DNA of 64,000 bases from the NCBI GenBank assembly GCA_030681595.1, contig JAUXSB010000003.1, forward strand, positions 95,207 to 159,206. The letters are read 5' to 3'. Every line of letters starts with the position of its first letter. The first letter of the stretch is position 1. Origin of the DNA: Candidatus Omnitrophota bacterium. GTDB lineage: Bacteria; Omnitrophota; Gorgyraeia; Ghiorseimicrobiales; Ghiorseimicrobiaceae. A model generated the notes under the pieces. It was not told the DNA's origin. It saw only the letters and a program-made list of their open reading frames with translations, and did no database searches. Positions 1-64,000 of this stretch are shown here, in pieces. The position numbers were made by a program, and so were the translations under genes.

Positions 1-1371
1 CACAGATAAAACAGAAACCTCAATTTCTATATCTTTAAATTCCTCTTTGGTTACGGCCTTAAAACGCGGATCGTTTACTGCTGACTCTATCGCCATATCA
101 CGCACTGTCTTATATAAAGGGCCCTTACCCATGATATTTCCGATGCACCCGCGCAAATCACCGTGTTTACGCAAGGTAACAAACGCCCCTTTTTCTTCCA
201 AAAACACGGGGTCGGACTCATGAAAATCTTTTGTTTTACCCGTAGTTAAATATTCCGCGATTGTTTGACGGGCAATATCTAATAATCTTTTCTGCTCTGC
301 ATCTGTAAACATACCTTCCGTCCCTTCTTTTTTATCTTCCTCATTTTGAACGCCCGTATTATCATTTTTCATTTTTGATTCCTCATTTTTAATTTTACTT
401 TTATATATTACGGCGCTCAGATAACCTACAACTCTTGATTTATCTCCGGCAGTATCGCCGGAATTGGCATATTTAAGTATTTTTATACTATCTGCGCCTA
501 ATTTTTGCCCGGCCAACACTACCGCAGCCACGCCAGAAACTCCGCAAAACATATTCCCGCCGGATAAAATATTTTCCCTAAAAATAGAGTCCGCGGACAT
601 TTGTTTTAATATGCCTATTGTGCGCTTATCCCTCTCTATCGCATCTAAATAACTTAAATAATGCGACATATCTGTACTGGCGATTAAAAGGCAGTCTTTC
701 CTGTCTTTTAACACGTTGTAAAGGGCATCGGATAAGATTCTTACCGTGGAAAAATCCTGATCACCTATAGCCACAGGCACAATTAAGGCATCGGGAAATG
801 CCTTTTTTATAAAAGGCAGTTGAAGTTCTATAGAATTTTCTTCATCAAAAGCTGACGGGTAAGATTTAATTTTTTTGTTTTGGGAAATTAACGCCTCGGA
901 TAACTCTTTATCTATATTAAGCCGGCCTAACGGCGTATCAAAAGCACCTTGATTGTATACACTAACGCCATCGAATTGTTTCCTATGCGCAAAACCGATA
1001 ATGATAACAGTTTTTATGCCTAAACCTTTTACCGCCTTAACCCCGTATGCGGCAACAGGCCCGGAAAAAACTAATCCCGCATGCGGCTGGATTAGAGCAA
1101 TGACATCGCCGTTAATCTCTTGGGCGGAAACAACAGACAAAAAACTATCCAGTAGCGCTGATAATTCTTCTTTATTGGCAGGATACCAGCTACCTGCTAA
1201 ATCGGCATCTTTTATCTCTTGGGCAAAGCAGGAAAATGAAAAACAAAAAAAGAAAAGTGAAAAATTAAAAATAAATATTAAAAATTTAAAAATGACAAGC
1301 TTTAAATTATACTTTTTAATTCTTTCCGCCACTGCCGGATCCGCCTTCGGTGGAAATTTTGAATTTTTCAT
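1..1371 (-). CDS. Memo-like (AmmeMemoRadiSam system protein B) fused to a C-terminal AMMECR1 domain (system protein A); 3' end truncated by window edge
   Basis: Reverse-strand translation from ATG at 1371 gives a hydrophobic N-terminus (LVIFKFLIFIFNFSLFFFCFSFSCFA) and a Memo signature (DLAGSWYPANKEEL, IQPHAGLVFSGPVAAY). A K/E-rich linker follows, then an AMMECR1 signature (GAFVTLRKHGDLRGCIG); the ORF runs off the window. The ORF track lists only spurious antisense ORFs (464..652, 953..1381). The exact start is uncertain; a GTG a few codons downstream is possible and there is no clear SD. Confidence 0.75.
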   Translation of the reverse strand, partial: MKNSKFPPKADPAVAERIKKYNLKLVIFKFLIFIFNFSLFFFCFSFSCFAQEIKDADLAGSWYPANKEELSALLDSFLSVVSAQEINGDVIALIQPHAGLVFSGPVAAYGVKAVKGLGIKTVIIIGFAHRKQFDGVSVYNQGAFDTPLGRLNIDKELSEALISQNKKIKSYPSAFDEENSIELQLPFIKKAFPDALIVPVAIGDQDFSTVRILSDALYNVLKDRKDCLLIASTDMSHYLSYLDAIERDKRTIGILKQMSADSIFRENILSGGNMFCGVSGVAAVVLAGQKLGADSIKILKYANSGDTAGDKSRVVGYLSAVIYKSKIKNEESKMKNDNTGVQNEEDKKEGTEGMFTDAEQKRLLDIARQTIAEYLTTGKTKDFHESDPVFLEEKGAFVTLRKHGDLRGCIGNIMGKGPLYKTVRDMAIESAVNDPRFKAVTKEEFKDIEIEVSVLSV

Positions 1372-1381
1372 TTCGGAATGA

Positions 1382-1394
1382 TCAGGTGTTCGCT
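1382..1394. repeat. 13-bp direct repeat TCAGGTGTTCGCT (copy 1; partner at 1679..1691)
   Basis: Exact 13-mer seen at both positions. The pair brackets the partial tRNA fragment and three hairpins, immediately 3' of tRNA-Ala. Confidence 0.6.
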
Positions 1395-1517
1395 TTCTAA
1401 TCTGCCCCTTGCGTAAACGCTTGAAAATTTCGGAGAAATTTTCTGCGCACGCTTCGGGATTAGTTCAGCCAAATAACTTAGCTTCGTTATCACTCGCTAA
1501 GTTATGGCTTCACTAAG

Positions 1518-1553
1518 TGGAGCTGAGGGGAGTCGAACCCGCTAACCCGTCGC
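1518..1553 (-). pseudogene. Truncated duplicate of tRNA-Ala 3' half (T-arm plus acceptor 3' strand only)
   Basis: Plus-strand TGGAGCTGAGGGGAGTCGAACCC at 1518-1540 is identical over 23 nt to 1734-1756 of the intact tRNA. There is no D-arm, anticodon arm or 5' acceptor strand upstream of it. Confidence 0.6.
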
Positions 1554-1570
1554 TCGTAAAACTCGCTCCT

Positions 1571-1663
1571 TAAAAAGAAACCCTGATGGTTTCTTTTTAA
1601 TATTTTTCTTCCTTCCGCAGGAAGGTAAACGCCTCTTAAGGGGAAACAATCTTTCCCCTTAAG
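1571..1663. other. Three consecutive perfect hairpins between tRNA-Ala and its partial duplicate
   Basis: AAAAAGAAACC-ctgat-GGTTTCTTTTT (1571-1597); CCTTCC-gca-GGAAGG (about 1607-1624); CTTAAGGGGAAA-caatc-TTTCCCCTTAAG (1635-1663). Confidence 0.55.
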
Positions 1664-1678
1664 AATCCCCCTTTGGGG

Positions 1679-1691
1679 TCAGGTGTTCGCT
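1679..1691. repeat. 13-bp direct repeat TCAGGTGTTCGCT (copy 2)
   Basis: Exact match to 1382..1394. Confidence 0.6.
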
Positions 1692-1730
1692 ACATCATAG
1701 AATAAAACAATATTTTCAATAAACGCTTAT

Positions 1731-1806
1731 TGGTGGAGCTGAGGGGAGTCGAACCCCTGACCCCCTCGTTGCGAACGAGGTGCTCTCCCAACTGAGCTAC
1801 AGCCCC
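1731..1806 (-). tRNA. tRNA-Ala (anticodon CGC), CCA encoded
   Basis: The reverse complement reads GGGGCUGUAGCUCAGUUGGGAGAGCACCUCGUUCGCAACGAGGGGGUCAGGGGUUCGACUCCCCUCAGCUCCACCA. It has the G3:U70 Ala identity pair, a 7-nt anticodon loop UUCGCAA and the T-loop GGTTCGA. Confidence 0.9.
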
Positions 1807-1894
1807 AATTTTCACTAAAATATATCAGATAAAAAGTTTAGCTTAATTAAATTAACATAATATCTGAGTATTTGCAAATGGAAATTTTAATCCC

Positions 1895-2025
1895 GCAAGC
1901 CAGAGGGCAGTGGTTTGGCTTTCAATATAGCCAAAGCCGCAAGCCAGAGGGCGGTGGTTTGGCTTTCAATATAGCCAAAGCCGCAAGCCAGAGGGCAGTG
2001 GTTTGGCGCGCAATTTGCCAAAGCT
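1895..2025. repeat. Tandem 44-bp repeat x3 (third copy degenerate), unit GCAAGCCAGAGGGC(A/G)GTGGTTTGGCTTTCAATATAGCCAAAGCC
   Basis: Units at about 1895-1938, 1939-1982 and 1983-2025. Each contains the internal palindrome TTTGGCT..AGCCAAA. ORF-track ORF 1872..2072 is a repeat artefact. The array sits between tRNA-Ala and the 3' end of the pilin gene cluster. Confidence 0.8.
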
Positions 2026-2068
2026 ACTATAGGCGGCCGATTAGGAAAATTTTGTATTACAAATGGAA

Positions 2069-2656
2069 TTAATTGCCTGATTGGGAGATAGCGTAAGCCG
2101 TGGTAGTAAGAGTCATGATGGGATTATTGACAGTACCGCACTGATTAGGCGCTACGCCTGCCGGATTATAACAAGCAGTAATAGCTACATTAGCCCCAAT
2201 AGGAACAAGGGTAGGGCTGGTTCTAATGGCTAAAAAAAACACTGTAATCCTACTAGAAAGTACCCGGAAAGCCGCCGGTAAAGCTCCGGCGTATGGGCCA
2301 TAATATCTCATCTCGTTACCCACTGTCTGATAAGTATACCCGAAATCATCGGTAGTAGCCTTTGTGGGGGGGTTATGTTGATTACCAACATTATCTATAT
2401 CCATCCTAATGTTAATCCGGTTTGCCGCAATGGTTATTCCGGGATTATTCACCCAGCCCCCCGACCTGTTTATGTCTCTTTTAATACTCAAAAGAATGGG
2501 GCTAAGTTCGTTCTGCAGCTCTGCCTGACGGTCAGAAACCCTCAAGAATCTTCTTGAGGCTAAATCAACAGTTGCCCCGGTAAGCAGTATCATGCTAAGC
2601 AAAAAAACTGCTACCATTAACTCTACTAAAGTAACTGCCCGAGTTTTAACGCTCAC
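2069..2656 (-). CDS. Prepilin-type N-terminal cleavage/methylation domain protein (minor pilin/pseudopilin)
   Basis: N-terminus MSVKTRAVTLVELMVAVFLLSMILL is a class III signal with a hydrophobic helix. GTG start. Last gene of four pilin-like genes. Confidence 0.7.
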   Translation of the reverse strand: MSVKTRAVTLVELMVAVFLLSMILLTGATVDLASRRFLRVSDRQAELQNELSPILLSIKRDINRSGGWVNNPGITIAANRINIRMDIDNVGNQHNPPTKATTDDFGYTYQTVGNEMRYYGPYAGALPAAFRVLSSRITVFFLAIRTSPTLVPIGANVAITACYNPAGVAPNQCGTVNNPIMTLTTTAYAISQSGN

Positions 2657-3131
2657 TCCACCTTACCTGCATATAGGCCCTGCGGCATTGCCCGCCGTCG
2701 TTAACAAGGGATGGAAAATTATTGTGGGTATCTTGGTCGACTCTATAGCGATATTGCATCTGGAAAGGATCGCCGACAGCTGCAACTGACCAATTTGTCC
2801 ATGCGCCATTTATGGCCAGCCAGTTTAAAAGAGGGTCCGGGTTAGCTGCCATCAACCACCAGTCCTGCCGGACAGCCTGCCTGCGAAATTCAATTTCCTG
2901 CTGGATTAAGTTAACCGCCATCAGGCGCCTGCCTGTCCTAAACGTATACCTGTTACCGGCAATAAAAACACTGAATAGGCCGCCGATAGTTACCGCCATA
3001 ATCAGAGCTGAGATAATAATTTCGATTAAAGTAAACCCCGAACGATACCAACCCGGATTCGTTCTGACAAATGGTTTATCCTTAGGCAGACGCGAATTAA
3101 CCGTGTTATTCGCATAAAAACTATTTATCAT
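2646..3131 (-). CDS. Prepilin-type minor pilin-like protein
   Basis: GFTLIEIIISALIMAVTIGGLF motif follows a roughly 30-aa leader. The leader is unusually long, so the true start is uncertain. Confidence 0.6.
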   Translation of the reverse strand: MINSFYANNTVNSRLPKDKPFVRTNPGWYRSGFTLIEIIISALIMAVTIGGLFSVFIAGNRYTFRTGRRLMAVNLIQQEIEFRRQAVRQDWWLMAANPDPLLNWLAINGAWTNWSVAAVGDPFQMQYRYRVDQDTHNNFPSLVNDGGQCRRAYMQVRWSER

Positions 3132-3145
3132 ATTCTTTAGGATTA

Positions 3146-3595
3146 CTACATTGCCGCGGCTGGTATGGGACAGCGGCCGGTATTAGCAAGGGTGCCATTT
3201 TGATTAATCGTATAAGTACAGATATTTCCGACCGGCGCAAAAGGCCCGCGGGTCCTCGCAGCTTGGGCGGTAAAAGCATTTACATTGGCTACGGGAATAT
3301 CGTAATTCCAATTGATTTCATTAAGGTTAAGGCGTAACGCGGTGTTGCCTGAGCCGGCAGCGGTAAAATTACCCGCATTTATATCTACGCCGTAATAAAT
3401 GGCTAATTGGCTGTAATATATATCCTCGGCGGCGCGTATCAGGCGTAAAGCGGTAACTCCCTCCCGGGCAATGCTTTTTTCCACAGCCGAATAATACTGG
3501 CTAAAACTCAAAGTGGCCAAGATACCGATAATTACCACTACAACTACTAATTCTATGAGGGTAAGGCTTATCTTCGGCTTCTTGGCCACTAACAT
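3146..3595 (-). CDS. Type IV pilin / pseudopilin
   Basis: MLVAKKPKISLTLIELVVVVVIIGILATL is a canonical prepilin leader plus N-terminal helix. Confidence 0.75.
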   Translation of the reverse strand: MLVAKKPKISLTLIELVVVVVIIGILATLSFSQYYSAVEKSIAREGVTALRLIRAAEDIYYSQLAIYYGVDINAGNFTAAGSGNTALRLNLNEINWNYDIPVANVNAFTAQAARTRGPFAPVGNICTYTINQNGTLANTGRCPIPAAAM

Positions 3596-3640
3596 TATTT
3601 TTTTATTTCTGGGGATATTATAAGGTTTAAAATACCCTAA

Positions 3641-4117
3641 TTAATAACCGCCGGTTCCAGACCAGACATCTGTACCCGCAGGTAAACTTGTTCTAATTAG
3701 AAGCGTCCTACCGGTTGCAGTTGCGCTTGCCCCACCTTTACCCGAGCTACCGCACCTTGTTGCTGTAACCGTCAGAACAGGACTGTTGCCGGCGCTTGCT
3801 ACAAAACCATAACTAAAGTAATGCGAAGCCCTGCAGTTTCCAGCCGAAGGAACCTGATCGTTCTGTGTACCAATGCCGGCAGTCAACTCGATAAAATTTT
3901 CATTAGTATTTGCCATACCTGTTAACGCATTATATTGCATATAATGCGCTGCGGCTGAACCACGAACCTGTCCGAGTATTGCTTTTGCCTCAGCGCCGCG
4001 GCTTCTCTCCACCATCTGGCCATACTGGTTAAGGCCCAAAGAAGCCAGAATACCAATAATGATGATTACTACCACTAACTCCAAAAGCGTAAAACCCTTT
4101 CTGTCCAACATCCGCAC
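3641..4117 (-). CDS. Type IV pilin / GspG-like major (pseudo)pilin
   Basis: MRMLDRKGFTLLELVVVIIIIGILASLGLNQY. First gene after the leader cassette, with SD AAGGAGGTG. Confidence 0.75.
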   Translation of the reverse strand: MRMLDRKGFTLLELVVVIIIIGILASLGLNQYGQMVERSRGAEAKAILGQVRGSAAAHYMQYNALTGMANTNENFIELTAGIGTQNDQVPSAGNCRASHYFSYGFVASAGNSPVLTVTATRCGSSGKGGASATATGRTLLIRTSLPAGTDVWSGTGGY

Positions 4118-4210
4118 CTCCTTAATAGGCGCATAATCCCGAAGCTTCGGAATTATTTGCGCAAATTACTGTCGAAAGCTGCGAGAAAAATTTGGAACAA
4201 ATTTTTCAAG
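4118..4210 (-). promoter_or_regulatory. Conserved 5' leader cassette (copy 1) with palindrome AAAAATTTG-gaa-CAAATTTTT; near-identical copy upstream of dapB
   Basis: Minus-strand read: cttgaaaaatttgttccaaatttttctcgcagctttcgacagtaatttgcgcaaataa..ttatgcgcctattaaggagg. About 60 nt are nearly identical to 42248-42304, and a related SD-proximal block follows. Confidence 0.55.
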
Positions 4211-4311
4211 CATTTAGCATTCGGTTAAATTATATAAAAATTCTCGCTTTTACGGTACAAATTTCTATCTGCCATCAAGCAGATATACGTTCAGGCATCC
4301 ACCTCCATTTT

Positions 4312-4339
4312 AGTTTATCATGCTAACTTTTTTTGTCAA
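4312..4339 (-). promoter_or_regulatory. Candidate sigma70 promoter (TTGACA-16-TAAACT) driving the pilin leader
   Basis: Minus-strand read TTGACAaaaaaagttagcatgaTAAACT. Located about 190 nt upstream of the pilin start. Confidence 0.4.
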
Positions 4340-4379
4340 CCAAAATTTGCCAACTGGCGTTTAAATTTTGGTTGATGCC

Positions 4380-4560
4380 GCGAATCCTTTTGCGACGCAA
4401 GGAGAAGAAATCTGCCTGCCATAACGCTTGTCGGGCGCGGCCGCAAATACTTTCGCGGCCCGCCCGAACGACTGCTATTCAGCCCGCCTGACTCCCGCCC
4501 GAACGACATCCAGTCGGGCGCGGTCATTCGGGCAGGTCGGGCGCGGCGCATAAATCATGC
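4380..4560. repeat. GC-rich (about 60% GC) nested direct/inverted repeat island
   Basis: GTCGGGCGCGG x3 (about 4428, 4513, 4536). CCCGCCCGAACGAC x2 (about 4459, 4492). Palindrome GCGGCCGC-aaatacttt-CGCGGCC. GC content contrasts sharply with the flanking AT-rich DNA. ORF 4336..4551 here is judged repeat-driven. Confidence 0.6.
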
Positions 4561-5840
4561 TAAAGGCCGGCGCCTGTTGAAGAAGCCATATTCACCATAC
4601 TGAATATAGGTAAAAATAATGCTACCAGCATAACTCCTATTACACCGCCCATAAATAAAAGCATTATCGGCTCAAAAATAGTGGCGAACCTTGAAACAAA
4701 AGTCTCTAAATACTCATCATAAAAATTGGCAACACGCCTGAACATTTTTGCGAGCTCTCCTACTTCCTCACCTACGGAAATCATCTGCACAACCAGAGGT
4801 TCAAAAAAATTGCTTTTATCCAAAAGCTCTGCCAATGGCCTGCCCTCCCTGACATTCGTTTTGATGCTGCGAATTATCCCTTCTAATATTTTATTGCCTA
4901 CGCTGCGCTCGGTAATCTCTAAGGCATAAAGTATAGGCACGCCGCCTTCAATCAATGTAGCCATCTCGGAAGTAAACCTCTCTACGGCAAGAATCTTAAA
5001 AAAATTGCCAAACACCGGAAGCTTTATTTTTACAGCGTCAACAACACGCTTTCCTGACGGATTTTGGCTAAACTGTTTATAGGCAAAAGTCATTAAAACT
5101 AAAATACCTATCCCCGGGAAAAAACCTTTCCTGACTAAAACGCTAAGTTTAACCAGCATCACCGTCAAAACGGGCAGTTCCGCGCCGAAACTTTCAAACA
5201 GGCTGGCAAACGTAGGCACAATTTTTATTACAAAAAATATAATCGCGCCTGTCGCCACAAAAAAGAGCAGCGCCGGATAAATAAGCGCCGAGACTATCTT
5301 TCTTCTAAAATTAGCCTGCATCTCCAGGTATTTGGCAAGCCTGTCTAAAACTAAAGCTAAATTCCCGCTTGCCTCTCCTGATTCAACCAAGTTAACCCAT
5401 AAATCCGAAAATATCTTCGGATGCTTAGAAAGAGCATCTTTTAAGGTTAAGCCCTCCTCTACGCCTTTTTTTGCCTCAGCAGTTACGTTATATAACATGC
5501 TTGAATCTACCTGCTTCATTAAGGTATCCAAGCTTTTATGTATTGTAATACCTGAATCGAGAAGGGTGGCTAATTGCCGTGCAAAAAAAACCAAGTCGTA
5601 TAACTTAACCCTGCGGTGCGTAAATCTCCTGGTAGCCCGTCTGCCGAAGCTAGCGCCTGGGTCAACCTGCCTTTTGTCTAAAGAAGTAATTTTTACAACC
5701 AGAAGCCCTTTTTCCTGAAGCCTGCCTATCAAGGCCTCTTCCGAAGGGACATCCACGATTCCGGATTCCTTTTTACCATCTTTGGTCCTGGCTACATAAG
5801 AAAACCTGCCCAAATTATCCCTCCCAAAAATCAAATACAA
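4560..5840 (-). CDS. pilC: Type II secretion system F-family platform protein (PilC/GspF)
   Basis: 426 aa with a conserved GspF-type N-terminus (FSYVARTKDGKKESGIVDVPSEEALIGRLQEKGLLVV) and paired 3-TM modules. Confidence 0.9.
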   Translation of the reverse strand: MYLIFGRDNLGRFSYVARTKDGKKESGIVDVPSEEALIGRLQEKGLLVVKITSLDKRQVDPGASFGRRATRRFTHRRVKLYDLVFFARQLATLLDSGITIHKSLDTLMKQVDSSMLYNVTAEAKKGVEEGLTLKDALSKHPKIFSDLWVNLVESGEASGNLALVLDRLAKYLEMQANFRRKIVSALIYPALLFFVATGAIIFFVIKIVPTFASLFESFGAELPVLTVMLVKLSVLVRKGFFPGIGILVLMTFAYKQFSQNPSGKRVVDAVKIKLPVFGNFFKILAVERFTSEMATLIEGGVPILYALEITERSVGNKILEGIIRSIKTNVREGRPLAELLDKSNFFEPLVVQMISVGEEVGELAKMFRRVANFYDEYLETFVSRFATIFEPIMLLFMGGVIGVMLVALFLPIFSMVNMASSTGAGL

Positions 5841-5852
5841 ACATTGCCGGGA

Positions 5853-7568
5853 TTATCCCCCTAAAGCTACGCTCAGTACCTCTTCAAGGCTGGTAAGCCC
5901 CTTCTCTACCTTTTTTATTCCGCTTTCATACAGCGTGCGCATATTGTGCTTAACCGCTAGATCCCTGATTGCCTTTATCGACGCTCCATGAATAATAGCC
6001 TCGATAAATTCGTCATTTATCAGCATTACTTCAGCTATGGAAATACGGCCTTTATAGCCTATATTATTGCACTTAGCGCATCCTTTAGGCCGATAAATCA
6101 AATCCGCTTCTATTTTAACATCGCCGATTTTATCTATTGTCGGCTCATATGCCTCTTTGCATTCCGGGCACAAAACCCGCACTAAACGCTGGGCTACGAT
6201 TGCGATTAAGGAAGGCAACAAAAGATAAGGTTCAATGCCGATATCTATCAAGCGCGTAACAGCACTGGCCGCATCGTTGGTATGAAGGGTACTTAAAACC
6301 AAGTGGCCGGTAAGAGCGCTTCTTATGCAAATCTGAGCCGTCTCTAAATCCCTGACCTCTCCGACTAACATTATATCCGGGTCCTGCCTTAAAAAAGTCT
6401 TCAGCGCCTCCGCAAAAGTAAGGCCTATCTCAGGCCTGACCTGAACCTGATTAACGCCGTCAAGCCTGTATTCCACCGGGTCTTCAACGGTAATAATATT
6501 CTTATGAGGAGACTTCACTTCATTCAAAGCCGCATAAAGCGTAGTAGTCTTACCAGAGCCTGTGGGGCCGGTCAGAAATATTAAACCATACGGGCTCCTC
6601 ATCGCTTTCCTGAAATCTTCCAGCTGCCTTTCATCAAAACCAAGGCTAGCTAAATCAGTTTTTATGCTTTCTTTATCCAAAATCCTTAAGACCATTTTTT
6701 CGCCCCAGATAGTGGGTATTGTAGAAACACGGACATCGATATTTCTGTCTTTAGCTTTAACCATAAAGGCCCCTCCCTGAGGAAGCCTTTTTTCGGCAAT
6801 ATTCAAATTGGATAAAATTTTTATGCGGGAAAGGATCGGCAAATGTAAATGCTTTGCCGGCGGAGGAATTTCATAAAGCTTGCCGTCAATGCGGTAGCGC
6901 AGGTTAATCCTGTCCTTGAAAGGCTCGACATGGATATCCGATGCCCTTTCTTCAATAGCCTGTCCGATAATTAAATCCACCAATTTAACCACCGGGGCTT
7001 CTTCCGCTTTCTCAATAAGCTTATCAAGGCTTAAGCCTTCATCTATCTGATCCATATCCTCTTCTCTGGTGAAGGTCTTATCCATATGGTAAGATTCCCG
7101 GATTGCCTGTTTAAGCACGTCTGATTTACTATAAAATTTATCAATCGCCTCTTCAATGTCGGCCTTTGTGGCAATCACAGGGTTTATCTCGCAGCCAGTC
7201 ATCTTTCTTAAATTATCCAGGAGAATTAAATCAAAAGGGTCGGATATCGTGCAGGTAAGAGAGTTTAAATTACGTGATAAGGGAAGAATACAATGCTTCT
7301 GCGCATAATCCTTAACGATTAACTCTTCCAAGCCTTGGTCAACCGCAGGTTTAAGATGCCCGGTTCCTAAGCTAACATAAGGAATGGACAATTGCTTGCC
7401 GATAGCGGCAATCATATCCTGCTCAGAAATGAAACCTAATTTTACAAGGATTTCCCCCAGCCGGCCCTTTTCCTCTACCTGCATAGCCAATGCCTTATTA
7501 AGCTGGTCCTCAGTAATAAAACCTTCCTTAATTAATATCTGGCCTAATTTTAAATAAATGCGTGCCAT
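5853..7568 (-). CDS. pilB: PilB/GspE-family assembly ATPase with N-terminal MshEN/GSPII_E_N domain
   Basis: Walker A GPTGSGKTTTLYAAL, Asp/His boxes and a C-terminal tetracysteine (CPECKEAYEP..CAKCNNIGYKGR). N-terminal domain LGQILIKEGFITEDQLNKALAMQ. Confidence 0.9.
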   Translation of the reverse strand: MARIYLKLGQILIKEGFITEDQLNKALAMQVEEKGRLGEILVKLGFISEQDMIAAIGKQLSIPYVSLGTGHLKPAVDQGLEELIVKDYAQKHCILPLSRNLNSLTCTISDPFDLILLDNLRKMTGCEINPVIATKADIEEAIDKFYSKSDVLKQAIRESYHMDKTFTREEDMDQIDEGLSLDKLIEKAEEAPVVKLVDLIIGQAIEERASDIHVEPFKDRINLRYRIDGKLYEIPPPAKHLHLPILSRIKILSNLNIAEKRLPQGGAFMVKAKDRNIDVRVSTIPTIWGEKMVLRILDKESIKTDLASLGFDERQLEDFRKAMRSPYGLIFLTGPTGSGKTTTLYAALNEVKSPHKNIITVEDPVEYRLDGVNQVQVRPEIGLTFAEALKTFLRQDPDIMLVGEVRDLETAQICIRSALTGHLVLSTLHTNDAASAVTRLIDIGIEPYLLLPSLIAIVAQRLVRVLCPECKEAYEPTIDKIGDVKIEADLIYRPKGCAKCNNIGYKGRISIAEVMLINDEFIEAIIHGASIKAIRDLAVKHNMRTLYESGIKKVEKGLTSLEEVLSVALGG

Positions 7569-7587
7569 ACGAATCTCCGCGGGCTAT

Positions 7588-7664
7588 GGTTCGACTTCGT
7601 AGTTCGACAAGCTCACTATCCTGAGCAAAGTCGAAGGACTCACCATCCTGAGCCTGTCGAAGGA
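7588..7664. repeat. Intergenic structured repeats: GTTCGAC x2 followed by a tandem 27-bp unit x2 (CTCACYATCCTGAGC...GTCGAAGGA)
   Basis: Units at 7612-7638 and 7639-7664. GTTCGAC and GTCGAAC are complementary, giving potential hairpins. Located between the secretin and pilB. Confidence 0.5.
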
Positions 7665-7788
7665 AAGCCCTCTATTTCTTCTTTTCTGCGCCTTGTGCGC
7701 GGAATCCCGTCTACCATCTATCCTCGGCCACAAAGCCTAAGGTTTCCCAAGACGAGATAAACCTGCCTACCCCTCAAAGTAAATGAGG

Positions 7789-9246
7789 CTATTTTATTTC
7801 ATGCTGTTTAAGCAGCCTTTCAATCTCCAATTCACGGCCGGATAAGCTCTGCTCCCTGTTTAAATCCAAAGTCAGTTGAGGAAGGTTAAAATTATTATCC
7901 ATGGCCTTAGAATCCCTGATTATCCGCGGCGTAAGGAATACGAGCAGTTCCCTCTCAGTAGTATCCCGGTCTTTATTCCTGAAAAACATGCCTAATAATG
8001 GGATACTGGAAAAAAACGGGATCTTATTCCCCTCGGTTTTCCTGCTCTGGCGGATGAGCCCACCGATTAAAATCGTCTCGCCGTCCTTTATCTTTATCAC
8101 CGATTTCGTACTGCGTTCTTCGGGGTTAAGATATTTAAATTCTCTGCCATCAGATGTAAATGATGAGGAAGTCGGCACATCGGAACTCTTCGGATAAATA
8201 AACATATTAATGTCGCCTGTCTCCGTATTAGCCTGAGCAGTAACCGTTAAGACTATGCCGGTTTCTACCCTTTCCGGCGTAGCGCTGGAATTGCCCGCTG
8301 AATCGGTTGTTACGGTAACTCCGATGGCTTCATTACTTGCAATTTTAATTTCCGCGGTCTGATTGTTTAAAGTCATGATCCGCGGCCGCGCCAGCACTTT
8401 TGTATCGGTTTGCGTCGTAAGAAAATTAAAAATCGCGGCAAGATTAGGCGCGCTTAATGTGCCATAGGTAAAAGCGCTTGCAGTAGTACCACCTCTTGTT
8501 TTACCCCTCTCTAGCTCATTGCCCCAAAAAGGGAAGCTGGTGTTGATAGGCCCCCCTGCTTTTAATTGCAAAGAACCGGTGAGTCTTACGCCCAAATCGT
8601 CTGAAACGGATTTGTTGACATCCAACATTTCCACTTCAATCATTATTTGCGGAGTAGGAAGGTCCAGCTTTACAATTATATCCTCAATAACAGTAAACCG
8701 CTCGGGAATATCGGTAACAATCAAGCTGTTTGTCTGCGACTCCACAACTATTTTTCCGTACTCCGAGAGAAGATTCTGAATTACCGCCAAAATTTCTCCT
8801 TTACTTCCGCCCTCGCCTCCAATCGCGGCATCTAAGGGAGAGCCGGGGACACGCGCGTTTTTAAGATAAAACACTTTAGTAATGGTTTTGACTTCCGGCG
8901 CAAGAGATTTTTTTACTATAAATATATTGCTCTCCGGATCTAAGTCATAGATTAATTTATTGGCAGTCAGGAGCTTATCCATTGCCTGTTTGACGGTTAC
9001 ATTATCCAAATATAAAGTCAAGCTGGTATCCGCAACATCCTCTGCGGCAACAAAATTTAAGCCCGCCTGCTGGGAAAAAATCTTTAACACATCTTTTAGG
9101 TTAGCGTCTTTAAAATCCATGGAGATGCGCCTGTATAAATTAGAATAGGGAATGCCATCCATAGCTTTAATGCTTGAGGCAGGCATTAAAAATAAAAAAA
9201 TGGTTAGAGCTAAAAATATTCTCATCTTATTCTTAAGAGCGGCCAT
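7789..9246 (-). CDS. pilQ: Type IV pilus / T2SS secretin (PilQ/GspD family)
   Basis: C-terminal secretin signature (ILIGGLIRQSRKTEGNKIPFFSSIPLLGMFF..LLVFLTPRII). N-terminal signal peptide and STN-like domain. Confidence 0.85.
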   Translation of the reverse strand: MAALKNKMRIFLALTIFLFLMPASSIKAMDGIPYSNLYRRISMDFKDANLKDVLKIFSQQAGLNFVAAEDVADTSLTLYLDNVTVKQAMDKLLTANKLIYDLDPESNIFIVKKSLAPEVKTITKVFYLKNARVPGSPLDAAIGGEGGSKGEILAVIQNLLSEYGKIVVESQTNSLIVTDIPERFTVIEDIIVKLDLPTPQIMIEVEMLDVNKSVSDDLGVRLTGSLQLKAGGPINTSFPFWGNELERGKTRGGTTASAFTYGTLSAPNLAAIFNFLTTQTDTKVLARPRIMTLNNQTAEIKIASNEAIGVTVTTDSAGNSSATPERVETGIVLTVTAQANTETGDINMFIYPKSSDVPTSSSFTSDGREFKYLNPEERSTKSVIKIKDGETILIGGLIRQSRKTEGNKIPFFSSIPLLGMFFRNKDRDTTERELLVFLTPRIIRDSKAMDNNFNLPQLTLDLNREQSLSGRELEIERLLKQHEIK

Positions 9247-9279
9247 ATAAACCCTCCCGTTTAAAATACAAAAAATTAA

Positions 9280-9690
9280 CTATTCGCCTATATCTTCTGC
9301 GCTAACCCCAATAAAAAAATTTCTTCCTTTATACAATAACTTTATCTTATCCTTGGCTATCTCCAATATTTCCACGTCCTCAATCTTTTCCCCTGTTTTC
9401 ACCACGGTATTATTTATGATTGCCTGCGGGTATTGCCCTCCCCAAACTACCCCCTGTACTGTCAAGGAAGGCAATGGAAATTCATCCGGCCCATCCGGAT
9501 GAGTTGTATCGCCACCGCCTTGTTTCTCAGGCAGGCCGGACTTAAAAGGGCTAGCATAACCTGAACCTAAATAGACAACCTCGGGTTCTGTTTTATTATC
9601 ATCCGCATAACTATAATTATTTATTAATATACTACCGGTATAATATAAACCAACATAAATAAAAAGAATAATACAAGAGTTCGTCTTCAT
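9280..9690 (-). CDS. PilP-like secretin-interacting pilus assembly protein
   Basis: 136 aa with an N-terminal signal/anchor and C-terminal beta-rich segment LTVQGVVWGG..AIINNTVVKTGEKIED. Lies between PilO-like and secretin genes. Assignment rests on position and weak similarity. Confidence 0.4.
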   Translation of the reverse strand: MKTNSCIILFIYVGLYYTGSILINNYSYADDNKTEPEVVYLGSGYASPFKSGLPEKQGGGDTTHPDGPDEFPLPSLTVQGVVWGGQYPQAIINNTVVKTGEKIEDVEILEIAKDKIKLLYKGRNFFIGVSAEDIGE

Positions 9691-10226
9691 TCCGCTAAAG
9701 AAATCGCATAAATGGTTATGGCGGCATCAAGAACCTCTTCTTCCCTGGAAGAAGCGCCGGATTCATTCAATTGAAAAGAGATAATCTTAAGAGCGTATGC
9801 CGATGCCTCAATCTTCTCTATAAATTTTCCGATTCTATGATAACTACCCTGTATTCTCATAGTCAATGGCAGAAACTGAAATATCGCTGTTTTACTTATA
9901 CCGGAAGGCGTCAGAGAAAGCAACCTGACATCAGAATCAGACGCAAGTTTTGATATCTCCTGCATGATAAAATCCGGCTCCTTTAAGCTGTATATTTTCT
10001 TATAAACGCTGAAACGGTCATCCTGCAGCTTAATTAAGTTAATAAGCTCGCCAACCTTACTCTCTTCCTCTGTCTTTTGTTTCACTAATTCTAATTTTAC
10101 CATTTGCGCCTTATAGACATTAATCCCTATAAGCAAAGTCACAATAAATGTAATAGCCGGCAAGACTACCCACTGCTTCTTAAACAAAGAACCCAGATCT
10201 ATCTCGCTGCCTAAATTTATCTGCAT
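9687..10226 (-). CDS. PilO-like inner-membrane pilus assembly protein
   Basis: Single N-terminal TM (WVVLPAITFIVTLLIGINVY) followed by a coiled-coil region. Operon position between PilM/N and PilP. Confidence 0.5.
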   Translation of the reverse strand: MQINLGSEIDLGSLFKKQWVVLPAITFIVTLLIGINVYKAQMVKLELVKQKTEEESKVGELINLIKLQDDRFSVYKKIYSLKEPDFIMQEISKLASDSDVRLLSLTPSGISKTAIFQFLPLTMRIQGSYHRIGKFIEKIEASAYALKIISFQLNESGASSREEEVLDAAITIYAISLAE

Positions 10227-10306
10227 GCCTTAACCCTTACCGTACCACGGGTATTTAAACATTGCGCCCCGTCTGGCTATTCACACAATAAAAAACCTAC
10301 CATACT

Positions 10307-11857
10307 TTATTCGCAATAAACATCAAAATTACTCGCAAGATACTCCCCGAGCGCGCCACGCGAAAAAGAACCCATAGAAATTTTTTTAAAATTTGAAAAT
10401 GCTTTATTTTTTTTTAACTCAGACAGGAAATTGTTTGCCACGTCAAATTCTTCCTTTTCGCCGCCTAAATAAACCAAGCCCTGGAAAGCTAACTCCTGTT
10501 TTGTATCGCTGTCTTTAAAACTAATTCCAGTTATCCATATGCCTTTTTTTCTTAATATGGCAAGTGCGGAAAACTTATCTGTAAAATAAATTTTATTTCT
10601 CGCAAGATTATTCAAGGCAAAAATTTTATTGCTATAATCACCCTCGACTTCTTTTAAACTCTGATAAGTTACTGATTGGATATCCGGCACAAAATTCAAC
10701 GCGCTCCTTTTTTTCTTCATTTCACCCAGTTTATTTTCATGTATCTTAACCTGCATGACACTTAAGAAATAAACAGCAAAAATCATAGCCAGCGAAACCA
10801 ACACGTTCTTTATAAGAAAGGTTTTATCTACCTGCGAAATTACCTTTTTTAATGCATCTTCCTCAAACTCTTCCTTGATGACAGTCAGCGATTTAAACTT
10901 GATAAATAAATCAATTTTTAAGGGGAAACTCACGCTATCTCTCAAGGAAAGGCCGTAGGATTTAGCTAATTCCAAGTCAAGGTTAGCGCATATGGAAGCC
11001 ATTTCTTCCCGGATATTCACGGAAATTATAGGCATATCTAATTCTTTAGAAAGGGTTTCGACAGAGCCAACCATAAACTCATTGCTCAAAAGAATAACCT
11101 TGCTTATGTTTATGGGGTCGGAGGAAAACTGCCTGCGGCAATAATCCAATGAAATCCTTATTTCATTTACGAGCTTAAACAGCATATCCTCTTTGGGAAC
11201 AGTTTCTTTTTCACTCTGAATCTTTAAATTAAGGTCGCGGCTGAAACGAGGATAGAGGTCTTCAATGACCGTAATATCCCCGTATTCTGCATCAAAATCT
11301 GCCTCAACAATCGCTACCGGATTCTTTACATCAATATTTTTGGTTGATTTAAGCAGCCTTAAAGTACTGATAAAAACCGGCTCTATGGCTTTGATATTTA
11401 AACCCGCCTGCTCCAGTATGGATACGTATTTATCCAGCAAATCCCTGCGGATTGCGATAAATAACACTCTTATTTTTTTTGATTTTCGGTCAACACTGTG
11501 CTGAAAATCAAAGATCAACTCTTCTAATTTAAAAGGAATATATTTTCTGGACTCAAACCCTACCGTTGCTTCAAGTTCGGTGCGAGGGACCATAGGCACT
11601 TCAAAAAACCTTATTATTAAATCCCTGCTGAGAAGGCCCAAAACGGCGTCGCGGCCGGGGATATTATTCCGTGATAATTCTTCTTTGATAAGGTTAACTA
11701 TCTTAACCTCATCCATAACTATCTTGCCAAGGTCAAATTTTGCCTCTTCAAAAATACAGGGAATCTTAGCAAAATTAACTACTTTTTTATCCTGCTGTTC
11801 AACGATATTAATAAAATTATAACTAAAGTATATGCCTAATTGCGATTTTTTGACCAT
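10307..11857 (-). CDS. PilM (actin-like ATPase fold)-PilN fusion protein
   Basis: 516 aa. A roughly 340-aa PilM/FtsA-like region is followed by a TM segment (FLIKNVLVSLAMIFAVYFLSVMQV) and a PilN-like periplasmic tail. Confidence 0.55.
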   Translation of the reverse strand: MVKKSQLGIYFSYNFINIVEQQDKKVVNFAKIPCIFEEAKFDLGKIVMDEVKIVNLIKEELSRNNIPGRDAVLGLLSRDLIIRFFEVPMVPRTELEATVGFESRKYIPFKLEELIFDFQHSVDRKSKKIRVLFIAIRRDLLDKYVSILEQAGLNIKAIEPVFISTLRLLKSTKNIDVKNPVAIVEADFDAEYGDITVIEDLYPRFSRDLNLKIQSEKETVPKEDMLFKLVNEIRISLDYCRRQFSSDPINISKVILLSNEFMVGSVETLSKELDMPIISVNIREEMASICANLDLELAKSYGLSLRDSVSFPLKIDLFIKFKSLTVIKEEFEEDALKKVISQVDKTFLIKNVLVSLAMIFAVYFLSVMQVKIHENKLGEMKKKRSALNFVPDIQSVTYQSLKEVEGDYSNKIFALNNLARNKIYFTDKFSALAILRKKGIWITGISFKDSDTKQELAFQGLVYLGGEKEEFDVANNFLSELKKNKAFSNFKKISMGSFSRGALGEYLASNFDVYCE

Positions 11858-11860
11858 AGC

Positions 11861-12052
11861 TTATTCTACTTTATCTTTTATTGATACCCGGCGCTGATTT
11901 TTCAACCATAAGTCCACTTCTTTACGGTCAAAACGCCATACACCGCCCACTTTCATTCCGGAGATTTTTCTCTTATGCAACCAGTTATAGATAGTCTGTT
12001 TTCTTAATCTTAAATAATGAGCCAACTCCCCGATATTCATGAGTCTATTCAT
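11861..12052 (-). CDS. Small excisionase/AlpA-family helix-turn-helix DNA-binding protein
   Basis: 63 aa; IGELAHYLRLRKQTIYNWLHKRKISGMKVGGVWRFDRKEVDLWL matches the excisionase-family DNA-binding domain pattern. First gene of the pilM-N-O-P-Q-B-C operon on the same strand. Confidence 0.65.
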   Translation of the reverse strand: MNRLMNIGELAHYLRLRKQTIYNWLHKRKISGMKVGGVWRFDRKEVDLWLKNQRRVSIKDKVE

Positions 12053-12182
12053 ATTATCCCTCTCTAAAAAGAATAATCTATGATTAATTTATATAGACTT
12101 AATTAAATCATAATAGATTTACTTTGTCAACTGTTTTTTTGTACCAACTTAATTATATCATATTTTTTTATTTAGAAATAAT

Positions 12183-12213
12183 TTGCAACTTATTACAAAT
12201 AAGTAAGTTGCAA
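12183..12213. promoter_or_regulatory. Perfect 10-bp-arm palindrome TTGCAACTTA-n11-TAAGTTGCAA upstream of the HTH gene (candidate operator)
   Basis: Seen at about 12183-12213, roughly 130 bp upstream of the HTH start. The spacer TTACAAATAAG is itself quasi-palindromic. Confidence 0.5.
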
Positions 12214-12390
12214 CATAAGGGTTATAGAAACAGTAATAAATTTCTTTTTTTGATTAATTATAGAAACGAAGGGTAATTCTATCTGGAATAACTTAGATAA
12301 GATTAAAAGAACTACTTAAAAATCCGCAGGCTGAACCTATGAATGTGTGTTTTATAACGATAGGCGATAGTAGAAAAGGTGGGTTAAATA

Positions 12391-12837
12391 CTAATTCGGC
12401 CTATAGCTAACTGTTGCCCTGATCTGTCTTGCCTGGAGCCCGCCGGTAACAACAAGATTGGGATTATAAAGGACTGTTACCTGCCTTTGCTGGAGAACGT
12501 TTCCGGCACCGTCCAGCCTCCATTCAAACATATCTCCTGCCGCGCCATTCCAATTCCATTGCCAAACTCCCAGGCCTGCGCCCCCTGTATTGCACCATTG
12601 ATTGTTTTGTGGGCAAGCCGGTGGAATAGCCGTTATCCCCCGCACACGCAACGACTGATATGCCTTATTTATTGCTGACTCAACGGCGTAAAATCCTTTA
12701 ATCCTTCTTATTTGGTGTTCGGCAAGCCGGGCCTGTTTAGTCATGATAGAAAGAGCGGCACCTGCTATAATTGTAACCAGAAGCATAAAAACCAAAACCG
12801 TAAGCAAAGCAATAGCCCTTTTATCCCGTATAAACAC
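12391..12837 (-). CDS. PilX-N-terminal-domain minor pilin-like protein
   Basis: N-terminus MFIRDKRAIALLTVLVFMLLVTIIAGAALS is typical of the PilX N-terminal domain. Confidence 0.5.
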   Translation of the reverse strand: MFIRDKRAIALLTVLVFMLLVTIIAGAALSIMTKQARLAEHQIRRIKGFYAVESAINKAYQSLRVRGITAIPPACPQNNQWCNTGGAGLGVWQWNWNGAAGDMFEWRLDGAGNVLQQRQVTVLYNPNLVVTGGLQARQIRATVSYRPN

Positions 12838-12852
12838 TATCTAAACTCCCGA

Positions 12853-13059
12853 TTATTTATTCCTTCTTAGGGAAACTTTATAATCAGAGCCCTCTTGATT
12901 CAAAAGCACGTGGCCTTCCCTCGCTAACCAACCCAAGCTCATTAAGATATTATCGCGCGGCCTGTCAATACTGGAGATTACCTGCGATAAATTTACCTCG
13001 CCGTGTTGGTCAAGGTAATGCCAAATTTCACCAGCGACAATTCCTATTTCTATAATCAT
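12853..13059 (-). CDS. Small winged-helix protein (DUF2582-like)
   Basis: 68 aa; IAGEIWHYLDQHGEVNLSQV...LMSLGWLAREGHVLL fits the wHTH pattern. Confidence 0.45.
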   Translation of the reverse strand: MIIEIGIVAGEIWHYLDQHGEVNLSQVISSIDRPRDNILMSLGWLAREGHVLLNQEGSDYKVSLRRNK

Positions 13060-13158
13060 CGTATCATCTCCTCGATGAACCCCGAAGTAACTCCGGGATG
13101 AATTTAAAATGTTGAATGATTCTTCTATTATCTTATATACACTATTTTTTTTATCCTG

Positions 13159-15678
13159 TCAACGGTTAGTATTTTTCCTGATCCAATCAAGCCTTTCTTG
13201 CGCGAATTTTGCCTCTTCTATTTCCATAACGCTAAGTTTAGCATAAATATTTTCTGCCTCGCGCCAGTTCTCCCTGTCTTCAAAAATACGCGCCAGGCGC
13301 AGATAACTCTTTATCAGCCAATATCTACCTTCGGGATAAGTATCAATATTATTACGGTATTCTTCTATAGCTTGGTCAATCCTGCCGCTCTCTTCGAAAA
13401 TCTCGGCAATCTTAAACTGCGCCTGGGCAGATTCTCCTCCGGTAGTTTTATTTAACGCCTGCCTGTAAGCCTCTATAGATTCATCATATTTATTAAGCTG
13501 TTTATAAATATCTGCTGTTTTCAAATACGCCTCTTTGGAATAATCCCTATAATTCGTTATCACTTCTTGGTATTTTTTAAAAGCCGCCTCAAAATCGCCT
13601 TTTTTTGCATATAGATCGCCCAAGGCTAAAACTGCCTGCGCCTTAAATTCGCCTCCCTCAGCTTTTAGGACATTGCCGAAGTAGCTTACTGCATCATCAT
13701 ATTTATCCTGCCCTAAGTAAAGCAGGCCTAAAGAATAGTAGGCGCCGTATATTAAATTAGCCTCGGGATAATCTGAAATAATACGGTTAAAATACCGTAT
13801 TGCCACTTCTTCTTTCTGGGTACGTGAATAATATTCCCCCAAAAAAAAGATAACCTCTGGTGCGATATCAGAATCAGGGTAGTGTGAAATTATTTCCTGC
13901 ATTTTTTTTACTGCCGGCTCTATTTGGTTATCCTGATAAATCAAGCGCGCAATTTCAAATTCGCATTTTGACACAAAATTTTCATCTTTACTATATTCTT
14001 TTTTTGCCTGTTTAAATACATCCTGCGCTTGGCTATAGCGGCCCAGGCGCGATAAAGAAACCGCCCTAAGGTATAACGCATCTTGCCTTAAATAGCTTTC
14101 TGTAAACAGAGAGGTAAAATTGTCCAACTCGCCGGCGGCGCTTAGGAAATCCTGCTTCTGAAAGTAAGCCAACCCGGTGTAATAACTTATCTCGGGCTTA
14201 AGTTTAGTCCCCGGAAAATCCACTGCTATATTTTTCAATCCCGAGATGGCTTCATCGAATTTAGCCGTTTTAATCAAAGAAAGGCATAAACGGTAACGCA
14301 CATAATCATTGTATAAATTATCCGGATAGCCTTTAAGTATTTTTTCGTAACTATCTATTGCCTCCTGAAACTCTCCCAAGTCATAATAGGTATCGGCTAT
14401 CTGACAGATAGCGCTGGCCCTTAATTCCGGATCATTTGTTTCATCTATTAACTTTTTAAATTCCGTAATGGCCTGCGGAAAATTCCCTATTTTTAAATAT
14501 AGGCAGGCAGTGTTATAGCGGATTTTATCAATAAAAACTAAAGGGAAGGCTTTATTCGCTTTCCCGGAAAGAATATGGTTATAGGCTAAAATTGCATCCT
14601 CATATTTAAAAAGGGCGGCTAAGCTCTCAGCCTTACCTAAATAGGCAGAATAAATATATTCGTCATTTACAAAATTATCTATGAACCTATTGTATAGTTC
14701 TAAAGCAGGCGCATAATCCTCTTTTTCTTTGGCAATCTCAGCCCTGCCTAATAAAATACTACCCTCAGGCCGATTATCCAGTACGGATATTTTATTAAAA
14801 GCGTTTTCCGCTTCGGGATATTTTTTCAACTTGATATAAACCCAACCTAAGCCCGCCTGCGCTAATTCCGCTAATTTATTGCCTTCTGCCTTACTAATAA
14901 CTTTAAGATAATCTTCTTTTGCCTCGTTAAACTCACCCAAATAATATGAACATTCCGCGCGGTAAAACATGGCTTCATCAAGAACTTTAGATACCGGGTA
15001 TCCCTTGATGTAAAGGCTAAAATTTTCCCTTGCGTTTAAATAGTCTTTTAAATTATAAGAACAGAGCGCAATTTTAAAATCCGCGTCTTCTCTTAAGCTA
15101 TGTTGGGCGAACCTATTCCTAAACGCTAAAAATGCTGATTTCGCCTCTTCAAATTTTTCTTCTTCAAAAAAAGACCAGCCCAAAGAATACTGGGCAAGGG
15201 CGGCATAAGGCGACTGCGGAAATCCCTGGGCTAATTTCTGGTAATAGATTCTTGCCTGAACAAAATCTTTTCCCTTAAAGTACACTTCCGCAATCCAGTA
15301 GAGTGCTGAATCTTTTACCGCTTCCGCCTCCGGCGAATTTAATAGCTTTTCAAAAGTATTCCGCGCCTTTAAATATTTTTCTTTCTGAAATAAACACTCT
15401 CCGATTAAAAGATTTACCTTGGGCAAAAGCGCACTCTGGGGGTAATCTTTCATAAACCGCTCCAGCAGCCCTAAAGATATTTCATAAAAACCATCGGCAT
15501 AAGCCCTCTCGGCAACGAATAAATCCTCTTCTTCTTTTGCGGCACTTTGCGCAAAAGAAAAACGGCAAACGGCAAATGACAAGTAACAAGTAAACAACAA
15601 AATAACCAATAATAAAATTTTTGTTTTGATATTTGGATTTTTGATTTTGGATTTATTTTTGATTTTGGATTTTGGCAT
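13159..15678 (-). CDS. Large tetratricopeptide-repeat protein with N-terminal signal/anchor
   Basis: 839 aa of consecutive TPR-like units (YxxAL..Y..GxY.EA). Low-complexity KSKIKNKSKIKN N-terminus encoded by TTTTGGATTT-type tandem repeats. The start overlaps the uvrA 3' end. Confidence 0.8.
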   Translation of the reverse strand: MPKSKIKNKSKIKNPNIKTKILLLVILLFTCYLSFAVCRFSFAQSAAKEEEDLFVAERAYADGFYEISLGLLERFMKDYPQSALLPKVNLLIGECLFQKEKYLKARNTFEKLLNSPEAEAVKDSALYWIAEVYFKGKDFVQARIYYQKLAQGFPQSPYAALAQYSLGWSFFEEEKFEEAKSAFLAFRNRFAQHSLREDADFKIALCSYNLKDYLNARENFSLYIKGYPVSKVLDEAMFYRAECSYYLGEFNEAKEDYLKVISKAEGNKLAELAQAGLGWVYIKLKKYPEAENAFNKISVLDNRPEGSILLGRAEIAKEKEDYAPALELYNRFIDNFVNDEYIYSAYLGKAESLAALFKYEDAILAYNHILSGKANKAFPLVFIDKIRYNTACLYLKIGNFPQAITEFKKLIDETNDPELRASAICQIADTYYDLGEFQEAIDSYEKILKGYPDNLYNDYVRYRLCLSLIKTAKFDEAISGLKNIAVDFPGTKLKPEISYYTGLAYFQKQDFLSAAGELDNFTSLFTESYLRQDALYLRAVSLSRLGRYSQAQDVFKQAKKEYSKDENFVSKCEFEIARLIYQDNQIEPAVKKMQEIISHYPDSDIAPEVIFFLGEYYSRTQKEEVAIRYFNRIISDYPEANLIYGAYYSLGLLYLGQDKYDDAVSYFGNVLKAEGGEFKAQAVLALGDLYAKKGDFEAAFKKYQEVITNYRDYSKEAYLKTADIYKQLNKYDESIEAYRQALNKTTGGESAQAQFKIAEIFEESGRIDQAIEEYRNNIDTYPEGRYWLIKSYLRLARIFEDRENWREAENIYAKLSVMEIEEAKFAQERLDWIRKNTNR

Positions 15679-18544
15679 TTGTCATTAATACTTCTCTTAA
15701 AAACTGCCCTGTATATGAATTTTTATTCCTGGCTACTTCTTCGGGAGAGCCGCAGGCGACAACCTCGCCGCCTTTGTCTCCGCCTTGCGGCCCTAAATCA
15801 ATGATGTAATCAGCGCTTTTTAAAACATCCAAATTATGCTCCACTACGACTACGCTATTTTCACGTTCAACCAACCTACCTAGAACCTTGAGCAATTTAT
15901 CCACATCGGCAAAATGCAGCCCTGTTGTCGGCTCATCTAAAATATAAAAAGTATTTCCAGTAGAACGTTTGCTTAATTCAGAAGCAAGCTTCATCCTCTG
16001 GGCTTCACCTCCTGAAAGCGTAGTCGCGGACTGCCCTAATTGGATATAGCCTAAACCCACATCAATAAGCGTACCCAAAATATGCTTTATCGCAGGAATA
16101 TTTTCAAATAAGGCATAGGCCTCATCAACCGGCATCTCCAAAACATCAGAAATTGATTTGCCTTTATACATAACAGCCTGTGTTTGTTCGGTAAAACGTC
16201 TACCTTCACAAACTTCGCAAACTACATATACATCCGGTAAAAAATGCATCTCAATCTTCTTTATCCCATCGCCGGAACAAGCCTCGCAACGGCCGCCTTT
16301 CACATTAAAGCTGAAACGCCCCGGCTTATAGCCGCGTAATTTTGCCTCAGGCAATTGGCTGAAAAGCCCTCTGATAAAACTGAAAACCCCGGTATAGGTC
16401 GCCGGGTTTGAACGGGGCGTCCTGCCGATAGGAGACTGGTCTATTTCAATTACCTTATCAATATATTCTGCGCCTTTTATTTTTTCGAATTTTCCCGGTT
16501 TAACCTTAGACTTATAAATTTCACGCGCGAGCGCCTTAAACAGGATTTCGTCAATTAAAGTAGATTTACCCGAACCGGAGACTCCGCTGATACAGGTAAA
16601 AACCCCTAGAGGAATACGCACGTTAATATTTTTTAAATTATGCTGTTTACACCCGAATAACTCCAGGTATTTTTTATCTTTTATGCTCCTGCGCTCTTTA
16701 GGCAGGTAAACCGATAATTCTTTCCTTAGATATTTAGCGGTGAGGGAACGGCTATCTTTAAGCAGTCCGTTTACTTCTCCGGCAAACATTACTTCTCCTC
16801 CGAACCTTCCGGCGGCAGGCCCCAAATCCACCACATAATCACTTTCCCTGATGGTTGCCTCATCATGCTCAACGACAATAAGCGTATTACCTAAATCACG
16901 CAGAGATTTTAATGTAGCCAAGAGCCTCTGGTTATCTTTTTGATGCAAGCCTATACTGGGTTCGTCTAAAACATAAATCACTCCGGTCAGCCCTGAACCG
17001 ACCTGCGTTGCAAGCCTTATTCTTTGCGACTCCCCTCCGGAAAGTGTAGAGCTGCGGCGCTCTAAAGTTAAATAGTCCAACCCCACATTGATACAAAAAT
17101 TAAGCCTTGCGTTTATCTCTTTTAAAATATCTCCTGCCACAGCCTCTTCGCCGGATAAGAGGCGCAGCGTGCTAAAAAAATCCCTTGCCGCCTTAAGCGG
17201 CATTAAAGCAATATCGTAAATAGACTTCTCTCTAATTTTTACTGCTAAGCTTTCTTTTTTAAGGCGCGAACCGCCGCAGTCAGGACAAGGCAGGATAGAC
17301 ATAAATTTTGAAATCTGCTCTTTAAGATAGTCGCTATCCGTATGGTTAAACAGCCGTTCTAAATGCGGAAGGATTCCTTCAAAAGGTTTATTCCAGATCA
17401 GCTCGTCCGTACCATAAAGTATTGCCGTTTGTATTCTTTTGCCCAATTTATTAAACGGCGTATCCAGACTAAAATTTAATCTTCCGGCTAATTCACGTAA
17501 AAGCATACGGTAATAAATAAGATAGCCTCTTCCCCCCTTTCTCCATGGTTCAAGCGCTCCGGAAATTATAGATTTATTTTTATCCGGTATGATCAGGTCT
17601 ATATCAAATTCCATCTTTGTCCCCAAGCCGTTACAGGATGGGCATGCGCCGTAAGGCGAATTAAAAGAAAAAACTCTCGGCTCAATTTCGGATAAATTTA
17701 TGCCGCATTCGGCACAGGCGTATAGTTCACTGAAAACCAAATCGGTTTGCCTGTCCCCTTGTCCTCCCGTCTTCCCGTCTATTTTTTTTGACTGGTGACT
17801 GGTGACTGGCCTGTGCCCGTAAGGGTATGACTGGTGAACTATTATTGTTCCTTTGCCTGCCTTAAGCGCAGTCTCTACCGAATCCGTAATCCTTTTTTTA
17901 TTAACCTTATCCACCCTAACCCTATCTACCACAGCCTCAATATTGTGGACTTTATACTTATCGAGTTTTATGCGCTTATCCAACTCATAGACCTTGCCAT
18001 CAATGCGGGCGCGCACAAAACCTTCTTTTTGTATCAAATTTAAAATATCCCGGTATTCACCTTTTCTTCCTTTAATTAAAGGAGCTAATATTTCTATATT
18101 CGTACCTTGCGCAAGGCCGATAATCTGGCTGACTATCTCGCCAGAGGTCTGCCTTTGGATAACCTTACCGCACTTATAGCAATGAGGAATACCGATTCGT
18201 GCAAAAAGAAGCCTTAAATAATCGTTGATTTCGGTTTGAGTGCCTACGGTTGAACGCGGATTAGCACCGGCTGTCTTCTGCTCAATAGCGATGGCCGGAG
18301 ATAATCCTTCAATATATTCCACATCCGGCTTATCCAGCCTCTCTAAAAACTGACGGGCGTAACTGGAAAGGCTTTCTACATACCGGCGCTGCCCTTCTGC
18401 GTAAATTGTATCAAAGGCAAGGCTGGATTTACCTGAACCAGACAGTCCGGTAAATACCACAAGCTTATTACGCGGAAGCGCAAGAGAAATACCTTTTAAA
18501 TTATGTACCCTCGCTTTACGTATAACTATAAAATCATTCTGCAT
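15653..18544 (-). CDS. uvrA: Excinuclease ABC subunit A (UvrA) carrying an in-frame roughly 20-aa insertion
   Basis: Two ABC ATPase modules (GLSGSGKSSLAFDTIYAEGQRRYVESLS; GVSGSGKSTL) and zinc-finger cysteines. Insertion YPYGHRPVTSHQSKKIDGKTG sits before the conserved DLVFSELYACAECG block. Confidence 0.95.
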   Translation of the reverse strand: MQNDFIVIRKARVHNLKGISLALPRNKLVVFTGLSGSGKSSLAFDTIYAEGQRRYVESLSSYARQFLERLDKPDVEYIEGLSPAIAIEQKTAGANPRSTVGTQTEINDYLRLLFARIGIPHCYKCGKVIQRQTSGEIVSQIIGLAQGTNIEILAPLIKGRKGEYRDILNLIQKEGFVRARIDGKVYELDKRIKLDKYKVHNIEAVVDRVRVDKVNKKRITDSVETALKAGKGTIIVHQSYPYGHRPVTSHQSKKIDGKTGGQGDRQTDLVFSELYACAECGINLSEIEPRVFSFNSPYGACPSCNGLGTKMEFDIDLIIPDKNKSIISGALEPWRKGGRGYLIYYRMLLRELAGRLNFSLDTPFNKLGKRIQTAILYGTDELIWNKPFEGILPHLERLFNHTDSDYLKEQISKFMSILPCPDCGGSRLKKESLAVKIREKSIYDIALMPLKAARDFFSTLRLLSGEEAVAGDILKEINARLNFCINVGLDYLTLERRSSTLSGGESQRIRLATQVGSGLTGVIYVLDEPSIGLHQKDNQRLLATLKSLRDLGNTLIVVEHDEATIRESDYVVDLGPAAGRFGGEVMFAGEVNGLLKDSRSLTAKYLRKELSVYLPKERRSIKDKKYLELFGCKQHNLKNINVRIPLGVFTCISGVSGSGKSTLIDEILFKALAREIYKSKVKPGKFEKIKGAEYIDKVIEIDQSPIGRTPRSNPATYTGVFSFIRGLFSQLPEAKLRGYKPGRFSFNVKGGRCEACSGDGIKKIEMHFLPDVYVVCEVCEGRRFTEQTQAVMYKGKSISDVLEMPVDEAYALFENIPAIKHILGTLIDVGLGYIQLGQSATTLSGGEAQRMKLASELSKRSTGNTFYILDEPTTGLHFADVDKLLKVLGRLVERENSVVVVEHNLDVLKSADYIIDLGPQGGDKGGEVVACGSPEEVARNKNSYTGQFLREVLMTNAKIQNQK
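17778..17832. repeat. Intragenic repeat module, copy A (in-frame within uvrA)
   Basis: Plus-strand ttttttTGACTGGTGACTGGTGACTGGCCTGTGCCCGTAAGGGTATgactgg, homologous to 43734-43790 in dapF. Confidence 0.75.
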
Positions 18545-20102
18545 TTTTTATCTTCTCTTTTATTGACAGGTCCCCCGGATCAATCTCTAATGCCAAGTAG
18601 TAATATTTATCGGCTTTGAGAAAATCTTTCTTTACGGAGTATAAATCTCCCGCCAAGACCAAACTTGAGACGCAATATGGCTCGGTTTTTATACTTTCTA
18701 AAATAAACTCCAAAGCCTTCTCCGGCTCCCCTAATTCTTTATAGCACAAAGCAAGCCTTTGTGAAGCGTAAAAAATCTTCCTGTCTTTATTCAAAGCCAT
18801 CTTGTAATTTTCAATAGCTTTATCCAATTTTCCCAGGGCCAAATAATACTCGCCCCACACCAAATAAAGATGGCCTGTATCGGGATAATAGGCAGAAAAT
18901 TTTTTGGTTTCGGCAAGGGCGTCTTCATATAGCCCCAGGTTAAGATAATTTTGGATTAAATTTATACGCAGGTAATTTGATTCCGGGCTCTGCTCTAATA
19001 TATTTTCATGGAGTATAAGATCATTTTTCCAATAGCCGTTATTTACTATAGTCAAAAAACTCCAAAAAATAATAATACTGCCATAGGCCGCTCTCTTTAT
19101 AACTTTTTCTTTTAGATTAAGGCAAAAGGCAAAAATAATAAAGAAACCGCAAGATGAGACGTAAAGCCAGCTTTCTGCCATCATTAATTCACGAAAAAAT
19201 GCGTAGGCATCCATGTATGCAAAAACCGGCGTAAGCCCGATTATAAACCATAACGCGCTAAAAACTACCAATTTATTCTTACGTAGTTTTATAAGTATAA
19301 ATATAGAGAAAAAAACAAAAACGATGACTAATAGTGTCCTTATATCTAATAAATAATTTATAACGGGAATTGTCCTGCAGAGGTGCAGGTCCAAGGGAAA
19401 AATTAAAAGCCAGAGGTATCTTAAAATTATGCCAAAAAAATTAATTACCCTAAAAAATAATGGCACTAAACTGGCATGCACAACCAACCCCTCCCTGCCA
19501 AAAACAGAAATCCTTAAGCCCAGATACAAAAGGCCTAATAATATGAAGGGTAACAGGTACAAATATCTTTTTGGTTTTTCATTGTTCAGAAATAATAATA
19601 AGGCGATAAACAAGAATAAAATCAAGGCACTCTCGCGAGAAAGAAGCGCAAGCGCTGCAAAGAAAAGGCTAAAAGCATAACAGATTATCGATTCCAGCTT
19701 AATAAATTTCAAGAACATAATCATGCTTAAAAGCATAAAGAAACATGCCAACAGATCCGCCCTGCCGGATATGTATGATACGACCGAAGTATGGATAGGA
19801 TGGATTAAAAACATAATACTGGCAACTCGACAAGCCGGTAAGGCAATGGTTTGGCTTTCCATATAGCCAAAGCCATAAACCGGGTTATTCCCGAAAAGCA
19901 AACATAGCAAATAATAAATCAATAAGGCATTAAAAAGATGAAACAGGATATTTGTTAAATGAAATCCAAACGGGTTTAACTTCCATATCCGATAGTCAAA
20001 CCCGTATGTTAAAAGCTGTAACGGCCGGTATGTCCTATTGTACGATTTGGTAATCACTGAAGAATGCTGTGTTATGCTATTCTTAAAAACAAGGGGGAGC
20101 AA
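18534..20102 (-). CDS. TMTC/PMT-like polytopic membrane protein with C-terminal TPR repeats (putative protein O-glycosyltransferase); N-terminus probably extends to about 20231
   Basis: At least 10 TM helices, then TPR units (NYLNLGLYEDALAETKKF..YYLALGKLDKAIENYKMAL). The in-frame upstream sequence encodes the TMTC-like N-terminus (FFILGLILLSFLVYSNGLNNDFVLDDTTLIVNHPLIKS) with no canonical start codon. The ORF-track start is a TTG at 20102. Confidence 0.6.
   Translation of the reverse strand: MLPLVFKNSITQHSSVITKSYNRTYRPLQLLTYGFDYRIWKLNPFGFHLTNILFHLFNALLIYYLLCLLFGNNPVYGFGYMESQTIALPACRVASIMFLIHPIHTSVVSYISGRADLLACFFMLLSMIMFLKFIKLESIICYAFSLFFAALALLSRESALILFLFIALLLFLNNEKPKRYLYLLPFILLGLLYLGLRISVFGREGLVVHASLVPLFFRVINFFGIILRYLWLLIFPLDLHLCRTIPVINYLLDIRTLLVIVFVFFSIFILIKLRKNKLVVFSALWFIIGLTPVFAYMDAYAFFRELMMAESWLYVSSCGFFIIFAFCLNLKEKVIKRAAYGSIIIFWSFLTIVNNGYWKNDLILHENILEQSPESNYLRINLIQNYLNLGLYEDALAETKKFSAYYPDTGHLYLVWGEYYLALGKLDKAIENYKMALNKDRKIFYASQRLALCYKELGEPEKALEFILESIKTEPYCVSSLVLAGDLYSVKKDFLKADKYYYLALEIDPGDLSIKEKIKNAE
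19843..19873. repeat. Intragenic copy of the core of the 44-bp tandem repeat
   Basis: CAATGGTTTGGCTTTCCATATAGCCAAAGCCAT matches CAGTGGTTTGGCTTTCAATATAGCCAAAGCCGC from 1905-1938 at about 30/33 positions. It encodes GFGYMESQT inside the membrane protein. Confidence 0.6.
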
Positions 20103-20254
20103 TTTTGCAGATTTAATAAGAGGATGATTAACAATTAAAGTTGTATCGTCAAGGACAAAATCATTATTCAGGCCGTTAGAATAGACTAAAAAAGAAAGTA
20201 GTATTAATCCTAATATAAAAAAAATATTCTTCGTAATATTATTTTTACCAATAG

Positions 20255-21220
20255 CTATAATTTACTCCTCCAATAATTCAACAAATCTTTTAATGTTTTT
20301 TCAAGAGGAATCTTGGGTTTCCAGCCGGTTTCCTTTTTAAACTTTGAACTATCCGGTACCTGCAAGGTTACATCAGAAGGCCTGAGAAGATACGGCTCTA
20401 CTTTAATTTTTGGTTTTTTATTGGTCATGGTTAATAAAATATCCAGCATCTCGCCTACCGTCAGGCTTCTTTCACCGCCGATATTATAAACCTCTCCGGC
20501 TGGGCACTTATTAACTAACAACCAATAGGCGCGCACAGTATCCCTGACATCAGCGAAGGTCCTGACGCTTTTAAGATTGCCGACATGGATAACCGGCTCC
20601 TGCAATCCTTTTTCTATCCGCGCGATTTGTTTGGCAAAAGAAGAAGAGGCAAAAACCTCTCCCCGGCGCGGCCCGGTATGGGTAAACATGCGCGTCCTGA
20701 TCGTCTTTATGCCATATGACAAAAAGTATTGAAAGGCGATCATATCTTCGGCAACCTTGCTGACCGCATAGGGGCTGGCGGGACGAAAAGGCTGATTTTC
20801 ATTAATAGGCACTTCATCCGCGTTTACCTGCCCATAGACCTCCGAAGAGCTGCAGATATGGACAACCGGGTCGATCCCTGCATAGCGGATAGCCTCCAGT
20901 AAATTTATTGTCCCGCAGGCGTTTGTTTCCACTGTGTTAACGGGCGCGTTAAAACTGGTTGGGACAAAAGACTGCGCCGCCAGATGAAAAATAATATCCG
21001 GCTTTATTTTAGTTATCGTATCTAATACGGATTTAGAATCCAACAGTTCACAATAAGAAAAATTAATCCTATCTATAACAGATGCGACATTATCCATCGG
21101 GCTTCTCCAGCGGCGAATGCCGTAAATTTCTATATCCTTGTCTTTTAGCGACAAGATATATTCCGCAAGGTGGCTTCCGACAAAACCCGTAATCCCCGTA
21201 ATCAAGACTTTCTTTTTCAT
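20255..21220 (-). CDS. GDP-sugar 4,6-dehydratase (Gmd/DmhA-like extended SDR)
   Basis: N-terminus MKKKVLITGITGFVGSHLAEY..IYGIRRWRSPM parallels the Gmd pattern ITGITGQDGSYL..HGIKRRSS. YxxxK catalytic pattern present. Confidence 0.6.
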   Translation of the reverse strand: MKKKVLITGITGFVGSHLAEYILSLKDKDIEIYGIRRWRSPMDNVASVIDRINFSYCELLDSKSVLDTITKIKPDIIFHLAAQSFVPTSFNAPVNTVETNACGTINLLEAIRYAGIDPVVHICSSSEVYGQVNADEVPINENQPFRPASPYAVSKVAEDMIAFQYFLSYGIKTIRTRMFTHTGPRRGEVFASSSFAKQIARIEKGLQEPVIHVGNLKSVRTFADVRDTVRAYWLLVNKCPAGEVYNIGGERSLTVGEMLDILLTMTNKKPKIKVEPYLLRPSDVTLQVPDSSKFKKETGWKPKIPLEKTLKDLLNYWRSKL

Positions 21221-21437
21221 GACCGCGCCCCCTCTTATTTAAATTTTTTAATCGTGACGGGCATCGCATGCCCTATCAGGGACATAAAAGGCCTCATCAC
21301 CCATTCCATTAAATTAACAAAACCATACAACCATTTTGGCACAAAAGGCCTGTAACTTATTTTTTCGTTATCTACTGTACTCATACAGCAATTGGCTATT
21401 GAGTTCTGACATATTTCATTATGGAAGAGATTCGAGT

Positions 21438-22895
21438 TTAACTATCTTTAATTTTCTTATACACATCCGGCTGCTCATCGCCAATACCCTTAATAAACAT
21501 TTTGGGCGCATGCCAGAAATACATCAACGCTTGGAAGAAAGGTATACTAAAAAAGGAGGCATCCCGCCAGTAACTTAATAACATGACTGGCTTAAAGAGA
21601 TACGAAAACGATGAAGATAAAATTCGCTTAGAAAAACGCAGAAACAAGGGGTAGTGAATGAATAATTGTGCTGTCCAAATCAATTTTTTTATATTCTTAT
21701 ATTCATTATAGACATCTTTGGACTTATAGGTAAATTTCCCTGCAGCTTCAAGCAGATTTCTTTCGCGCAAAAATTCTGCCAGCTTTGTGCCTTTGTAAAT
21801 CTTAAGAATCCCTACCCTAATGCCATAAGGCTTAAGCACCCGGGCGAATCGAATACTTTCAATGGCATCTTCCATTCTCTCGCAAGGCAAACAAAGCATA
21901 ACGTTAGTCAAAAATTTTAAATTATACTTATTGAGCAACTTTGTGATTTCTATGTAATTTTTATTTGGCACTCTTTTATTCAAAATATTCATACGGATAT
22001 TTTCTACCCCATGTTCTAAACCAAAGGTTACCCCTTTACAGCCTGAATCCTTCAGACCTCGTATCATTTCTTCATTAATACCTAAAACAGAAATATTGCA
22101 AGTAAAAGACAAATCAATATGTTGCTTGTACTGCCTTAGAAATTCCATAACCCAATTTTCATTCAAATTAAATGTATCGTCGGAGAAATGAATCGCCCTA
22201 GTCGGATATTTAGAGATTACTGACTTCACTTCATTGATCACATATTCAACACTATGACGACGAACTAATTTTCCCTTGCCTTCATACATTTTCTTGAATG
22301 TAGGCTCAAAACAATAAGAGCAATCATGAGGACAGCCCCGCTGGGTCATAAATCTTTTTAAAGCAAAGTTTCGCAACAAAGGATATTTGTCATAATATAA
22401 CCCTCTATCCGGGAAGGGGTATTTATCCAAATCGGATTCCAACTTGCCAAGATCATTTTTTATCCATCTGTCTTTCTTCTTTATCCAGAGATTCGGGATA
22501 TCATCGGTTTCTTGACGTGCATCAATGCGATTCATAAGCGTCAACAAAGATTCCTCACCCTCTCCCCTACAAATAATATCAACGTATCCACTGTCTACGA
22601 CTTCTTCAGGCATAAACATACAATGAGCCCCTCCCCAGACAACTAAATGTCCGGTTGCTTCTTTAATAATTTTCGCTATGGGCCTGAATATATTTACTTG
22701 TGGTGTCATTACAGAAAACCCGACAAGATCAGGCGAGGTTTTTTTAATAAACTTCAAAAGGTCATCTATTTTTTTATATTCCCATAACAAAGTAAGCCTT
22801 ACATCGTGACTGTGTTTTTTTAAATACGAACTTAGGTACATAATCCCTAAGCTTTCGTTAATAAAAGTATCGCTGATAAATAATATTCTGGCCAT
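21438..22895 (-). CDS. B12-binding-domain radical SAM enzyme (class B, methyltransferase-like) 1
   Basis: N-terminal cobalamin-binding Rossmann-like region, then CPHDCSYC (CxxxCxxC). Confidence 0.8.
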   Translation of the reverse strand: MARILFISDTFINESLGIMYLSSYLKKHSHDVRLTLLWEYKKIDDLLKFIKKTSPDLVGFSVMTPQVNIFRPIAKIIKEATGHLVVWGGAHCMFMPEEVVDSGYVDIICRGEGEESLLTLMNRIDARQETDDIPNLWIKKKDRWIKNDLGKLESDLDKYPFPDRGLYYDKYPLLRNFALKRFMTQRGCPHDCSYCFEPTFKKMYEGKGKLVRRHSVEYVINEVKSVISKYPTRAIHFSDDTFNLNENWVMEFLRQYKQHIDLSFTCNISVLGINEEMIRGLKDSGCKGVTFGLEHGVENIRMNILNKRVPNKNYIEITKLLNKYNLKFLTNVMLCLPCERMEDAIESIRFARVLKPYGIRVGILKIYKGTKLAEFLRERNLLEAAGKFTYKSKDVYNEYKNIKKLIWTAQLFIHYPLFLRFSKRILSSSFSYLFKPVMLLSYWRDASFFSIPFFQALMYFWHAPKMFIKGIGDEQPDVYKKIKDS

Positions 22896-23012
22896 TATAA
22901 TTGGTTAATGAATTTTAACAATATTTCAATCGGGCTGAATAGCTGCCAACAAAACCTGTTATCCCCATAATAAGAATTTCTTCTTTATTACATGGAACTC
23001 TTTCAATAAAGT

Positions 23013-24230
23013 TTACTTAGTGAATTTTTTGATAAACTTTGTGAATGTTGCCAAGATATAGTCCAGATGTTTTACGCCTAAATCCTGATGTACGCCGATA
23101 TGCAGGCCGTTTTCACCGATATATTCAGCAGCAGGAAAATCGCCATAGCGGTGCCCCAAAAAGGAAAAACCGGAGCACTGGGTCGGCATCGACGAAAATA
23201 AGCTACGCGAGTCAATGTTATTTTGCGTCAAAAAACACACTAGGTCCTGACGCCTGAAAGGCGCTCCCCGACGAACCACAACGGGGAACGCATGGGGCCC
23301 GATTTTTTCATAAGACTCCTCTTCGATACTATAGAAAAATTCCTCGTTTTTTTTAAAACGTTTCATAAGATACAAAAGATTCCTACGCCGGCGCTCCAGG
23401 ATTTTTTTATAAATCCCTAAGTTCCCCAGGCCGACCGCCGCTTCGATTTCGTTCATCTTTGCCGAAAAACCTATGCGCTCAAAAAGAAACCGCATATCCT
23501 CGCCAGCACCATACTGGAACCTCTTCGGGCAAGACGCAGAAGCGATGTTGACTACGCACTGTTCACATTTACAGGCCCGACCGTGCGAACGCAAAGACCT
23601 CAAAATCTCGGCAAAATCTTTACGCTCCGTCACGACCATTCCGCCCTCTATCGAAGTAATGATATGCGCCACATAAAGACTAAACGCACCCAGATCCCCT
23701 AACGTCCCCACATGCCTGCCTTTGTACATCGCACCGTGCGCTTCCGCTGCATCCTCCACCACAAAAAGTTGGTGTTTTCGGGCTATGTGGTTAATTTCAT
23801 CCATAGCCGCTGGTTTTCCCATCAGATGAACCGGCATAATGGCCCTGGTCTTTTTTGTAACAGCCCGCTCAATAAGATCGGTGTCGATATTTAAGGTCTT
23901 TGGATCAATATCCACGAAGACCGGTTTAAATCCTGCCTGCAGAACCGCATTGCCCGTTGCCACAAAAGACAACGCTGGAACAATAACCTCATCGTTACGC
24001 TTGGCTCCGAAATCATAAAAAATGGCCAAAGCCAGGGCGTCTGCATCTGTTCCGGAACTCACGGCTACAGCCTGACGCGTAGCTATAAGCCGGGCGAAAC
24101 GTTTTTCAAACTCCCTAACATAGTAACCGCAAGAGACACGACCAGAATCCAAAATACGCCTCACCATATCTTTCGATTTTTTTGTGACCGTCATCGTTCC
24201 AAACGCAACTTTCATCGGATTTCTTATCAT
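23013..24230 (-). CDS. DegT-fold PLP/PMP sugar 3-dehydrase (E1/ColD-like), with His replacing the Schiff-base Lys
   Basis: DegT/DnrJ/EryC1 fold. In the PLP-lysine motif (ArnB SFHAIKNITCAEGG) this protein reads SLYVAHIITSIEGG, i.e. His at the Lys position. This is the hallmark of CDP-/GDP-4-keto-6-deoxy-sugar 3-dehydrases. C-terminal Cys cluster CKCEQC..x8..C. The true start is probably internal (MKVAFG..). Confidence 0.6.
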   Translation of the reverse strand: MIRNPMKVAFGTMTVTKKSKDMVRRILDSGRVSCGYYVREFEKRFARLIATRQAVAVSSGTDADALALAIFYDFGAKRNDEVIVPALSFVATGNAVLQAGFKPVFVDIDPKTLNIDTDLIERAVTKKTRAIMPVHLMGKPAAMDEINHIARKHQLFVVEDAAEAHGAMYKGRHVGTLGDLGAFSLYVAHIITSIEGGMVVTERKDFAEILRSLRSHGRACKCEQCVVNIASASCPKRFQYGAGEDMRFLFERIGFSAKMNEIEAAVGLGNLGIYKKILERRRRNLLYLMKRFKKNEEFFYSIEEESYEKIGPHAFPVVVRRGAPFRRQDLVCFLTQNNIDSRSLFSSMPTQCSGFSFLGHRYGDFPAAEYIGENGLHIGVHQDLGVKHLDYILATFTKFIKKFTK

Positions 24231-24964
24231 ACCAACCCCTTAGCCCAATGCCGTTTTGCATACGCGTACCTATCTGGGGTTCCAAAATCCAGAAGCCTCC
24301 CCTTCTGCACGAATCCAAAACATCTCTCTTTAAGAAAGAAAGGGAAAAAATCATACTCCAACGAAAAGGATTCTTTCCTGCGCATATGGTTAAAGACAGA
24401 GCGATCCATCAGATAAATACCTGCATTGTCAAAATGGTTTGGCTTGTAACTTGCCTTCTCTTCAAAACCGATGATGCGCTGACGGCTACCCAGAAGAACC
24501 TTACCGGAATCCACCTTACCGCAGCATCTGACTAAAACCAGAGAAAGCAACGCTTTTTTAACCAGATGGAATTTAAGAAATTTATCCAAACCGACGCGCA
24601 GAAAAGAATCGCCGTTTAAAACCAGAAAAACCCGGCTGCTGATCCACGGCTTGGCATGCCAAACAGCGCCACCCGTTCCCAGCGCTTTTGTTTCCCGACA
24701 AAACTCAATCTGCCAAGACGCAGGATGCTGCTGATAATATTTTTCAATCGTATGGCCCCGATAACCCGTACTCAAGATAAACCTTCTGAACCCAAACCCC
24801 GCCACATAAACCATCAGATGTGTCAGGAAAGGCTTACCTGAGAATACGCTCATGGGTTTCGGCCAGTCTTTGACAATTTTCTTGAGGCGCTTGCCTTTGC
24901 CGCCACAGAGAATAATCACGTCGATTTTTGCCGGATCCAGCATCTTTTTGGACTTTTGACCCAA
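24227..24964 (-). CDS. hddC: D-glycero-alpha-D-manno-heptose 1-phosphate guanylyltransferase (HddC-like)
   Basis: VIILCGGKGKRLKKIVKDWPKPMSVFSGKPFLTHL..ILSTGYRGHTIEKYY closely parallels HddC (ILAGGLGTRL..VKDLPKPM..GKPFLEYL..ILSVGYLGEQIKEYF). Confidence 0.65.
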   Translation of the reverse strand: MGQKSKKMLDPAKIDVIILCGGKGKRLKKIVKDWPKPMSVFSGKPFLTHLMVYVAGFGFRRFILSTGYRGHTIEKYYQQHPASWQIEFCRETKALGTGGAVWHAKPWISSRVFLVLNGDSFLRVGLDKFLKFHLVKKALLSLVLVRCCGKVDSGKVLLGSRQRIIGFEEKASYKPNHFDNAGIYLMDRSVFNHMRRKESFSLEYDFFPFFLKERCFGFVQKGRLLDFGTPDRYAYAKRHWAKGLV

Positions 24965-25963
24965 TCAATAATTCGAATTCGGCCGATAATAAATAATCTG
25001 GCTGCCGAGTTCGTCAAAACGGAACGGAACGTGAATAAGGCCTTTGAGCTTCTGTTTAACGCGGCTCTGTAATTCGCGCTTGACATAAAGGAGCATAAAG
25101 CCGCCGCCGCCGGCGCCAAGAATCTTACCTCCGATGGCCCCGGCCTTTCTAGCTCTAAGATAAATTTCATCAATTTTCGAATTCGTAATATTTTTGCTCA
25201 GCGTCTTTTTGATAAGCCAAGTCTCATGAAGCAATTTCCCGAAATTTTCCAAAGGCTTCTGCTCATGGTTGAGGATATTCAAGGCTTCATTCACCATCGC
25301 ATACATAGTTTTTAATTCCTTAATTTTGTGGGGAATATTCTTGATCTGCTCTTCGGCGATCTCCGATGCGGTGCGCGAAAAACCAGTGAAAAAAAGCATG
25401 AGGTGCTGCTGGAGAAACTTCATCCTCTTAACGCTAATCGTTACAGGCGAAACCTCGATGTTTTTGTATCCGTTGAATTCAATTTTGTTTAACCCCCCGA
25501 AGGCAGCACTGACCTGATCCTGCGAGCCCACGTTCTCTTTAATCCATTCCTGCTCTACCTCAATGGCTTGGAAAGCCAGCTCTTTTTTTGTAACCATCCT
25601 CCCCTGAAGAGCATGGAGCGCATGCAAGAAACCGACTGTAAAAGAAGAGCTTGAACCGATACCCGTACGCGCCGGAAGGTCTCCAACATGCTGCAGGCTG
25701 ATGCCACGCTTGATGTTCAGATAGCGCAGACCCTCCCGCACCGCTGGATGCTGAATTTCAGCTACCTTCCTAACCAGTTCCTGCTTGGAATAAACGATGC
25801 GGTATTTCCAATCGAAAAAAGGCGGCACATAACAAAGCGTGATGTAGCAGTATTTGTCGATCGTCGTAGCTAGCACAACTCCGGGATGGCCATGATACCA
25901 TTCCGGATAATCTGTGCCACCGCCGAAAAAAGAAATGCGAAAAGGTGTTCTGCTAATAATCAT
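24965..25963 (-). CDS. hddA: GHMP-family sugar kinase, D-glycero-D-manno-heptose 7-phosphate kinase-like (HddA)
   Basis: RTPFRISFFGGGTDYPEWY..VVLATTIDKY..PARTGIGSSSSFTVGFLHAL GHMP motifs. Adjacent to hddC. Confidence 0.65.
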   Translation of the reverse strand: MIISRTPFRISFFGGGTDYPEWYHGHPGVVLATTIDKYCYITLCYVPPFFDWKYRIVYSKQELVRKVAEIQHPAVREGLRYLNIKRGISLQHVGDLPARTGIGSSSSFTVGFLHALHALQGRMVTKKELAFQAIEVEQEWIKENVGSQDQVSAAFGGLNKIEFNGYKNIEVSPVTISVKRMKFLQQHLMLFFTGFSRTASEIAEEQIKNIPHKIKELKTMYAMVNEALNILNHEQKPLENFGKLLHETWLIKKTLSKNITNSKIDEIYLRARKAGAIGGKILGAGGGGFMLLYVKRELQSRVKQKLKGLIHVPFRFDELGSQIIYYRPNSNY

Positions 25964-26008
25964 TGTCTCACTCCGATAGTTTGAAGGTTAGAATGGCAAA
26001 TACGTGTT

Positions 26009-26506
26009 TCATGCATCCCTTTGCGAACAGATGGGGTTTGTGGACGACCAAAGAATGTTAAAACGCGGATCATCCCATTTATAGGAAAACTGCTTCTCCG
26101 GATTATAATACGTGGACTGCTTGTAACTAAAGATGACTTTATCACTTAAAACGTAATAGGCGTTGCCGTAACCCGGAGGAATCAAAACCTGCAGCCTGTT
26201 TTTGTCGCTTAATGTGAATGACTGCCATTTGCCGAAATCTTTGGACTTAGGATCGCAATTCACCACGACGAAGAAGATTTCGCCGTAAAAACACGAAATC
26301 AATTTCCATGTAACGAAATCACCGTGAATACCGCGCAACACATTGTGTTTGGAAATAGAAATATCGTCTTGGATAAACTTTATATTGATGCCGTGTTTTT
26401 GATACAGGCCTTCATTGTACGTCTCGACGTATTCACCACGAAAATCCTTAAACGGATCAAGGCGAATTAATAAAACCCCGCCTAACTTAGTCTTAACAGT
26501 TTTCAT
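26009..26506 (-). CDS. RmlC-like cupin NDP-4-keto-6-deoxy-sugar 3,5-epimerase
   Basis: F.DFRGEYVETYN..VLRGIHGD..KLISCFYGEIFFVVVNCD..FGKW..LIPPGYGNAYYVLSDK fits the dTDP-4-dehydrorhamnose 3,5-epimerase family. Confidence 0.7.
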   Translation of the reverse strand: MKTVKTKLGGVLLIRLDPFKDFRGEYVETYNEGLYQKHGINIKFIQDDISISKHNVLRGIHGDFVTWKLISCFYGEIFFVVVNCDPKSKDFGKWQSFTLSDKNRLQVLIPPGYGNAYYVLSDKVIFSYKQSTYYNPEKQFSYKWDDPRFNILWSSTNPICSQRDA

Positions 26507-27840
26507 ATTCCCGCTTTCTTAGACTTATCAAATCTTTCATAAGCTTCATCCTGATACCTCAAAAGGTCATTATCAGAAACCTTAGATAAATTTATGCCTA
26601 CGCTATCATAATAATTGGATGCTTCCATCTGCTCAAAGCTCCATATGTCAACAAGGCCTATCTGACAAGCAAGATCATAAACATGCGTGCCGGGATACGG
26701 GGCCAAGATCATAAACTTTGACTGATCGGCGTTCAACTCAAATGCGAAATCAATGGTTTCCTTAATCGTCTCCTGTGTATCTCCCGGAAGCCCAATAATA
26801 TAACTGGCTATGATTGGCAATCCTACTTCTTTCATAATTCTAGCGGCCTTCCTAAACTGTTCTTTCGTCTCCTTCTTGCCTATCCTAACCAACATCTCTT
26901 CATTGCCACTTTCAACTCCTATAGCCGCAAAACAACACCCTGATTTCTTTAAAATATCTGCCAACCTCTCGGTAACTGAATCTGCCCGTAACTGTACCGT
27001 ATAACTTATATCAAATTGTCCTTCTATAATGCGATCACAGATAGAGAATGCGCGCTGCTCATCAATCGCAAATGTATCATCCCAAAACATTAAGTTTCTT
27101 ACCTTTAAACGGTTAGCAATATCAGAAATCTCATGTATAACATTTTCTACTGAGCGTAACCTAAGCTTTCTTTTCCATGTAACAGCGGATGCGCAAAAAA
27201 TACAATCATAAGGGCATCCTCTGCCGGAATAGATTGCAAGATGGCTCCCGCTGAAATAAGTTGGATCATCATACTCCTTAATATCCATTAAATCCCACGC
27301 GGGAAACGGTAATGCGTCAAGGTTATTTATAAAAGGGCGGACCGGGTTGACTTTTACGGAAAGTCCATCCTTATAGACAATGTTTTTGACTCCGGACGGG
27401 TCCTGTTTATTCTCTATTTTTTCTAAAAGCTCAAGGAGCGCTTCTTCGCCTTCTCCGACAATACCATAGGAAATACCATCCATCATAGAAGTTAAAGGCG
27501 TGCCGGTCACGTGAGGGCCCCCAATAATTGTAAAAATATCCGGCTGCCTTCGTTTTATTTCCTGCGCTGTTTTAACGACAACGGGGAACCTCGGAGTCAA
27601 CGTTGTAAAACACACGTATTTTGGATGGCTTTGCAATATAATCTCAGCCATCTGATCCACAGAGCTAGCAGGAGTCACCTCAAAATCAATGATAGAGCAG
27701 TCAAAGCTTCCTTTTGTACGAATAAAAGAAGCTAAAAGCGCAATATTAAGAGGGCAACGGATTACTCCTTGTTTTTTCCATTGCCCGGACTTCTGCAGAT
27801 TCGGCGGGCGGACAAAAACAACTTTTGCTTTATTCCCCAT
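26503..27840 (-). CDS. B12-binding-domain radical SAM enzyme 2
   Basis: B12-binding region (IGGPHVTGTPL), then GRGCPYDCIFCAS. Confidence 0.8.
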   Translation of the reverse strand: MGNKAKVVFVRPPNLQKSGQWKKQGVIRCPLNIALLASFIRTKGSFDCSIIDFEVTPASSVDQMAEIILQSHPKYVCFTTLTPRFPVVVKTAQEIKRRQPDIFTIIGGPHVTGTPLTSMMDGISYGIVGEGEEALLELLEKIENKQDPSGVKNIVYKDGLSVKVNPVRPFINNLDALPFPAWDLMDIKEYDDPTYFSGSHLAIYSGRGCPYDCIFCASAVTWKRKLRLRSVENVIHEISDIANRLKVRNLMFWDDTFAIDEQRAFSICDRIIEGQFDISYTVQLRADSVTERLADILKKSGCCFAAIGVESGNEEMLVRIGKKETKEQFRKAARIMKEVGLPIIASYIIGLPGDTQETIKETIDFAFELNADQSKFMILAPYPGTHVYDLACQIGLVDIWSFEQMEASNYYDSVGINLSKVSDNDLLRYQDEAYERFDKSKKAGI

Positions 27841-27849
27841 AGTTAATCA

Positions 27850-28848
27850 TTAGCCTTCGGATAAAATGCTGTAACGCCGCGGAAGGGCAGATTTATGCTG
27901 TTGATACCATTTTAATGTTTCAGAAATTCCGCTATCCAAAGCCACTTTTGGCATCCATCCTAATTCATTTTTTGCTTTTTCTATACTGGCAACTCTATAT
28001 TTTTCGCCCGCCTCTTTAGCAGCATCCCATTGGATATTAATCTTTTTGCCGATAAATTTCTCCGCGCAATTAACAATCGTATCCGTAAGATCCCTGATAG
28101 AAACCGGCTTGCCGCTGCCTACATTATAAGGGCCGGCGGCATTTTTAAAAACCATTAAAAGCAAAAAATCAGCAACGTCTTCGGAAAATATAAAATCCCT
28201 TACAGCAGACCCATCACCCCAGACAACTAACGGGTCTTCCCCGCTAAAAATACGTAAAATTAACGACGGTATGACTAACGCCGAAACTGAATTAAAATTA
28301 TCGCATGGCCCATAAGTATTTACCGGGCGGGCTATTAAAAAATTTTCTAATTTATACTGAAGCTTATAAGCCTCGATCTGCATCTCGCCGATGAGTTTAG
28401 CCATTCCGCCAAATTTATCGGACGGATGAGGAAGGCCGTTTCCCGCATTTTCTTCCAGAAATATTTCAGCGGGCGGATAAACACAGATGCTGCTGGTATA
28501 TAAGAATTGTTTAACACCGGCAATTCTTGCGGCTTCCATAATCTGAATATCCATCAAAATATTTTTTACCAAAAAACTGGAAGCTTTCGATTTGGCAACG
28601 CCTATCCCGCCTTTAATCCCAGCCAAATGAAAAACAATATCTGCCCCTCTGACTGCTTGGGCGCATACCTTTTTATCGCATAGATCCCCTTTTACAAACT
28701 CAAACTTACCCCCAGCCGCCGATTCTTCATCAAGGCTTACAATCCTGACTTCTGCTTCCATCTCCTTGAGCTTCTTTACCAAAGGAGTACCTATTAATCC
28801 TGTACCGCCTGTTACTAATACTTTTTTATTACGAAAATAATTTTTCAT
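27850..28848 (-). CDS. GDP-L-fucose-synthase-like NAD(P)-dependent epimerase/4-reductase (Fcl paralog 1)
   Basis: VLVTGGTGLIGTPLV; NTYGPCDNFNSVSALVIPSLILRIF..VVWGDGSAVRDFIFSEDVA parallels Fcl NLYGPHDNF..HVIPALLRRF..VVWGSGTPMREFLHVDD. Confidence 0.65.
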   Translation of the reverse strand: MKNYFRNKKVLVTGGTGLIGTPLVKKLKEMEAEVRIVSLDEESAAGGKFEFVKGDLCDKKVCAQAVRGADIVFHLAGIKGGIGVAKSKASSFLVKNILMDIQIMEAARIAGVKQFLYTSSICVYPPAEIFLEENAGNGLPHPSDKFGGMAKLIGEMQIEAYKLQYKLENFLIARPVNTYGPCDNFNSVSALVIPSLILRIFSGEDPLVVWGDGSAVRDFIFSEDVADFLLLMVFKNAAGPYNVGSGKPVSIRDLTDTIVNCAEKFIGKKINIQWDAAKEAGEKYRVASIEKAKNELGWMPKVALDSGISETLKWYQQHKSALPRRYSILSEG

Positions 28849-28857
28849 ATTATAAAA

Positions 28858-29826
28858 TCAATTGAACTTAAATTTATTTTTTGACTCCTTATACCACCGA
28901 ACGGTATCTTCAATACCATCATTTAAAGAAATTTTCGGCCTAAAACCCAGTAATTTCTTTGCTTTTGATATATCAACCATCCTAAACGGTATAGTAGTAG
29001 GTTTAGAACTATTAAAGATAAGCCTGGCTTTTTCATGCCCGCAAGCCCGTAAAATTATTCGCACGACATCTTTGACCTTTACGGCCTCGCCGTAACCTAT
29101 GTTAACCGGATCGCATTCTGCGTTTTTCTCCAACATTAATAGACAGGCCAGCGCCAAATCAGATACATGCAAAAAATCACGTACTTCTTCGCCCGTTCCC
29201 CAAACCTCATAAGGATCTTGTTTTTCAACTGCCCTGCGTATTAACGCAGGGATTACATGGCTGGCCTTCGGGTCAAAATTATCCCAGCGGCCGTAAATAG
29301 CTGTTGGGCGGACAATAGCGATTTTTACTTTAGATTTCAATGCCACAAATTCCCCCAACCGCTCCAAATACCTCCGCATCCAGCCATAACCAAAATAACC
29401 TTCGTAAGGCGAGCCATTCCACATTTCTTCTTCCTTAATAGGATAATCGGCAACCGGATAACCGGTGCTACTGCTAAACAAGAGAAACCTTTCAACTCCA
29501 ATATCACATGCCGCCTGAAGCATCTGGCTTGTTAAAACAAGGTTGACCGTAATAGCTGACATAGGGTTTGCTGCCACCGCTCCTGAGCCGGCAACAACTC
29601 CTGCGGCATGAAAACAATAATCTACGCCGCTAAGCACCTTTAAACAATCTGCCTGTTTTGCCAGGTCGGCGCGCATCAACTCTATGCGCTTATCTTTAAT
29701 CGTCATCGGGCGTTTATGTATCGGGACACGCACGCGCGCTCCGGATTTTAAAAGTTCTTGCACAATATGCGTTCCCACAAAACCCGTCCCGCCGGTAACT
29801 AAAACAAGCCTATCCCGATAAAACAT
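28858..29826 (-). CDS. Fcl-like NAD(P)-dependent epimerase/4-reductase (paralog 2)
   Basis: LVLVTGGTGFVGTHIV; AIYGRWDNFDPKASHVIPALIRRAVEKQDPYEVWGTGEEVRDFLHVSD. Confidence 0.65.
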   Translation of the reverse strand: MFYRDRLVLVTGGTGFVGTHIVQELLKSGARVRVPIHKRPMTIKDKRIELMRADLAKQADCLKVLSGVDYCFHAAGVVAGSGAVAANPMSAITVNLVLTSQMLQAACDIGVERFLLFSSSTGYPVADYPIKEEEMWNGSPYEGYFGYGWMRRYLERLGEFVALKSKVKIAIVRPTAIYGRWDNFDPKASHVIPALIRRAVEKQDPYEVWGTGEEVRDFLHVSDLALACLLMLEKNAECDPVNIGYGEAVKVKDVVRIILRACGHEKARLIFNSSKPTTIPFRMVDISKAKKLLGFRPKISLNDGIEDTVRWYKESKNKFKFN

Positions 29827-29836
29827 CTTCCCTCTT

Positions 29837-30706
29837 TCAACGATTTTTTATCCTTTGCTCTATATTTTCCTTAATAGATTCAATATCCAAACCGATCTTC
29901 TTTCTTATATCTACCAGCGTCCCATACCAGCTGCAAAATTTATCCGGAAGCCCGTAATAAGAAACGGACAAATTTGGCACTTCGCAAACAGCCTCATACA
30001 AACCAAAAGCATCATGGATAACCATAATTTCTGTATGCCTGAATCTCTCAATCAGTTCTCTATCAATGGGTTTTATTGTATGAAAATAAACAAGATTGAC
30101 AGGCAAATTCCGGCAGGCTTCCATAACATTACCCAATATAGGGCCGGCTGTCATAACGGTAAGTTTAGAACCGGAATCCTTTAAAATAACCCCTTTGCCA
30201 AACTTCGCCGGAATATCAATATTATGCGGGTAGTCCGATAATCTGAAATAAGTAGCTTTCCCGTTGTTATACTGGCTTCTAAGCAAGGTATCTAATTCTT
30301 TTTTAGAACCCGGCTGAATTACTTCTATATCAGGCAATAATCTCAAAATAGCTAAATCGGTATAACAATGGTGCGTCGCGCCGTCCCAGGCATAATCAAA
30401 AGAAGCGCCGCAGGATACGATGTTGGCACCGAAGCGGTTATAACACAGGTCAATCTTAATCTGCTCAAGGCTTCTTTCGGTAATAAAAGGCGTGATGGTA
30501 TGGACAAAAGGAAAAAATCCCAGAAAACTCAAACCCGCCCCGATACTGATAAGCGCATTTTCACAAATACCAATATTATAAAATCTGTCCGGATACTTTG
30601 CTTTGAAATCGTTAAAAAGATAAACGCTGACGTCGCCGAATATCAGAACGATTTTATCGTCGTAGGCTGCCAAATCCATTACAGTATCTCTAAATTGCTT
30701 CCTCAT
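29837..30706 (-). CDS. Transketolase, C-terminal section (pyrimidine-binding/C-terminal domains)
   Basis: IFGDVSVYLFNDF..YNIGICENALISIGAGLSF.GFFPFVHTITPFITERSLEQIK matches transketolase and DXS-type Pyr domains. Confidence 0.75.
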   Translation of the reverse strand: MRKQFRDTVMDLAAYDDKIVLIFGDVSVYLFNDFKAKYPDRFYNIGICENALISIGAGLSFLGFFPFVHTITPFITERSLEQIKIDLCYNRFGANIVSCGASFDYAWDGATHHCYTDLAILRLLPDIEVIQPGSKKELDTLLRSQYNNGKATYFRLSDYPHNIDIPAKFGKGVILKDSGSKLTVMTAGPILGNVMEACRNLPVNLVYFHTIKPIDRELIERFRHTEIMVIHDAFGLYEAVCEVPNLSVSYYGLPDKFCSWYGTLVDIRKKIGLDIESIKENIEQRIKNR

Positions 30707-31472
30707 CCAACTCCTTCATCAGCTGTTCAAATTCTTTTTCATTCGGTGATTTTCTGTGCCATTCGTAAGGACTGGAAACAAATGTATTACAGCCGAAGCC
30801 TTTTTTTGTATGTGCTATAATGGCAATTACAGCATTCGCTTTCCTGAGTATCTCGCTTTTTAGAATATCTATATCGTGCCCGTCAGCTTCTCTAATCTCG
30901 CACCCGAACGCCGCAAATTTTTCAGCAGGATTAACTATCTGAAGCCCTCTTGAATGCGACATATTATTATCATAGATTATGGTCAAATTATTAAGCTTTA
31001 AGCTGGTTGCAACCATAATTGCTTCCCAGACAGAACCCTCGTTAGATTCTCCGTCGCCGATCACCACATAAACGCGCCGTTCGGATTTTTGTATCTTTAG
31101 CCCCAACGCTATACCAACGGCTAGGCCAATACCATGCCCTAACGAACCTGTGGAAGCTTCAACGCCGGAGACTTTAAACCTATCGGCATGACAGCCAAAG
31201 TCTGACATAAATCCGCCGAACGAATACACTTTTTTAAGGTCAAAATATCCGAACTTAGCCAAGACACAATAGTGCGCAAGACTTGCATGCCCTTTACTTA
31301 AAATAAATATATCTCGTTCTTGCCATGAAGGAAGCTTGGGATTATGCTTAATAGTACCATATATTGCATATACAATCTCAACTACAGAAAAACAAGATGG
31401 TATATGCCCATGACCACTTTTTCTTGATATATCAAGAATTTGCTTTCTTATTTCTTTACACCATTTATTCAT
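30690..31472 (-). CDS. Transketolase, N-terminal section (TPP-binding domain)
   Basis: SGHGHIPSCFSVVEIVYAIY..LSKGHASLAHY..GSLGHGIGLAVGIALG..VYVVIGDGESNEGSVWEA. Confidence 0.75.
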   Translation of the reverse strand: MNKWCKEIRKQILDISRKSGHGHIPSCFSVVEIVYAIYGTIKHNPKLPSWQERDIFILSKGHASLAHYCVLAKFGYFDLKKVYSFGGFMSDFGCHADRFKVSGVEASTGSLGHGIGLAVGIALGLKIQKSERRVYVVIGDGESNEGSVWEAIMVATSLKLNNLTIIYDNNMSHSRGLQIVNPAEKFAAFGCEIREADGHDIDILKSEILRKANAVIAIIAHTKKGFGCNTFVSSPYEWHRKSPNEKEFEQLMKELDEEAI

Positions 31473-31491
31473 TTTATAAAATAAAATTACA

Positions 31492-32931
31492 CTAAATATT
31501 AGTAATATTTTGACTCAACCGCTGCAAATAATCCGCTATCTTTTTCTTTGGATTACGCAAGTAAGCCATTTGCTGTAGTTCTTTTCTTTTTGACCAAGAT
31601 AACTCTTTGCTTTCCATTACACCTGGATCCTGTTTACCATAATGACTCCAATTATCAGAAACAATTTTCATGCCATATTCGCCTCTTAAAGCCATCTGTC
31701 TTAACTCTGTTCCGGGAAAAGGAACTGCTATAGGAAAAGTAACAGAATAAAGATCCAATTTCTCAGCCATTGCTATTGCTTTCATCACATGTTTCTCAGT
31801 ATCGCCCGGCAAACCAATAATGAATGCACCGACAGGTATAATCCCCGCCAGTTTAGTCCACCTTACCACATCCTCTATTTGCTTAGTAGTAATATTTTTC
31901 TTGATTAATTTTAAGGTCTGATCATCGGCACTTTCCAATCCAAAGAAAATAAAATAGCAACCGGCGTTTCTCATGCGTTTTAGTAATTCCAAAGACATAT
32001 CACTAACACGAGTACTGCATGACCAGGTAATTTTCTTATGTAACCCCCGGTCAACAAACACGTTCAGGAATTCATCAACCCATGCCATATTAATAAGAAA
32101 GGTTTCATCTAAAAAAGCAACGGACTTACAATTAAATTCGCTGATATTACGTTCTATTTCTGCAATGACCGAAAGAACACTTCGGTGGCGGACCGTAGAA
32201 CCCAATGCACGGCAGCAAAAGACACAACGATACGGGCACCCTCTCCCCGTTACCATAGGTAATTCAAGGTTTGTCCTATGCGGATAAGTCCCGGGGTATT
32301 TCGACAGATTAAACTCTTGCCATGCAGGAAAAGGTAGGGAATCAAGATTCAGAATAGGATTATTAGAGGCCCCGACAATAACTTTTTCCGTCATCCTGGT
32401 TATAACTCCATTTATTCTAGATAAAGCCTGATCATTTCCCAGAGAATCAAATATTTTCGGCAAAACCTCTTCGCCTTCTCCGCTTATAACAAAATCAAAC
32501 CAGGGAAATTCATCCAATGTTTCTTTAGGAATTGCTGTGACATGCGGTCCCCCTACGCATATTTTCACTTCAGGGAGTGTATGTTTTATTTTCTCTGCAA
32601 TAAAAGCCGCAGTTCTGACCTGGATTGTAAAAGCGGTAAAACCAACTACCGCCGGTTTCGTTTTGGAGACAAAATCAATAAGTTGTTCTATGGAAAAACA
32701 ATCTATAACCATATCTATGTATTTAACTTTTAACCCTTCTTTTTTTGCGATGGCTAAAAGATACGCTATCCCTATATGCGGAGTTTCCTGATTAGGAATA
32801 TCTTTCTCAATCCTCACATTCATTTTATTTTTCTGATCCAGTTCCCAATTAAGGCTGGGATTTATGAGAAGTAAATCAAGCTTATTTTCATCCCCCGCAT
32901 CATACTTCCCAATAAAAACATCTGCTACCAT
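31492..32931 (-). CDS. B12-binding-domain radical SAM enzyme 3
   Basis: B12-binding region (CVGGPHVTAIP), then GRGCPYRCVFCC. Confidence 0.8.
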   Translation of the reverse strand: MVADVFIGKYDAGDENKLDLLLINPSLNWELDQKNKMNVRIEKDIPNQETPHIGIAYLLAIAKKEGLKVKYIDMVIDCFSIEQLIDFVSKTKPAVVGFTAFTIQVRTAAFIAEKIKHTLPEVKICVGGPHVTAIPKETLDEFPWFDFVISGEGEEVLPKIFDSLGNDQALSRINGVITRMTEKVIVGASNNPILNLDSLPFPAWQEFNLSKYPGTYPHRTNLELPMVTGRGCPYRCVFCCRALGSTVRHRSVLSVIAEIERNISEFNCKSVAFLDETFLINMAWVDEFLNVFVDRGLHKKITWSCSTRVSDMSLELLKRMRNAGCYFIFFGLESADDQTLKLIKKNITTKQIEDVVRWTKLAGIIPVGAFIIGLPGDTEKHVMKAIAMAEKLDLYSVTFPIAVPFPGTELRQMALRGEYGMKIVSDNWSHYGKQDPGVMESKELSWSKRKELQQMAYLRNPKKKIADYLQRLSQNITNI

Positions 32932-32950
32932 TTACTCATCCTTTCTATGA

Positions 32951-33718
32951 CTATTTTATTTCAATATAGGAAATCCTTGAAGTCATAGGGAATCGTTCGA
33001 TTTTTGAATGTTTAAGCCCCAGGGTCTCTTTTAATGCCATTGTCTCTCCGGGAAAAATATCATCGCAGAGCTCATCAAAAACAAGAATACTTCCCCTGCA
33101 TAAATTCGGCATGATTGTTCTTAAAGCAACCTTTGTCGGTTTATAAATATCAAAGTCAAAAACTGCCAAAGAAATAATGGTTTCAGGATGTTTCTTAAAA
33201 TACGCGGGGACAGTTTTTATCGCATCGCCTTTCATAAGCTCATATCTTTTTAAATGTGACATGGGATTAAGCGCTTCCTGCTTCGCCAATACCTTATCTA
33301 GATAATCTTCATACCCAGAAGGCAATGAAAAGGACCCATCAACGCATTTACTGCGAGTTCCGTCTTTTTTATCCACTCCTTTAAACCCTTTAAAGGTATC
33401 GAAACCGACAATTTTCCTATGTCTGTTAAAAGGCTCAAATAGGCCGCGTAACGCCGACATCAATGAAAGAGTCTGACCCCATCTTACTCCGAATTCTACA
33501 ATAATGCCGTGAACATGAATTATCTTTTTATATATTTCGTAGAAGAATAATAACCTTGAGAGATTCTTTGAAGTTAAAAACAACCCCAGATTCGACAATA
33601 ATTCTTCGCTAGGCAACGGTGCGGTTTTCAAAAGATTGACGAATTGAGCCAAAATCTCCTTTTCTCCCTGGCTGGATAATACGATTGCATCATATTTTTT
33701 AGTTTTCATTTCTTCCAC
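32951..33718 (-). CDS. TylF/MycF/CmcI-family SAM-dependent methyltransferase
   Basis: 255 aa; GIIVEFGVRWGQTLSLM..GSILVFDE fits the macrocin-O-MT / CmcI class I MT pattern. Confidence 0.55.
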   Translation of the reverse strand: MEEMKTKKYDAIVLSSQGEKEILAQFVNLLKTAPLPSEELLSNLGLFLTSKNLSRLLFFYEIYKKIIHVHGIIVEFGVRWGQTLSLMSALRGLFEPFNRHRKIVGFDTFKGFKGVDKKDGTRSKCVDGSFSLPSGYEDYLDKVLAKQEALNPMSHLKRYELMKGDAIKTVPAYFKKHPETIISLAVFDFDIYKPTKVALRTIMPNLCRGSILVFDELCDDIFPGETMALKETLGLKHSKIERFPMTSRISYIEIK

Positions 33719-34686
33719 CGCCTTTTATTTTCAATCCACCATTGGGTAGTCATACTTATCCCTTCATCAACACTGTACTGCGGCTGCCACTGAAGTATGC
33801 TTTTTGCCTTTGCGCAATCAAGCGCCCTAAAGGGAATAGTTGAAGGTTCACGGCTGTTGTATTTGATTTTTTTGGGTATGTGTCCAGCATGTTTAAGCGC
33901 AAGCGTAACTACTTCGCGTACCGTCGTCTTAACTCCTGAGCCGATATTAAAAGTTTCATGTTTAATTAAATCATCATTCATCATTAATGCAATTGCCCTG
34001 GCAAAATCCTCCGAGTAAACCACATCTCTCGTCACCCCAGGGCTGCCCCAGACCTCAAAGGGATCCATTTTATCCACTGCCTTGCGAATAATAGCAGGAA
34101 TGAAATTGGACGTCTTGGGGTTAAATTTCGCATAAGGACCGAATATATTTGATACCCGCGCAACAACAATTTCCATCCCCGAATGCATGTTCCAAAATTG
34201 GCATACTTTTTCAATAAATCTAAACGCCCATCCAACTCCGAAGTAATTTTGATGCGGAGCATGGTTTAAATCAAGCTGTTCTTCCTTTATATGGCCAATG
34301 TATTCCTGATACACTGTTGCTGAACCAACAAATACCACTCTATTAATGTGTTCCCTGTAGAACGCCTGAAACATCTGAATATTCATTATCACATTATCAT
34401 ACATCTGCTCCCAAGAATAAACCGTGGCTGCGCCAGCACCCACGGAATTTGCCGCCACCATAATAGCACAATCACACCCCTTGCATATCTGCCTGCACTG
34501 TTTCTCAGACCTTAAATCGCCATATACATACGCTATCCTTTTATCCCTAATAAAGGGTTTTGTATGTTTGTAAAAAGAAGCTTTAATGCGGGTTTTTGGA
34601 TACTGTGCGAGAACATGCTTGATAACACTGGTACCCGCTAAACCAGTTGCACCGGCTACAAATAGTGTTTTATTATCCAAATACAT
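33706..34686 (-). CDS. Fcl-like NAD(P)-dependent epimerase/4-reductase (paralog 3)
   Basis: TLFVAGATGLAGTSVIKHVL; NIFGPYAKFNPKTSNFIPAIIRKAVDKMDPFEVWGSPGVTRDVVYSEDFA. Confidence 0.65.
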   Translation of the reverse strand: MYLDNKTLFVAGATGLAGTSVIKHVLAQYPKTRIKASFYKHTKPFIRDKRIAYVYGDLRSEKQCRQICKGCDCAIMVAANSVGAGAATVYSWEQMYDNVIMNIQMFQAFYREHINRVVFVGSATVYQEYIGHIKEEQLDLNHAPHQNYFGVGWAFRFIEKVCQFWNMHSGMEIVVARVSNIFGPYAKFNPKTSNFIPAIIRKAVDKMDPFEVWGSPGVTRDVVYSEDFARAIALMMNDDLIKHETFNIGSGVKTTVREVVTLALKHAGHIPKKIKYNSREPSTIPFRALDCAKAKSILQWQPQYSVDEGISMTTQWWIENKRRWKK

Positions 34687-34692
34687 AGTTTA

Positions 34693-35427
34693 TTATTTTT
34701 TTATATGCCAACCGCAAAAAATTTCCTGCAAGATAAGTAACAAAATGTATGAACCATTGATCAAGGGGCGATTCTTTCTTATCCCCCCTATGCGCTTCGG
34801 TTCATCACCTGGTATTTCGCCGACTTTTAGTTTTTGTTTAGCACATCGGATTGCCACAAGCGGTTCAAAACCAGCCATTTTTACATACCTATTGTCGAGC
34901 TGAAACAAACTTTTCTTCCATGCGCGAAAACCAACCAGAGTATCCGTATAATGCCCCCCAAATAATACATTAATCATAGCGGTAAACATCCAGTTACCAA
35001 AGGCAGTCACCACGTCATCATCGTAACTCTTGGCTCCCTTTAGATACCGGGAAACGATAACCAAATCATATCCCTTTTTCATTTCCTCAACTAACGGCGG
35101 GATCAATTCAGGAACCGAATTTCCATCGGGCGTAAAAGTAATGATAATATCTCCAATTGCCGCGTCCAAAGCACCCTGATACGCGTTTACCAACCCTTTT
35201 AATTTTTGCTGCACCACAGGATACCCTAGTGATTGCGCATATTCACTAGTGCCATCGGTTGAATTGCCGTCAACAACAATAATCTGATCAACCCATTCTT
35301 TTTTTATTTTGGGCATCACAGCCTTCATGCCGTCAATTTCATTAAACGTAGGTATAACTAACGTTACTTTCATATTTAACCTCTCCTGTCTAAAGAATAC
35401 TGATACCGCATAATTCAACCCAGCCAA
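34693..35427 (-). CDS. Family 2 glycosyltransferase (polyprenyl-phosphate sugar synthase-like)
   Basis: VTLVIPTFNEIDGMKAVMPKI..IIVVDGNSTDGTSEYA matches the GT2 DXD-region pattern. Confidence 0.7.
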   Translation of the reverse strand: MAGLNYAVSVFFRQERLNMKVTLVIPTFNEIDGMKAVMPKIKKEWVDQIIVVDGNSTDGTSEYAQSLGYPVVQQKLKGLVNAYQGALDAAIGDIIITFTPDGNSVPELIPPLVEEMKKGYDLVIVSRYLKGAKSYDDDVVTAFGNWMFTAMINVLFGGHYTDTLVGFRAWKKSLFQLDNRYVKMAGFEPLVAIRCAKQKLKVGEIPGDEPKRIGGIRKNRPLINGSYILLLILQEIFCGWHIKK

Positions 35428-37315
35428 TCTCTTTCTTCGTATCGGCCGGACTAATATTGCACAATTTCCCGGTTAAAGGATCAAGAATGCCTACGTAAAT
35501 TTTATACTTTCCGCTACTAATGCCCGAAGAAATAGAAAACCAGTAATTTTCCTTTACGATCTCCTCTTCCTGCCAGGAACTAGTAGGATAAATACGGTAA
35601 CACAACGGATGAATCATACTCTGCCTGATCATATCGCTTGAATCTACCAGCACAATGGATAAAGAATAATCTTTAGCTATTTTACCAAGTGCCTGCCAGA
35701 AAAAAGTAATCAAAATTTTATCCTTTTTGCCGAAAATATTTTTTTCTAACTTATAACCTATAATTTTTATACTACCGTCAAAAACATCAGCCTTTAAATT
35801 GCTATCTAGAGCCGAACCGACTGATTCATAAAGGCCAAAATCCCCCTTGTAATCACGCTTAAAAAGAACAGTATTTTCTAACGCTCTTACGGGGCGTAAC
35901 TGCCACCTCGCCAAAAAGCTTCTTAAATCCGCATATCCTGCGTACGGCTGATAGAAATTATAAAAAGTCATACTATCATCAAAATCTATTAACGCAAACT
36001 CTGGCTGATCCAAAACAAGCAAACTGCTATCTTCGCTTAAAGATGTTCCCGCCAATACGCGGTGCAACGAATACAGGCTATCCGTAATATTAGATAGTTT
36101 AGGCAAAAAATTAAAAGTTGCGATTACGGAGCTATTTTTAGGTATTATTTTTATAAAATTATCTTTTTCTATCGCATCGCCTGTTAATAAGCATCCTTTC
36201 CTTATCTGACGCGATATATCAGGTTGCGGCCCTAACCGGATACTAAACGACAACGCCACAAAGATAATAGTTGCGCTGATTAAATATTTGTATTTTTGCG
36301 TTACGCTAGACTTGAGTAAAAATTTTAGCCCAAATACCGCGGATACAAAAATAAATGCGAGCATTTCAGAAGGATAATAGTAATATAGCGTTGTTTCAGT
36401 TTCTCTCAGAGAAAGTAGGTGTTGCAGAAAATTAGGCAAAACTGCTAATAGAATTACCGGATTTAAAAAAGAAAGAAAACTTAACGGCCCGAAAAGATTA
36501 AATAAGTACTCCATCTTTTGCGGCATAGCTATAAATTTTAACATCGCAATAGGATGAAATATAATTGTTTTAGCCATTTGCGCTGGTGTCGCTCCCAGAT
36601 GCGCATAGAGGCTGCCAGATATTGATTTTGCCTGAGCGAGATTCGGTAATATAATCAAGCCATAAAATAAGAGATAAAGAAACCCCGAGAGAAATGGCAA
36701 GGCGAACCATTTTTTTTCCTTCTTTTCAATCAAGGCGTATACACTAAGCATAATCAGGATTAAAGACATATTTTCCTTGCTTAGTAAGCATAAGAAATTG
36801 AATATTGCAAATTTTTTAAAATCATTTTTTATAAAAAAATATAATAAACAAAATTGTATAAACGGCAGGAAACTTTCCGGGTGAAATTCATTAAGATTGG
36901 TATAGCCGACCGCAGGGTACAATAAATAAATAATTACAAAAACCAAACCCCAAGCTTCGCTCAATAGCTTTCGCGCTATAAGAAACAATGGGATTGCCGC
37001 CAAAGCTAACATAAGGCTTTGTATCGCTAACAAAGTAACCGGATGCGGGAACAAGGCGTATATCGGGGCAATTAAAACTGCCGGCGTGATTTCAATATGG
37101 TTTTGAAGAAAATGCACGCCAATCAAAGAGATAAAAGACCTGCCGCTTATTAAGTTGCGAAAAGTCTGGTTATAGATAGCCAGATCCCAATCGCCATAAT
37201 TAAAATTAGCGTATCTGCAAAGGGAAACTTTCACAAATACGACTGCATATATGAAAATTAAGAAAAGTACAAAAAACCACAATATGCGGCTATAATTATT
37301 TCTGGCTATATTCAT
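35390..37315 (-). CDS. Polytopic membrane protein, DUF2079 / GT-C-like putative glycosyltransferase
   Basis: 641 aa with about 12 TM helices, then a roughly 250-aa soluble C-terminal domain. N-terminal region (DWDLAIYNQTFRNLISG) resembles the DUF2079 family. Confidence 0.5.
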   Translation of the reverse strand: MNIARNNYSRILWFFVLFLIFIYAVVFVKVSLCRYANFNYGDWDLAIYNQTFRNLISGRSFISLIGVHFLQNHIEITPAVLIAPIYALFPHPVTLLAIQSLMLALAAIPLFLIARKLLSEAWGLVFVIIYLLYPAVGYTNLNEFHPESFLPFIQFCLLYFFIKNDFKKFAIFNFLCLLSKENMSLILIMLSVYALIEKKEKKWFALPFLSGFLYLLFYGLIILPNLAQAKSISGSLYAHLGATPAQMAKTIIFHPIAMLKFIAMPQKMEYLFNLFGPLSFLSFLNPVILLAVLPNFLQHLLSLRETETTLYYYYPSEMLAFIFVSAVFGLKFLLKSSVTQKYKYLISATIIFVALSFSIRLGPQPDISRQIRKGCLLTGDAIEKDNFIKIIPKNSSVIATFNFLPKLSNITDSLYSLHRVLAGTSLSEDSSLLVLDQPEFALIDFDDSMTFYNFYQPYAGYADLRSFLARWQLRPVRALENTVLFKRDYKGDFGLYESVGSALDSNLKADVFDGSIKIIGYKLEKNIFGKKDKILITFFWQALGKIAKDYSLSIVLVDSSDMIRQSMIHPLCYRIYPTSSWQEEEIVKENYWFSISSGISSGKYKIYVGILDPLTGKLCNISPADTKKEIGWVELCGISIL

Positions 37316-37391
37316 AACTAATACTCAATAAACTCGCCCGACACCGTAAAAAAGACGGGGAATCCCAGTTGGCATGAAAATTTACTGGCCC

Positions 37392-37465
37392 CTGGATTAA
37401 TGTATGATTTTAATCCAGGGGCCTTGTTAAATAAATCCCGTTAGAGAACTCCGTCCTCTAACGGG
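37392..37465 (-). terminator. Tandem hairpins downstream of the K-rich ORF (candidate terminators)
   Basis: GGCCCCTGGATTAA-n9-TTAATCCAGGGGCC (14-bp perfect stem, 37392-37428). CCCGTTAGAG-n9-CTCTAACGGG (37437-37465). A U-rich tract follows on the minus strand. Confidence 0.55.
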
Positions 37466-37471
37466 ATAAAC

Positions 37472-37714
37472 TTACTTTTTTTTCTTCTTTTTTCCGCCTC
37501 TGACCATCTTAGCACAAGAGATATCGCCTTGCTTATCGACGAAGTAAAGATAACCTTTTTCTTTCTTTACTCCAACCTTAGCGACTACGGTAGGGCTTCC
37601 ACCCTTTTTCTTGCCGCGGGCCATCTTTGCGCGGGATATGTTGCCTTTTTTATCCACGAAATAAAGATAACCATCTTCTCTTTTTACTCCTGCCTTCGCT
37701 ACTTTAGCTGCCAT
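37472..37714 (-). CDS. Lysine-rich small protein built from two tandem roughly 38-aa repeats
   Basis: VAKAGVKREDGYLYFVDKKGNISRAKMARGKKKGG / VAKVGVKKEKGYLYFVDKQGDISCAKMVRGGKKKK, about 75% identical halves. Poly-Lys C-terminus. Confidence 0.5.
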   Translation of the reverse strand: MAAKVAKAGVKREDGYLYFVDKKGNISRAKMARGKKKGGSPTVVAKVGVKKEKGYLYFVDKQGDISCAKMVRGGKKKKKK

Positions 37715-37736
37715 TCTGCGTCACCCCCTTTCGCAA

Positions 37737-37776
37737 TTAGTTTGTTTGTTAGTTCGTTTGTTTGTTGGTTAACAAA
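37737..37776. repeat. GTTTGTTAGTT-type tandem/inverted repeat (left arm; partner 38160..38184)
   Basis: ttagtttgtttgttagttcgtttgtttgttggttaac. The reverse complement of 38160-38184 (cttgattagtttgttagtttggtag) matches it imperfectly (about 16/19 core). The pair brackets the split four-helix-bundle ORFs. Confidence 0.35.
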
Positions 37777-38055
37777 CGCTTCCGTTGACTATTTATAAAA
37801 GAATTTAGCTGTGGCGCTAAATTATCAATATCTAAAATGAAGTTTTCATAATTCTCTCTCGATAATAATTTTCTATGTAATGCCCTTCTCAACCAATATT
37901 TTGTTTCTTTTAGTGAACCTCTCGCTATATAAAGAAAATTTATTACATCCTTTAGGATGATATCTACCTTGACTCTCAATAATATTTGCCCCTATTGAAT
38001 CCGCGGCTTTCACTAATTGTCTGCCTACGATATCTTTTGAAAAATAATCCCACAC
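37749..38055 (-). pseudogene. Frameshifted four-helix-bundle protein (23S rRNA intervening-sequence protein family)
   Basis: ORF 37873..38055 encodes the N-terminal half (QLVKAADSIGANIIESQGRYHPK). Overlapping ORF 37749..37979, in another frame, encodes the C-terminal half (FLYIARGSLKETKYWLRRAL). Together they span one roughly 120-aa family member. Confidence 0.6.
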
Positions 38056-38159
38056 GATAACTTAATCCCAGATTTTATCAGCGATTTCTTCTGCTTTTTT
38101 GAGTATTCTTAAATCTTCACTCTGCTCAAAAGCCATTTTTCAGCTATCTATCCAACAAG

Positions 38160-38184
38160 CTACCAAACTAACAAACTAATCAAG
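38160..38184. repeat. Right arm of the inverted repeat flanking the four-helix-bundle pseudogene
   Basis: ctaccaaactaacaaactaatcaag; see 37737..37776. Confidence 0.35.
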
Positions 38185-38986
38185 TACCAATCTTCACAGC
38201 GTCAAAAATTTGCTTTAATGTGGCAATCGCCGAAAGGGATGCCAAATAACTCGTCTTAGGGTTATCCGGAGACGGCACATTTTCTGTGCGGGTAAAAATC
38301 CTCCCGGCCTCGGATTCAATTTCTACTTCATGGATATTACGGTCAATTCCCGGCGAAGCGATAATACGCACAAAAGTCCTCTTTGCTCCTAAGCCGGCCA
38401 AACTTAGAGTTGCCGCTACATTGATATTCTGCGGAAATTTCCTCACTGCCTCGCAAGCATTACCTTTAAAAATTAGTGTTTCCTTTTTTATGTTGCTAAA
38501 ATAATCCGGCAAAGATTTAACGGGCTTTCGTGTCGTAAGAGTAATCTTTTTGATTTTTGAAATTGCCGCCGCCTTTAAACCATCTAATCCGCAGATTCCG
38601 CCCGAAGGAAAATAGATAGACGCGTTTTTCTTGCGCGCCTTTTGTAATAGATCCTCCCTCTCTAATAACCCCCCTGTACTCATCACCAAAATATCTTTTC
38701 CTTGAGAAATTACCTTCTCTGCCAGTTGCGCAGAAATGCCTACAGAAGCGCTCTCCACGACAAGGTCGCTTAAACGGATTAATCTATCCAAAGAACAAAT
38801 TCCTATTTTTTTATCTTTTAATTTATTCTTTAATTTTTCTGCTTTATTCTTATCTATATCACAAAGAGCAACAAGTTTTGCATAACTGCTAAAGTCTTTG
38901 GTTATCGCTTTAGCAATCCGCGAACCGATTGCACCGCAACCAACTATACCGATTTTTAATATATTCTTTCTCTTAATCCTCACCAC
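38180..38986 (-). CDS. nadX: L-aspartate dehydrogenase (NadX family)
   Basis: KIGIVGCGAIGSRIA..LVALCD..DLVVESASVGISAQLAEKVISQGKDILVMSTGGL..PSGGICGLDGLKAAA..ITLTTRKP matches NadX throughout. Confidence 0.7.
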   Translation of the reverse strand: MVRIKRKNILKIGIVGCGAIGSRIAKAITKDFSSYAKLVALCDIDKNKAEKLKNKLKDKKIGICSLDRLIRLSDLVVESASVGISAQLAEKVISQGKDILVMSTGGLLEREDLLQKARKKNASIYFPSGGICGLDGLKAAAISKIKKITLTTRKPVKSLPDYFSNIKKETLIFKGNACEAVRKFPQNINVAATLSLAGLGAKRTFVRIIASPGIDRNIHEVEIESEAGRIFTRTENVPSPDNPKTSYLASLSAIATLKQIFDAVKIGT

Positions 38987-40293
38987 TTAATCCCTGCCTG
39001 CCCGCCAGAACGAAGTCGGGCTAGCCGGCAGTTAGGCTTAGCCATAACTAAAATATTATCAATCAACCTCGTTTTGCCAAACCACACAGCCAAAGCTATG
39101 ACAACTTCACCATTGATTTTATCAACCTTTTCCAATGTTTCTGTGTCTGCCATTTCTACATAATCAATGCGGGCATAAGCTATCTTTTTTATTTCCTTCG
39201 TTATATTCCTGATGATAACTTTAACCACACGCTCGCCTCTTTTTACCGAGGCTTCAGCATTCCTTAAACTACGATAGAGCACAACCGCATCTTTCCTCTC
39301 CTGGGGGCTTAAATAAACGTTGCGTGAACTCATTGCCAAGCCGTCTGGCTCACGCACAATGGGCACAACTTTCACTTTTAACGGAATATTAAGATCAGAA
39401 ATTATTTTTTCAATTACCCTTGCCTGCTGAAAATCCTTTTGTCCAAAATAAGCGGTATCCGGCTGCACTATATTAAACAATTTCGTAACAATGGTGGCAA
39501 CGCCGCGAAAATGGCCCGGCCGATACTTTCCACACAACCTTTCGGTAATTTTTTCTACGCTAACATAAGTTAAATAACCCTTAGGATAAACCGCCTTAAC
39601 ACCGGGATAAAAAATAGCATCAACGCCTATTTGTTTAAGCAGTTTTTCATCGCGTTTCAGATCCCGCGGGTAACGGCGAAAATCTTCTTTTGACCCAAAT
39701 TGCGCGGGATTTACAAAAATACTTACTACGACTTTATCGCAATCTTTCTTTGCTGCGCGAACGAGCGACAAATGCCCCTGGTGCAGGTAACCCATCGTCG
39801 GCACAAACCCTATTGTTTTATTTTCTGCGCGTAACAATTTGATAAAAGCGCGCATTGCAGATATAGTCCTTATAATTTTATGCTTAAATAACTCGGGCGC
39901 AACATCGGCGAGCGGTGTTAGCACAAAATCTCTTGCGTACATTCGTGGATGTGGGATGGCCAAATCTTTAGTTTTTATTCTTTGATTACCGTAAATGAGG
40001 ATATCTAAGTCGATAATGCGCGGCCCGAAGCGAAAAGTTTCATATCTCCCTAAGTCTTTCTCGATTTTCTTAAGGTGGGTTAATAATTCGCCGGCTTCTA
40101 AATTAGTCTGCAAACGGATGGCTCCATTTAAAAAATCATTCTGCCTAATATATCCTTCTGGCCTGGTCCGATAAAGCCTGGAAACTTTTTCGATTTTTAT
40201 GTTTTTAATCTTGCGTAGTTTAGCTATCGCTTTCTCGATGTTTTTTTCTCTATTTCCTAAATTCGAGCCGATACCGATAAAACAAATTACCAT
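38980..40293 (-). CDS. Bifunctional fusion: HPPK (FolK) N-terminal domain + pantoate--beta-alanine ligase (PanC) C-terminal domain
   Basis: N-terminus VICFIGIGSNLGNREKN..FLNGAIRLQT..LDILIYG..PHPRMYARDFVLTPL is HPPK. C-terminus TIGFVPTMGYLHQGHLSLV..SIFVNPAQFG..GHFRGVATIVTKLFNIVQP.AYFGQKDFQQ is PanC. Confidence 0.8.
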   Translation of the reverse strand: MVICFIGIGSNLGNREKNIEKAIAKLRKIKNIKIEKVSRLYRTRPEGYIRQNDFLNGAIRLQTNLEAGELLTHLKKIEKDLGRYETFRFGPRIIDLDILIYGNQRIKTKDLAIPHPRMYARDFVLTPLADVAPELFKHKIIRTISAMRAFIKLLRAENKTIGFVPTMGYLHQGHLSLVRAAKKDCDKVVVSIFVNPAQFGSKEDFRRYPRDLKRDEKLLKQIGVDAIFYPGVKAVYPKGYLTYVSVEKITERLCGKYRPGHFRGVATIVTKLFNIVQPDTAYFGQKDFQQARVIEKIISDLNIPLKVKVVPIVREPDGLAMSSRNVYLSPQERKDAVVLYRSLRNAEASVKRGERVVKVIIRNITKEIKKIAYARIDYVEMADTETLEKVDKINGEVVIALAVWFGKTRLIDNILVMAKPNCRLARLRSGGQAGIKW

Positions 40294-40294
40294 T

Positions 40295-41461
40295 CTATAT
40301 AATTTTTTTCAATCTATCCACCGCCTCTTTAATCTTGTCTTCTGAAGCGGTTAGCGCCATCCTCACATAACCCTCAGCGGATTTTCCAAAACCGCATCCC
40401 GGAGTAAGCACAATATCCGTTTTTTCTAAAAGCATTTGGGAAAACTTTATAGAAGACCTGTATTTTTTAGGCAGCCTTGCCCAGACATAAAAAGTGGCTT
40501 TCGGCTTATTTACCTGCCAGCCAAGCTGATTCAGGCCGTCAACTAATAAATCCCTGCGGCGCTGATAGAGTTTACACATAGTATCCACATATTCCCCGGG
40601 CCCGCTAAGCGCAGCAACCCCTGCCAGCTGTATCGCCGAAAAAATACCTGAGTCGATGTTCGACTTTACTTTCGCTAAAGCCGCCACCACCTTTTCGTTT
40701 CCGCAGGCCCAGCCAACGCGCCAGCCGGTCATATTATAGGTTTTGGAAAGCGAATGAAACTCAATGCCAACCTCTTTTGCGCCTTTTATCTCTAAAAAAC
40801 TCCTCGGCTTATATCCGTCAAAATTTATCTCCGAATATGCCGCATCATGTAAAACAATAATATTATATTTTAGTGCAAACTTAATTACATTTTCGTAAAA
40901 ACCGGCTTCTGCCGTAGCTGAAGTAGGATTGTTGGGATAGTTTAAAAACAAAAGCTTTGCTTTTTTAAGCACGCTTTTAGGAATACGTGATAAATCCGGT
41001 AAGAAGTTATTTTCCTCTTTAAGCGGCAGAATAAAAGGCGCACCTCCTGCCAAAATCGTGCCGCCCTTATACGGCGGATAACACGGCTCAGGCACCAAAG
41101 AATAATCCCCCTTATTAAGGAAAGCAAGCGGTATATGCGCGATGCCTTCTTTTGAACCGATTAAAGGGAGGATCTCTTTATCCTGAGAAAGCTCCACCCT
41201 AAAACGATTGATATACCACTTTCGAATAGCAGTCCTTAAAGCCGGCATGCCCTGATCTAAAGCATAACGGTGATTAGCAGGGTCGCATGCAGCTTCGTAT
41301 AACTTTTCAATGATATGTTTCGGCGTAGGCTGGTCGGGATCACCTATGCCTAAATCAATTAAATCCCTGCCCTGCGCGCGCGCCTGCCTTTTCGCCTTGT
41401 CAATTTCAGCGAACAGATATGGCGGCAACTTCTTTAAATTATCAGACAATCCTACCTTCAT
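40295..41461 (-). CDS. dapL: LL-diaminopimelate aminotransferase (DapL-type class I aminotransferase)
   Basis: 388 aa PLP aminotransferase (LPPYLFAEIDKAKRQARAQGRDLIDLGIGDPD; SKTYNMTGWRVGWA) embedded in the dapB/dapA/dapF/lysA operon. Confidence 0.7.
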   Translation of the reverse strand: MKVGLSDNLKKLPPYLFAEIDKAKRQARAQGRDLIDLGIGDPDQPTPKHIIEKLYEAACDPANHRYALDQGMPALRTAIRKWYINRFRVELSQDKEILPLIGSKEGIAHIPLAFLNKGDYSLVPEPCYPPYKGGTILAGGAPFILPLKEENNFLPDLSRIPKSVLKKAKLLFLNYPNNPTSATAEAGFYENVIKFALKYNIIVLHDAAYSEINFDGYKPRSFLEIKGAKEVGIEFHSLSKTYNMTGWRVGWACGNEKVVAALAKVKSNIDSGIFSAIQLAGVAALSGPGEYVDTMCKLYQRRRDLLVDGLNQLGWQVNKPKATFYVWARLPKKYRSSIKFSQMLLEKTDIVLTPGCGFGKSAEGYVRMALTASEDKIKEAVDRLKKII

Positions 41462-41485
41462 TTTTTATTTTTTCCTTTTTTGGCT

Positions 41486-42199
41486 TTAACTTTTTAGCAC
41501 ATCCTGCATGGAATAAAGCCCAGCGGGCTTTCCAAAAACCCATTTCGCGGCCGCAAGCGCACCCAAAGCAAATAAATCCCGGGAATGCGCCTGATGCTTT
41601 ATTTCAATACGCTCGGAATTCCCGCAGAAAATTACTGTATGGTCTCCAACAATATCCCCTAACCTTATCGCATGTGTGGGTATATCTTTTTTAGTAACAT
41701 GCGCCAAAACCTCTGCCATCTTTTTAGCTGTGCCCGAGGGAGCGTCTTTTTTAGCTTTATGGTGCGCCTCTACTATTTCAATGCTATAATCCGGGCCTAA
41801 CCTTCTTGCTATCTCCGGCAATATCGAAAATAAAACATTAACCCCGATAGACATATTCGGTGAAAAAACTACTGGTACAATTCTCGCAATTTCATTAATT
41901 TTTTTAATTTGTGCCTCATTAAATCCGGTAGTACCCAACACCAAAGCCTTTTTGTATTTAGCAATATAGCCTAAATTCTCTATGCTTGCCTCAGGCACAG
42001 TAAAGTCTATAAATATATCTACCAAAAATAACCCATCGGGGCTGGAAGATATTTTTAGTTTTCCCAAGTCTTTACCGATCATCGGCGTACCTTTCATCTC
42101 CAGAGCAAAAGACAATTCAAATTCTTTATCCTGACTGGCCAAAGCAAAAATTCTTCCTCCCATTTTGCCGCAGGCACCAGCAATACCTAATTTAATCAT
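41486..42199 (-). CDS. dapB: 4-hydroxy-tetrahydrodipicolinate reductase (DapB)
   Basis: MIKLGIAGACGKMGGRI.. Likely ATG start preceded by GAGGAG. The ORF-track TTG start at 42304 lies inside the leader cassette and is probably not used. Confidence 0.85.
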   Translation of the reverse strand: MIKLGIAGACGKMGGRIFALASQDKEFELSFALEMKGTPMIGKDLGKLKISSSPDGLFLVDIFIDFTVPEASIENLGYIAKYKKALVLGTTGFNEAQIKKINEIARIVPVVFSPNMSIGVNVLFSILPEIARRLGPDYSIEIVEAHHKAKKDAPSGTAKKMAEVLAHVTKKDIPTHAIRLGDIVGDHTVIFCGNSERIEIKHQAHSRDLFALGALAAAKWVFGKPAGLYSMQDVLKS

Positions 42200-42247
42200 A
42201 GTAAACTCCTCAATGAGCGCATAACTTACGAATGCATAGCATGAGTA

Positions 42248-42304
42248 AGTTATTTGCGCGAATTGATGCCGAAAGCTGCGAGAAAATTTGTTACAAATTT
42301 TCAA
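42248..42304 (-). promoter_or_regulatory. Conserved 5' leader cassette (copy 2) with perfect palindrome AAATTTGT-a-ACAAATTT, upstream of dapB
   Basis: Minus-strand read cttgaaaatttgtaacaaattttctcgcagctttcggcatcaattcgcgcaaataac, near-identical to 4154-4210. Confidence 0.55.
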
Positions 42305-42328
42305 GTGTTTTGCTTTCGGCGCAACTCC

Positions 42329-43204
42329 TTATAACAATCCGTACTCCTTCAACGCCTTCTTTAGTTTCTCCAGATTTTCAGGCGACATCGGGCACAAAGG
42401 AAGCCTTAAATCCGGCTCACACATCCCCAATAAGCCCATCGCAGTTTTAATCGGAATGGGATTGGTTTCTAAAAATACTGCTTTAATCAAAGGCAATAAT
42501 TTATAGTGCATGTTTTGCGCCTTCTTAATATGCCCTTTTTCAAATTCGCTGACTAAAGTAGCCACATCGCGAGGTACAATGTTTGATACCACCGAAATTA
42601 TGCCGCAACCGCCGATGGCTAAAAGCGGCAGGGTTAAACTATCATCTCCGGAAATAAGAACAAAATTTTCCGGGCAAAGCAACTTTATCCGCGACATTTG
42701 GTCGAGACTCCCCGATGCCTCTTTTACACCAACAATATTTTCGCAATCTTTGGCTAATCGCGCAATAGTCTCCGGCTCGATATTTACTCCGGTACGCGAA
42801 GCGATATTATAAAGGATAATTGGGATATCCACCGAGCTGGCTATCGCTTTAAAATGCTCATACAGCCCCTTCTGCGTCGGACGGTTATAATAAGGAGAAA
42901 CCTGTAAAGAGGCGTCTGCGCCTGCGCGTTCGGCATGCTTGGTTAAAATTATCGCCTCCTCTGTAGAATTAGCACCTGTTCCGGCGATAACCAGAACCCT
43001 TTTATTTACTTTTTCAATGGTAATTTCAATCACCCGTTCGTGCTCGGCCATAGAAAGCGTGGGCGATTCTCCGGTTGTACCGCAAGGAACAATGCCTGAA
43101 GTGCCATTTTTAATCTGGAATTCTATTAATTCCTTTAATTTTTTTTCATCGAGCTTGCTGTTTTTGAAAGGCGTGACAATCGCGGTCATTGAACCCTTAA
43201 ACAT
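42329..43204 (-). CDS. dapA: 4-hydroxy-tetrahydrodipicolinate synthase (DapA)
   Basis: GSMTAIVTPF..GIVPCGTTGESPTLS..VIAGTGANST matches DapA. Likely start is ATG at 43204 preceded by AAGGAGAG, overlapping the dapF stop by 8 nt. Confidence 0.9.
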   Translation of the reverse strand: MFKGSMTAIVTPFKNSKLDEKKLKELIEFQIKNGTSGIVPCGTTGESPTLSMAEHERVIEITIEKVNKRVLVIAGTGANSTEEAIILTKHAERAGADASLQVSPYYNRPTQKGLYEHFKAIASSVDIPIILYNIASRTGVNIEPETIARLAKDCENIVGVKEASGSLDQMSRIKLLCPENFVLISGDDSLTLPLLAIGGCGIISVVSNIVPRDVATLVSEFEKGHIKKAQNMHYKLLPLIKAVFLETNPIPIKTAMGLLGMCEPDLRLPLCPMSPENLEKLKKALKEYGLL

Positions 43205-44039
43205 AGTTATACTCTCCTTTAAAGACAATTTTTGCTTTTCCTTCCAGGCAAACATTTTTAAAACTGTTGCCAACCGTATCAAAATAAACTTTTAGTACTT
43301 CCCCGCCTTGAGTCCTTACATTAATTTTACGCATAGCGCATGGCGCATAACGCATAGCAGCAATTAACGCCGAGGCGACAGACCCTGTCCCGCAGGCAAG
43401 CGTTTCATCCTCTACCCCTCTTTCATAGGTACGCACTTTTATAGAATCATCATTCAATATTTGTACAAAATTTACATTTGTGCCGCCAGGCTTAAATTCT
43501 TTATGCTGCCGGATTTCTCTTCCGATATCGGCCACATCAATTTTATCTAGCCCTTCAACAAAAATAACTGTGTGCGGAACACCGGTATTAATAAAATTAA
43601 CTTTTATCAAACGACCTTTAATCTTAATCGGAACATCTAATTTCACATCTTTTGGGCTAGTAAGCTTTATTCTAACATTAGCGCCATTAACTTCCGATTC
43701 AATAATTCCTGCCCTTGTTTCTATTTTAATTTTTTTCTGGTTGCTGGTTACTGGTTTCTGGCCTGTGCCCGAAAGGGTATTTCTTGCGCTGTAAAGCGCA
43801 GCACATCGCGCGCCATTACCGCACATCTGGGCATGGGAACCATCGGCATTAAAAATACGCATTTTTATATCAGCGGTTTTGGTCTTCTCTAGCAATAATA
43901 AGCCATCCGCGCCAACGCCATATTTCCTATTACATACCTTCTTGGCTAAATCTCTTAGTTCTAAGTTCTTAGTTCTTAGTTCTGTAATAACAAAGTCATT
44001 ACCGGAGGCAACCATTTTGGTAAAATTTATTTTTTCCAT
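43197..44039 (-). CDS. dapF: Diaminopimelate epimerase (DapF) carrying an in-frame roughly 12-aa insertion
   Basis: FTKMVASGNDFVI..GADGLLLLE..CGNGARCAALY are DapF motifs. Insertion SGTGQKPVTSNQ lies between CGNGARC...RNTL and KKIKIETRAG. Confidence 0.9.
   Translation of the reverse strand: MEKINFTKMVASGNDFVITELRTKNLELRDLAKKVCNRKYGVGADGLLLLEKTKTADIKMRIFNADGSHAQMCGNGARCAALYSARNTLSGTGQKPVTSNQKKIKIETRAGIIESEVNGANVRIKLTSPKDVKLDVPIKIKGRLIKVNFINTGVPHTVIFVEGLDKIDVADIGREIRQHKEFKPGGTNVNFVQILNDDSIKVRTYERGVEDETLACGTGSVASALIAAMRYAPCAMRKINVRTQGGEVLKVYFDTVGNSFKNVCLEGKAKIVFKGEYNYV
43734..43790. repeat. Intragenic repeat module, copy B (in-frame within dapF)
   Basis: ttttttCTGGTTGCTGGTTACTGGTTTCTGGCCTGTGCCCGAAAGGGTATttc, homologous to 17778-17832 in uvrA. 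Confidence 0.75.
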
Positions 44040-44082
44040 CTTAAAACCCGTTCAACCGATTCAACCGCGGGGGTTGACACGG

Positions 44083-45351
44083 CTATAAGCCAAAGAGAAA
44101 CGGCGGAATTTTTTCATTGCGCACTAAATCCGCATAACTTTCCCTTTTTCTAATCACGAATATCCTATCTTTCGCTACTAAAACTTCCTGCGCGCGGCGC
44201 CTTGAATTATAGTTGCTGGACATGCTAAAACCGTAAGCGCCCGCGCTCATTACAGCAAGAAATTCACCTTCTTTTACATGCGGCATATACCTATCCTTGG
44301 CAAAAAAATCTCCTGACTCACATATTGGCCCGACAATATCATATTTAGTATGGCGCAAATGAATCCCTGTTTTATGTAACGGCAGGAGATCATGGTATGC
44401 GCCGTAAAGGCTAGGCCTCACCAAATCATTCATCCCGCCGTCTACAATGATAAATTTCTTAAGCGGGGTCTTCTTAACGTATAGTATCTTTGTCGCCAGA
44501 ATTCCGGAATTTCCCGCGATAAACCTTCCTGGCTCCATAATTATTTTAAGGCCGGAATTCTTTAAGATAGGCAAAACTTTTTTGCTAAACTCATCCGCGG
44601 TCTGGGGGGTTTCCTTATCATAAACAATGCCTAACCCGCCACCGATATTAAGATATTTTAAGCGAACTTCCCTTTTACGTAATTCAGCGATAAAACTAAC
44701 CACCTTTTTTATTGCTGCGACGTATGGGGAGCTTTCAGTAATTTGGGAGCCGATATGAATATGAATACAAGAAATATCCAAATGCGGGAATTCGCGGCCG
44801 GAGAGAAAAATAATCCGCGCGGTCTCAAAATCAATGCCGAACTTATTGGTAAGTTTTCCGGTGGTAATATAATGATGCGTTTTTGGCTCAACATCCGGAT
44901 TGATACGTATTGCCACGCGAACTTTACGCGCTAGGCGGCAGGCAATTTTATTTATCAGCTCTAATTCCTGCGTAGACTCTACATTAAAAAATAAGATACC
45001 TTTTTTTATCGCCTCTTCTATTTCTTTGTCGGTTTTTCCCACCGAGGCATAAACTATTTTTTCCGCTGGACATCCTGCCTTAATCGCGCGGAATAACTCC
45101 CCGCCTGAGACAATATCTAACCCCGCGCCTTTATCCACCAACGCTTTTAAAATCGCTAAATTGGAATTTGCCTTAACCGAATAGCAGATAAGCGGGTTGA
45201 CGCTTTTAAAAGCATCCCTTAATTTTAAAAAATGGCCGATTAAGGTATGGTAGCTATAGACATAAAGCGGTGTGCCGAATCTTTTTACCAAATCTTCTAT
45301 TTTTACCTGTTCGCAGTAAAGATGGTTATTTATATATTTAAATTCGTGCAT
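44083..45351 (-). CDS. lysA: Diaminopimelate decarboxylase (LysA)
   Basis: Fold-III PLP decarboxylase motifs: ICYSVKANSNLAIL, GGGLGIVY, EPGRFIAGNSG, CESGD. Confidence 0.9.
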   Translation of the reverse strand: MHEFKYINNHLYCEQVKIEDLVKRFGTPLYVYSYHTLIGHFLKLRDAFKSVNPLICYSVKANSNLAILKALVDKGAGLDIVSGGELFRAIKAGCPAEKIVYASVGKTDKEIEEAIKKGILFFNVESTQELELINKIACRLARKVRVAIRINPDVEPKTHHYITTGKLTNKFGIDFETARIIFLSGREFPHLDISCIHIHIGSQITESSPYVAAIKKVVSFIAELRKREVRLKYLNIGGGLGIVYDKETPQTADEFSKKVLPILKNSGLKIIMEPGRFIAGNSGILATKILYVKKTPLKKFIIVDGGMNDLVRPSLYGAYHDLLPLHKTGIHLRHTKYDIVGPICESGDFFAKDRYMPHVKEGEFLAVMSAGAYGFSMSSNYNSRRRAQEVLVAKDRIFVIRKRESYADLVRNEKIPPFLFGL

Positions 45352-45356
45352 AAAAG

Positions 45357-46709
45357 CTATCTCTTAATAGACTTTTTAGATTTTACAGAAACTAACGGGT
45401 CGAATAATTTAACAAATTCTTTTTTAACAATCTTATCAGAGAATTTCTTTAATAAATTTTCCGGCATATCTTTTATTAAAATTTCATTATCTAAAGAATA
45501 TTTAATCAGCTTACCGATAATCGTATGCGCGTTTTTAAAGGCAATGCCCTCATCCACAAGATAATAGACTAAATCCGTAGCATACAAAGATTCATCTTTT
45601 AAATGCTCGGCTATTTTTTCCTTGTTAAATTTTAATGTCTTAATTAAACCGGTTAAAACTTTTAATTCCGACGAAACTATCTCCAAAGAATTAAATAACG
45701 GCTCTTTATCTAACTGCATATCTCTATTGTAAGTTAGGGGCAGCCCTTTCATCATTGTTAAGACGCTGACTAAATTACCATACAACCTGCCGGCATAACC
45801 CCTTACTAATTCTAATACATCGGCATTTTTTTTCTGGGGCATAAGTGAACTACCAGTACAAAATGCTTCGTCTATTTCAATAAAATCAAACTCCTTAGTT
45901 GACCAGATAATAAAATCCTCTGCCAATCTTGATAAATGCATTGCTAAAATTGACAACGCGCTAATAATTTCAATTACAAAATCCCGGTCGCTGACCGCAT
46001 CTAAAGAGTTAGTTACAGCCTGCACATTACAAGCTTCCCCCATTTTTATTTCTTTTATAAATTCTTCTGCCTTTAGCTTATATTCTTCCGCGCTAATTGG
46101 GGTTCCTGCCAAGGCACCTGCGCCCATACAGATCTTTATATTATCTGAAACATAACCTAACCGATCAACATCTCTGACCAACATCTCTTTATAAGCACTA
46201 AGATAATCGTTTAAATAAACTGGCTGAGCATGTTGCATATGGGTAAAACCCGGGATAATGATTTGAGCGTTATCGTTTGCAACTTCGATTATTGTTTTCG
46301 CCAATCGCAAAATATCTATTTTTAAATAACCGATGGCCATATTACAATACATCTTTGTCGCGAATACTACTTGGTCGTTTCTAGAACGGGCGGTATGTAA
46401 TTTTAAAGCTAAATCACCGACTTTTTTTTGTAATGCGTTCTGGATAGCGGTATGTATATCCTCACATTTCCTGTCAAATTTAAACTTTTTCTTTTTGACG
46501 GTGTCACAGATATAGTCCAATCCATCAGAAAGCTTATTCGCCTCATCAGAAGTCAGGTAACCAGTTTTCTTTAATATTTTCACATGAATAATAGACCCAA
46601 TTAAATCATATTCAGCCAACTTATAATCATACTGGATAGATTTAGTAAATTCCTCCACTAGCGGATCAGTCTTTTTACTAAACCTACCGCCCCATAATTT
46701 TTTTGCCAT
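45357..46709 (-). CDS. argH: Argininosuccinate lyase (ArgH)
   Basis: MAKKLWGGRF, TARSRNDQV and GSSLMPQKKNADVLE (fumarate-lyase signature). Confidence 0.95.
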   Translation of the reverse strand: MAKKLWGGRFSKKTDPLVEEFTKSIQYDYKLAEYDLIGSIIHVKILKKTGYLTSDEANKLSDGLDYICDTVKKKKFKFDRKCEDIHTAIQNALQKKVGDLALKLHTARSRNDQVVFATKMYCNMAIGYLKIDILRLAKTIIEVANDNAQIIIPGFTHMQHAQPVYLNDYLSAYKEMLVRDVDRLGYVSDNIKICMGAGALAGTPISAEEYKLKAEEFIKEIKMGEACNVQAVTNSLDAVSDRDFVIEIISALSILAMHLSRLAEDFIIWSTKEFDFIEIDEAFCTGSSLMPQKKNADVLELVRGYAGRLYGNLVSVLTMMKGLPLTYNRDMQLDKEPLFNSLEIVSSELKVLTGLIKTLKFNKEKIAEHLKDESLYATDLVYYLVDEGIAFKNAHTIIGKLIKYSLDNEILIKDMPENLLKKFSDKIVKKEFVKLFDPLVSVKSKKSIKR

Positions 46710-46748
46710 TATAGCTCCCTTAACTTATAATTTATAACTTCTCACTTA

Positions 46749-47921
46749 TCACTTTTTCCGATACGGCATCCCCCACAACCGGATAAAACCTTCGGCTAAC
46801 TTTTGATCAAACTTATCTTTTTCGGTATAAGTCGCCAACTCTTCCTTATATAAAGAGTACGGCGATTTTCTCCCCACCACAACGCAACTGCCTTTATATA
46901 ACTTAAGCCGCACGGTACCGGTAACTTTTTTCTGCGTTTCTTTAATAAAAGCATCGAGCGCCTTTTTTAAATCGGAATACCAAAGGCCGTAATAGGCCAG
47001 TTCTGCGTATTTTGCGCTCAAGGTTTGTTTAAAATGCAAGAGTTCCCTATCTAAAACCAGGCTTTCTAAATCCTCGTGTGCCTTATACAGGCAGGTTGCC
47101 GCGGGTGCCTCATAAATCTCTCTAGATTTTATCCCAACGAGCCTATTTTCCACCATATCCACCCTGCCTACGCCATATTTTCCGGCGATCTCGTTTAGCT
47201 TCTTAATTAAATCGATAAGGCTGTATTTTTTCCCGTTGATTTTTGAGGGAACGCCCTTTTCAAAATCTATCTCAATATAAAGAGGCTTTGCTGGTGCATC
47301 TTCCGGTGCTACCGTCATCTGATAAGCGTCATTAGGAGGCTCGGCCCAGGGATTTTCCAACACACCGCACTCAATACTTATCCCCCATAAATTTTTATCT
47401 ATACTATAGACTTTTTTCTTAGTCACGGTTAAAGGAATATTATTCTCGTTAGCGTAATCTATTTCCTCTTCCCGAGACTTAAACTCCCAAACCCGGACAG
47501 GAGCGACTATTTCCAGCTTCGGATCAAGTATATGCGCTGTGACTTCAAATCTTACCTGATCATTACCTTTTCCGGTACAGCCATGCGCAATTGCACTTGC
47601 TTTTTCCCTGTGCGCGGTTTCCACCAAATGCTTGGCAATTATTGGGCGGCTTAAGGCGGTTGCCAAAAGATATTTTCCTTCGTAAGCGGCATTCGCCTGC
47701 AATGTCGGAATAACAAAATCATTGATGAATTCCTGTTTTAAATCTCCGATATATACTTTTTTGGCTCCGGTAACAAGTGCCCGTTTTTCTATTTTTTCAA
47801 AGTCTTCGCCTTGGCCGACATCGCCGATATAAGCAATGACTTCATAGCCCCGGTCTTTAAGCCATTTGACGCATACTGATGTATCTAATCCGCCGGAATA
47901 TGCTAATACTATTTTTTTCAT
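46749..47921 (-). CDS. argG: Argininosuccinate synthase (ArgG)
   Basis: KIVLAYSGGLDTSV..AHGCTGKGNDQVRFE. Confidence 0.95.
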   Translation of the reverse strand: MKKIVLAYSGGLDTSVCVKWLKDRGYEVIAYIGDVGQGEDFEKIEKRALVTGAKKVYIGDLKQEFINDFVIPTLQANAAYEGKYLLATALSRPIIAKHLVETAHREKASAIAHGCTGKGNDQVRFEVTAHILDPKLEIVAPVRVWEFKSREEEIDYANENNIPLTVTKKKVYSIDKNLWGISIECGVLENPWAEPPNDAYQMTVAPEDAPAKPLYIEIDFEKGVPSKINGKKYSLIDLIKKLNEIAGKYGVGRVDMVENRLVGIKSREIYEAPAATCLYKAHEDLESLVLDRELLHFKQTLSAKYAELAYYGLWYSDLKKALDAFIKETQKKVTGTVRLKLYKGSCVVVGRKSPYSLYKEELATYTEKDKFDQKLAEGFIRLWGMPYRKK

Positions 47922-48841
47922 CTTTTTTCTCCTAGCAACTTAATCATTATCGCCTTTTGCGCATGTAATCTATTCTCCGCTTGATCAAAAATAACCGAAT
48001 TTTTGCTCTCAATTACTTCTTCGGTAATCTCTTCTCCTCTGTGCGCCGGAAGGCAATGCATCACCAAGCAATCTTTTTTCGCTAAAGACACTAAATTTTT
48101 ATTTATCTGAAAATCTTTAAATATTTCGATGCGTTTTTCTCTTTCTTGCTCCTGCCCCATGCTCGTCCAGACATCGGTATAAATTACGTCCGCGTCTTTT
48201 ACGGCAGAGCTTGCGTCAAAGAAAATATTAATTTTTGCGCCGGTTTCACCGGCAATTTTCCTTGATTGGGCTAAAATGTCATCCTGCGGGCTGTAGCCCA
48301 TGGGCGAAGCAACATTTACGTTAATCCCTAATTTGGCGCAAATATGCAAGAGGCTGTTACAAACATTGTTCCCATCGCCAACATAAGCAAAAACAGTACC
48401 TTTAATTTGTTTTATTTTTTCTTGTATGGTAAATATATCCGCCAACGCCTGACAAGGATGCAATAAATCTGATAAGCCATTTATTACCGGAACAGTTGCA
48501 TACCTGGCAAGGTCAAGCACATATTTATGGTCGAATGTCCTGGCAACAATTCCGTCTACATAACGGGAAAGGGTCTTGGCTACATCAGAAATAGACTCGC
48601 GCACGCCTAAATTTACGTCCTCGCGCCCTAAATAAACAGCACTCCCGCCTAATTGCTTTACCCCAACCTCAAAAGATACCCGCGTGCGCAAAGATGGCTT
48701 TTGGAAAATAAGCGCAATTGTTTTACCTAAAAGCGACTTCGCGTATTTCTTCTTATTTTTCTTTACATCTACGGTTTGCGAAAAAACACTGCTAATTTCA
48801 GAAATAGTTAAATCTGTAATCGAAATAAAATCTTTCTTCAT
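47918..48841 (-). CDS. argF: Ornithine carbamoyltransferase (ArgF)
   Basis: STRTRVSFE, HPCQALAD and HCLPAHRGEE motifs. Confidence 0.9.
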   Translation of the reverse strand: MKKDFISITDLTISEISSVFSQTVDVKKNKKKYAKSLLGKTIALIFQKPSLRTRVSFEVGVKQLGGSAVYLGREDVNLGVRESISDVAKTLSRYVDGIVARTFDHKYVLDLARYATVPVINGLSDLLHPCQALADIFTIQEKIKQIKGTVFAYVGDGNNVCNSLLHICAKLGINVNVASPMGYSPQDDILAQSRKIAGETGAKINIFFDASSAVKDADVIYTDVWTSMGQEQEREKRIEIFKDFQINKNLVSLAKKDCLVMHCLPAHRGEEITEEVIESKNSVIFDQAENRLHAQKAIMIKLLGEKR

Positions 48842-50025
48842 AGCGCTTCCGCCTCGCTTAACGAATTATCTAAAATTCCCACCGCTTTATCAATCTGTTT
48901 CTTATTTACATCTAACGCCGGCATAAGCCGCAATACCGTGTTATGCGTACAATTAATAATCAGGCCTTTATCAAGGCATGAATTAACAATATCGTAACCT
49001 TCCTTGTTTAACTCTACGCCCCACATCATGCCTAAACCCCGCACTTCTTTAATTATCTTATGTTTATTTTTTAATTCGTTTAACTTCTCCTGCATATAAG
49101 GGCTAAGCCCTGAAACATTTTTCAATAATTTTTCTTTTTGTATTGAACGTAATACCGCCAAAGCCGCCTTACATACTAAGGGGCTGCCGCCAAAAGTAGA
49201 AGCATGCGTGCCGGCAGTTAATAAATCGGATATATTTCTTTTGGCTATCATTACCCCTATCGGCAAGCCTCCGCCTAATGCCTTAGCCAAAGTTATTACA
49301 TCCGGAGTAATTCCGTAATTTTGATAACAGAACATTTTACCCGTCCGGCCGATTCCGGTCTGGACTTCATCTATAATTAAAAGGAGGTTCTTCTCATCGC
49401 AAAGTTTCCTTAAGCCCAAAACAAAATCTTTTTCGGCGATATTTATTCCGCCTTCGCCCTGAATAAGCTCAAGCATTACGGCGACGGTTTTATCATTGAC
49501 AGCGCTTTTTACTGCCGACAAATCATTAAAAGGCAAAATCTTAAAGGCCGGCACTAAAGGCGCAAAACCTTCCTGGTGTTTTGCCTGCCCGGTTGCCGAA
49601 AGGGCCGCCATGGTCCTACCGTGAAAAGAATTTTCAAAGGTGATTATTTCAAAACGCGCGCCTTTACCAAATTTACGCGAAAGCTTTATCGCTGCCTCAT
49701 TTGCCTCAGCGCCCGAATTACAAAAGAATACCTTACCATCAAAGCTTAAATAAATTATTTCCTTTGCTAATTGCGCCTGTTGCAGAGAATGGAAATTATT
49801 CGGTAAATGTATAAGCTTGCTTACCTGATCCCTTACTGCGCTCATTACTTTTGGATGACAATGCCCTAAATTAGAAACTCCCCAGCCCGGAAAAAAATCC
49901 AGGTAGGCTTTTGCGTCAATATCAATCATTTTTGAGCCCTTGCCTTTGACAAAAATATAAGGCAGGCGCTTATAGCTGGGGACAATATAATCTTCGTAGG
50001 CTTTAAATACTTCTTGTTTAGTCAT
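48838..50025 (-). CDS. argD: Acetylornithine aminotransferase (ArgD)
   Basis: Class III aminotransferase: LIIDEVQTGIGRTGKMF, TLAKALGGGLPIG. Confidence 0.9.
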   Translation of the reverse strand: MTKQEVFKAYEDYIVPSYKRLPYIFVKGKGSKMIDIDAKAYLDFFPGWGVSNLGHCHPKVMSAVRDQVSKLIHLPNNFHSLQQAQLAKEIIYLSFDGKVFFCNSGAEANEAAIKLSRKFGKGARFEIITFENSFHGRTMAALSATGQAKHQEGFAPLVPAFKILPFNDLSAVKSAVNDKTVAVMLELIQGEGGINIAEKDFVLGLRKLCDEKNLLLIIDEVQTGIGRTGKMFCYQNYGITPDVITLAKALGGGLPIGVMIAKRNISDLLTAGTHASTFGGSPLVCKAALAVLRSIQKEKLLKNVSGLSPYMQEKLNELKNKHKIIKEVRGLGMMWGVELNKEGYDIVNSCLDKGLIINCTHNTVLRLMPALDVNKKQIDKAVGILDNSLSEAEAL

Positions 50026-50026
50026 G

Positions 50027-50097
50027 TGTTAGCGTTTAGCGTTTAGCGTTTAGCGTTTAGGATTTTCTATTCCCTATACGCTCTACGCTATACGCTA
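50027..50097. repeat. Intercistronic (argD-argB) tandem heptamer array TAGCGTT x4 facing a complementary ACGCT array
   Basis: gtgTTAGCGTTTAGCGTTTAGCGTTTAGCGTTTAGGattttctattcccTATACGCTCTACGCTATACGCTAT. The reverse complement of the second half is AGCGTATAGCGTAGAGCGTATA, giving an imperfect roughly 22-bp stem with A/T mismatches. Confidence 0.6.
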
Positions 50098-50949
50098 TTT
50101 CACGATTTCCGTCCCAATCCCCTCATCAGTAAAAATCTCTAGGAGGAGCGCATGCGGTATGCGTGCATCAATAATATGGGTCTTTTTAACTCCTTTATCT
50201 AGCGCTAAAATACACGCCTTTACCTTAGGAATCATGCCTTCCTGGATTACTTTATCCCTGATTAGCCCCCCTACCTCTTCCTCTGTTAGGGCGGCAATGA
50301 ATGAATTAGGATCTTCGGAATTACGCATAATGCCCTTGACATTAGTAAGCAAAACCAGCTTTTCCGCCGAAAGCGCCCCGGAAACATTCGACGCTACCTC
50401 ATCCGCATTTATATTATACACCAAGCCATCCCTGCCCTTGCCCATAGGGCATATTACGGCAATCGCCTCGTGCTCTAATTCTTTTAAAATAAAGCTCGTA
50501 TCAACCCTCACAACCTCTCCGACAAGGCCAAGGTCTATTTTAGATTTCTTTTTCTGCGCCTGAATTAAATCATTATCTTTTCCATTAAGCGATTTTACTT
50601 TCCCGCCCAATTTTTCAATTTCTTCAACTATTTTTCTATTTAAGCTGACTAATTCTTCTTCTACTATTTTCAGAGTTTCCGCGTCAGTTACGCGCATCCC
50701 GTCAACAAAATCGGTTTTCTTGCCCGAGCTTTTCATCTTCTCGCTGATATTCGGCCCTCCGCCGTGTACTAAAACCGGACGCAGGCCCATATAGCTTAAA
50801 AAAACAATATCCTCTAAAACGCCGAGGCGGATTTTTTCATCCCCCAATATACTCCCGCCGTATTTTATCACGGTTATCTTTTTATGAAATTTTTTAATAT
50901 ACGGCAACGCTTCAATTAACACATGCGCTTTATTGATTATATCCTGCAT
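50095..50949 (-). CDS. argB: Acetylglutamate kinase (ArgB)
   Basis: VIKYGGS..LVHGGGPNIS..amino-acid kinase fold. Confidence 0.9.
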   Translation of the reverse strand: MQDIINKAHVLIEALPYIKKFHKKITVIKYGGSILGDEKIRLGVLEDIVFLSYMGLRPVLVHGGGPNISEKMKSSGKKTDFVDGMRVTDAETLKIVEEELVSLNRKIVEEIEKLGGKVKSLNGKDNDLIQAQKKKSKIDLGLVGEVVRVDTSFILKELEHEAIAVICPMGKGRDGLVYNINADEVASNVSGALSAEKLVLLTNVKGIMRNSEDPNSFIAALTEEEVGGLIRDKVIQEGMIPKVKACILALDKGVKKTHIIDARIPHALLLEIFTDEGIGTEIVK

Positions 50950-51038
50950 AATTATTCCCTTCGTTCTTAAATTAGAGGTTTTAAATTTTGAGTTATAAAT
51001 TTTTAAAACTTATAACTTATCACTCATCATTTATAACT

Positions 51039-52181
51039 TCAGTTATATGCCGCATTTATTTTCACATATTCCGGGGTCAAATCCGAAGTATATATCCGGC
51101 ATCCGGCTTTTCCTATACCCAAAATTATATCTATTTTAACATTTTTCCTGCGAAAAGAGCTAAATTTTATCCTAATATTTTCCTCTTTTACCTTTAAGCC
51201 AAACGAACCAACCGCCGCGATGATCCTACCCCAGTTGGGGCTTTCGCCGTATACGGCAGTCTTAAAGAGGTTGGAGTTAGCCACAGATAAACCTATTTCG
51301 CGCGCAAGCGCTTCATCCCTGGCGCCTTCTACATTTATCTCGATAAATTTCGTTGCGCCCTCGGCATCCCTGACAATCGCTCGTGCCATCTCTAAACATA
51401 CATAGCTTAATGTTTCGCAAAAGAGAGAGAAATTTTTATCTCTTAAACTAATGCAGGGATTTTTGGCTAAACCATTTGCCAAAACGAAGATTGTATCATT
51501 AGTGCTCATACAACCATCTACGGTAATATTGTTAAAAGATTTATCCGCCGCAATTTTTATAGCATACCTCAATGCCTCCGGCGTAATTAATACGTCGGTA
51601 GTGATAAAACAAAACATTGTAGAAAGCCGGGGAGAAATCATGCCGGCGCCTTTGGCCATTGCCCCGATTTTTACAGAAGAATTACCTATTCTGGCCTGGA
51701 CGGCTATTTCCTTAATAAAAGTATCTGTGGTTAATATTGCTTCTGCGGCAGAAGAATCTCCTTTGTCGCTTAAGGATTCTACTAATTTCGGGATGCTTTT
51801 TTCTATGCGCTCTATCGGTAGTGGCCTGCCGATAATACCGGTTGAAGCAACCAAAACATCCTCTTTTTTTACGGCTAAGGCGCCAGCCGCCGCATCCGCC
51901 ATTCTTTCGGCATAGATTAAGCCGTATGTCCCGGTAAAACAATTCGCATTTCCGCTATTGGCAATAATTGCCTGCGCCTTTCCAGTAGATAGATATTTTT
52001 TGCTCAAACGTACTGGTGCCGCCTTAAATGTATTCGCGGTAAATAGGCCGGCGGCCACCGCCGGAACTTTTGAATAAATAAGCGCTAAATCTTTCTTCTT
52101 CTTTTTTATACCGCAATTTATGCCTGCTGCGACAAAACCGCCGGGGGCACAAACTCCTCCTGAAATAACCCGCATTATCAT
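51039..52181 (-). CDS. argJ: Bifunctional glutamate N-acetyltransferase/amino-acid acetyltransferase (ArgJ)
   Basis: ArgJ family; PRLSTMFCFITTDV corresponds to the autoproteolytic ATML region. Confidence 0.85.
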   Translation of the reverse strand: MIMRVISGGVCAPGGFVAAGINCGIKKKKKDLALIYSKVPAVAAGLFTANTFKAAPVRLSKKYLSTGKAQAIIANSGNANCFTGTYGLIYAERMADAAAGALAVKKEDVLVASTGIIGRPLPIERIEKSIPKLVESLSDKGDSSAAEAILTTDTFIKEIAVQARIGNSSVKIGAMAKGAGMISPRLSTMFCFITTDVLITPEALRYAIKIAADKSFNNITVDGCMSTNDTIFVLANGLAKNPCISLRDKNFSLFCETLSYVCLEMARAIVRDAEGATKFIEINVEGARDEALAREIGLSVANSNLFKTAVYGESPNWGRIIAAVGSFGLKVKEENIRIKFSSFRRKNVKIDIILGIGKAGCRIYTSDLTPEYVKINAAYN

Positions 52182-52191
52182 TTACTCCTTT

Positions 52192-53178
52192 TTAAATCAA
52201 ACCATCCGTTTCTTTAAAACCATACATCAAATTCATATTCTGTACGGCTTGGCCTGCTGCTCCTTTTAACAAATTATCTATGGCGCTTACAATAACCAAC
52301 ATTTTGTTTTTTTTGTGGTAAAAAATCCCTATATCGCAAAAATTAGTTCCTGAGACGTCCTTAACCTGAGGGATCCTTCCTTCGTCAGCTATACGCACAA
52401 AAACTTCATTCCTATAAAAATTTTTGTATAGTTGCCTTATTCTCTCTTCAGATACGGCTCTTTCCGAGGCCGTTTTTACATAAATTGTCGCCAATAACCC
52501 CCTGAAAATCGGTAATAAATGCGGCACGAAATTTACACTTATTTTTCTGCCGGAAAACTTTGATAGTTCCTGGTTTATCTCCGGCATATGCTGGTGATAA
52601 TTGACTTTGTAGGGGCGAAAATTATCTTTTAAATCCTCCGATAGGCCGGCTTCTACAGACTTCCTACCCGCTCCTGACAAACCTGATTTCGCATCAATAA
52701 CAATTGAACCTAATCCGATTATTTTTTTCTTTAATAACGGTAGGAGCGCTAAAATTACCACGGTCGGATAACATCCGGGGTTAGCAATCAAATTCGCCTT
52801 CTTGATTTTTTTGCGGTAAGCTTCAGGCAGGCCATATACAGAAAGCATAACATTTTGCTTATCCAGGTGCTTTGCCTTATACCAAGTTTCGTATTCGGCA
52901 ATGTTTTTCAGCCGGTAATCCGCGCCTAAATCAACAATCCTTCTTCCTGTCGCCAATATCTGTGGGATGAACTTCATCGCCTCCGTGTGCGGAAGGGCAA
53001 AAAACAACAAATCACAAAGAGTAACCGCCTCCTGAGGGCTAAAAGCCCTGATACGGGAATTTTCTTTAGCGCTGGTTGCTGCAAGATAAGTAAGATTGAC
53101 TTTAGGATGCCTGCTTAAAATTTTATCTAACTCTTCCCCTGCATATCCAGACGCGCCAACAATGCCTACATTTAACAT
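52192..53178 (-). CDS. argC: N-acetyl-gamma-glutamyl-phosphate reductase (ArgC)
   Basis: VGIVGASGYAGEEL..ANPGCYPTVVILAL..active-site Cys context. Confidence 0.9.
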   Translation of the reverse strand: MLNVGIVGASGYAGEELDKILSRHPKVNLTYLAATSAKENSRIRAFSPQEAVTLCDLLFFALPHTEAMKFIPQILATGRRIVDLGADYRLKNIAEYETWYKAKHLDKQNVMLSVYGLPEAYRKKIKKANLIANPGCYPTVVILALLPLLKKKIIGLGSIVIDAKSGLSGAGRKSVEAGLSEDLKDNFRPYKVNYHQHMPEINQELSKFSGRKISVNFVPHLLPIFRGLLATIYVKTASERAVSEERIRQLYKNFYRNEVFVRIADEGRIPQVKDVSGTNFCDIGIFYHKKNKMLVIVSAIDNLLKGAAGQAVQNMNLMYGFKETDGLI

Positions 53179-53204
53179 TACCTTAATTCTCCAGTATTAG
53201 ACTT

Positions 53205-53380
53205 TCCGACGAGCGCAAAAAAACAGCATATTAATATTATAGTATTAAAATTGACGAGGTCAAGCCCCGTCAGAAATACGCCAAAATCCGGCGATAAAAC
53301 CCACCCACGCTAAAACCCCTTGTCTAACTTTTTAATAATAACACAGATTTTCTAACGGGGCAAGGATTTTTCTCGTCGGA
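53205..53380. repeat. Nested inverted-repeat module in the arg leader: outer TCCGACGAG/CTCGTCGGA; inner GCCCCGTCAGAAA/TTTCTAACGGGGC
   Basis: Outer arms at about 53205-53213 and 53372-53380. Inner arms at about 53263-53275 and 53341-53353 (12/13). The inner arm is a variant of the CCCCGTTAGAGA motif seen at 37.4 and 61.7 kb. The module contains the arg promoter. Confidence 0.5.
53235..53262 (-). promoter_or_regulatory. Candidate sigma70 promoter for the argCJBDFGH operon (TTGACC-16-TATAAT)
   Basis: Minus-strand read TTGACCtcgtcaattttaatacTATAAT, about 55 nt upstream of the argC ATG. SD GGAG/AAGG lies upstream of the start. Confidence 0.55.
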
Positions 53381-53409
53381 TATAATAAACCAAAATTTGG
53401 ACAAATAAA

Positions 53410-53434
53410 AAGTCCCGCTTCGCTAGCGGGACTT
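53410..53434 (-). terminator. Rho-independent terminator of rplM-rpsI
   Basis: AAGTCCCGC-ttcgcta-GCGGGACTT (9-bp GC-rich stem), followed on the minus strand by TTTTTATTTG. About 45 nt after the rpsI stop. Confidence 0.75.
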
Positions 53435-53476
53435 AGTTATTTTCTTTATCTTAGTTATTAGTTTAATTCTCTCCTC

Positions 53477-53872
53477 TTACCTCTTCGTCCACTGGAAGCG
53501 CTTGCGAGCACCCTTACGGCCGTATTTCTTGCGCTCTTTCATCCTGGGGTCGCGGGTTAAAAATCCGCCTTTTCTTAAAGACGGCCTTAAAGCTTCATCA
53601 ACTTTTAACAAGACTCGTGAAAGAGCATGCCTCAATGCCCCAGCCTGCCCCGAAATGCCGCCGCCGCATACCTGAGCAACGCAATCAAATTTATCCAAAC
53701 TATTGGCGACATTTAAAGGCTGCCTAATAAATATTCTGTCTGTTTCGCGCACAAAATAATCGTCACATTTGCGGCTGTTAACCGTAAGATTGCCGCTGCC
53801 CGGCATAATCCTGACTTTAGCCACAGATTCTTTACGCCTTCCAGTCGCTCTATATACATTAGGTTTTTCCAA
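53477..53872 (-). CDS. rpsI: 30S ribosomal protein S9
   Basis: GRRKESVAKVRIMPGSG..GGGISGQAGALRHALSRVL..KKYGRKGARKRFQWTKR. Confidence 0.95.
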   Translation of the reverse strand: MEKPNVYRATGRRKESVAKVRIMPGSGNLTVNSRKCDDYFVRETDRIFIRQPLNVANSLDKFDCVAQVCGGGISGQAGALRHALSRVLLKVDEALRPSLRKGGFLTRDPRMKERKKYGRKGARKRFQWTKR

Positions 53873-53890
53873 AACCAGCCTCCCCTATCA

Positions 53891-54322
53891 TTAAATAGCT
53901 AATTTAACCGGTTTCTGCGCTTGGTGAATAAATTTCTCATCCGCAAAAACCCTTAACTTCTTAACCATCTTCCTGCCTAAAGGACCTGAAGGAAGCATCC
54001 TTTTTACTGCAAGCCTTATCACCTGAGCAGGATTTTTCCTTAACATCACTTCAAGCGGCACTTCCCTTAAACCACCCGGATAGCCTGAATAACGGCGGTA
54101 TATCTTATCCGTAAGCTTTCTTCCCGTTACAACTATATCTTTGGCATTAATAACAATAACATTGTCACCCGTATCTACATGCGGAGTATACGACGGTTTA
54201 TGCTTACCGCGCAATATACGGGCCACCTGCGAAGCAAGCCTGCCTAAAATTTTACCCTTGGCATCAATTAAATACCAGGCTTGTTTAATATTATCTTTCC
54301 GGGCCATAAATGTCTTTTTCAT
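53891..54322 (-). CDS. rplM: 50S ribosomal protein L13
   Basis: [45 protein letters not shown]. Confidence 0.95.
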
Positions 54323-54365
54323 CGGCTGATTTCCTTATATTTAACGTATTTAACGAAGAATAAAT

Positions 54366-54393
54366 AGTATAACGTATTTTTTAAAAAAGTCAA
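54366..54393 (-). promoter_or_regulatory. Candidate sigma70 promoter for rplM-rpsI (TTGACT-16/17-TATACT)
   Basis: Minus-strand read TTGACTttttttaaaaaatacgtTATACT. SD AAGGA lies 9 nt before the rplM ATG. Confidence 0.55.
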
Positions 54394-54455
54394 TATTTTT
54401 TTTATGGATTAACGGGTGGATAGCCGTCAGAGGAGGGATAAAAAAACTGGCCTAC

Positions 54456-54905
54456 CTACTTATTATTATTATAATAATCTCTGCCTCTTTCAATAAACTG
54501 CTCATCAACCTTCTCGGGCAGAAAAAAACTGCGGGTAAATTCCTTTGCTTTGTTAGTATCAAATTCCTTGCAGCAATATATATCCACGGAGATAAAATTT
54601 TTCGGGGTTAAGGTATGGATTACAATAGAGCTTTCGATTAACGGCGCCCATCCGGAAAGGCCCGCCTTATCCGGAAACCTTACGCCGTCGCTTCGAAAAA
54701 TATAAGGCGGAGACTGCTTTTCCATCCCTAGGAAATTTACAATCTCATCCAGATACCTGTAGCAAAGATCTAAATCGTCGCAGGTGCCGGGCTTGCAATT
54801 GTACAAATCCAGTAAAAGCTCATAACCGAATACCGCTGTTTCTTTGGTTAATTCGCTTATGCCATTTACCCCAATAGCAGTTTCTTTATCGGTTAGCCTA
54901 TTCAT
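54456..54905 (-). CDS. speH: S-adenosylmethionine decarboxylase proenzyme, small bacterial/archaeal type (SpeH)
   Basis: LLLDLYNC..SGWAPLIESSIVIHTLTPKNFISVDIYCC parallels the SpeH self-cleavage region (..ESH/S..IHTWPE..VDIFTCG). Confidence 0.7.
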   Translation of the reverse strand: MNRLTDKETAIGVNGISELTKETAVFGYELLLDLYNCKPGTCDDLDLCYRYLDEIVNFLGMEKQSPPYIFRSDGVRFPDKAGLSGWAPLIESSIVIHTLTPKNFISVDIYCCKEFDTNKAKEFTRSFFLPEKVDEQFIERGRDYYNNNK

Positions 54906-54945
54906 CTGTTTATTGATATTATATTAATGTATAAAAAAATAAAAA

Positions 54946-55674
54946 TCAAGTATTTTTTTTAATAAGGCGCAAATCCCGCCAAGCCAAGGCCGGCACCCTC
55001 AGCATGGCCTCAAAGATTATTCTTTTAGAAATTTTTGAAATACCTTTACTGCGGTTTATAAATAATATGGGGATCTCTTTTATGGCAAAGCCCATTTTGT
55101 ACGCCTTAAATGTCGTCTCTATCTGAAAAACATAACCTTCGGAATTTATGGGTGTAGCTAAAATTCCTTCCAACACTTGCCTCCTAAAACACTTATACCC
55201 ACCAGTCAAATCCTTAACGCTTAATCCTAAGAGGTAACGCGCATAAAGGCTGCCGAGGCGGCTTAAGGCCCTTCTAAATATGCTCCAGCCTAAAACAGCG
55301 CCGCCTTTAACATAACGAGAGCCCAAAACTACAGGATAATTCTCCGCTTCCTTAAGAAGCTGGGCTAAATATTTTGGCTGATGAGAAAAATCCGCGTCCA
55401 TCTGAAAAATAAACTCATAATCTTTGTTACAGGCATATTTAAAACCTGCTACATAGGCGCTGCCTAAACCAAGCTTCCCTTCTCTCTTTATCAACTTCAC
55501 TCTTGAGTCTTCTCTTGAAATTGCCTCAACCGCCTCTGCCGTCTTATCAGGCGAATTATCATCTATAACCAAAATATCAGCCTGCGGCAGAACATTAAAT
55601 ATATTTTCAATAAGAAAAACTATATTTTCTCTCTCATTATAGGTGGGGATAATGACTAAAGCCTTATTCGGCAT
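54946..55674 (-). CDS. Polyprenyl-phosphate mannose synthase (Dpm1-like GT2)
   Basis: ALVIIPTYNERENI..ILVIDDNSPDKTAE..KLIKREGKLGLGSAY. Confidence 0.75.
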   Translation of the reverse strand: MPNKALVIIPTYNERENIVFLIENIFNVLPQADILVIDDNSPDKTAEAVEAISREDSRVKLIKREGKLGLGSAYVAGFKYACNKDYEFIFQMDADFSHQPKYLAQLLKEAENYPVVLGSRYVKGGAVLGWSIFRRALSRLGSLYARYLLGLSVKDLTGGYKCFRRQVLEGILATPINSEGYVFQIETTFKAYKMGFAIKEIPILFINRSKGISKISKRIIFEAMLRVPALAWRDLRLIKKNT

Positions 55675-56992
55675 AGGAGCTACCCCTTAAACGGTATGCT
55701 GCCCTCAGCAAAGCCATATACAATAATAAAGTTCCTGCTGTCATATTAGAATAAAGGCTAACTACATCATCCAATGACTTTAAGACTTCCGGGTTCAATA
55801 TGCTGTTTAAAACAAAGGATGCTATAACCAAGACTAAAGCTACCTTATCTTTATGGTTTTTCATTAAATAATAGACCAAAACCATATGCCCAACCAGTAG
55901 ATGCAAAAAAGTATGCTTCCAAGCCAAGGGAGAAAATAAAACCATGCAGATTAAAATTAAAGAAAACTCAAGCAGATGCCCAAAGCTGAATTCCTTCTTC
56001 TTATAGAAAACCAGGTTCCGGCAAAAATAAAGCGCAAAAAATATCATTAATGACGCGATCAGCAAAAAAATACCTTTTATAAGTAACGGGGGCAGGAGAA
56101 AAATTCTGACCGGGGAATTTCCGGAAAATAACCTAAAAATACAGCTTAACAATGATTGATTCTTATACCAAAGGATTAATTCAGGCGTAGAAGCAAAGAG
56201 CAGGTTAAGCCAGCCTTTAAGATAGCTGACATTCTTTTCCCACCCCAAGTTTAGGCTAGGCAGCCACAGATATAACAAAATCCCGGCGCAAGAAGCAAAG
56301 GCCGCTTTATAGAACTTCCGATAGATAAAATAAGGGATAAATATTAAAGGTGTTATCTTGACCATAATTGCTGTGGCCAGGCTAAATCCGCTTAATACCT
56401 CTCTTTTTAAACGAAGAAACCAAATAGATAACACAAGAAAAAATAAAACTAAAAAATCGGATTGCACGCGGGAAAGCAAAACCAAGAGGAAGCGCAAAGT
56501 TAAAAAAAATGATAAAAAATAGAAATATACCGGGAGGCTTTTTTCTTTATTGGATTCAATAATTATTCTTTTTACCAGGTATATTGAAGATAAAATTAAA
56601 ATAAAAGTAAATAAATACCAGATAGGCACGCTAATATGCATATGCACTTTGGTAAAAGGCGACATAAAACATGCAAAGGCCGGCGAATATTTATATAAAT
56701 CAATGCCATAATTACTGCTATCCGAAGGATCATAAATCGGCTCGCCCTTAATAATCCTTTGGCCTGCCCTATGCATAACTGTAAAATCCGTCCATGATGT
56801 ACCCCAAGGTTGATATATGCGGGTGAAATAATAAATTGAAAGGATTAAAAATATAATAAAAAAAATTGCGGAAAATATTAAAAAATTTTTATCAAAATTA
56901 TGTTTACGCATCAATGGGGGTTTCTTTAACATATTTTTATATTTTACTCTTTTTGTTGGATAAATCAATATCTTGTCATATAATAAAGCCAT
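55664..56992 (-). CDS. GT87/DUF2029-family polyprenyl-phospho-sugar-dependent glycosyltransferase (membrane)
   Basis: About 11 TM helices; MHRAGQRIIKGEPIYDP..YKYSPAFACFMSPF matches the GT87 motif. Probable true start is MLKKPP (about 56932). Confidence 0.6.
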   Translation of the reverse strand: MALLYDKILIYPTKRVKYKNMLKKPPLMRKHNFDKNFLIFSAIFFIIFLILSIYYFTRIYQPWGTSWTDFTVMHRAGQRIIKGEPIYDPSDSSNYGIDLYKYSPAFACFMSPFTKVHMHISVPIWYLFTFILILSSIYLVKRIIIESNKEKSLPVYFYFLSFFLTLRFLLVLLSRVQSDFLVLFFLVLSIWFLRLKREVLSGFSLATAIMVKITPLIFIPYFIYRKFYKAAFASCAGILLYLWLPSLNLGWEKNVSYLKGWLNLLFASTPELILWYKNQSLLSCIFRLFSGNSPVRIFLLPPLLIKGIFLLIASLMIFFALYFCRNLVFYKKKEFSFGHLLEFSLILICMVLFSPLAWKHTFLHLLVGHMVLVYYLMKNHKDKVALVLVIASFVLNSILNPEVLKSLDDVVSLYSNMTAGTLLLYMALLRAAYRLRGSSYAE

Positions 56993-58916
56993 GCAATACG
57001 ACCGTTTTCAAGAAGAAGCCATCGGTTATATTAATCAGGGTTTTTCGGTAATCGTCTCTGCCCCTACCGGTGCCGGGAAAACCGCCATTGCCGAACATGT
57101 AATTGAAGACTCTATCAAAAAAAATGAAGGCGTGATCTATACCGCTCCGATAAAAACGCTCTCTAATCAAAAATTCCGCGATTTCCAAGCGCAATTCGGA
57201 GAAAAAATCGGTATCCTCACCGGCGACGTCACCATCAACCAGTATGCCCCTGTCCTGATTATGACTACGGAGATTTTCCGCAACAAAACTATCGAAGAAC
57301 CGGATACGCTGAAAGCTTATTCCTGGGTTATTTTTGACGAAGTACACTACATCGATAATCACGAACGCGGCACTGTCTGGGAAGAATCGTTGATTTTTCT
57401 GCCTAAACACATAAAAACCCTTTGCCTTTCTGCTACAATCCCCAATATAGAAGAATTTGCCGCATGGCTTAGCGCCCTATGCGATACTCCGGTAAAAGTC
57501 GTAAAGGAAGACAAACGCCCCGTCCCCCTGCATTTCTTCTTCCAGTGCCAAAACGAAATTTTCGATAATGTACATAAGATAAAATTCCCCGAATACACAT
57601 CATTACAATACCACCAACGCGGAAGGCATTTTCGGCATAGGATAAGTTTAAAACCTAACCGCCTAAACGCTTTAATAAACCATATCCGACAGGCAAAAAA
57701 CCTGCCCTTAATTTATTTTGTCTTCGGCAGGCGAAGAGCCGAAGACTTAGCCAGTGAACTCATAACCTACAACTTCCTGAATGACCAAGAAAAAAATGAA
57801 ATCCTTGCCTTATTTGATGCTTTATGCAAAAGATTTGAACTGACACACGAAAGAAGCGCGGCTGAACTTTATCCCCTGATTCAAAGAGGCATCGCCTATC
57901 ACCATGCCGGGATGCTCCCCACCTTAAAAGAAGTAATTGAACAATTATTCACCAGCCGCTTATTAAAAGTAATTTTTACTACGGAAACTTTTGCTTTAGG
58001 CATCAATATGCCTGCGCGCTCCGTCATCTTTGACGACTTAAGGAAATTTTACGGCGACTCGATAAGGCCATTAAAAACGCGCGATTTCTTCCAGATGGCT
58101 GGCCGCGCCGGAAGGCGCGGAATGGACAAGGAGGGGTTTGTTTACCTGCGTATCAACCCCTACAATATATCTTATGGCGAGATAAAACGCATTGTTTACG
58201 GAAAACCTGAAAGCATATACAGCCAGCTAAACAACTCTTATGCCACTATCTTAAACCTTTATGATAAATACCGCGAGAATATCTTTGAGGTTTACCGGCT
58301 CTCCTTCCATCATTACCAGTCAAACCAGCATAGCCAAAAGGAAGCGCAGAATCTGATGCTAGCAAAGATAAATCTTTTAAAGGAGCTCGGCCATATAAGC
58401 GAAGAAAGTTTATCGGATAAAGGCAACTTCGCCAAATCAGTTTACGGATATGAACTTATCCTTTCAGAGCTATACGAAGAAGGCTTTCTTGAAGAATTAG
58501 ACGAAACCAGCCTAGGGATATTATCTTGCGCGGTTATATTTGAACCGAGAAAAAATCAAGAAATACTTTCGCTTTCTAAAAAAGCAAAAGAGATAAAGAA
58601 AAAATGCGAAACGGCTATTGAACAAATCCGCCATAAAGAAATGAGTTGCAGAATCCACCCCCTAAGCAAAAAACCCTACTTTCATCTCTCATCAAGCATA
58701 GAAGCCTGGATAGAAGGGCAAAGCTTTAATAAGATAGTTTCGCTTTGCGATGTTGATGAAGGAGAACTCGTGCGTTATTTTAGGATGAGCCTGCAGATTC
58801 TACGTGAGATAAATTCGTCCCCCGCATCCAGCCCGTTTTTAAAAGAAAGAGCACGGAATGTCATTGCCAGAATTAAACGCGATATAGTAGATGCGGAGAA
58901 ACAACTACGGGAATAA
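56973..58916 (+). CDS. Ski2-like superfamily-2 DEAD/DEAH-box helicase
   Basis: Motif I SAPTGAGKT, DEVH (IFDEVHY), SAT (LSATIPN), HHAGM, QMAGRAGRRG. Only clear plus-strand gene; probable ATG start at 56991 (MQYDRFQ). Confidence 0.8.
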   Translation: MSYNKAMQYDRFQEEAIGYINQGFSVIVSAPTGAGKTAIAEHVIEDSIKKNEGVIYTAPIKTLSNQKFRDFQAQFGEKIGILTGDVTINQYAPVLIMTTEIFRNKTIEEPDTLKAYSWVIFDEVHYIDNHERGTVWEESLIFLPKHIKTLCLSATIPNIEEFAAWLSALCDTPVKVVKEDKRPVPLHFFFQCQNEIFDNVHKIKFPEYTSLQYHQRGRHFRHRISLKPNRLNALINHIRQAKNLPLIYFVFGRRRAEDLASELITYNFLNDQEKNEILALFDALCKRFELTHERSAAELYPLIQRGIAYHHAGMLPTLKEVIEQLFTSRLLKVIFTTETFALGINMPARSVIFDDLRKFYGDSIRPLKTRDFFQMAGRAGRRGMDKEGFVYLRINPYNISYGEIKRIVYGKPESIYSQLNNSYATILNLYDKYRENIFEVYRLSFHHYQSNQHSQKEAQNLMLAKINLLKELGHISEESLSDKGNFAKSVYGYELILSELYEEGFLEELDETSLGILSCAVIFEPRKNQEILSLSKKAKEIKKKCETAIEQIRHKEMSCRIHPLSKKPYFHLSSSIEAWIEGQSFNKIVSLCDVDEGELVRYFRMSLQILREINSSPASSPFLKERARNVIARIKRDIVDAEKQLRE

Positions 58917-58918
58917 CC

Positions 58919-60301
58919 CTAAGCGTACAACTTGACCCTTACCTTCTTCCAACATCCGATTTCAAACCAAATCAAAGTAAGCAAACCGTTTAGAGCATAA
59001 GAAGTAGCCACCGCCCACCAAATACCCCTTAGCCCAAAACTGGTATATTTAGCCATGTAATACGCCAAAGGCACCAGGTAACCCCAGAGGCTGATAAAAG
59101 TAATCAGCATCGGAACAACCGTATCTCCGGCGCCGCCTAAGGCGCGGTTTAAAACTACACCGAAGGCAATGAAAATATAGAAAAACGCGGAAATACGCAT
59201 AAATTCTGAACCGATGGCAATTACCTGGGCGTCTTTTGTAAATAAGGACATAATCGCTCTCGAAAAATTATAAAAAATAACTCCGGCGATAAACATCAAA
59301 ATCAGATTGATCATTGTGGCAACCCATACGCTTTTTCTGGCACGCTCAATATTGCCTGCGCCCAAATTCTGACCCATTAAAGTAGCCGCAGCGCCACCCA
59401 AGGCAAAAGCGGGTAATAATGCATTAATGTGTATCCGCATAACTATACCAAACGCGGCAGTCGCCGCTATTCCAAACCCGGCTACGATATTTATGATAAA
59501 CATGCTCATTACCGAACGGAAAAACATCTGCAGCATCGTCGGCACGCCTACTTTTAATATATCCCGCATAATATCAAGCCTAAGCTTGATCTTTGAAAAC
59601 GTAAGGCAGATTTTTGAACTCCCTTGAGAAAAAAGCCTTAATGCTAAAAAAAGTGCAACCCCCTGGGCAATTACCGTAGCTACTGCCGCCCCCTTTGTGT
59701 ACATCGGCTTAACCCCTATCCCAAAGATAAAAATCGGATCCAGCACAATATTAAAAAGATTAGCGATAACCATGAAAATCATCGGGTTTATCACATCTCC
59801 CGCGCCCTGCAGGATTGAACTGCTTAAAAGAAACAGAATCATCGTAAAATTCCCTAAAAGCAAAATTTTTAAATAATCCTCGCCTGCGGCGATTATTTCT
59901 TTTTCCGCTCCAAGCCAAGACAAAAAATGGCCGGAAAAAAATATCCCTAAGATTGCCGCAATAAAAGAAAGCAAAATCCCGAAAATAAGCGCCTGGTGTG
60001 CGCAGGCCTGGGCGCCGGAAATATTATTTGCCCCCATATTTTTAGAAACCAACGAAACGGCACCCATGCCTATACCGGAAACAATGGTAAACATAAGCAT
60101 CATCAAAATCCCGCTCATTGCCACAGCGGCAATTGCAGCTGGCCCTAAACTCCCCACCCAGAACATATCTACTAAGCTCTGCGTACTCTGCAGGAACGCG
60201 CCAATCATCAAGGGGGTGGCCAAAGAGATAACATTTTTAGTAATATCTCCTTCAGTAATCTTTTTATTACTGCTAAAAATATTTTTAATAATACGCTTCA
60301 T
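58919..60301 (-). CDS. MATE-family efflux transporter
   Basis: 460 aa with 12 TM helices and a two-fold internal repeat pattern typical of MATE/NorM. Confidence 0.8.
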   Translation of the reverse strand: MKRIIKNIFSSNKKITEGDITKNVISLATPLMIGAFLQSTQSLVDMFWVGSLGPAAIAAVAMSGILMMLMFTIVSGIGMGAVSLVSKNMGANNISGAQACAHQALIFGILLSFIAAILGIFFSGHFLSWLGAEKEIIAAGEDYLKILLLGNFTMILFLLSSSILQGAGDVINPMIFMVIANLFNIVLDPIFIFGIGVKPMYTKGAAVATVIAQGVALFLALRLFSQGSSKICLTFSKIKLRLDIMRDILKVGVPTMLQMFFRSVMSMFIINIVAGFGIAATAAFGIVMRIHINALLPAFALGGAAATLMGQNLGAGNIERARKSVWVATMINLILMFIAGVIFYNFSRAIMSLFTKDAQVIAIGSEFMRISAFFYIFIAFGVVLNRALGGAGDTVVPMLITFISLWGYLVPLAYYMAKYTSFGLRGIWWAVATSYALNGLLTLIWFEIGCWKKVRVKLYA

Positions 60302-60906
60302 TGCCTTGATAAATAAAAAACCAGGGTTTTCTTTATTTTTTCCAATGCTCGCGCGCGATGGCTCATTGTATGTTTTACTTTTTCCCCTAATTCAGCAAAG
60401 GTTTTTTTATATTTAGGGATAACAAACAATGGGTCATAGCCGAAGCCAGAATTTCCCCTCGGCTCATAGCCGATAACTCCGTGGCATCCGCCTTCCACGA
60501 CTTTGATTAAACCGTCTTTATCCGCAAGGGCAACCGCGCTTTTATAAGCTGCTTTTCTTTTTGAAAACGCAACTCCTTTTAACAATTTCAGCAGCTTGCG
60601 GTTATTCCTCTGGTCACTCTTCGGCCAGCCACCGAAACGCGAAGAATATATTCCCGGCGCGCCATTTAACGCTTTAACCTCCAAGCCTGAATCTTCCCCT
60701 AAGGTAAGTTTCTGAGTAAGCCGGGCAAGGCGCACAGCTTTTTTTACGGCATTTTCTTTAAAAGTCAAACCATTTTCTTTAACATTCGGCGCTTTCGAAA
60801 AATCTTCCAGGCAGCACAGTTTGATTTTATAACCTTTAAGCAACTGCCTTATTTCTCTTAATTTTTTCCTATTTTTTGTCGCTATCACGAGTTCTTTAAC
60901 AAGCAT
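60298..60906 (-). CDS. rdgB: Non-canonical purine NTP pyrophosphatase (RdgB/HAM1)
   Basis: LVIATKNRKKLREI..EDSGLEV.ALNGAPGIYSSRF..GFGYDPLF..TFAEL..K..SHRARAL. Confidence 0.85.
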   Translation of the reverse strand: MLVKELVIATKNRKKLREIRQLLKGYKIKLCCLEDFSKAPNVKENGLTFKENAVKKAVRLARLTQKLTLGEDSGLEVKALNGAPGIYSSRFGGWPKSDQRNNRKLLKLLKGVAFSKRKAAYKSAVALADKDGLIKVVEGGCHGVIGYEPRGNSGFGYDPLFVIPKYKKTFAELGEKVKHTMSHRARALEKIKKTLVFYLSRQ

Positions 60907-60987
60907 ATTTTAGGCTATAAATAAAACAGCGAGCAACAAATATAGGATTAACCTTTTAGCAATTAATCGTTGCTCGCTGTTCTTTTT

Positions 60988-61707
60988 TTATAAAAAAATA
61001 TCCCTCAATAAACCCTTCTGGATATCTATCAACTTTATGATTCCTGATTTTGCCAAGGCAATCAGTTCATTCATCCGGTCCTGGTTAAAAGGCCTGCGTT
61101 CGGCTGTCCCTTGCAGTTCGATAAACTCGCCTTTACCGGTCATAACAACATTCATATCTACTTCCGCGTTAGAATCCTCCTCGTAGGTAAGGTCCAATAC
61201 CGGCACACCCTGCACAACCCCTACACTGGTTGCCGCGACATAATCTGAAAGAGGTATTTTTTTAATCAAAGCGTCGCGCCTTAGGCGATCCAATGCCTTA
61301 GCCAAAGCGATAAAACTCCCGGTAATAGATGCCGTACGCGTGCCCCCGTCGGCTTGAATTACGTCGCAATCAACCCAGATAGTACGCTCGCCAAGCTCTC
61401 TCATGTCCACTATAGTGCGCAGGCTTCTTCCGATAAGCCGCTGAATTTCGGTAGTCCTGCCGCCTGTCTTATCCACTCTGGGTATACGCACCTTACAAGA
61501 CCGTGGAATCATCCCGTATTCAGCCGTTACCCATCCCGTACCGGTATTGCGTAAAAATGGCGGCACCGTATTTTCTACCGATGCCGTACAAATTACTTTT
61601 GTATTGCCTAATTCAATAAGGCAGGAGCCCTCAGCATATTTGTTAAAATCCAAAGTTATATTAATATTTCTTAATTTATCAAACGCCCTGTTGTCTAATC
61701 TCGCCAT
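60988..61707 (-). CDS. rph: Ribonuclease PH
   Basis: [45 protein letters not shown]. Confidence 0.9.
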
Positions 61708-61728
61708 TGCCGCTATCCCTCCGATTCA

Positions 61729-61848
61729 CCCCGTTAGAGATAGCCCCGAAACTTCGGGGCGTCTATAGGGGGCTAAATTTTATATTAGCTAATGCTTCCT
61801 TAAGGTGTAATTTTACCAAATGTGAAATACTTACAATCTCTAACGGGG
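61729..61848. repeat. Inverted-repeat-bounded module: CCCCGTTAGAGAT ... ATCTCTAACGGGG (perfect 13-bp IRs) with internal hairpin GCCCCGAA-ac-TTCGGGGC
   Basis: Left arm 61729-61741, right arm 61836-61848. A third direct copy of ATCTCTAACGGGG at 61908-61920 lies inside the last codons (PVRDNC) of the fumarase beta gene. Confidence 0.6.
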
Positions 61849-61898
61849 TTTAAAAATATCCCAGCTTCTATATTATAGCACCTACCTATATAAACAAT

Positions 61899-62501
61899 TT
61901 AGCAGTTATCTCTAACGGGGTAAAGATCATTCCCATAAGCATCGATACCAACAATTACGGGAAATTCTTGTACTGCTAATTTATAAATTGCCTCTGTGCC
62001 CAAATCCGGATAAGCAACAAGTTCTGCTTTTTTAACAAAAGTGGACAGGAGCGCTCCGCAGCCAGAGTAAGCTAAAAAATATACTGCCTTATGCCTTTTT
62101 ATTACTTGCCTTACCTCTTCTGAACGCATACCTTTGCCAATCATCCCTTTTAGGCCTGCTTTAAGCAATAGAGGCACGAAACTATCCATCCTTGAACTGG
62201 TCGTCGGCCCGCAGGAACCGATAACTTCCCCTTCTCTTGCCGGCGTCGGCCCGCAGTAATAAATTAAAGCACCCTTTAAATTAACAGGTAAAGTTTTATT
62301 ATCTTTAATCGCCTCGGACAATCTCTTGTGTGCCTGGTCGCGGGCGGTATAAATTACACCACTCAATAAAACCTCATCGCCAGCCGCCAACTTTTCTATT
62401 TCGGATTTCTTTAACGGCAATTTTATTTTTTTTGTTTTATTCATCTTTTGACGCCATGCCGCAATAACTCTATAATGTTTTTGTCGCGCTGCGAAGAGCA
62501 T
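61899..62501 (-). CDS. Class I fumarate hydratase / tartrate dehydratase beta subunit (Fe-S hydro-lyase, beta region)
   Basis: GDEVLLSGVIYTARDQAHKRL..YYCGPTPAREGEVIGSCGPTTSSRMD..GMIGKGMR. Likely start MNKTKK (about 62444). Confidence 0.8.
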   Translation of the reverse strand: MLFAARQKHYRVIAAWRQKMNKTKKIKLPLKKSEIEKLAAGDEVLLSGVIYTARDQAHKRLSEAIKDNKTLPVNLKGALIYYCGPTPAREGEVIGSCGPTTSSRMDSFVPLLLKAGLKGMIGKGMRSEEVRQVIKRHKAVYFLAYSGCGALLSTFVKKAELVAYPDLGTEAIYKLAVQEFPVIVGIDAYGNDLYPVRDNC

Positions 62502-63294
62502 GACAACTGATATTTACACATACAGGAAGCCCCGCAATATGTGTAGGATAAGTTTCTATATTTACACCCAAACAAGTGGCTTTCCCGCCTAACCCCATCG
62601 GCCCGATTTTTAACCTGTTTATCCTTGTTAATAATTCTCCTTCTAATTTCGAACCCTTACGCCCTATGGGCCTAAGCAGGGCCTTTTTTGCCAAAAGACA
62701 GGCATAATCTGCAGTGCCCCCGATACCTACACCCAAGACATACGGCGGGCAGGCATCGGGCCCGGCAGACTTAATCGCCTCAATTATGAAATTTTTAATG
62801 TCGCTGATGCCGGCTGTCGGCTTAAACATCATTAACTGCGATTTGTTTTCGCAGCCAAACCCTTTAGGAGAAACAGTTATCATTAATCTGTTACCCTTAA
62901 CAATATCTATATGAATTACGGCAGGAGAATATCCCGGCTTGTTTCTTTTGAGGGGGTCGTTGACAATAGAAGCCCTAAGGTAACCTTTTACATAACCTAA
63001 AGTAATTCCTCTATTAATAGCTTCATTAAAATCACCTCCGCTGATATGTATATCTTGGCCAAGCTCTACAAATACAACCGGCATACCGGTATCCTGGCAA
63101 ACCGCCAACTGCCTCTCTGCGGCAATCTCCGCATTCTTCAACAGTTCTCGTAAGATTTGTTTTGGGCGCTTCTCGGATTCTTTCCGGTAAGCTTTTTTTA
63201 ATTCGCCTAAAACGTCCTCTCTTAAATCGGTATTTGCCTGAATAGACAAAGCCACTACTGTCGTTGTTATTAAATTTACGCTGATATCTCTCAT
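62470..63294 (-). CDS. Class I fumarate hydratase / tartrate dehydratase alpha subunit
   Basis: AVCQDTGMPVVFVELGQDIHISGG..YLRASIVNDPL matches the Fe-S hydro-lyase alpha domain. Confidence 0.8.
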   Translation of the reverse strand: MRDISVNLITTTVVALSIQANTDLREDVLGELKKAYRKESEKRPKQILRELLKNAEIAAERQLAVCQDTGMPVVFVELGQDIHISGGDFNEAINRGITLGYVKGYLRASIVNDPLKRNKPGYSPAVIHIDIVKGNRLMITVSPKGFGCENKSQLMMFKPTAGISDIKNFIIEAIKSAGPDACPPYVLGVGIGGTADYACLLAKKALLRPIGRKGSKLEGELLTRINRLKIGPMGLGGKATCLGVNIETYPTHIAGLPVCVNISCHALRSATKTL

Positions 63295-63693
63295 TTATTC
63301 CCCCTGGTATTCCCGCACAACACTGGTTGTTATCCCGCCGCGGGGGTTAAACACACCGCTGATTTTTACCCATCTGGGACTGACGGCATTTACGAAATCA
63401 TCCGTAATTTTATTAATTACATTTTCATGAAATATCCCGAGGTTGCGGTAAAAAATCGTATACATCTTAAATGACTTTAGTTCCACGCAATATTTATCAG
63501 GGGAATAATCAATCTTTATTACTGCAAAATCCGGCAAGCCTGTCTTTGGGCAAATACAGCTAAATTCAGGCATATCTAAAGAAACAATATAATCTTTATC
63601 GCTATATTGATTCTTAAAAACATCTATTTTAGGAGTTTTGAGGCTGCGAATACTACTCTGCAGGCCTTCATAAGAAGCCTTCTTGTTTTGCAT
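63295..63693 (-). CDS. queF: NADPH-dependent 7-cyano-7-deazaguanine reductase (QueF, unimodular type)
   Basis: MPEFSCICPKTGLPDFAVIKIDYSPDKYCVELKSFKMY..FRNLGIFHENVINKITDD..GVFNPRGGI. Confidence 0.85.
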   Translation of the reverse strand: MQNKKASYEGLQSSIRSLKTPKIDVFKNQYSDKDYIVSLDMPEFSCICPKTGLPDFAVIKIDYSPDKYCVELKSFKMYTIFYRNLGIFHENVINKITDDFVNAVSPRWVKISGVFNPRGGITTSVVREYQGE

Positions 63694-63716
63694 ATTTACC
63701 CTGTTTAAAATTTTTT

Positions 63717-64000
63717 CTAATGCACCGCCAGATACTTATGTACCTGCGGGATAATCCGTACGTCAGAAACAGTATGGAATAAAGTATCCTGGTACGCCTT
63801 GGCTTTATCTAACAGGCGCCTGCCTAATTCAAATGTGTTCGGCTGAATAATCAAAGGGATATCTTTTCCAGAGCCTTTTATTAGGCTCATTACTTTCTCG
63901 ATATCTTCATCATGAGTTGACAGGCACACAATGCATTTAACAAAAACTTCTTTTCTAACGGCGGTCTCTAAAAATTTTTTATGCTCCTGCCAATACTCTT
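63717..64000 (-). CDS. queE: Probable 7-carboxy-7-deazaguanine synthase (QueE), C-terminal part; 5' end outside window
   Basis: ORF continues to the window edge. C-terminal IQPNTFEL..RIIPQVHKYLAVH resembles the QueE C-terminus (PQLHK). Adjacent to queF. Assignment tentative. Confidence 0.45.
   Translation of the reverse strand, partial: EYWQEHKKFLETAVRKEVFVKCIVCLSTHDEDIEKVMSLIKGSGKDIPLIIQPNTFELGRRLLDKAKAYQDTLFHTVSDVRIIPQVHKYLAVH

Follow-up and report, generated by a model that had tools for sequence, protein, structure and literature searches.

What bounds the small modules that recur between genes in this 64-kb stretch of a Candidatus Omnitrophota genome (the window, meaning the whole stretch analysed here), and can these modules move? 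A preliminary description of the window had noted inverted repeats at several loci and had suggested either a family of MITE- or REP-like elements or a common protein-binding terminus. Here we show that the repeats are the termini of small mobile, polymorphic MITEs, and that these are linked to elements encoding a GIY-YIG nuclease.

An inverted repeat recurs at three loci of the window

The exact 13-mer CCCCGTTAGAGAT, which can be extended to the 14-mer ACCCCGTTAGAGAT, is present in three copies, at 61729-61741 on the plus strand and at 61836-61848 and 61908-61920 on the minus strand, confirming the inverted pair and the additional copy that had been described there. Its core 9-mer CCCGTTAGA occurs exactly six times (37437+, 37457-, 53351-, 61730+, 61839- and 61911-), and a seventh arm at 53266+ reads CCCGTCAGA. 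Allowing up to two mismatches, the 64-kb window holds seven motif matches compared to 0.97 expected, and seven were reached in none of 100 shuffles. The recurrence is thus genuine. A further match, CCCCGATAGACAT at 41842 within dapB, probably arose by chance.

The seven arms fall at three intergenic loci as inverted pairs, with the 61911- copy lying within the 3' codons of fumB, and the consensus terminal inverted repeat of the elements is YCCCGTTAGARA. We refer to the three elements, which are 31, 96 and 120 nt long and contain no open reading frame (ORF), as A, B and C. Since their arms are spaced 9, 72 and 96 nt apart, a protein-binding terminus of fixed geometry is not supported.

Elements A and B have empty sites in a close relative

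Element A (37436-37466) is the minimal form of the family, with two 11-12-nt ends and a 9-nt loop in 31 nt. It begins 5 nt past the stop codon of an 80-aa gene and is flanked by a target-site duplication of TAAA (37432-37435 and 37467-37470). The tight hairpin of the same core that had been noted at 37437-37465 is present as described, with a predicted folding energy of -26.5 kcal/mol (z -7.3). In a relative with 84-95% protein identity the site is empty, and the 35-nt alignment gap equals the element plus one copy of the duplication.

Element B (53265-53360, minus strand) is a 96-nt MITE located between the rpsI terminator and the argC promoter. Its arms, CCCCGTCAGAAAT and TTTTCTAACGGGG, occupy 53265-53277 and 53348-53360, and the flanking duplication is CAAG at both 53261-53264 (CTTG on the minus strand) and 53361-53364. 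A sub-terminal hairpin at 53279-53293 reads CGCCGGATTTTGGCG on the minus strand and is followed by TAT and the 3' end. The corresponding site in the relative is empty and reads ...AAAATC CTTG ACCTCG..., with a single copy of the 4 bp. The inverted pair reported at 53.3 kb is therefore real, but it does not bracket the arg promoter, as had been thought: the pair lies directly upstream, and the element does not include the -35 (TTGACC) and -10 (TATAAT) boxes, which occupy 53263-53236 of the minus strand. Nor is element B nested within an outer inverted repeat of its own, because TCCGACGAG/CTCGTCGGA (53205-53213 and 53372-53380) is unchanged in the relative that lacks the element and is thus host sequence.

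At two of the three loci, A and B, the relative has a clean empty site, which indicates that both elements were inserted after the split from the relative; this genome in turn carries a copy of its own at queF/fumA (L122, 8357-8479). The elements display several features of MITEs: they are noncoding and shorter than 300 bp, and have terminal inverted repeats with arms of 12-14 nt, a 4-bp target-site duplication, precise empty sites and a longer coding relative. With more than 100 further copies found elsewhere, the earlier suggestion of a MITE-like family bounded by inverted repeats is borne out.

A solo end next to element C has become the end of fumB

Element C (61729-61848, minus strand) is a 120-nt MITE that, in the minus-strand reading, runs from a 5' end at 61848-61836 to a 3' end at 61741-61729. 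Its 14-nt arms show perfect complementarity, the predicted fold has an energy of -46 kcal/mol (z -5.0), and the plus-strand flanks, TTCA and TTTA, match at three of four positions. Adjoining the 3' end is a sub-terminal hairpin, GCCCCGAAACTTCGGGGC (61743-61760, minus strand), whose layout of ACG, stem, loop, stem, TAT and end recurs in many MITEs and which is the counterpart of a helix, P2, that covaries among 64 full-length elements (see below). The hairpin and the 3' end are common to the window and the 95% relative, which shares a decayed C, and so the insertion of C is older than those of A and B.

The remaining end copy (61908-61920), a 5' end in the minus-strand reading, lies inside the fumarase beta gene fumB (61899-62501, minus strand), where it codes for P-V-R-D of the tail YPVRDNC*. 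FumB terminates in ...Y(P/S)VRDNC* in the window and in the 95% relative, and in ...GNDIY* or ...GGNIYV* in 79-82% relatives; this solo end now forms the last codons of fumB. In the relative, the fumB end copy and the 3' end together make up one 122-nt element. The most economical reconstruction would be that a second copy inserted into the first and that the DNA between the two 3' ends was later deleted.

The same termini bound MITEs in many phyla

In the wider sequence data, modules of 90-120 nt with these termini were found in at least 120 genome stretches, compared to a few tens expected by chance. By record title, the matches listed include 69 from Patescibacteria, 11 from Omnitrophota, 11 from Desulfobacterota-like genomes and 8 from Planctomycetota, in addition to others. 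The arms are nearly always convergent pairs 90-120 nt apart, and of 145 pairs, 90 have identical 4-bp flanks (shuffled: mean 12, maximum 26), the duplication being mostly 4 bp and sometimes 5 bp long. Copies can be dense, with up to 3-4 per 8 kb in other genomes (L017, L106 and L108) and three loci in the window. MITE interiors are unrelated between copies, and when MITEs were compared with a full-length profile using nhmmer only the ends aligned, over ~20-40 nt, with interior homology to the gene being undetectable.

No transposase was found in the 64-kb window or beside ~200 related loci, and this includes the Y1 transposase (TnpA) of the IS200/IS605 type that had been proposed as a cognate enzyme. 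A search of 120 loci for longer elements, in which such ends would lie 0.3-4.5 kb apart between flanks that match, likewise revealed no transposase and no DDE ORF of >300 aa. All-against-all ORF clustering of ~1 Mb of flanks yielded no recurrent neighbour gene family, and unpaired arms had housekeeping genes as their sole neighbours. In scans of viral contigs, the MITE pattern gave no match and the nuclease described below one distant match, which argues that the element is not phage-borne. One locus (L010), in which two inverted MITE copies surround 2.6 kb in the manner of an insertion sequence, proved to be a 330-nt inverted duplication flanking a secreted-protein gene.

Several known kinds of site were also considered and rejected. 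Integron attC sites have the order 5'-RYYYAAC ... GTTRRRY-3', whereas the core order here is reversed (GTTAGAG ... CTCTAAC), with neither gene-cassette arrays nor an integrase. A palindromic element derived from IS200/IS605 does not agree with the true terminal inverted repeats and 4-bp duplication, and neither TnpA nor TnpB was seen. Tandem junctions of the form TCTCTAACGGG ATGAAT CCCGTTAGAGA in L091 and L017 resemble an 11-6-11 Xer/dif-like site, but solitary copies lack the outer arm and empty sites place the arms in the inserted DNA. Finally, several arms abut TTGACA, as a promoter-linked motif or a DNA-uptake sequence might, but the arms nearly always form convergent pairs with a duplication.

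The only coding members of the family carry a GIY-YIG nuclease gene

The only family members that encode a protein are elements of 273-286 bp with a single gene for an 84-89-aa Slx1-like GIY-YIG nuclease; all three end pairs spaced 276-283 nt apart contain this ORF. The linkage of nuclease and ends was assessed with 75 non-redundant metagenome loci that were chosen by protein similarity alone. The 5' end was present at 70 of 72 nuclease loci and the 3' end at essentially all, with an element length of 273-286 bp. Each element runs from the 5' end through 4-8 nt and a minimal Slx1/UPF0213-type gene of 84-89 codons to the 3' end, which overlaps the last part of the gene. Since the ends overlap both the leader and the stop of the gene in a fixed layout of ~278 bp, the nuclease is not expected to be a mere passenger. 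The ends also covary with the nuclease lineage, those of Patescibacteria being of the T...A type and those of Omnitrophota and Desulfobacterota-like genomes of the C...G type.

Full-length elements and MITEs have a common helix plan, in which helix P1 pairs end with end and helix P2 adjoins the 3' end. Among 64 full-length elements, P1 was 99% and P2 91% paired, with seven pairs each changed on both sides; none of 500 shuffles equalled this covariation and slid controls were at most 52% paired. A MITE corresponds to a full-length element minus the ~147-nt P2 loop, which holds most of the gene.

Purifying selection acts on the nuclease gene (median dN/dS 0.15), and 63 of 64 ORFs are intact. The proteins match PF01541 (E 6e-14 to 4e-16), match TIGR01453 weakly (20-23 bits, cut-off 56) and are similar to the protein of PDB entry 1ZG2 (phmmer, E 3.4e-7), and their conserved positions include GIY, YIG, Arg and Glu. 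When the predicted structure (pLDDT 93) was compared with known structures using Foldseek, 1ZG2 ranked first, followed by Slx1-Slx4 and HIGLE, with I-TevI and UvrC far lower, so that the modelled fold is Slx1-like and not I-TevI-like. At 84-89 aa, the protein comprises the catalytic domain only, with no separate DNA-binding domain. UPF0213-like proteins as a whole form 6320 clusters at 50% identity (E <=1e-3).

The 64-kb window itself contains no GIY-YIG gene, and the occurrence of a MITE and a nuclease in the same genome is anecdotal (L004 and L042, from one Omnitrophota MAG). Identical nuclease proteins on 23-24 contigs represented the same locus in different samples, with one genomic context each, and multi-copy full-length elements were not seen among them. 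In three diverged genomes, one orthologous gene, itself only 69-76% identical, bears at its start codon elements that are 94-95% identical. In the open literature, searched by sequence, by phylum and for GIY-YIG together with terminal inverted repeats, target-site duplications or MITEs, we found no description of such an element. Dunin-Horkawicz et al. (2006, PMC1564403) regarded prokaryotic Slx1-like GIY-YIG proteins as repair enzymes that are inherited vertically, and scattered GIY-YIG ORFs have been reported in rRNA insertions of Patescibacteria (PMC11270868).

Insertions fall preferentially on host start codons

The triplet at the junction of element and host was ATG or GTG in 56 of 69 nuclease loci, and a host ORF opened at the junction in 43 of 61, compared to 5 and 1 in the control frames. 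Approximately half of the MITEs (59 of 125) likewise lie directly against a host start codon. ATG or GTG is rebuilt from the element's final base (A or G) and the duplicated TG, leaving the host gene translatable, and gene calls of 92 aa begin with M(N/D/S)PVRD, that is, with the host ATG, the duplication and the element end. Insertions were thus found preferentially exactly on host start codons, a preference that could have arisen from selection after insertion rather than from targeting.

How the elements may move

The best explanation of these observations, to which we assign a probability of about two in three, is a MITE family with GIY-YIG coding relatives, in which the nuclease acting in trans is the likely mobiliser and insertion occurs preferentially on start codons. 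In such a mechanism, the nuclease supplied in trans would read the ends, folded or paired, as branched DNA and make the breaks by which the element moves, and a 4-nt staggered break at the target would give rise to the 4-bp duplication. That the GIY-YIG nuclease does mobilise the MITEs we consider an evenly balanced proposition. GIY-YIG enzymes are hydrolytic nucleases, of which none is known to transpose DNA; furthermore, no domain that could read a 12-bp end is evident in a protein of 84 aa. More tentatively still, and at somewhat short of even odds, the elements may constitute a new class of prokaryotic transposable element, whose sole protein is a Slx1-like GIY-YIG nuclease of ~85 residues, with no DDE, HUH, serine, tyrosine or Cas1 transposase. 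In this class, the nuclease would act on the P1/P2-folded ends, and the elements would generate a 4-bp duplication, land preferentially on start codons that are rebuilt from their last base and the duplicated TG, and so join host operons of Patescibacteria, Omnitrophota and other phyla as a translationally coupled first cistron.

Inverted ends together with a duplication of 4-5 bp classically mark the action of a DDE transposase, and the elements could instead be ordinary MITEs that are moved in trans by an unlinked enzyme of this kind, similar to IS1380 or piggyBac, with the GIY-YIG gene being a captured passenger or a homing helper. The duplication of 4, sometimes 5, bp would suit such an enzyme, since the IS1380 family has ends that start with CC and are accompanied by a 4-5-bp duplication. 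The transposase could act from elsewhere in the genome, and both the lack of a nuclease gene in the window and the lack of precedent for transposition by a GIY-YIG enzyme fit this reading. We nevertheless consider it unlikely, as no transposase ORF lies in the window or between or beside the end pairs at ~200 loci, while these ends enclose the nuclease gene at 70 of 72 loci picked for their protein alone and follow the nuclease lineage.

Spread mainly by homing, in which the nuclease would cut an empty allele for recombination to copy the element in and the 4-bp repeats would be a preferred site, is an improbable account. It would explain the near-identical elements at one orthologous start codon in diverged genomes, and it agrees with the weak TIGR01453 match and with a domain typical of homing endonucleases. 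Against this, the predicted fold is not that of I-TevI, and inverted ends are unneeded for homing and normally absent from homing endonucleases. Moreover, A, B and most MITEs lie at unrelated sites with different 4-bp duplications, and the empty sites of the relative hold a single copy of the 4 bp, which points to insertion into new sites rather than allele conversion. REP or REPIN palindromes maintained by a RAYT, an IS200/IS605-like Y1 transposase, would likewise be short, intergenic and either single, as A is, or inverted doublets of ~100 nt, as B and C are. REP/RAYT and IS200/IS605 systems are not known to make a target duplication; given the duplications seen here, the absence of a Y1 transposase from the window and neighbouring DNA, and a linked gene that encodes a GIY-YIG nuclease, the REP-like alternative in the preliminary description retains hardly any probability. 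We give just as little credence to immobile host elements such as structured RNAs, terminators or operators for a common DNA-binding protein. The strong predicted hairpins, the covarying helices and the positions beside promoters, terminators and ribosome-binding sites would all be expected of these, but not presence or absence at exact boundaries with 4 duplicated bp, nor the variable arm spacing and unrelated interiors. Additionally, an Rfam search of the window yielded only one tRNA at gathering score and no relevant family match even at E <=10. Individual elements may still have been co-opted secondarily by the host.

Relation to known systems and significance

In size (30-300 bp), noncoding character, terminal inverted repeats and short target duplications, the elements resemble bacterial MITEs such as Correia/NEMIS of Neisseria, RUP of Streptococcus and Nezha of cyanobacteria, which are also intergenic and capable of folding into long hairpins, show polymorphism among strains and can change the ends or promoters of adjacent genes. 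Known MITEs derive from DDE insertion sequences or, like Correia, have no known partner, whereas the sole coding relative here is a GIY-YIG nuclease; also unlike known MITEs, the same 12-nt end is found across many phyla and about half of the insertions are on start codons. A possible likeness to IS1380 and piggyBac elements lies in CC(C) ends, a 4-5-bp duplication and a T..A-biased target (TTAA for piggyBac), but no DDE transposase was found near the ends studied here. REP/REPIN-RAYT systems similarly combine short palindromic, non-autonomous repeats with a small, usually single-copy, repeat-flanked gene of nuclease type that presumably serves them, but that enzyme is an HUH Y1 protein instead of a GIY-YIG one, and REPINs lack target duplications.

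The nuclease is related in sequence and fold to UPF0213/YhbQ (PDB 1ZG2 and 1YWL), eukaryotic Slx1 and plant HIGLE. In contrast to UPF0213/YhbQ as described, a large subfamily here resides inside elements with terminal inverted repeats and target-site duplications at unrelated loci; cleavage of branched DNA by these proteins is putative. Like the GIY-YIG homing genes (T4 seg, I-TevI), the full-length elements are small selfish nuclease genes that sit between host genes without disrupting them and have near-identical copies at the same orthologous site in diverged genomes. Homing genes, however, have no inverted ends, target duplications or miniature derivatives, and they possess a separate DNA-binding domain.

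If the nuclease is the mobility enzyme, the full-length element, at ~280 bp, would be about the smallest autonomous DNA transposon known and the first with a GIY-YIG fold, adding a further enzyme class to the short list of DNA movers. It would also provide a function for the widespread orphan UPF0213-like family, and would explain the GIY-YIG ORFs in rRNA insertions of Patescibacteria (PMC11270868). The start-codon junction is a natural model for how a cistron can be inserted while the gene behind it stays expressed. Even on a conservative reading, an active element family is present in genome-reduced, uncultured lineages that are thought to be poor in mobile DNA, where it breaks short-read assemblies and remodels gene ends, such as the fumB and queF tails, and promoter-proximal DNA, as at argC.

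Three inverted-repeat elements in the window

The exact 13-mer CCCCGTTAGAGAT occurs at 61729-61741 (plus strand), 61836-61848 (minus) and 61908-61920 (minus), as the preliminary description had recorded, and the 14-mer ACCCCGTTAGAGAT is common to all three copies, the last of which is an extra end within the final codons of fumarase beta (fumB). Allowing up to two mismatches, we found seven matches within the 64-kb window against 0.97 expected, a number reached by none of 100 shuffles, which places the motif above chance. The exact core CCCGTTAGA occurs six times and a seventh arm reads CCCGTCAGA, the seven arms forming inverted pairs at three intergenic places, here called elements A, B and C. 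The window genes are nearly all housekeeping genes on the minus strand, with functions in type IV pilus/T2SS, sugar-nucleotide metabolism and lysine and arginine biosynthesis, and include uvrA, rplM-rpsI, rph, fumarase and queuosine genes.

Element A (37436-37466) folds into a hairpin of 31 nt (-26.5 kcal/mol, z -7.3); it lies 5 nt past the stop of an 80-aa gene and is followed by a separate terminator-like hairpin. The product of this gene (37472-37714, minus strand) is lysine-rich, consists of two repeats of about 40 residues (...KREDGYLYFVDKKGNISRAKMARGKKKGG...), and is without a Pfam match; the gene is kept beside the DUF2079 gene in a close relative. Element B (53265-53360, 96 nt) is flanked by the rpsI terminator and the argC promoter, whose -35 TTGACC directly adjoins it, while element C (61729-61848, 120 nt; -46 kcal/mol, z -5.0) separates the fumB stop from the ribosome-binding site of rph. 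In minus-strand orientation the layout common to B and C is end, AT-rich stretch, GC hairpin, TAT and end. None of the elements matched an Rfam family, even at permissive thresholds. They are flanked by the 4-bp sequences TAAA/TAAA (A), CAAG/CAAG (B) and TTCA/TTTA (C).

The relative, taken from Logan/ENA assemblies, is 95% identical to the window in RNase PH and 84% in the DUF2079 protein. Its B site reads ...GAGAAAAATC-CTTG-ACCTCGTC..., and the window has the same sequence plus the 96-nt element and a second CTTG, a duplication that restores the -35. At the A site the relative has exactly 35 nt fewer, corresponding to the 31-nt hairpin and one 4-bp copy. Element C is common to both, forming in the relative a single 122-nt element from the fumB tail (TTCCGTTAGAGAT) to ATCTCTGACGGGG; in the window the first 71 nt are conserved and are followed by a complete second element up to the common 3' end. 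The simplest history, we infer, would be a nested insertion at TAAA and then a deletion between both 3' ends. In addition, the relative carries a copy of about 122 nt at the queF/fumA junction (locus L122, 8357-8479), where the flanking 4 bp are not a clean repeat; in the window (63294-63297) the queF stop and fumA start overlap and no element is present. The empty A and B sites and the queF/fumA copy confined to the relative indicate that elements of this family have moved in both lineages after their split. With inverted ends, a 4-bp duplication and polymorphism against the relative, the MITE-like core of the earlier interpretation was right: the repeats in the window form the termini of mobile elements of the MITE type, which have a 4-bp target-site duplication (probability about 0.9).

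Several further repeats occur in the same regions. The outer inverted repeat TCCGACGAG / CTCGTCGGA (53205-53213, 53372-53380) that had been described around the argC promoter is real, but it is host DNA, kept in the relative without element B; there the arms lie about 60 nt apart with the -35/-10 between them, and in the window element B has displaced the upstream arm by 100 nt. This repeat may be an operator. A Logan short-read assembly of the same organism stops inside element C (L001 1-50; window about 61757), consistent with a repeat that breaks assemblies. In an 82% relative (L124 700-900) the fumB-rph spacer carries a different inverted-repeat module (TTTACCCCGAGGAATT...AATTCCCGGG), so that another repeat family may have struck this spacer as well. 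Finally, an insert of about 437 bp at 37730-38190, missing from the close relative, is bounded by imperfect inverted repeats of 36-42 nt (GTTTGTTAGTTTG... / ...CAAACAAACTAAC) and contains a frameshifted gene (ORFs 37749-37979 and 37873-38055, minus strand) whose product, judged by eye, resembles a four-helix-bundle (23S rRNA intervening-sequence) protein. The insert appears to represent another kind of element that has inverted ends and a single small gene.

A MITE family that crosses phyla

Scanning one genome per species with the pattern CCCGTYAGARA-N68-98-TYTCTRACGGG returned at least 120 stretches against a chance estimate of a few tens. By record title, the matches listed fell into Patescibacteria (69), Omnitrophota (11), Desulfobacterota-like (11), Planctomycetota (8), Nitrospirota (2), other (5) and unclassified (14) groups, and the window MITEs belong to a phylum-crossing family. 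In these listed loci the core occurs almost always in convergent pairs, and extra pairs outside the selection are again mostly 60-120 nt. Among the matches listed, the 4-mers at -5..-2 and +2..+5 are identical in 90 of 145 pairs; with shuffled partners, 12.1 pairs matched on average and at most 26. Neighbouring offsets gave far fewer identities. Since the base adjoining the core is complementary between the ends (C/G or T/A), the end can be written YCCCGTTAGARA. The duplicated sequence is preferentially TGAA or its complement TTCA, TAAA or TTTA, or TGGA. No copies were found among 2.9 million viral contigs.

At one locus (L103 5058-5165) the same ends enclose a complete tRNA-Ala(CGC) gene (5074-5147), representing either a MITE with tRNA cargo or two solo ends around a tRNA. 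At another (L010 2046-2369 and 4832-5155), an inverted duplication of about 330 nt with a MITE copy in each arm flanks a gene for a 686-aa secreted protein, and more copies of this MITE lie at contig ends of the same MAG (L007, L052).

Full-length elements encode a GIY-YIG nuclease

The longest three of the 145 pairs among the matches listed each contain one ORF on the minus strand of the locus (L054 6920-7199; L116 3889-4165; L004 3774-4160, interrupted by a nested MITE), encoding an 84-89-aa GIY-YIG nuclease (PF01541, E 6e-14 to 4e-16). A search of JGI metagenomes that used only an alignment of these proteins gave 80 loci (75 non-redundant). In 70 of 72 assessable loci the 5' end precedes the ATG by 4-8 nt, and in essentially all loci the 3' end overlaps the ORF end, defining full-length elements of 273-286 bp. 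Translation stops either at a TAA within the end (...LGASYL*) or at a TGA to which the duplication contributes (...RFLSLTG*). These 280-bp elements with an Slx1-like gene are the only coding members of the family that we found.

The ORF is intact in 63 of 64 full-length elements, with a median dN/dS of 0.15. By sequence, the closest solved relatives are the UPF0213 proteins 1ZG2 (E 3.4e-7) and 1YWL; the AlphaFold model (pLDDT 93) likewise has 1ZG2 as its best match, followed by the structure-specific nucleases Slx1-Slx4 and plant HIGLE, with I-TevI and UvrC ranking far lower. The protein family comprises 6320 clusters at 50% identity (E <=1e-3), or 669 at E <=1e-10, and its members are labelled at source as "GIY-YIG nuclease family protein" or "putative endonuclease", or mistakenly as "excinuclease ABC subunit C". 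GIY-YIG ORFs that are more distantly related and lack these ends (L002 4291-4720, L017 2094-2530) stand directly 5' of genes for tRNA-Ala and tRNA-Asn; duplicated 5' tRNA fragments flank them, as though the ORFs had been inserted into the tRNA genes.

Covariation was judged on an alignment of the 64 full-length elements. Helix P1, pairing end with end, is 99% paired, and 7 of its 13 pairs have changed on both sides. Helix P2 (15 bp, 91% paired, 7 pairs changed on both sides, for example G-C 36 / A-U 25 and C-G 31 / U-A 31) joins the D-L-R-K-R-F codons (columns 100-114) to the R-L-K-R-F-L codons before the 3' end (columns 262-276). None of 500 shuffles reached the observed values, and slid controls were at most 52% paired. 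Because P2 is placed asymmetrically, about 85 nt from the 5' end but 2-3 nt from the 3' end, it is unlikely to represent two symmetric protein sites; this placement suggests instead that the bases pair in RNA or in DNA that is single-stranded or extruded. MITEs retain P1 and a short-loop P2, and a 278-bp element minus the P2 loop of about 147 nt has about MITE length (115-120 nt); MITE interiors show no detectable homology to the nuclease gene beyond 20-40 nt at the ends.

Insertion at the termini of host genes

Element ends have become coding sequence. The fumB product ends ...GNDIY* or ...GGNIYV* in 79-82% relatives and ...Y(P/S)VRDNC* in the window and close relative, PVRD being CCC GTT AGA GAT of the element end; queF of the relative has similarly gained an ...SPVRDKH* tail. 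At start codons, the last base of full-length elements and the first two duplicated bases form ATG in 45 of 69 cases and GTG in 11, and in 43 of 61 that triplet starts a host ORF of 60 codons or more (other frames, 5 and 1). Some 92-aa nuclease gene calls start M(N/D/S)PVRD, that is, host start codon, duplication and element end read through into the nuclease. Among the MITE matches listed, a host ORF begins exactly at a junction in 59 of 125, 80 of 250 ends have an open frame at the junction versus 22-23 in other frames, and the end abutting the start codon is the hairpin-bearing one (44 versus 15). Left flanks of full-length elements (L126-L205) often contain an extended -10 TGnTATAAT 8-12 nt 5' of the host ATG, a spacing at which transcripts may have very short leaders or none, so that the element would stand at their head.

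Mobilization of the family

The window contains no transposase, whether of the IS200/IS605 type proposed earlier or of any other, no RAYT and no GIY-YIG gene. That the MITEs are linked to the GIY-YIG elements is probable; that the nuclease mobilises both is about evenly balanced. The main rival explanation is that an unlinked DDE transposase moves the elements; there was no recurrent neighbour gene in about 1 Mb of flanks, and no long element with these ends among the loci scanned. Nuclease elements 94-95% identical to one another occur in three diverged metagenomic genomes (L140 377-654, L144 1483-1760, L149 1483-1760), all at the start codon of one orthologous gene (MQFKVPQFL...) that is itself only 69-76% identical among them, with unalignable upstream DNA. 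The pattern points to a recent lateral transfer of the element to one favoured site, and also suggests a homing component.

Dunin-Horkawicz et al. 2006 (PMC1564403) placed the stand-alone Slx1-like proteins of bacteria among repair enzymes that are inherited vertically, and a 2025 study (PMC12455944) found GIY-YIG genes among those laterally donated by Patescibacteria; the observation of Tsurumaki et al. fits the present picture of GIY-YIG elements. In the openly accessible literature we found neither this MITE family described nor any prokaryotic element that combines GIY-YIG with inverted ends and a target duplication, and the 280-bp partner of the MITEs is apparently undescribed and unusual. 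If the nuclease is responsible for mobility, it would recognise the folded ends and make a 4-nt staggered break that yields the 4-bp duplication. Translational coupling (ATGA, or TAA-N5-ATG) would keep the downstream host gene expressed.
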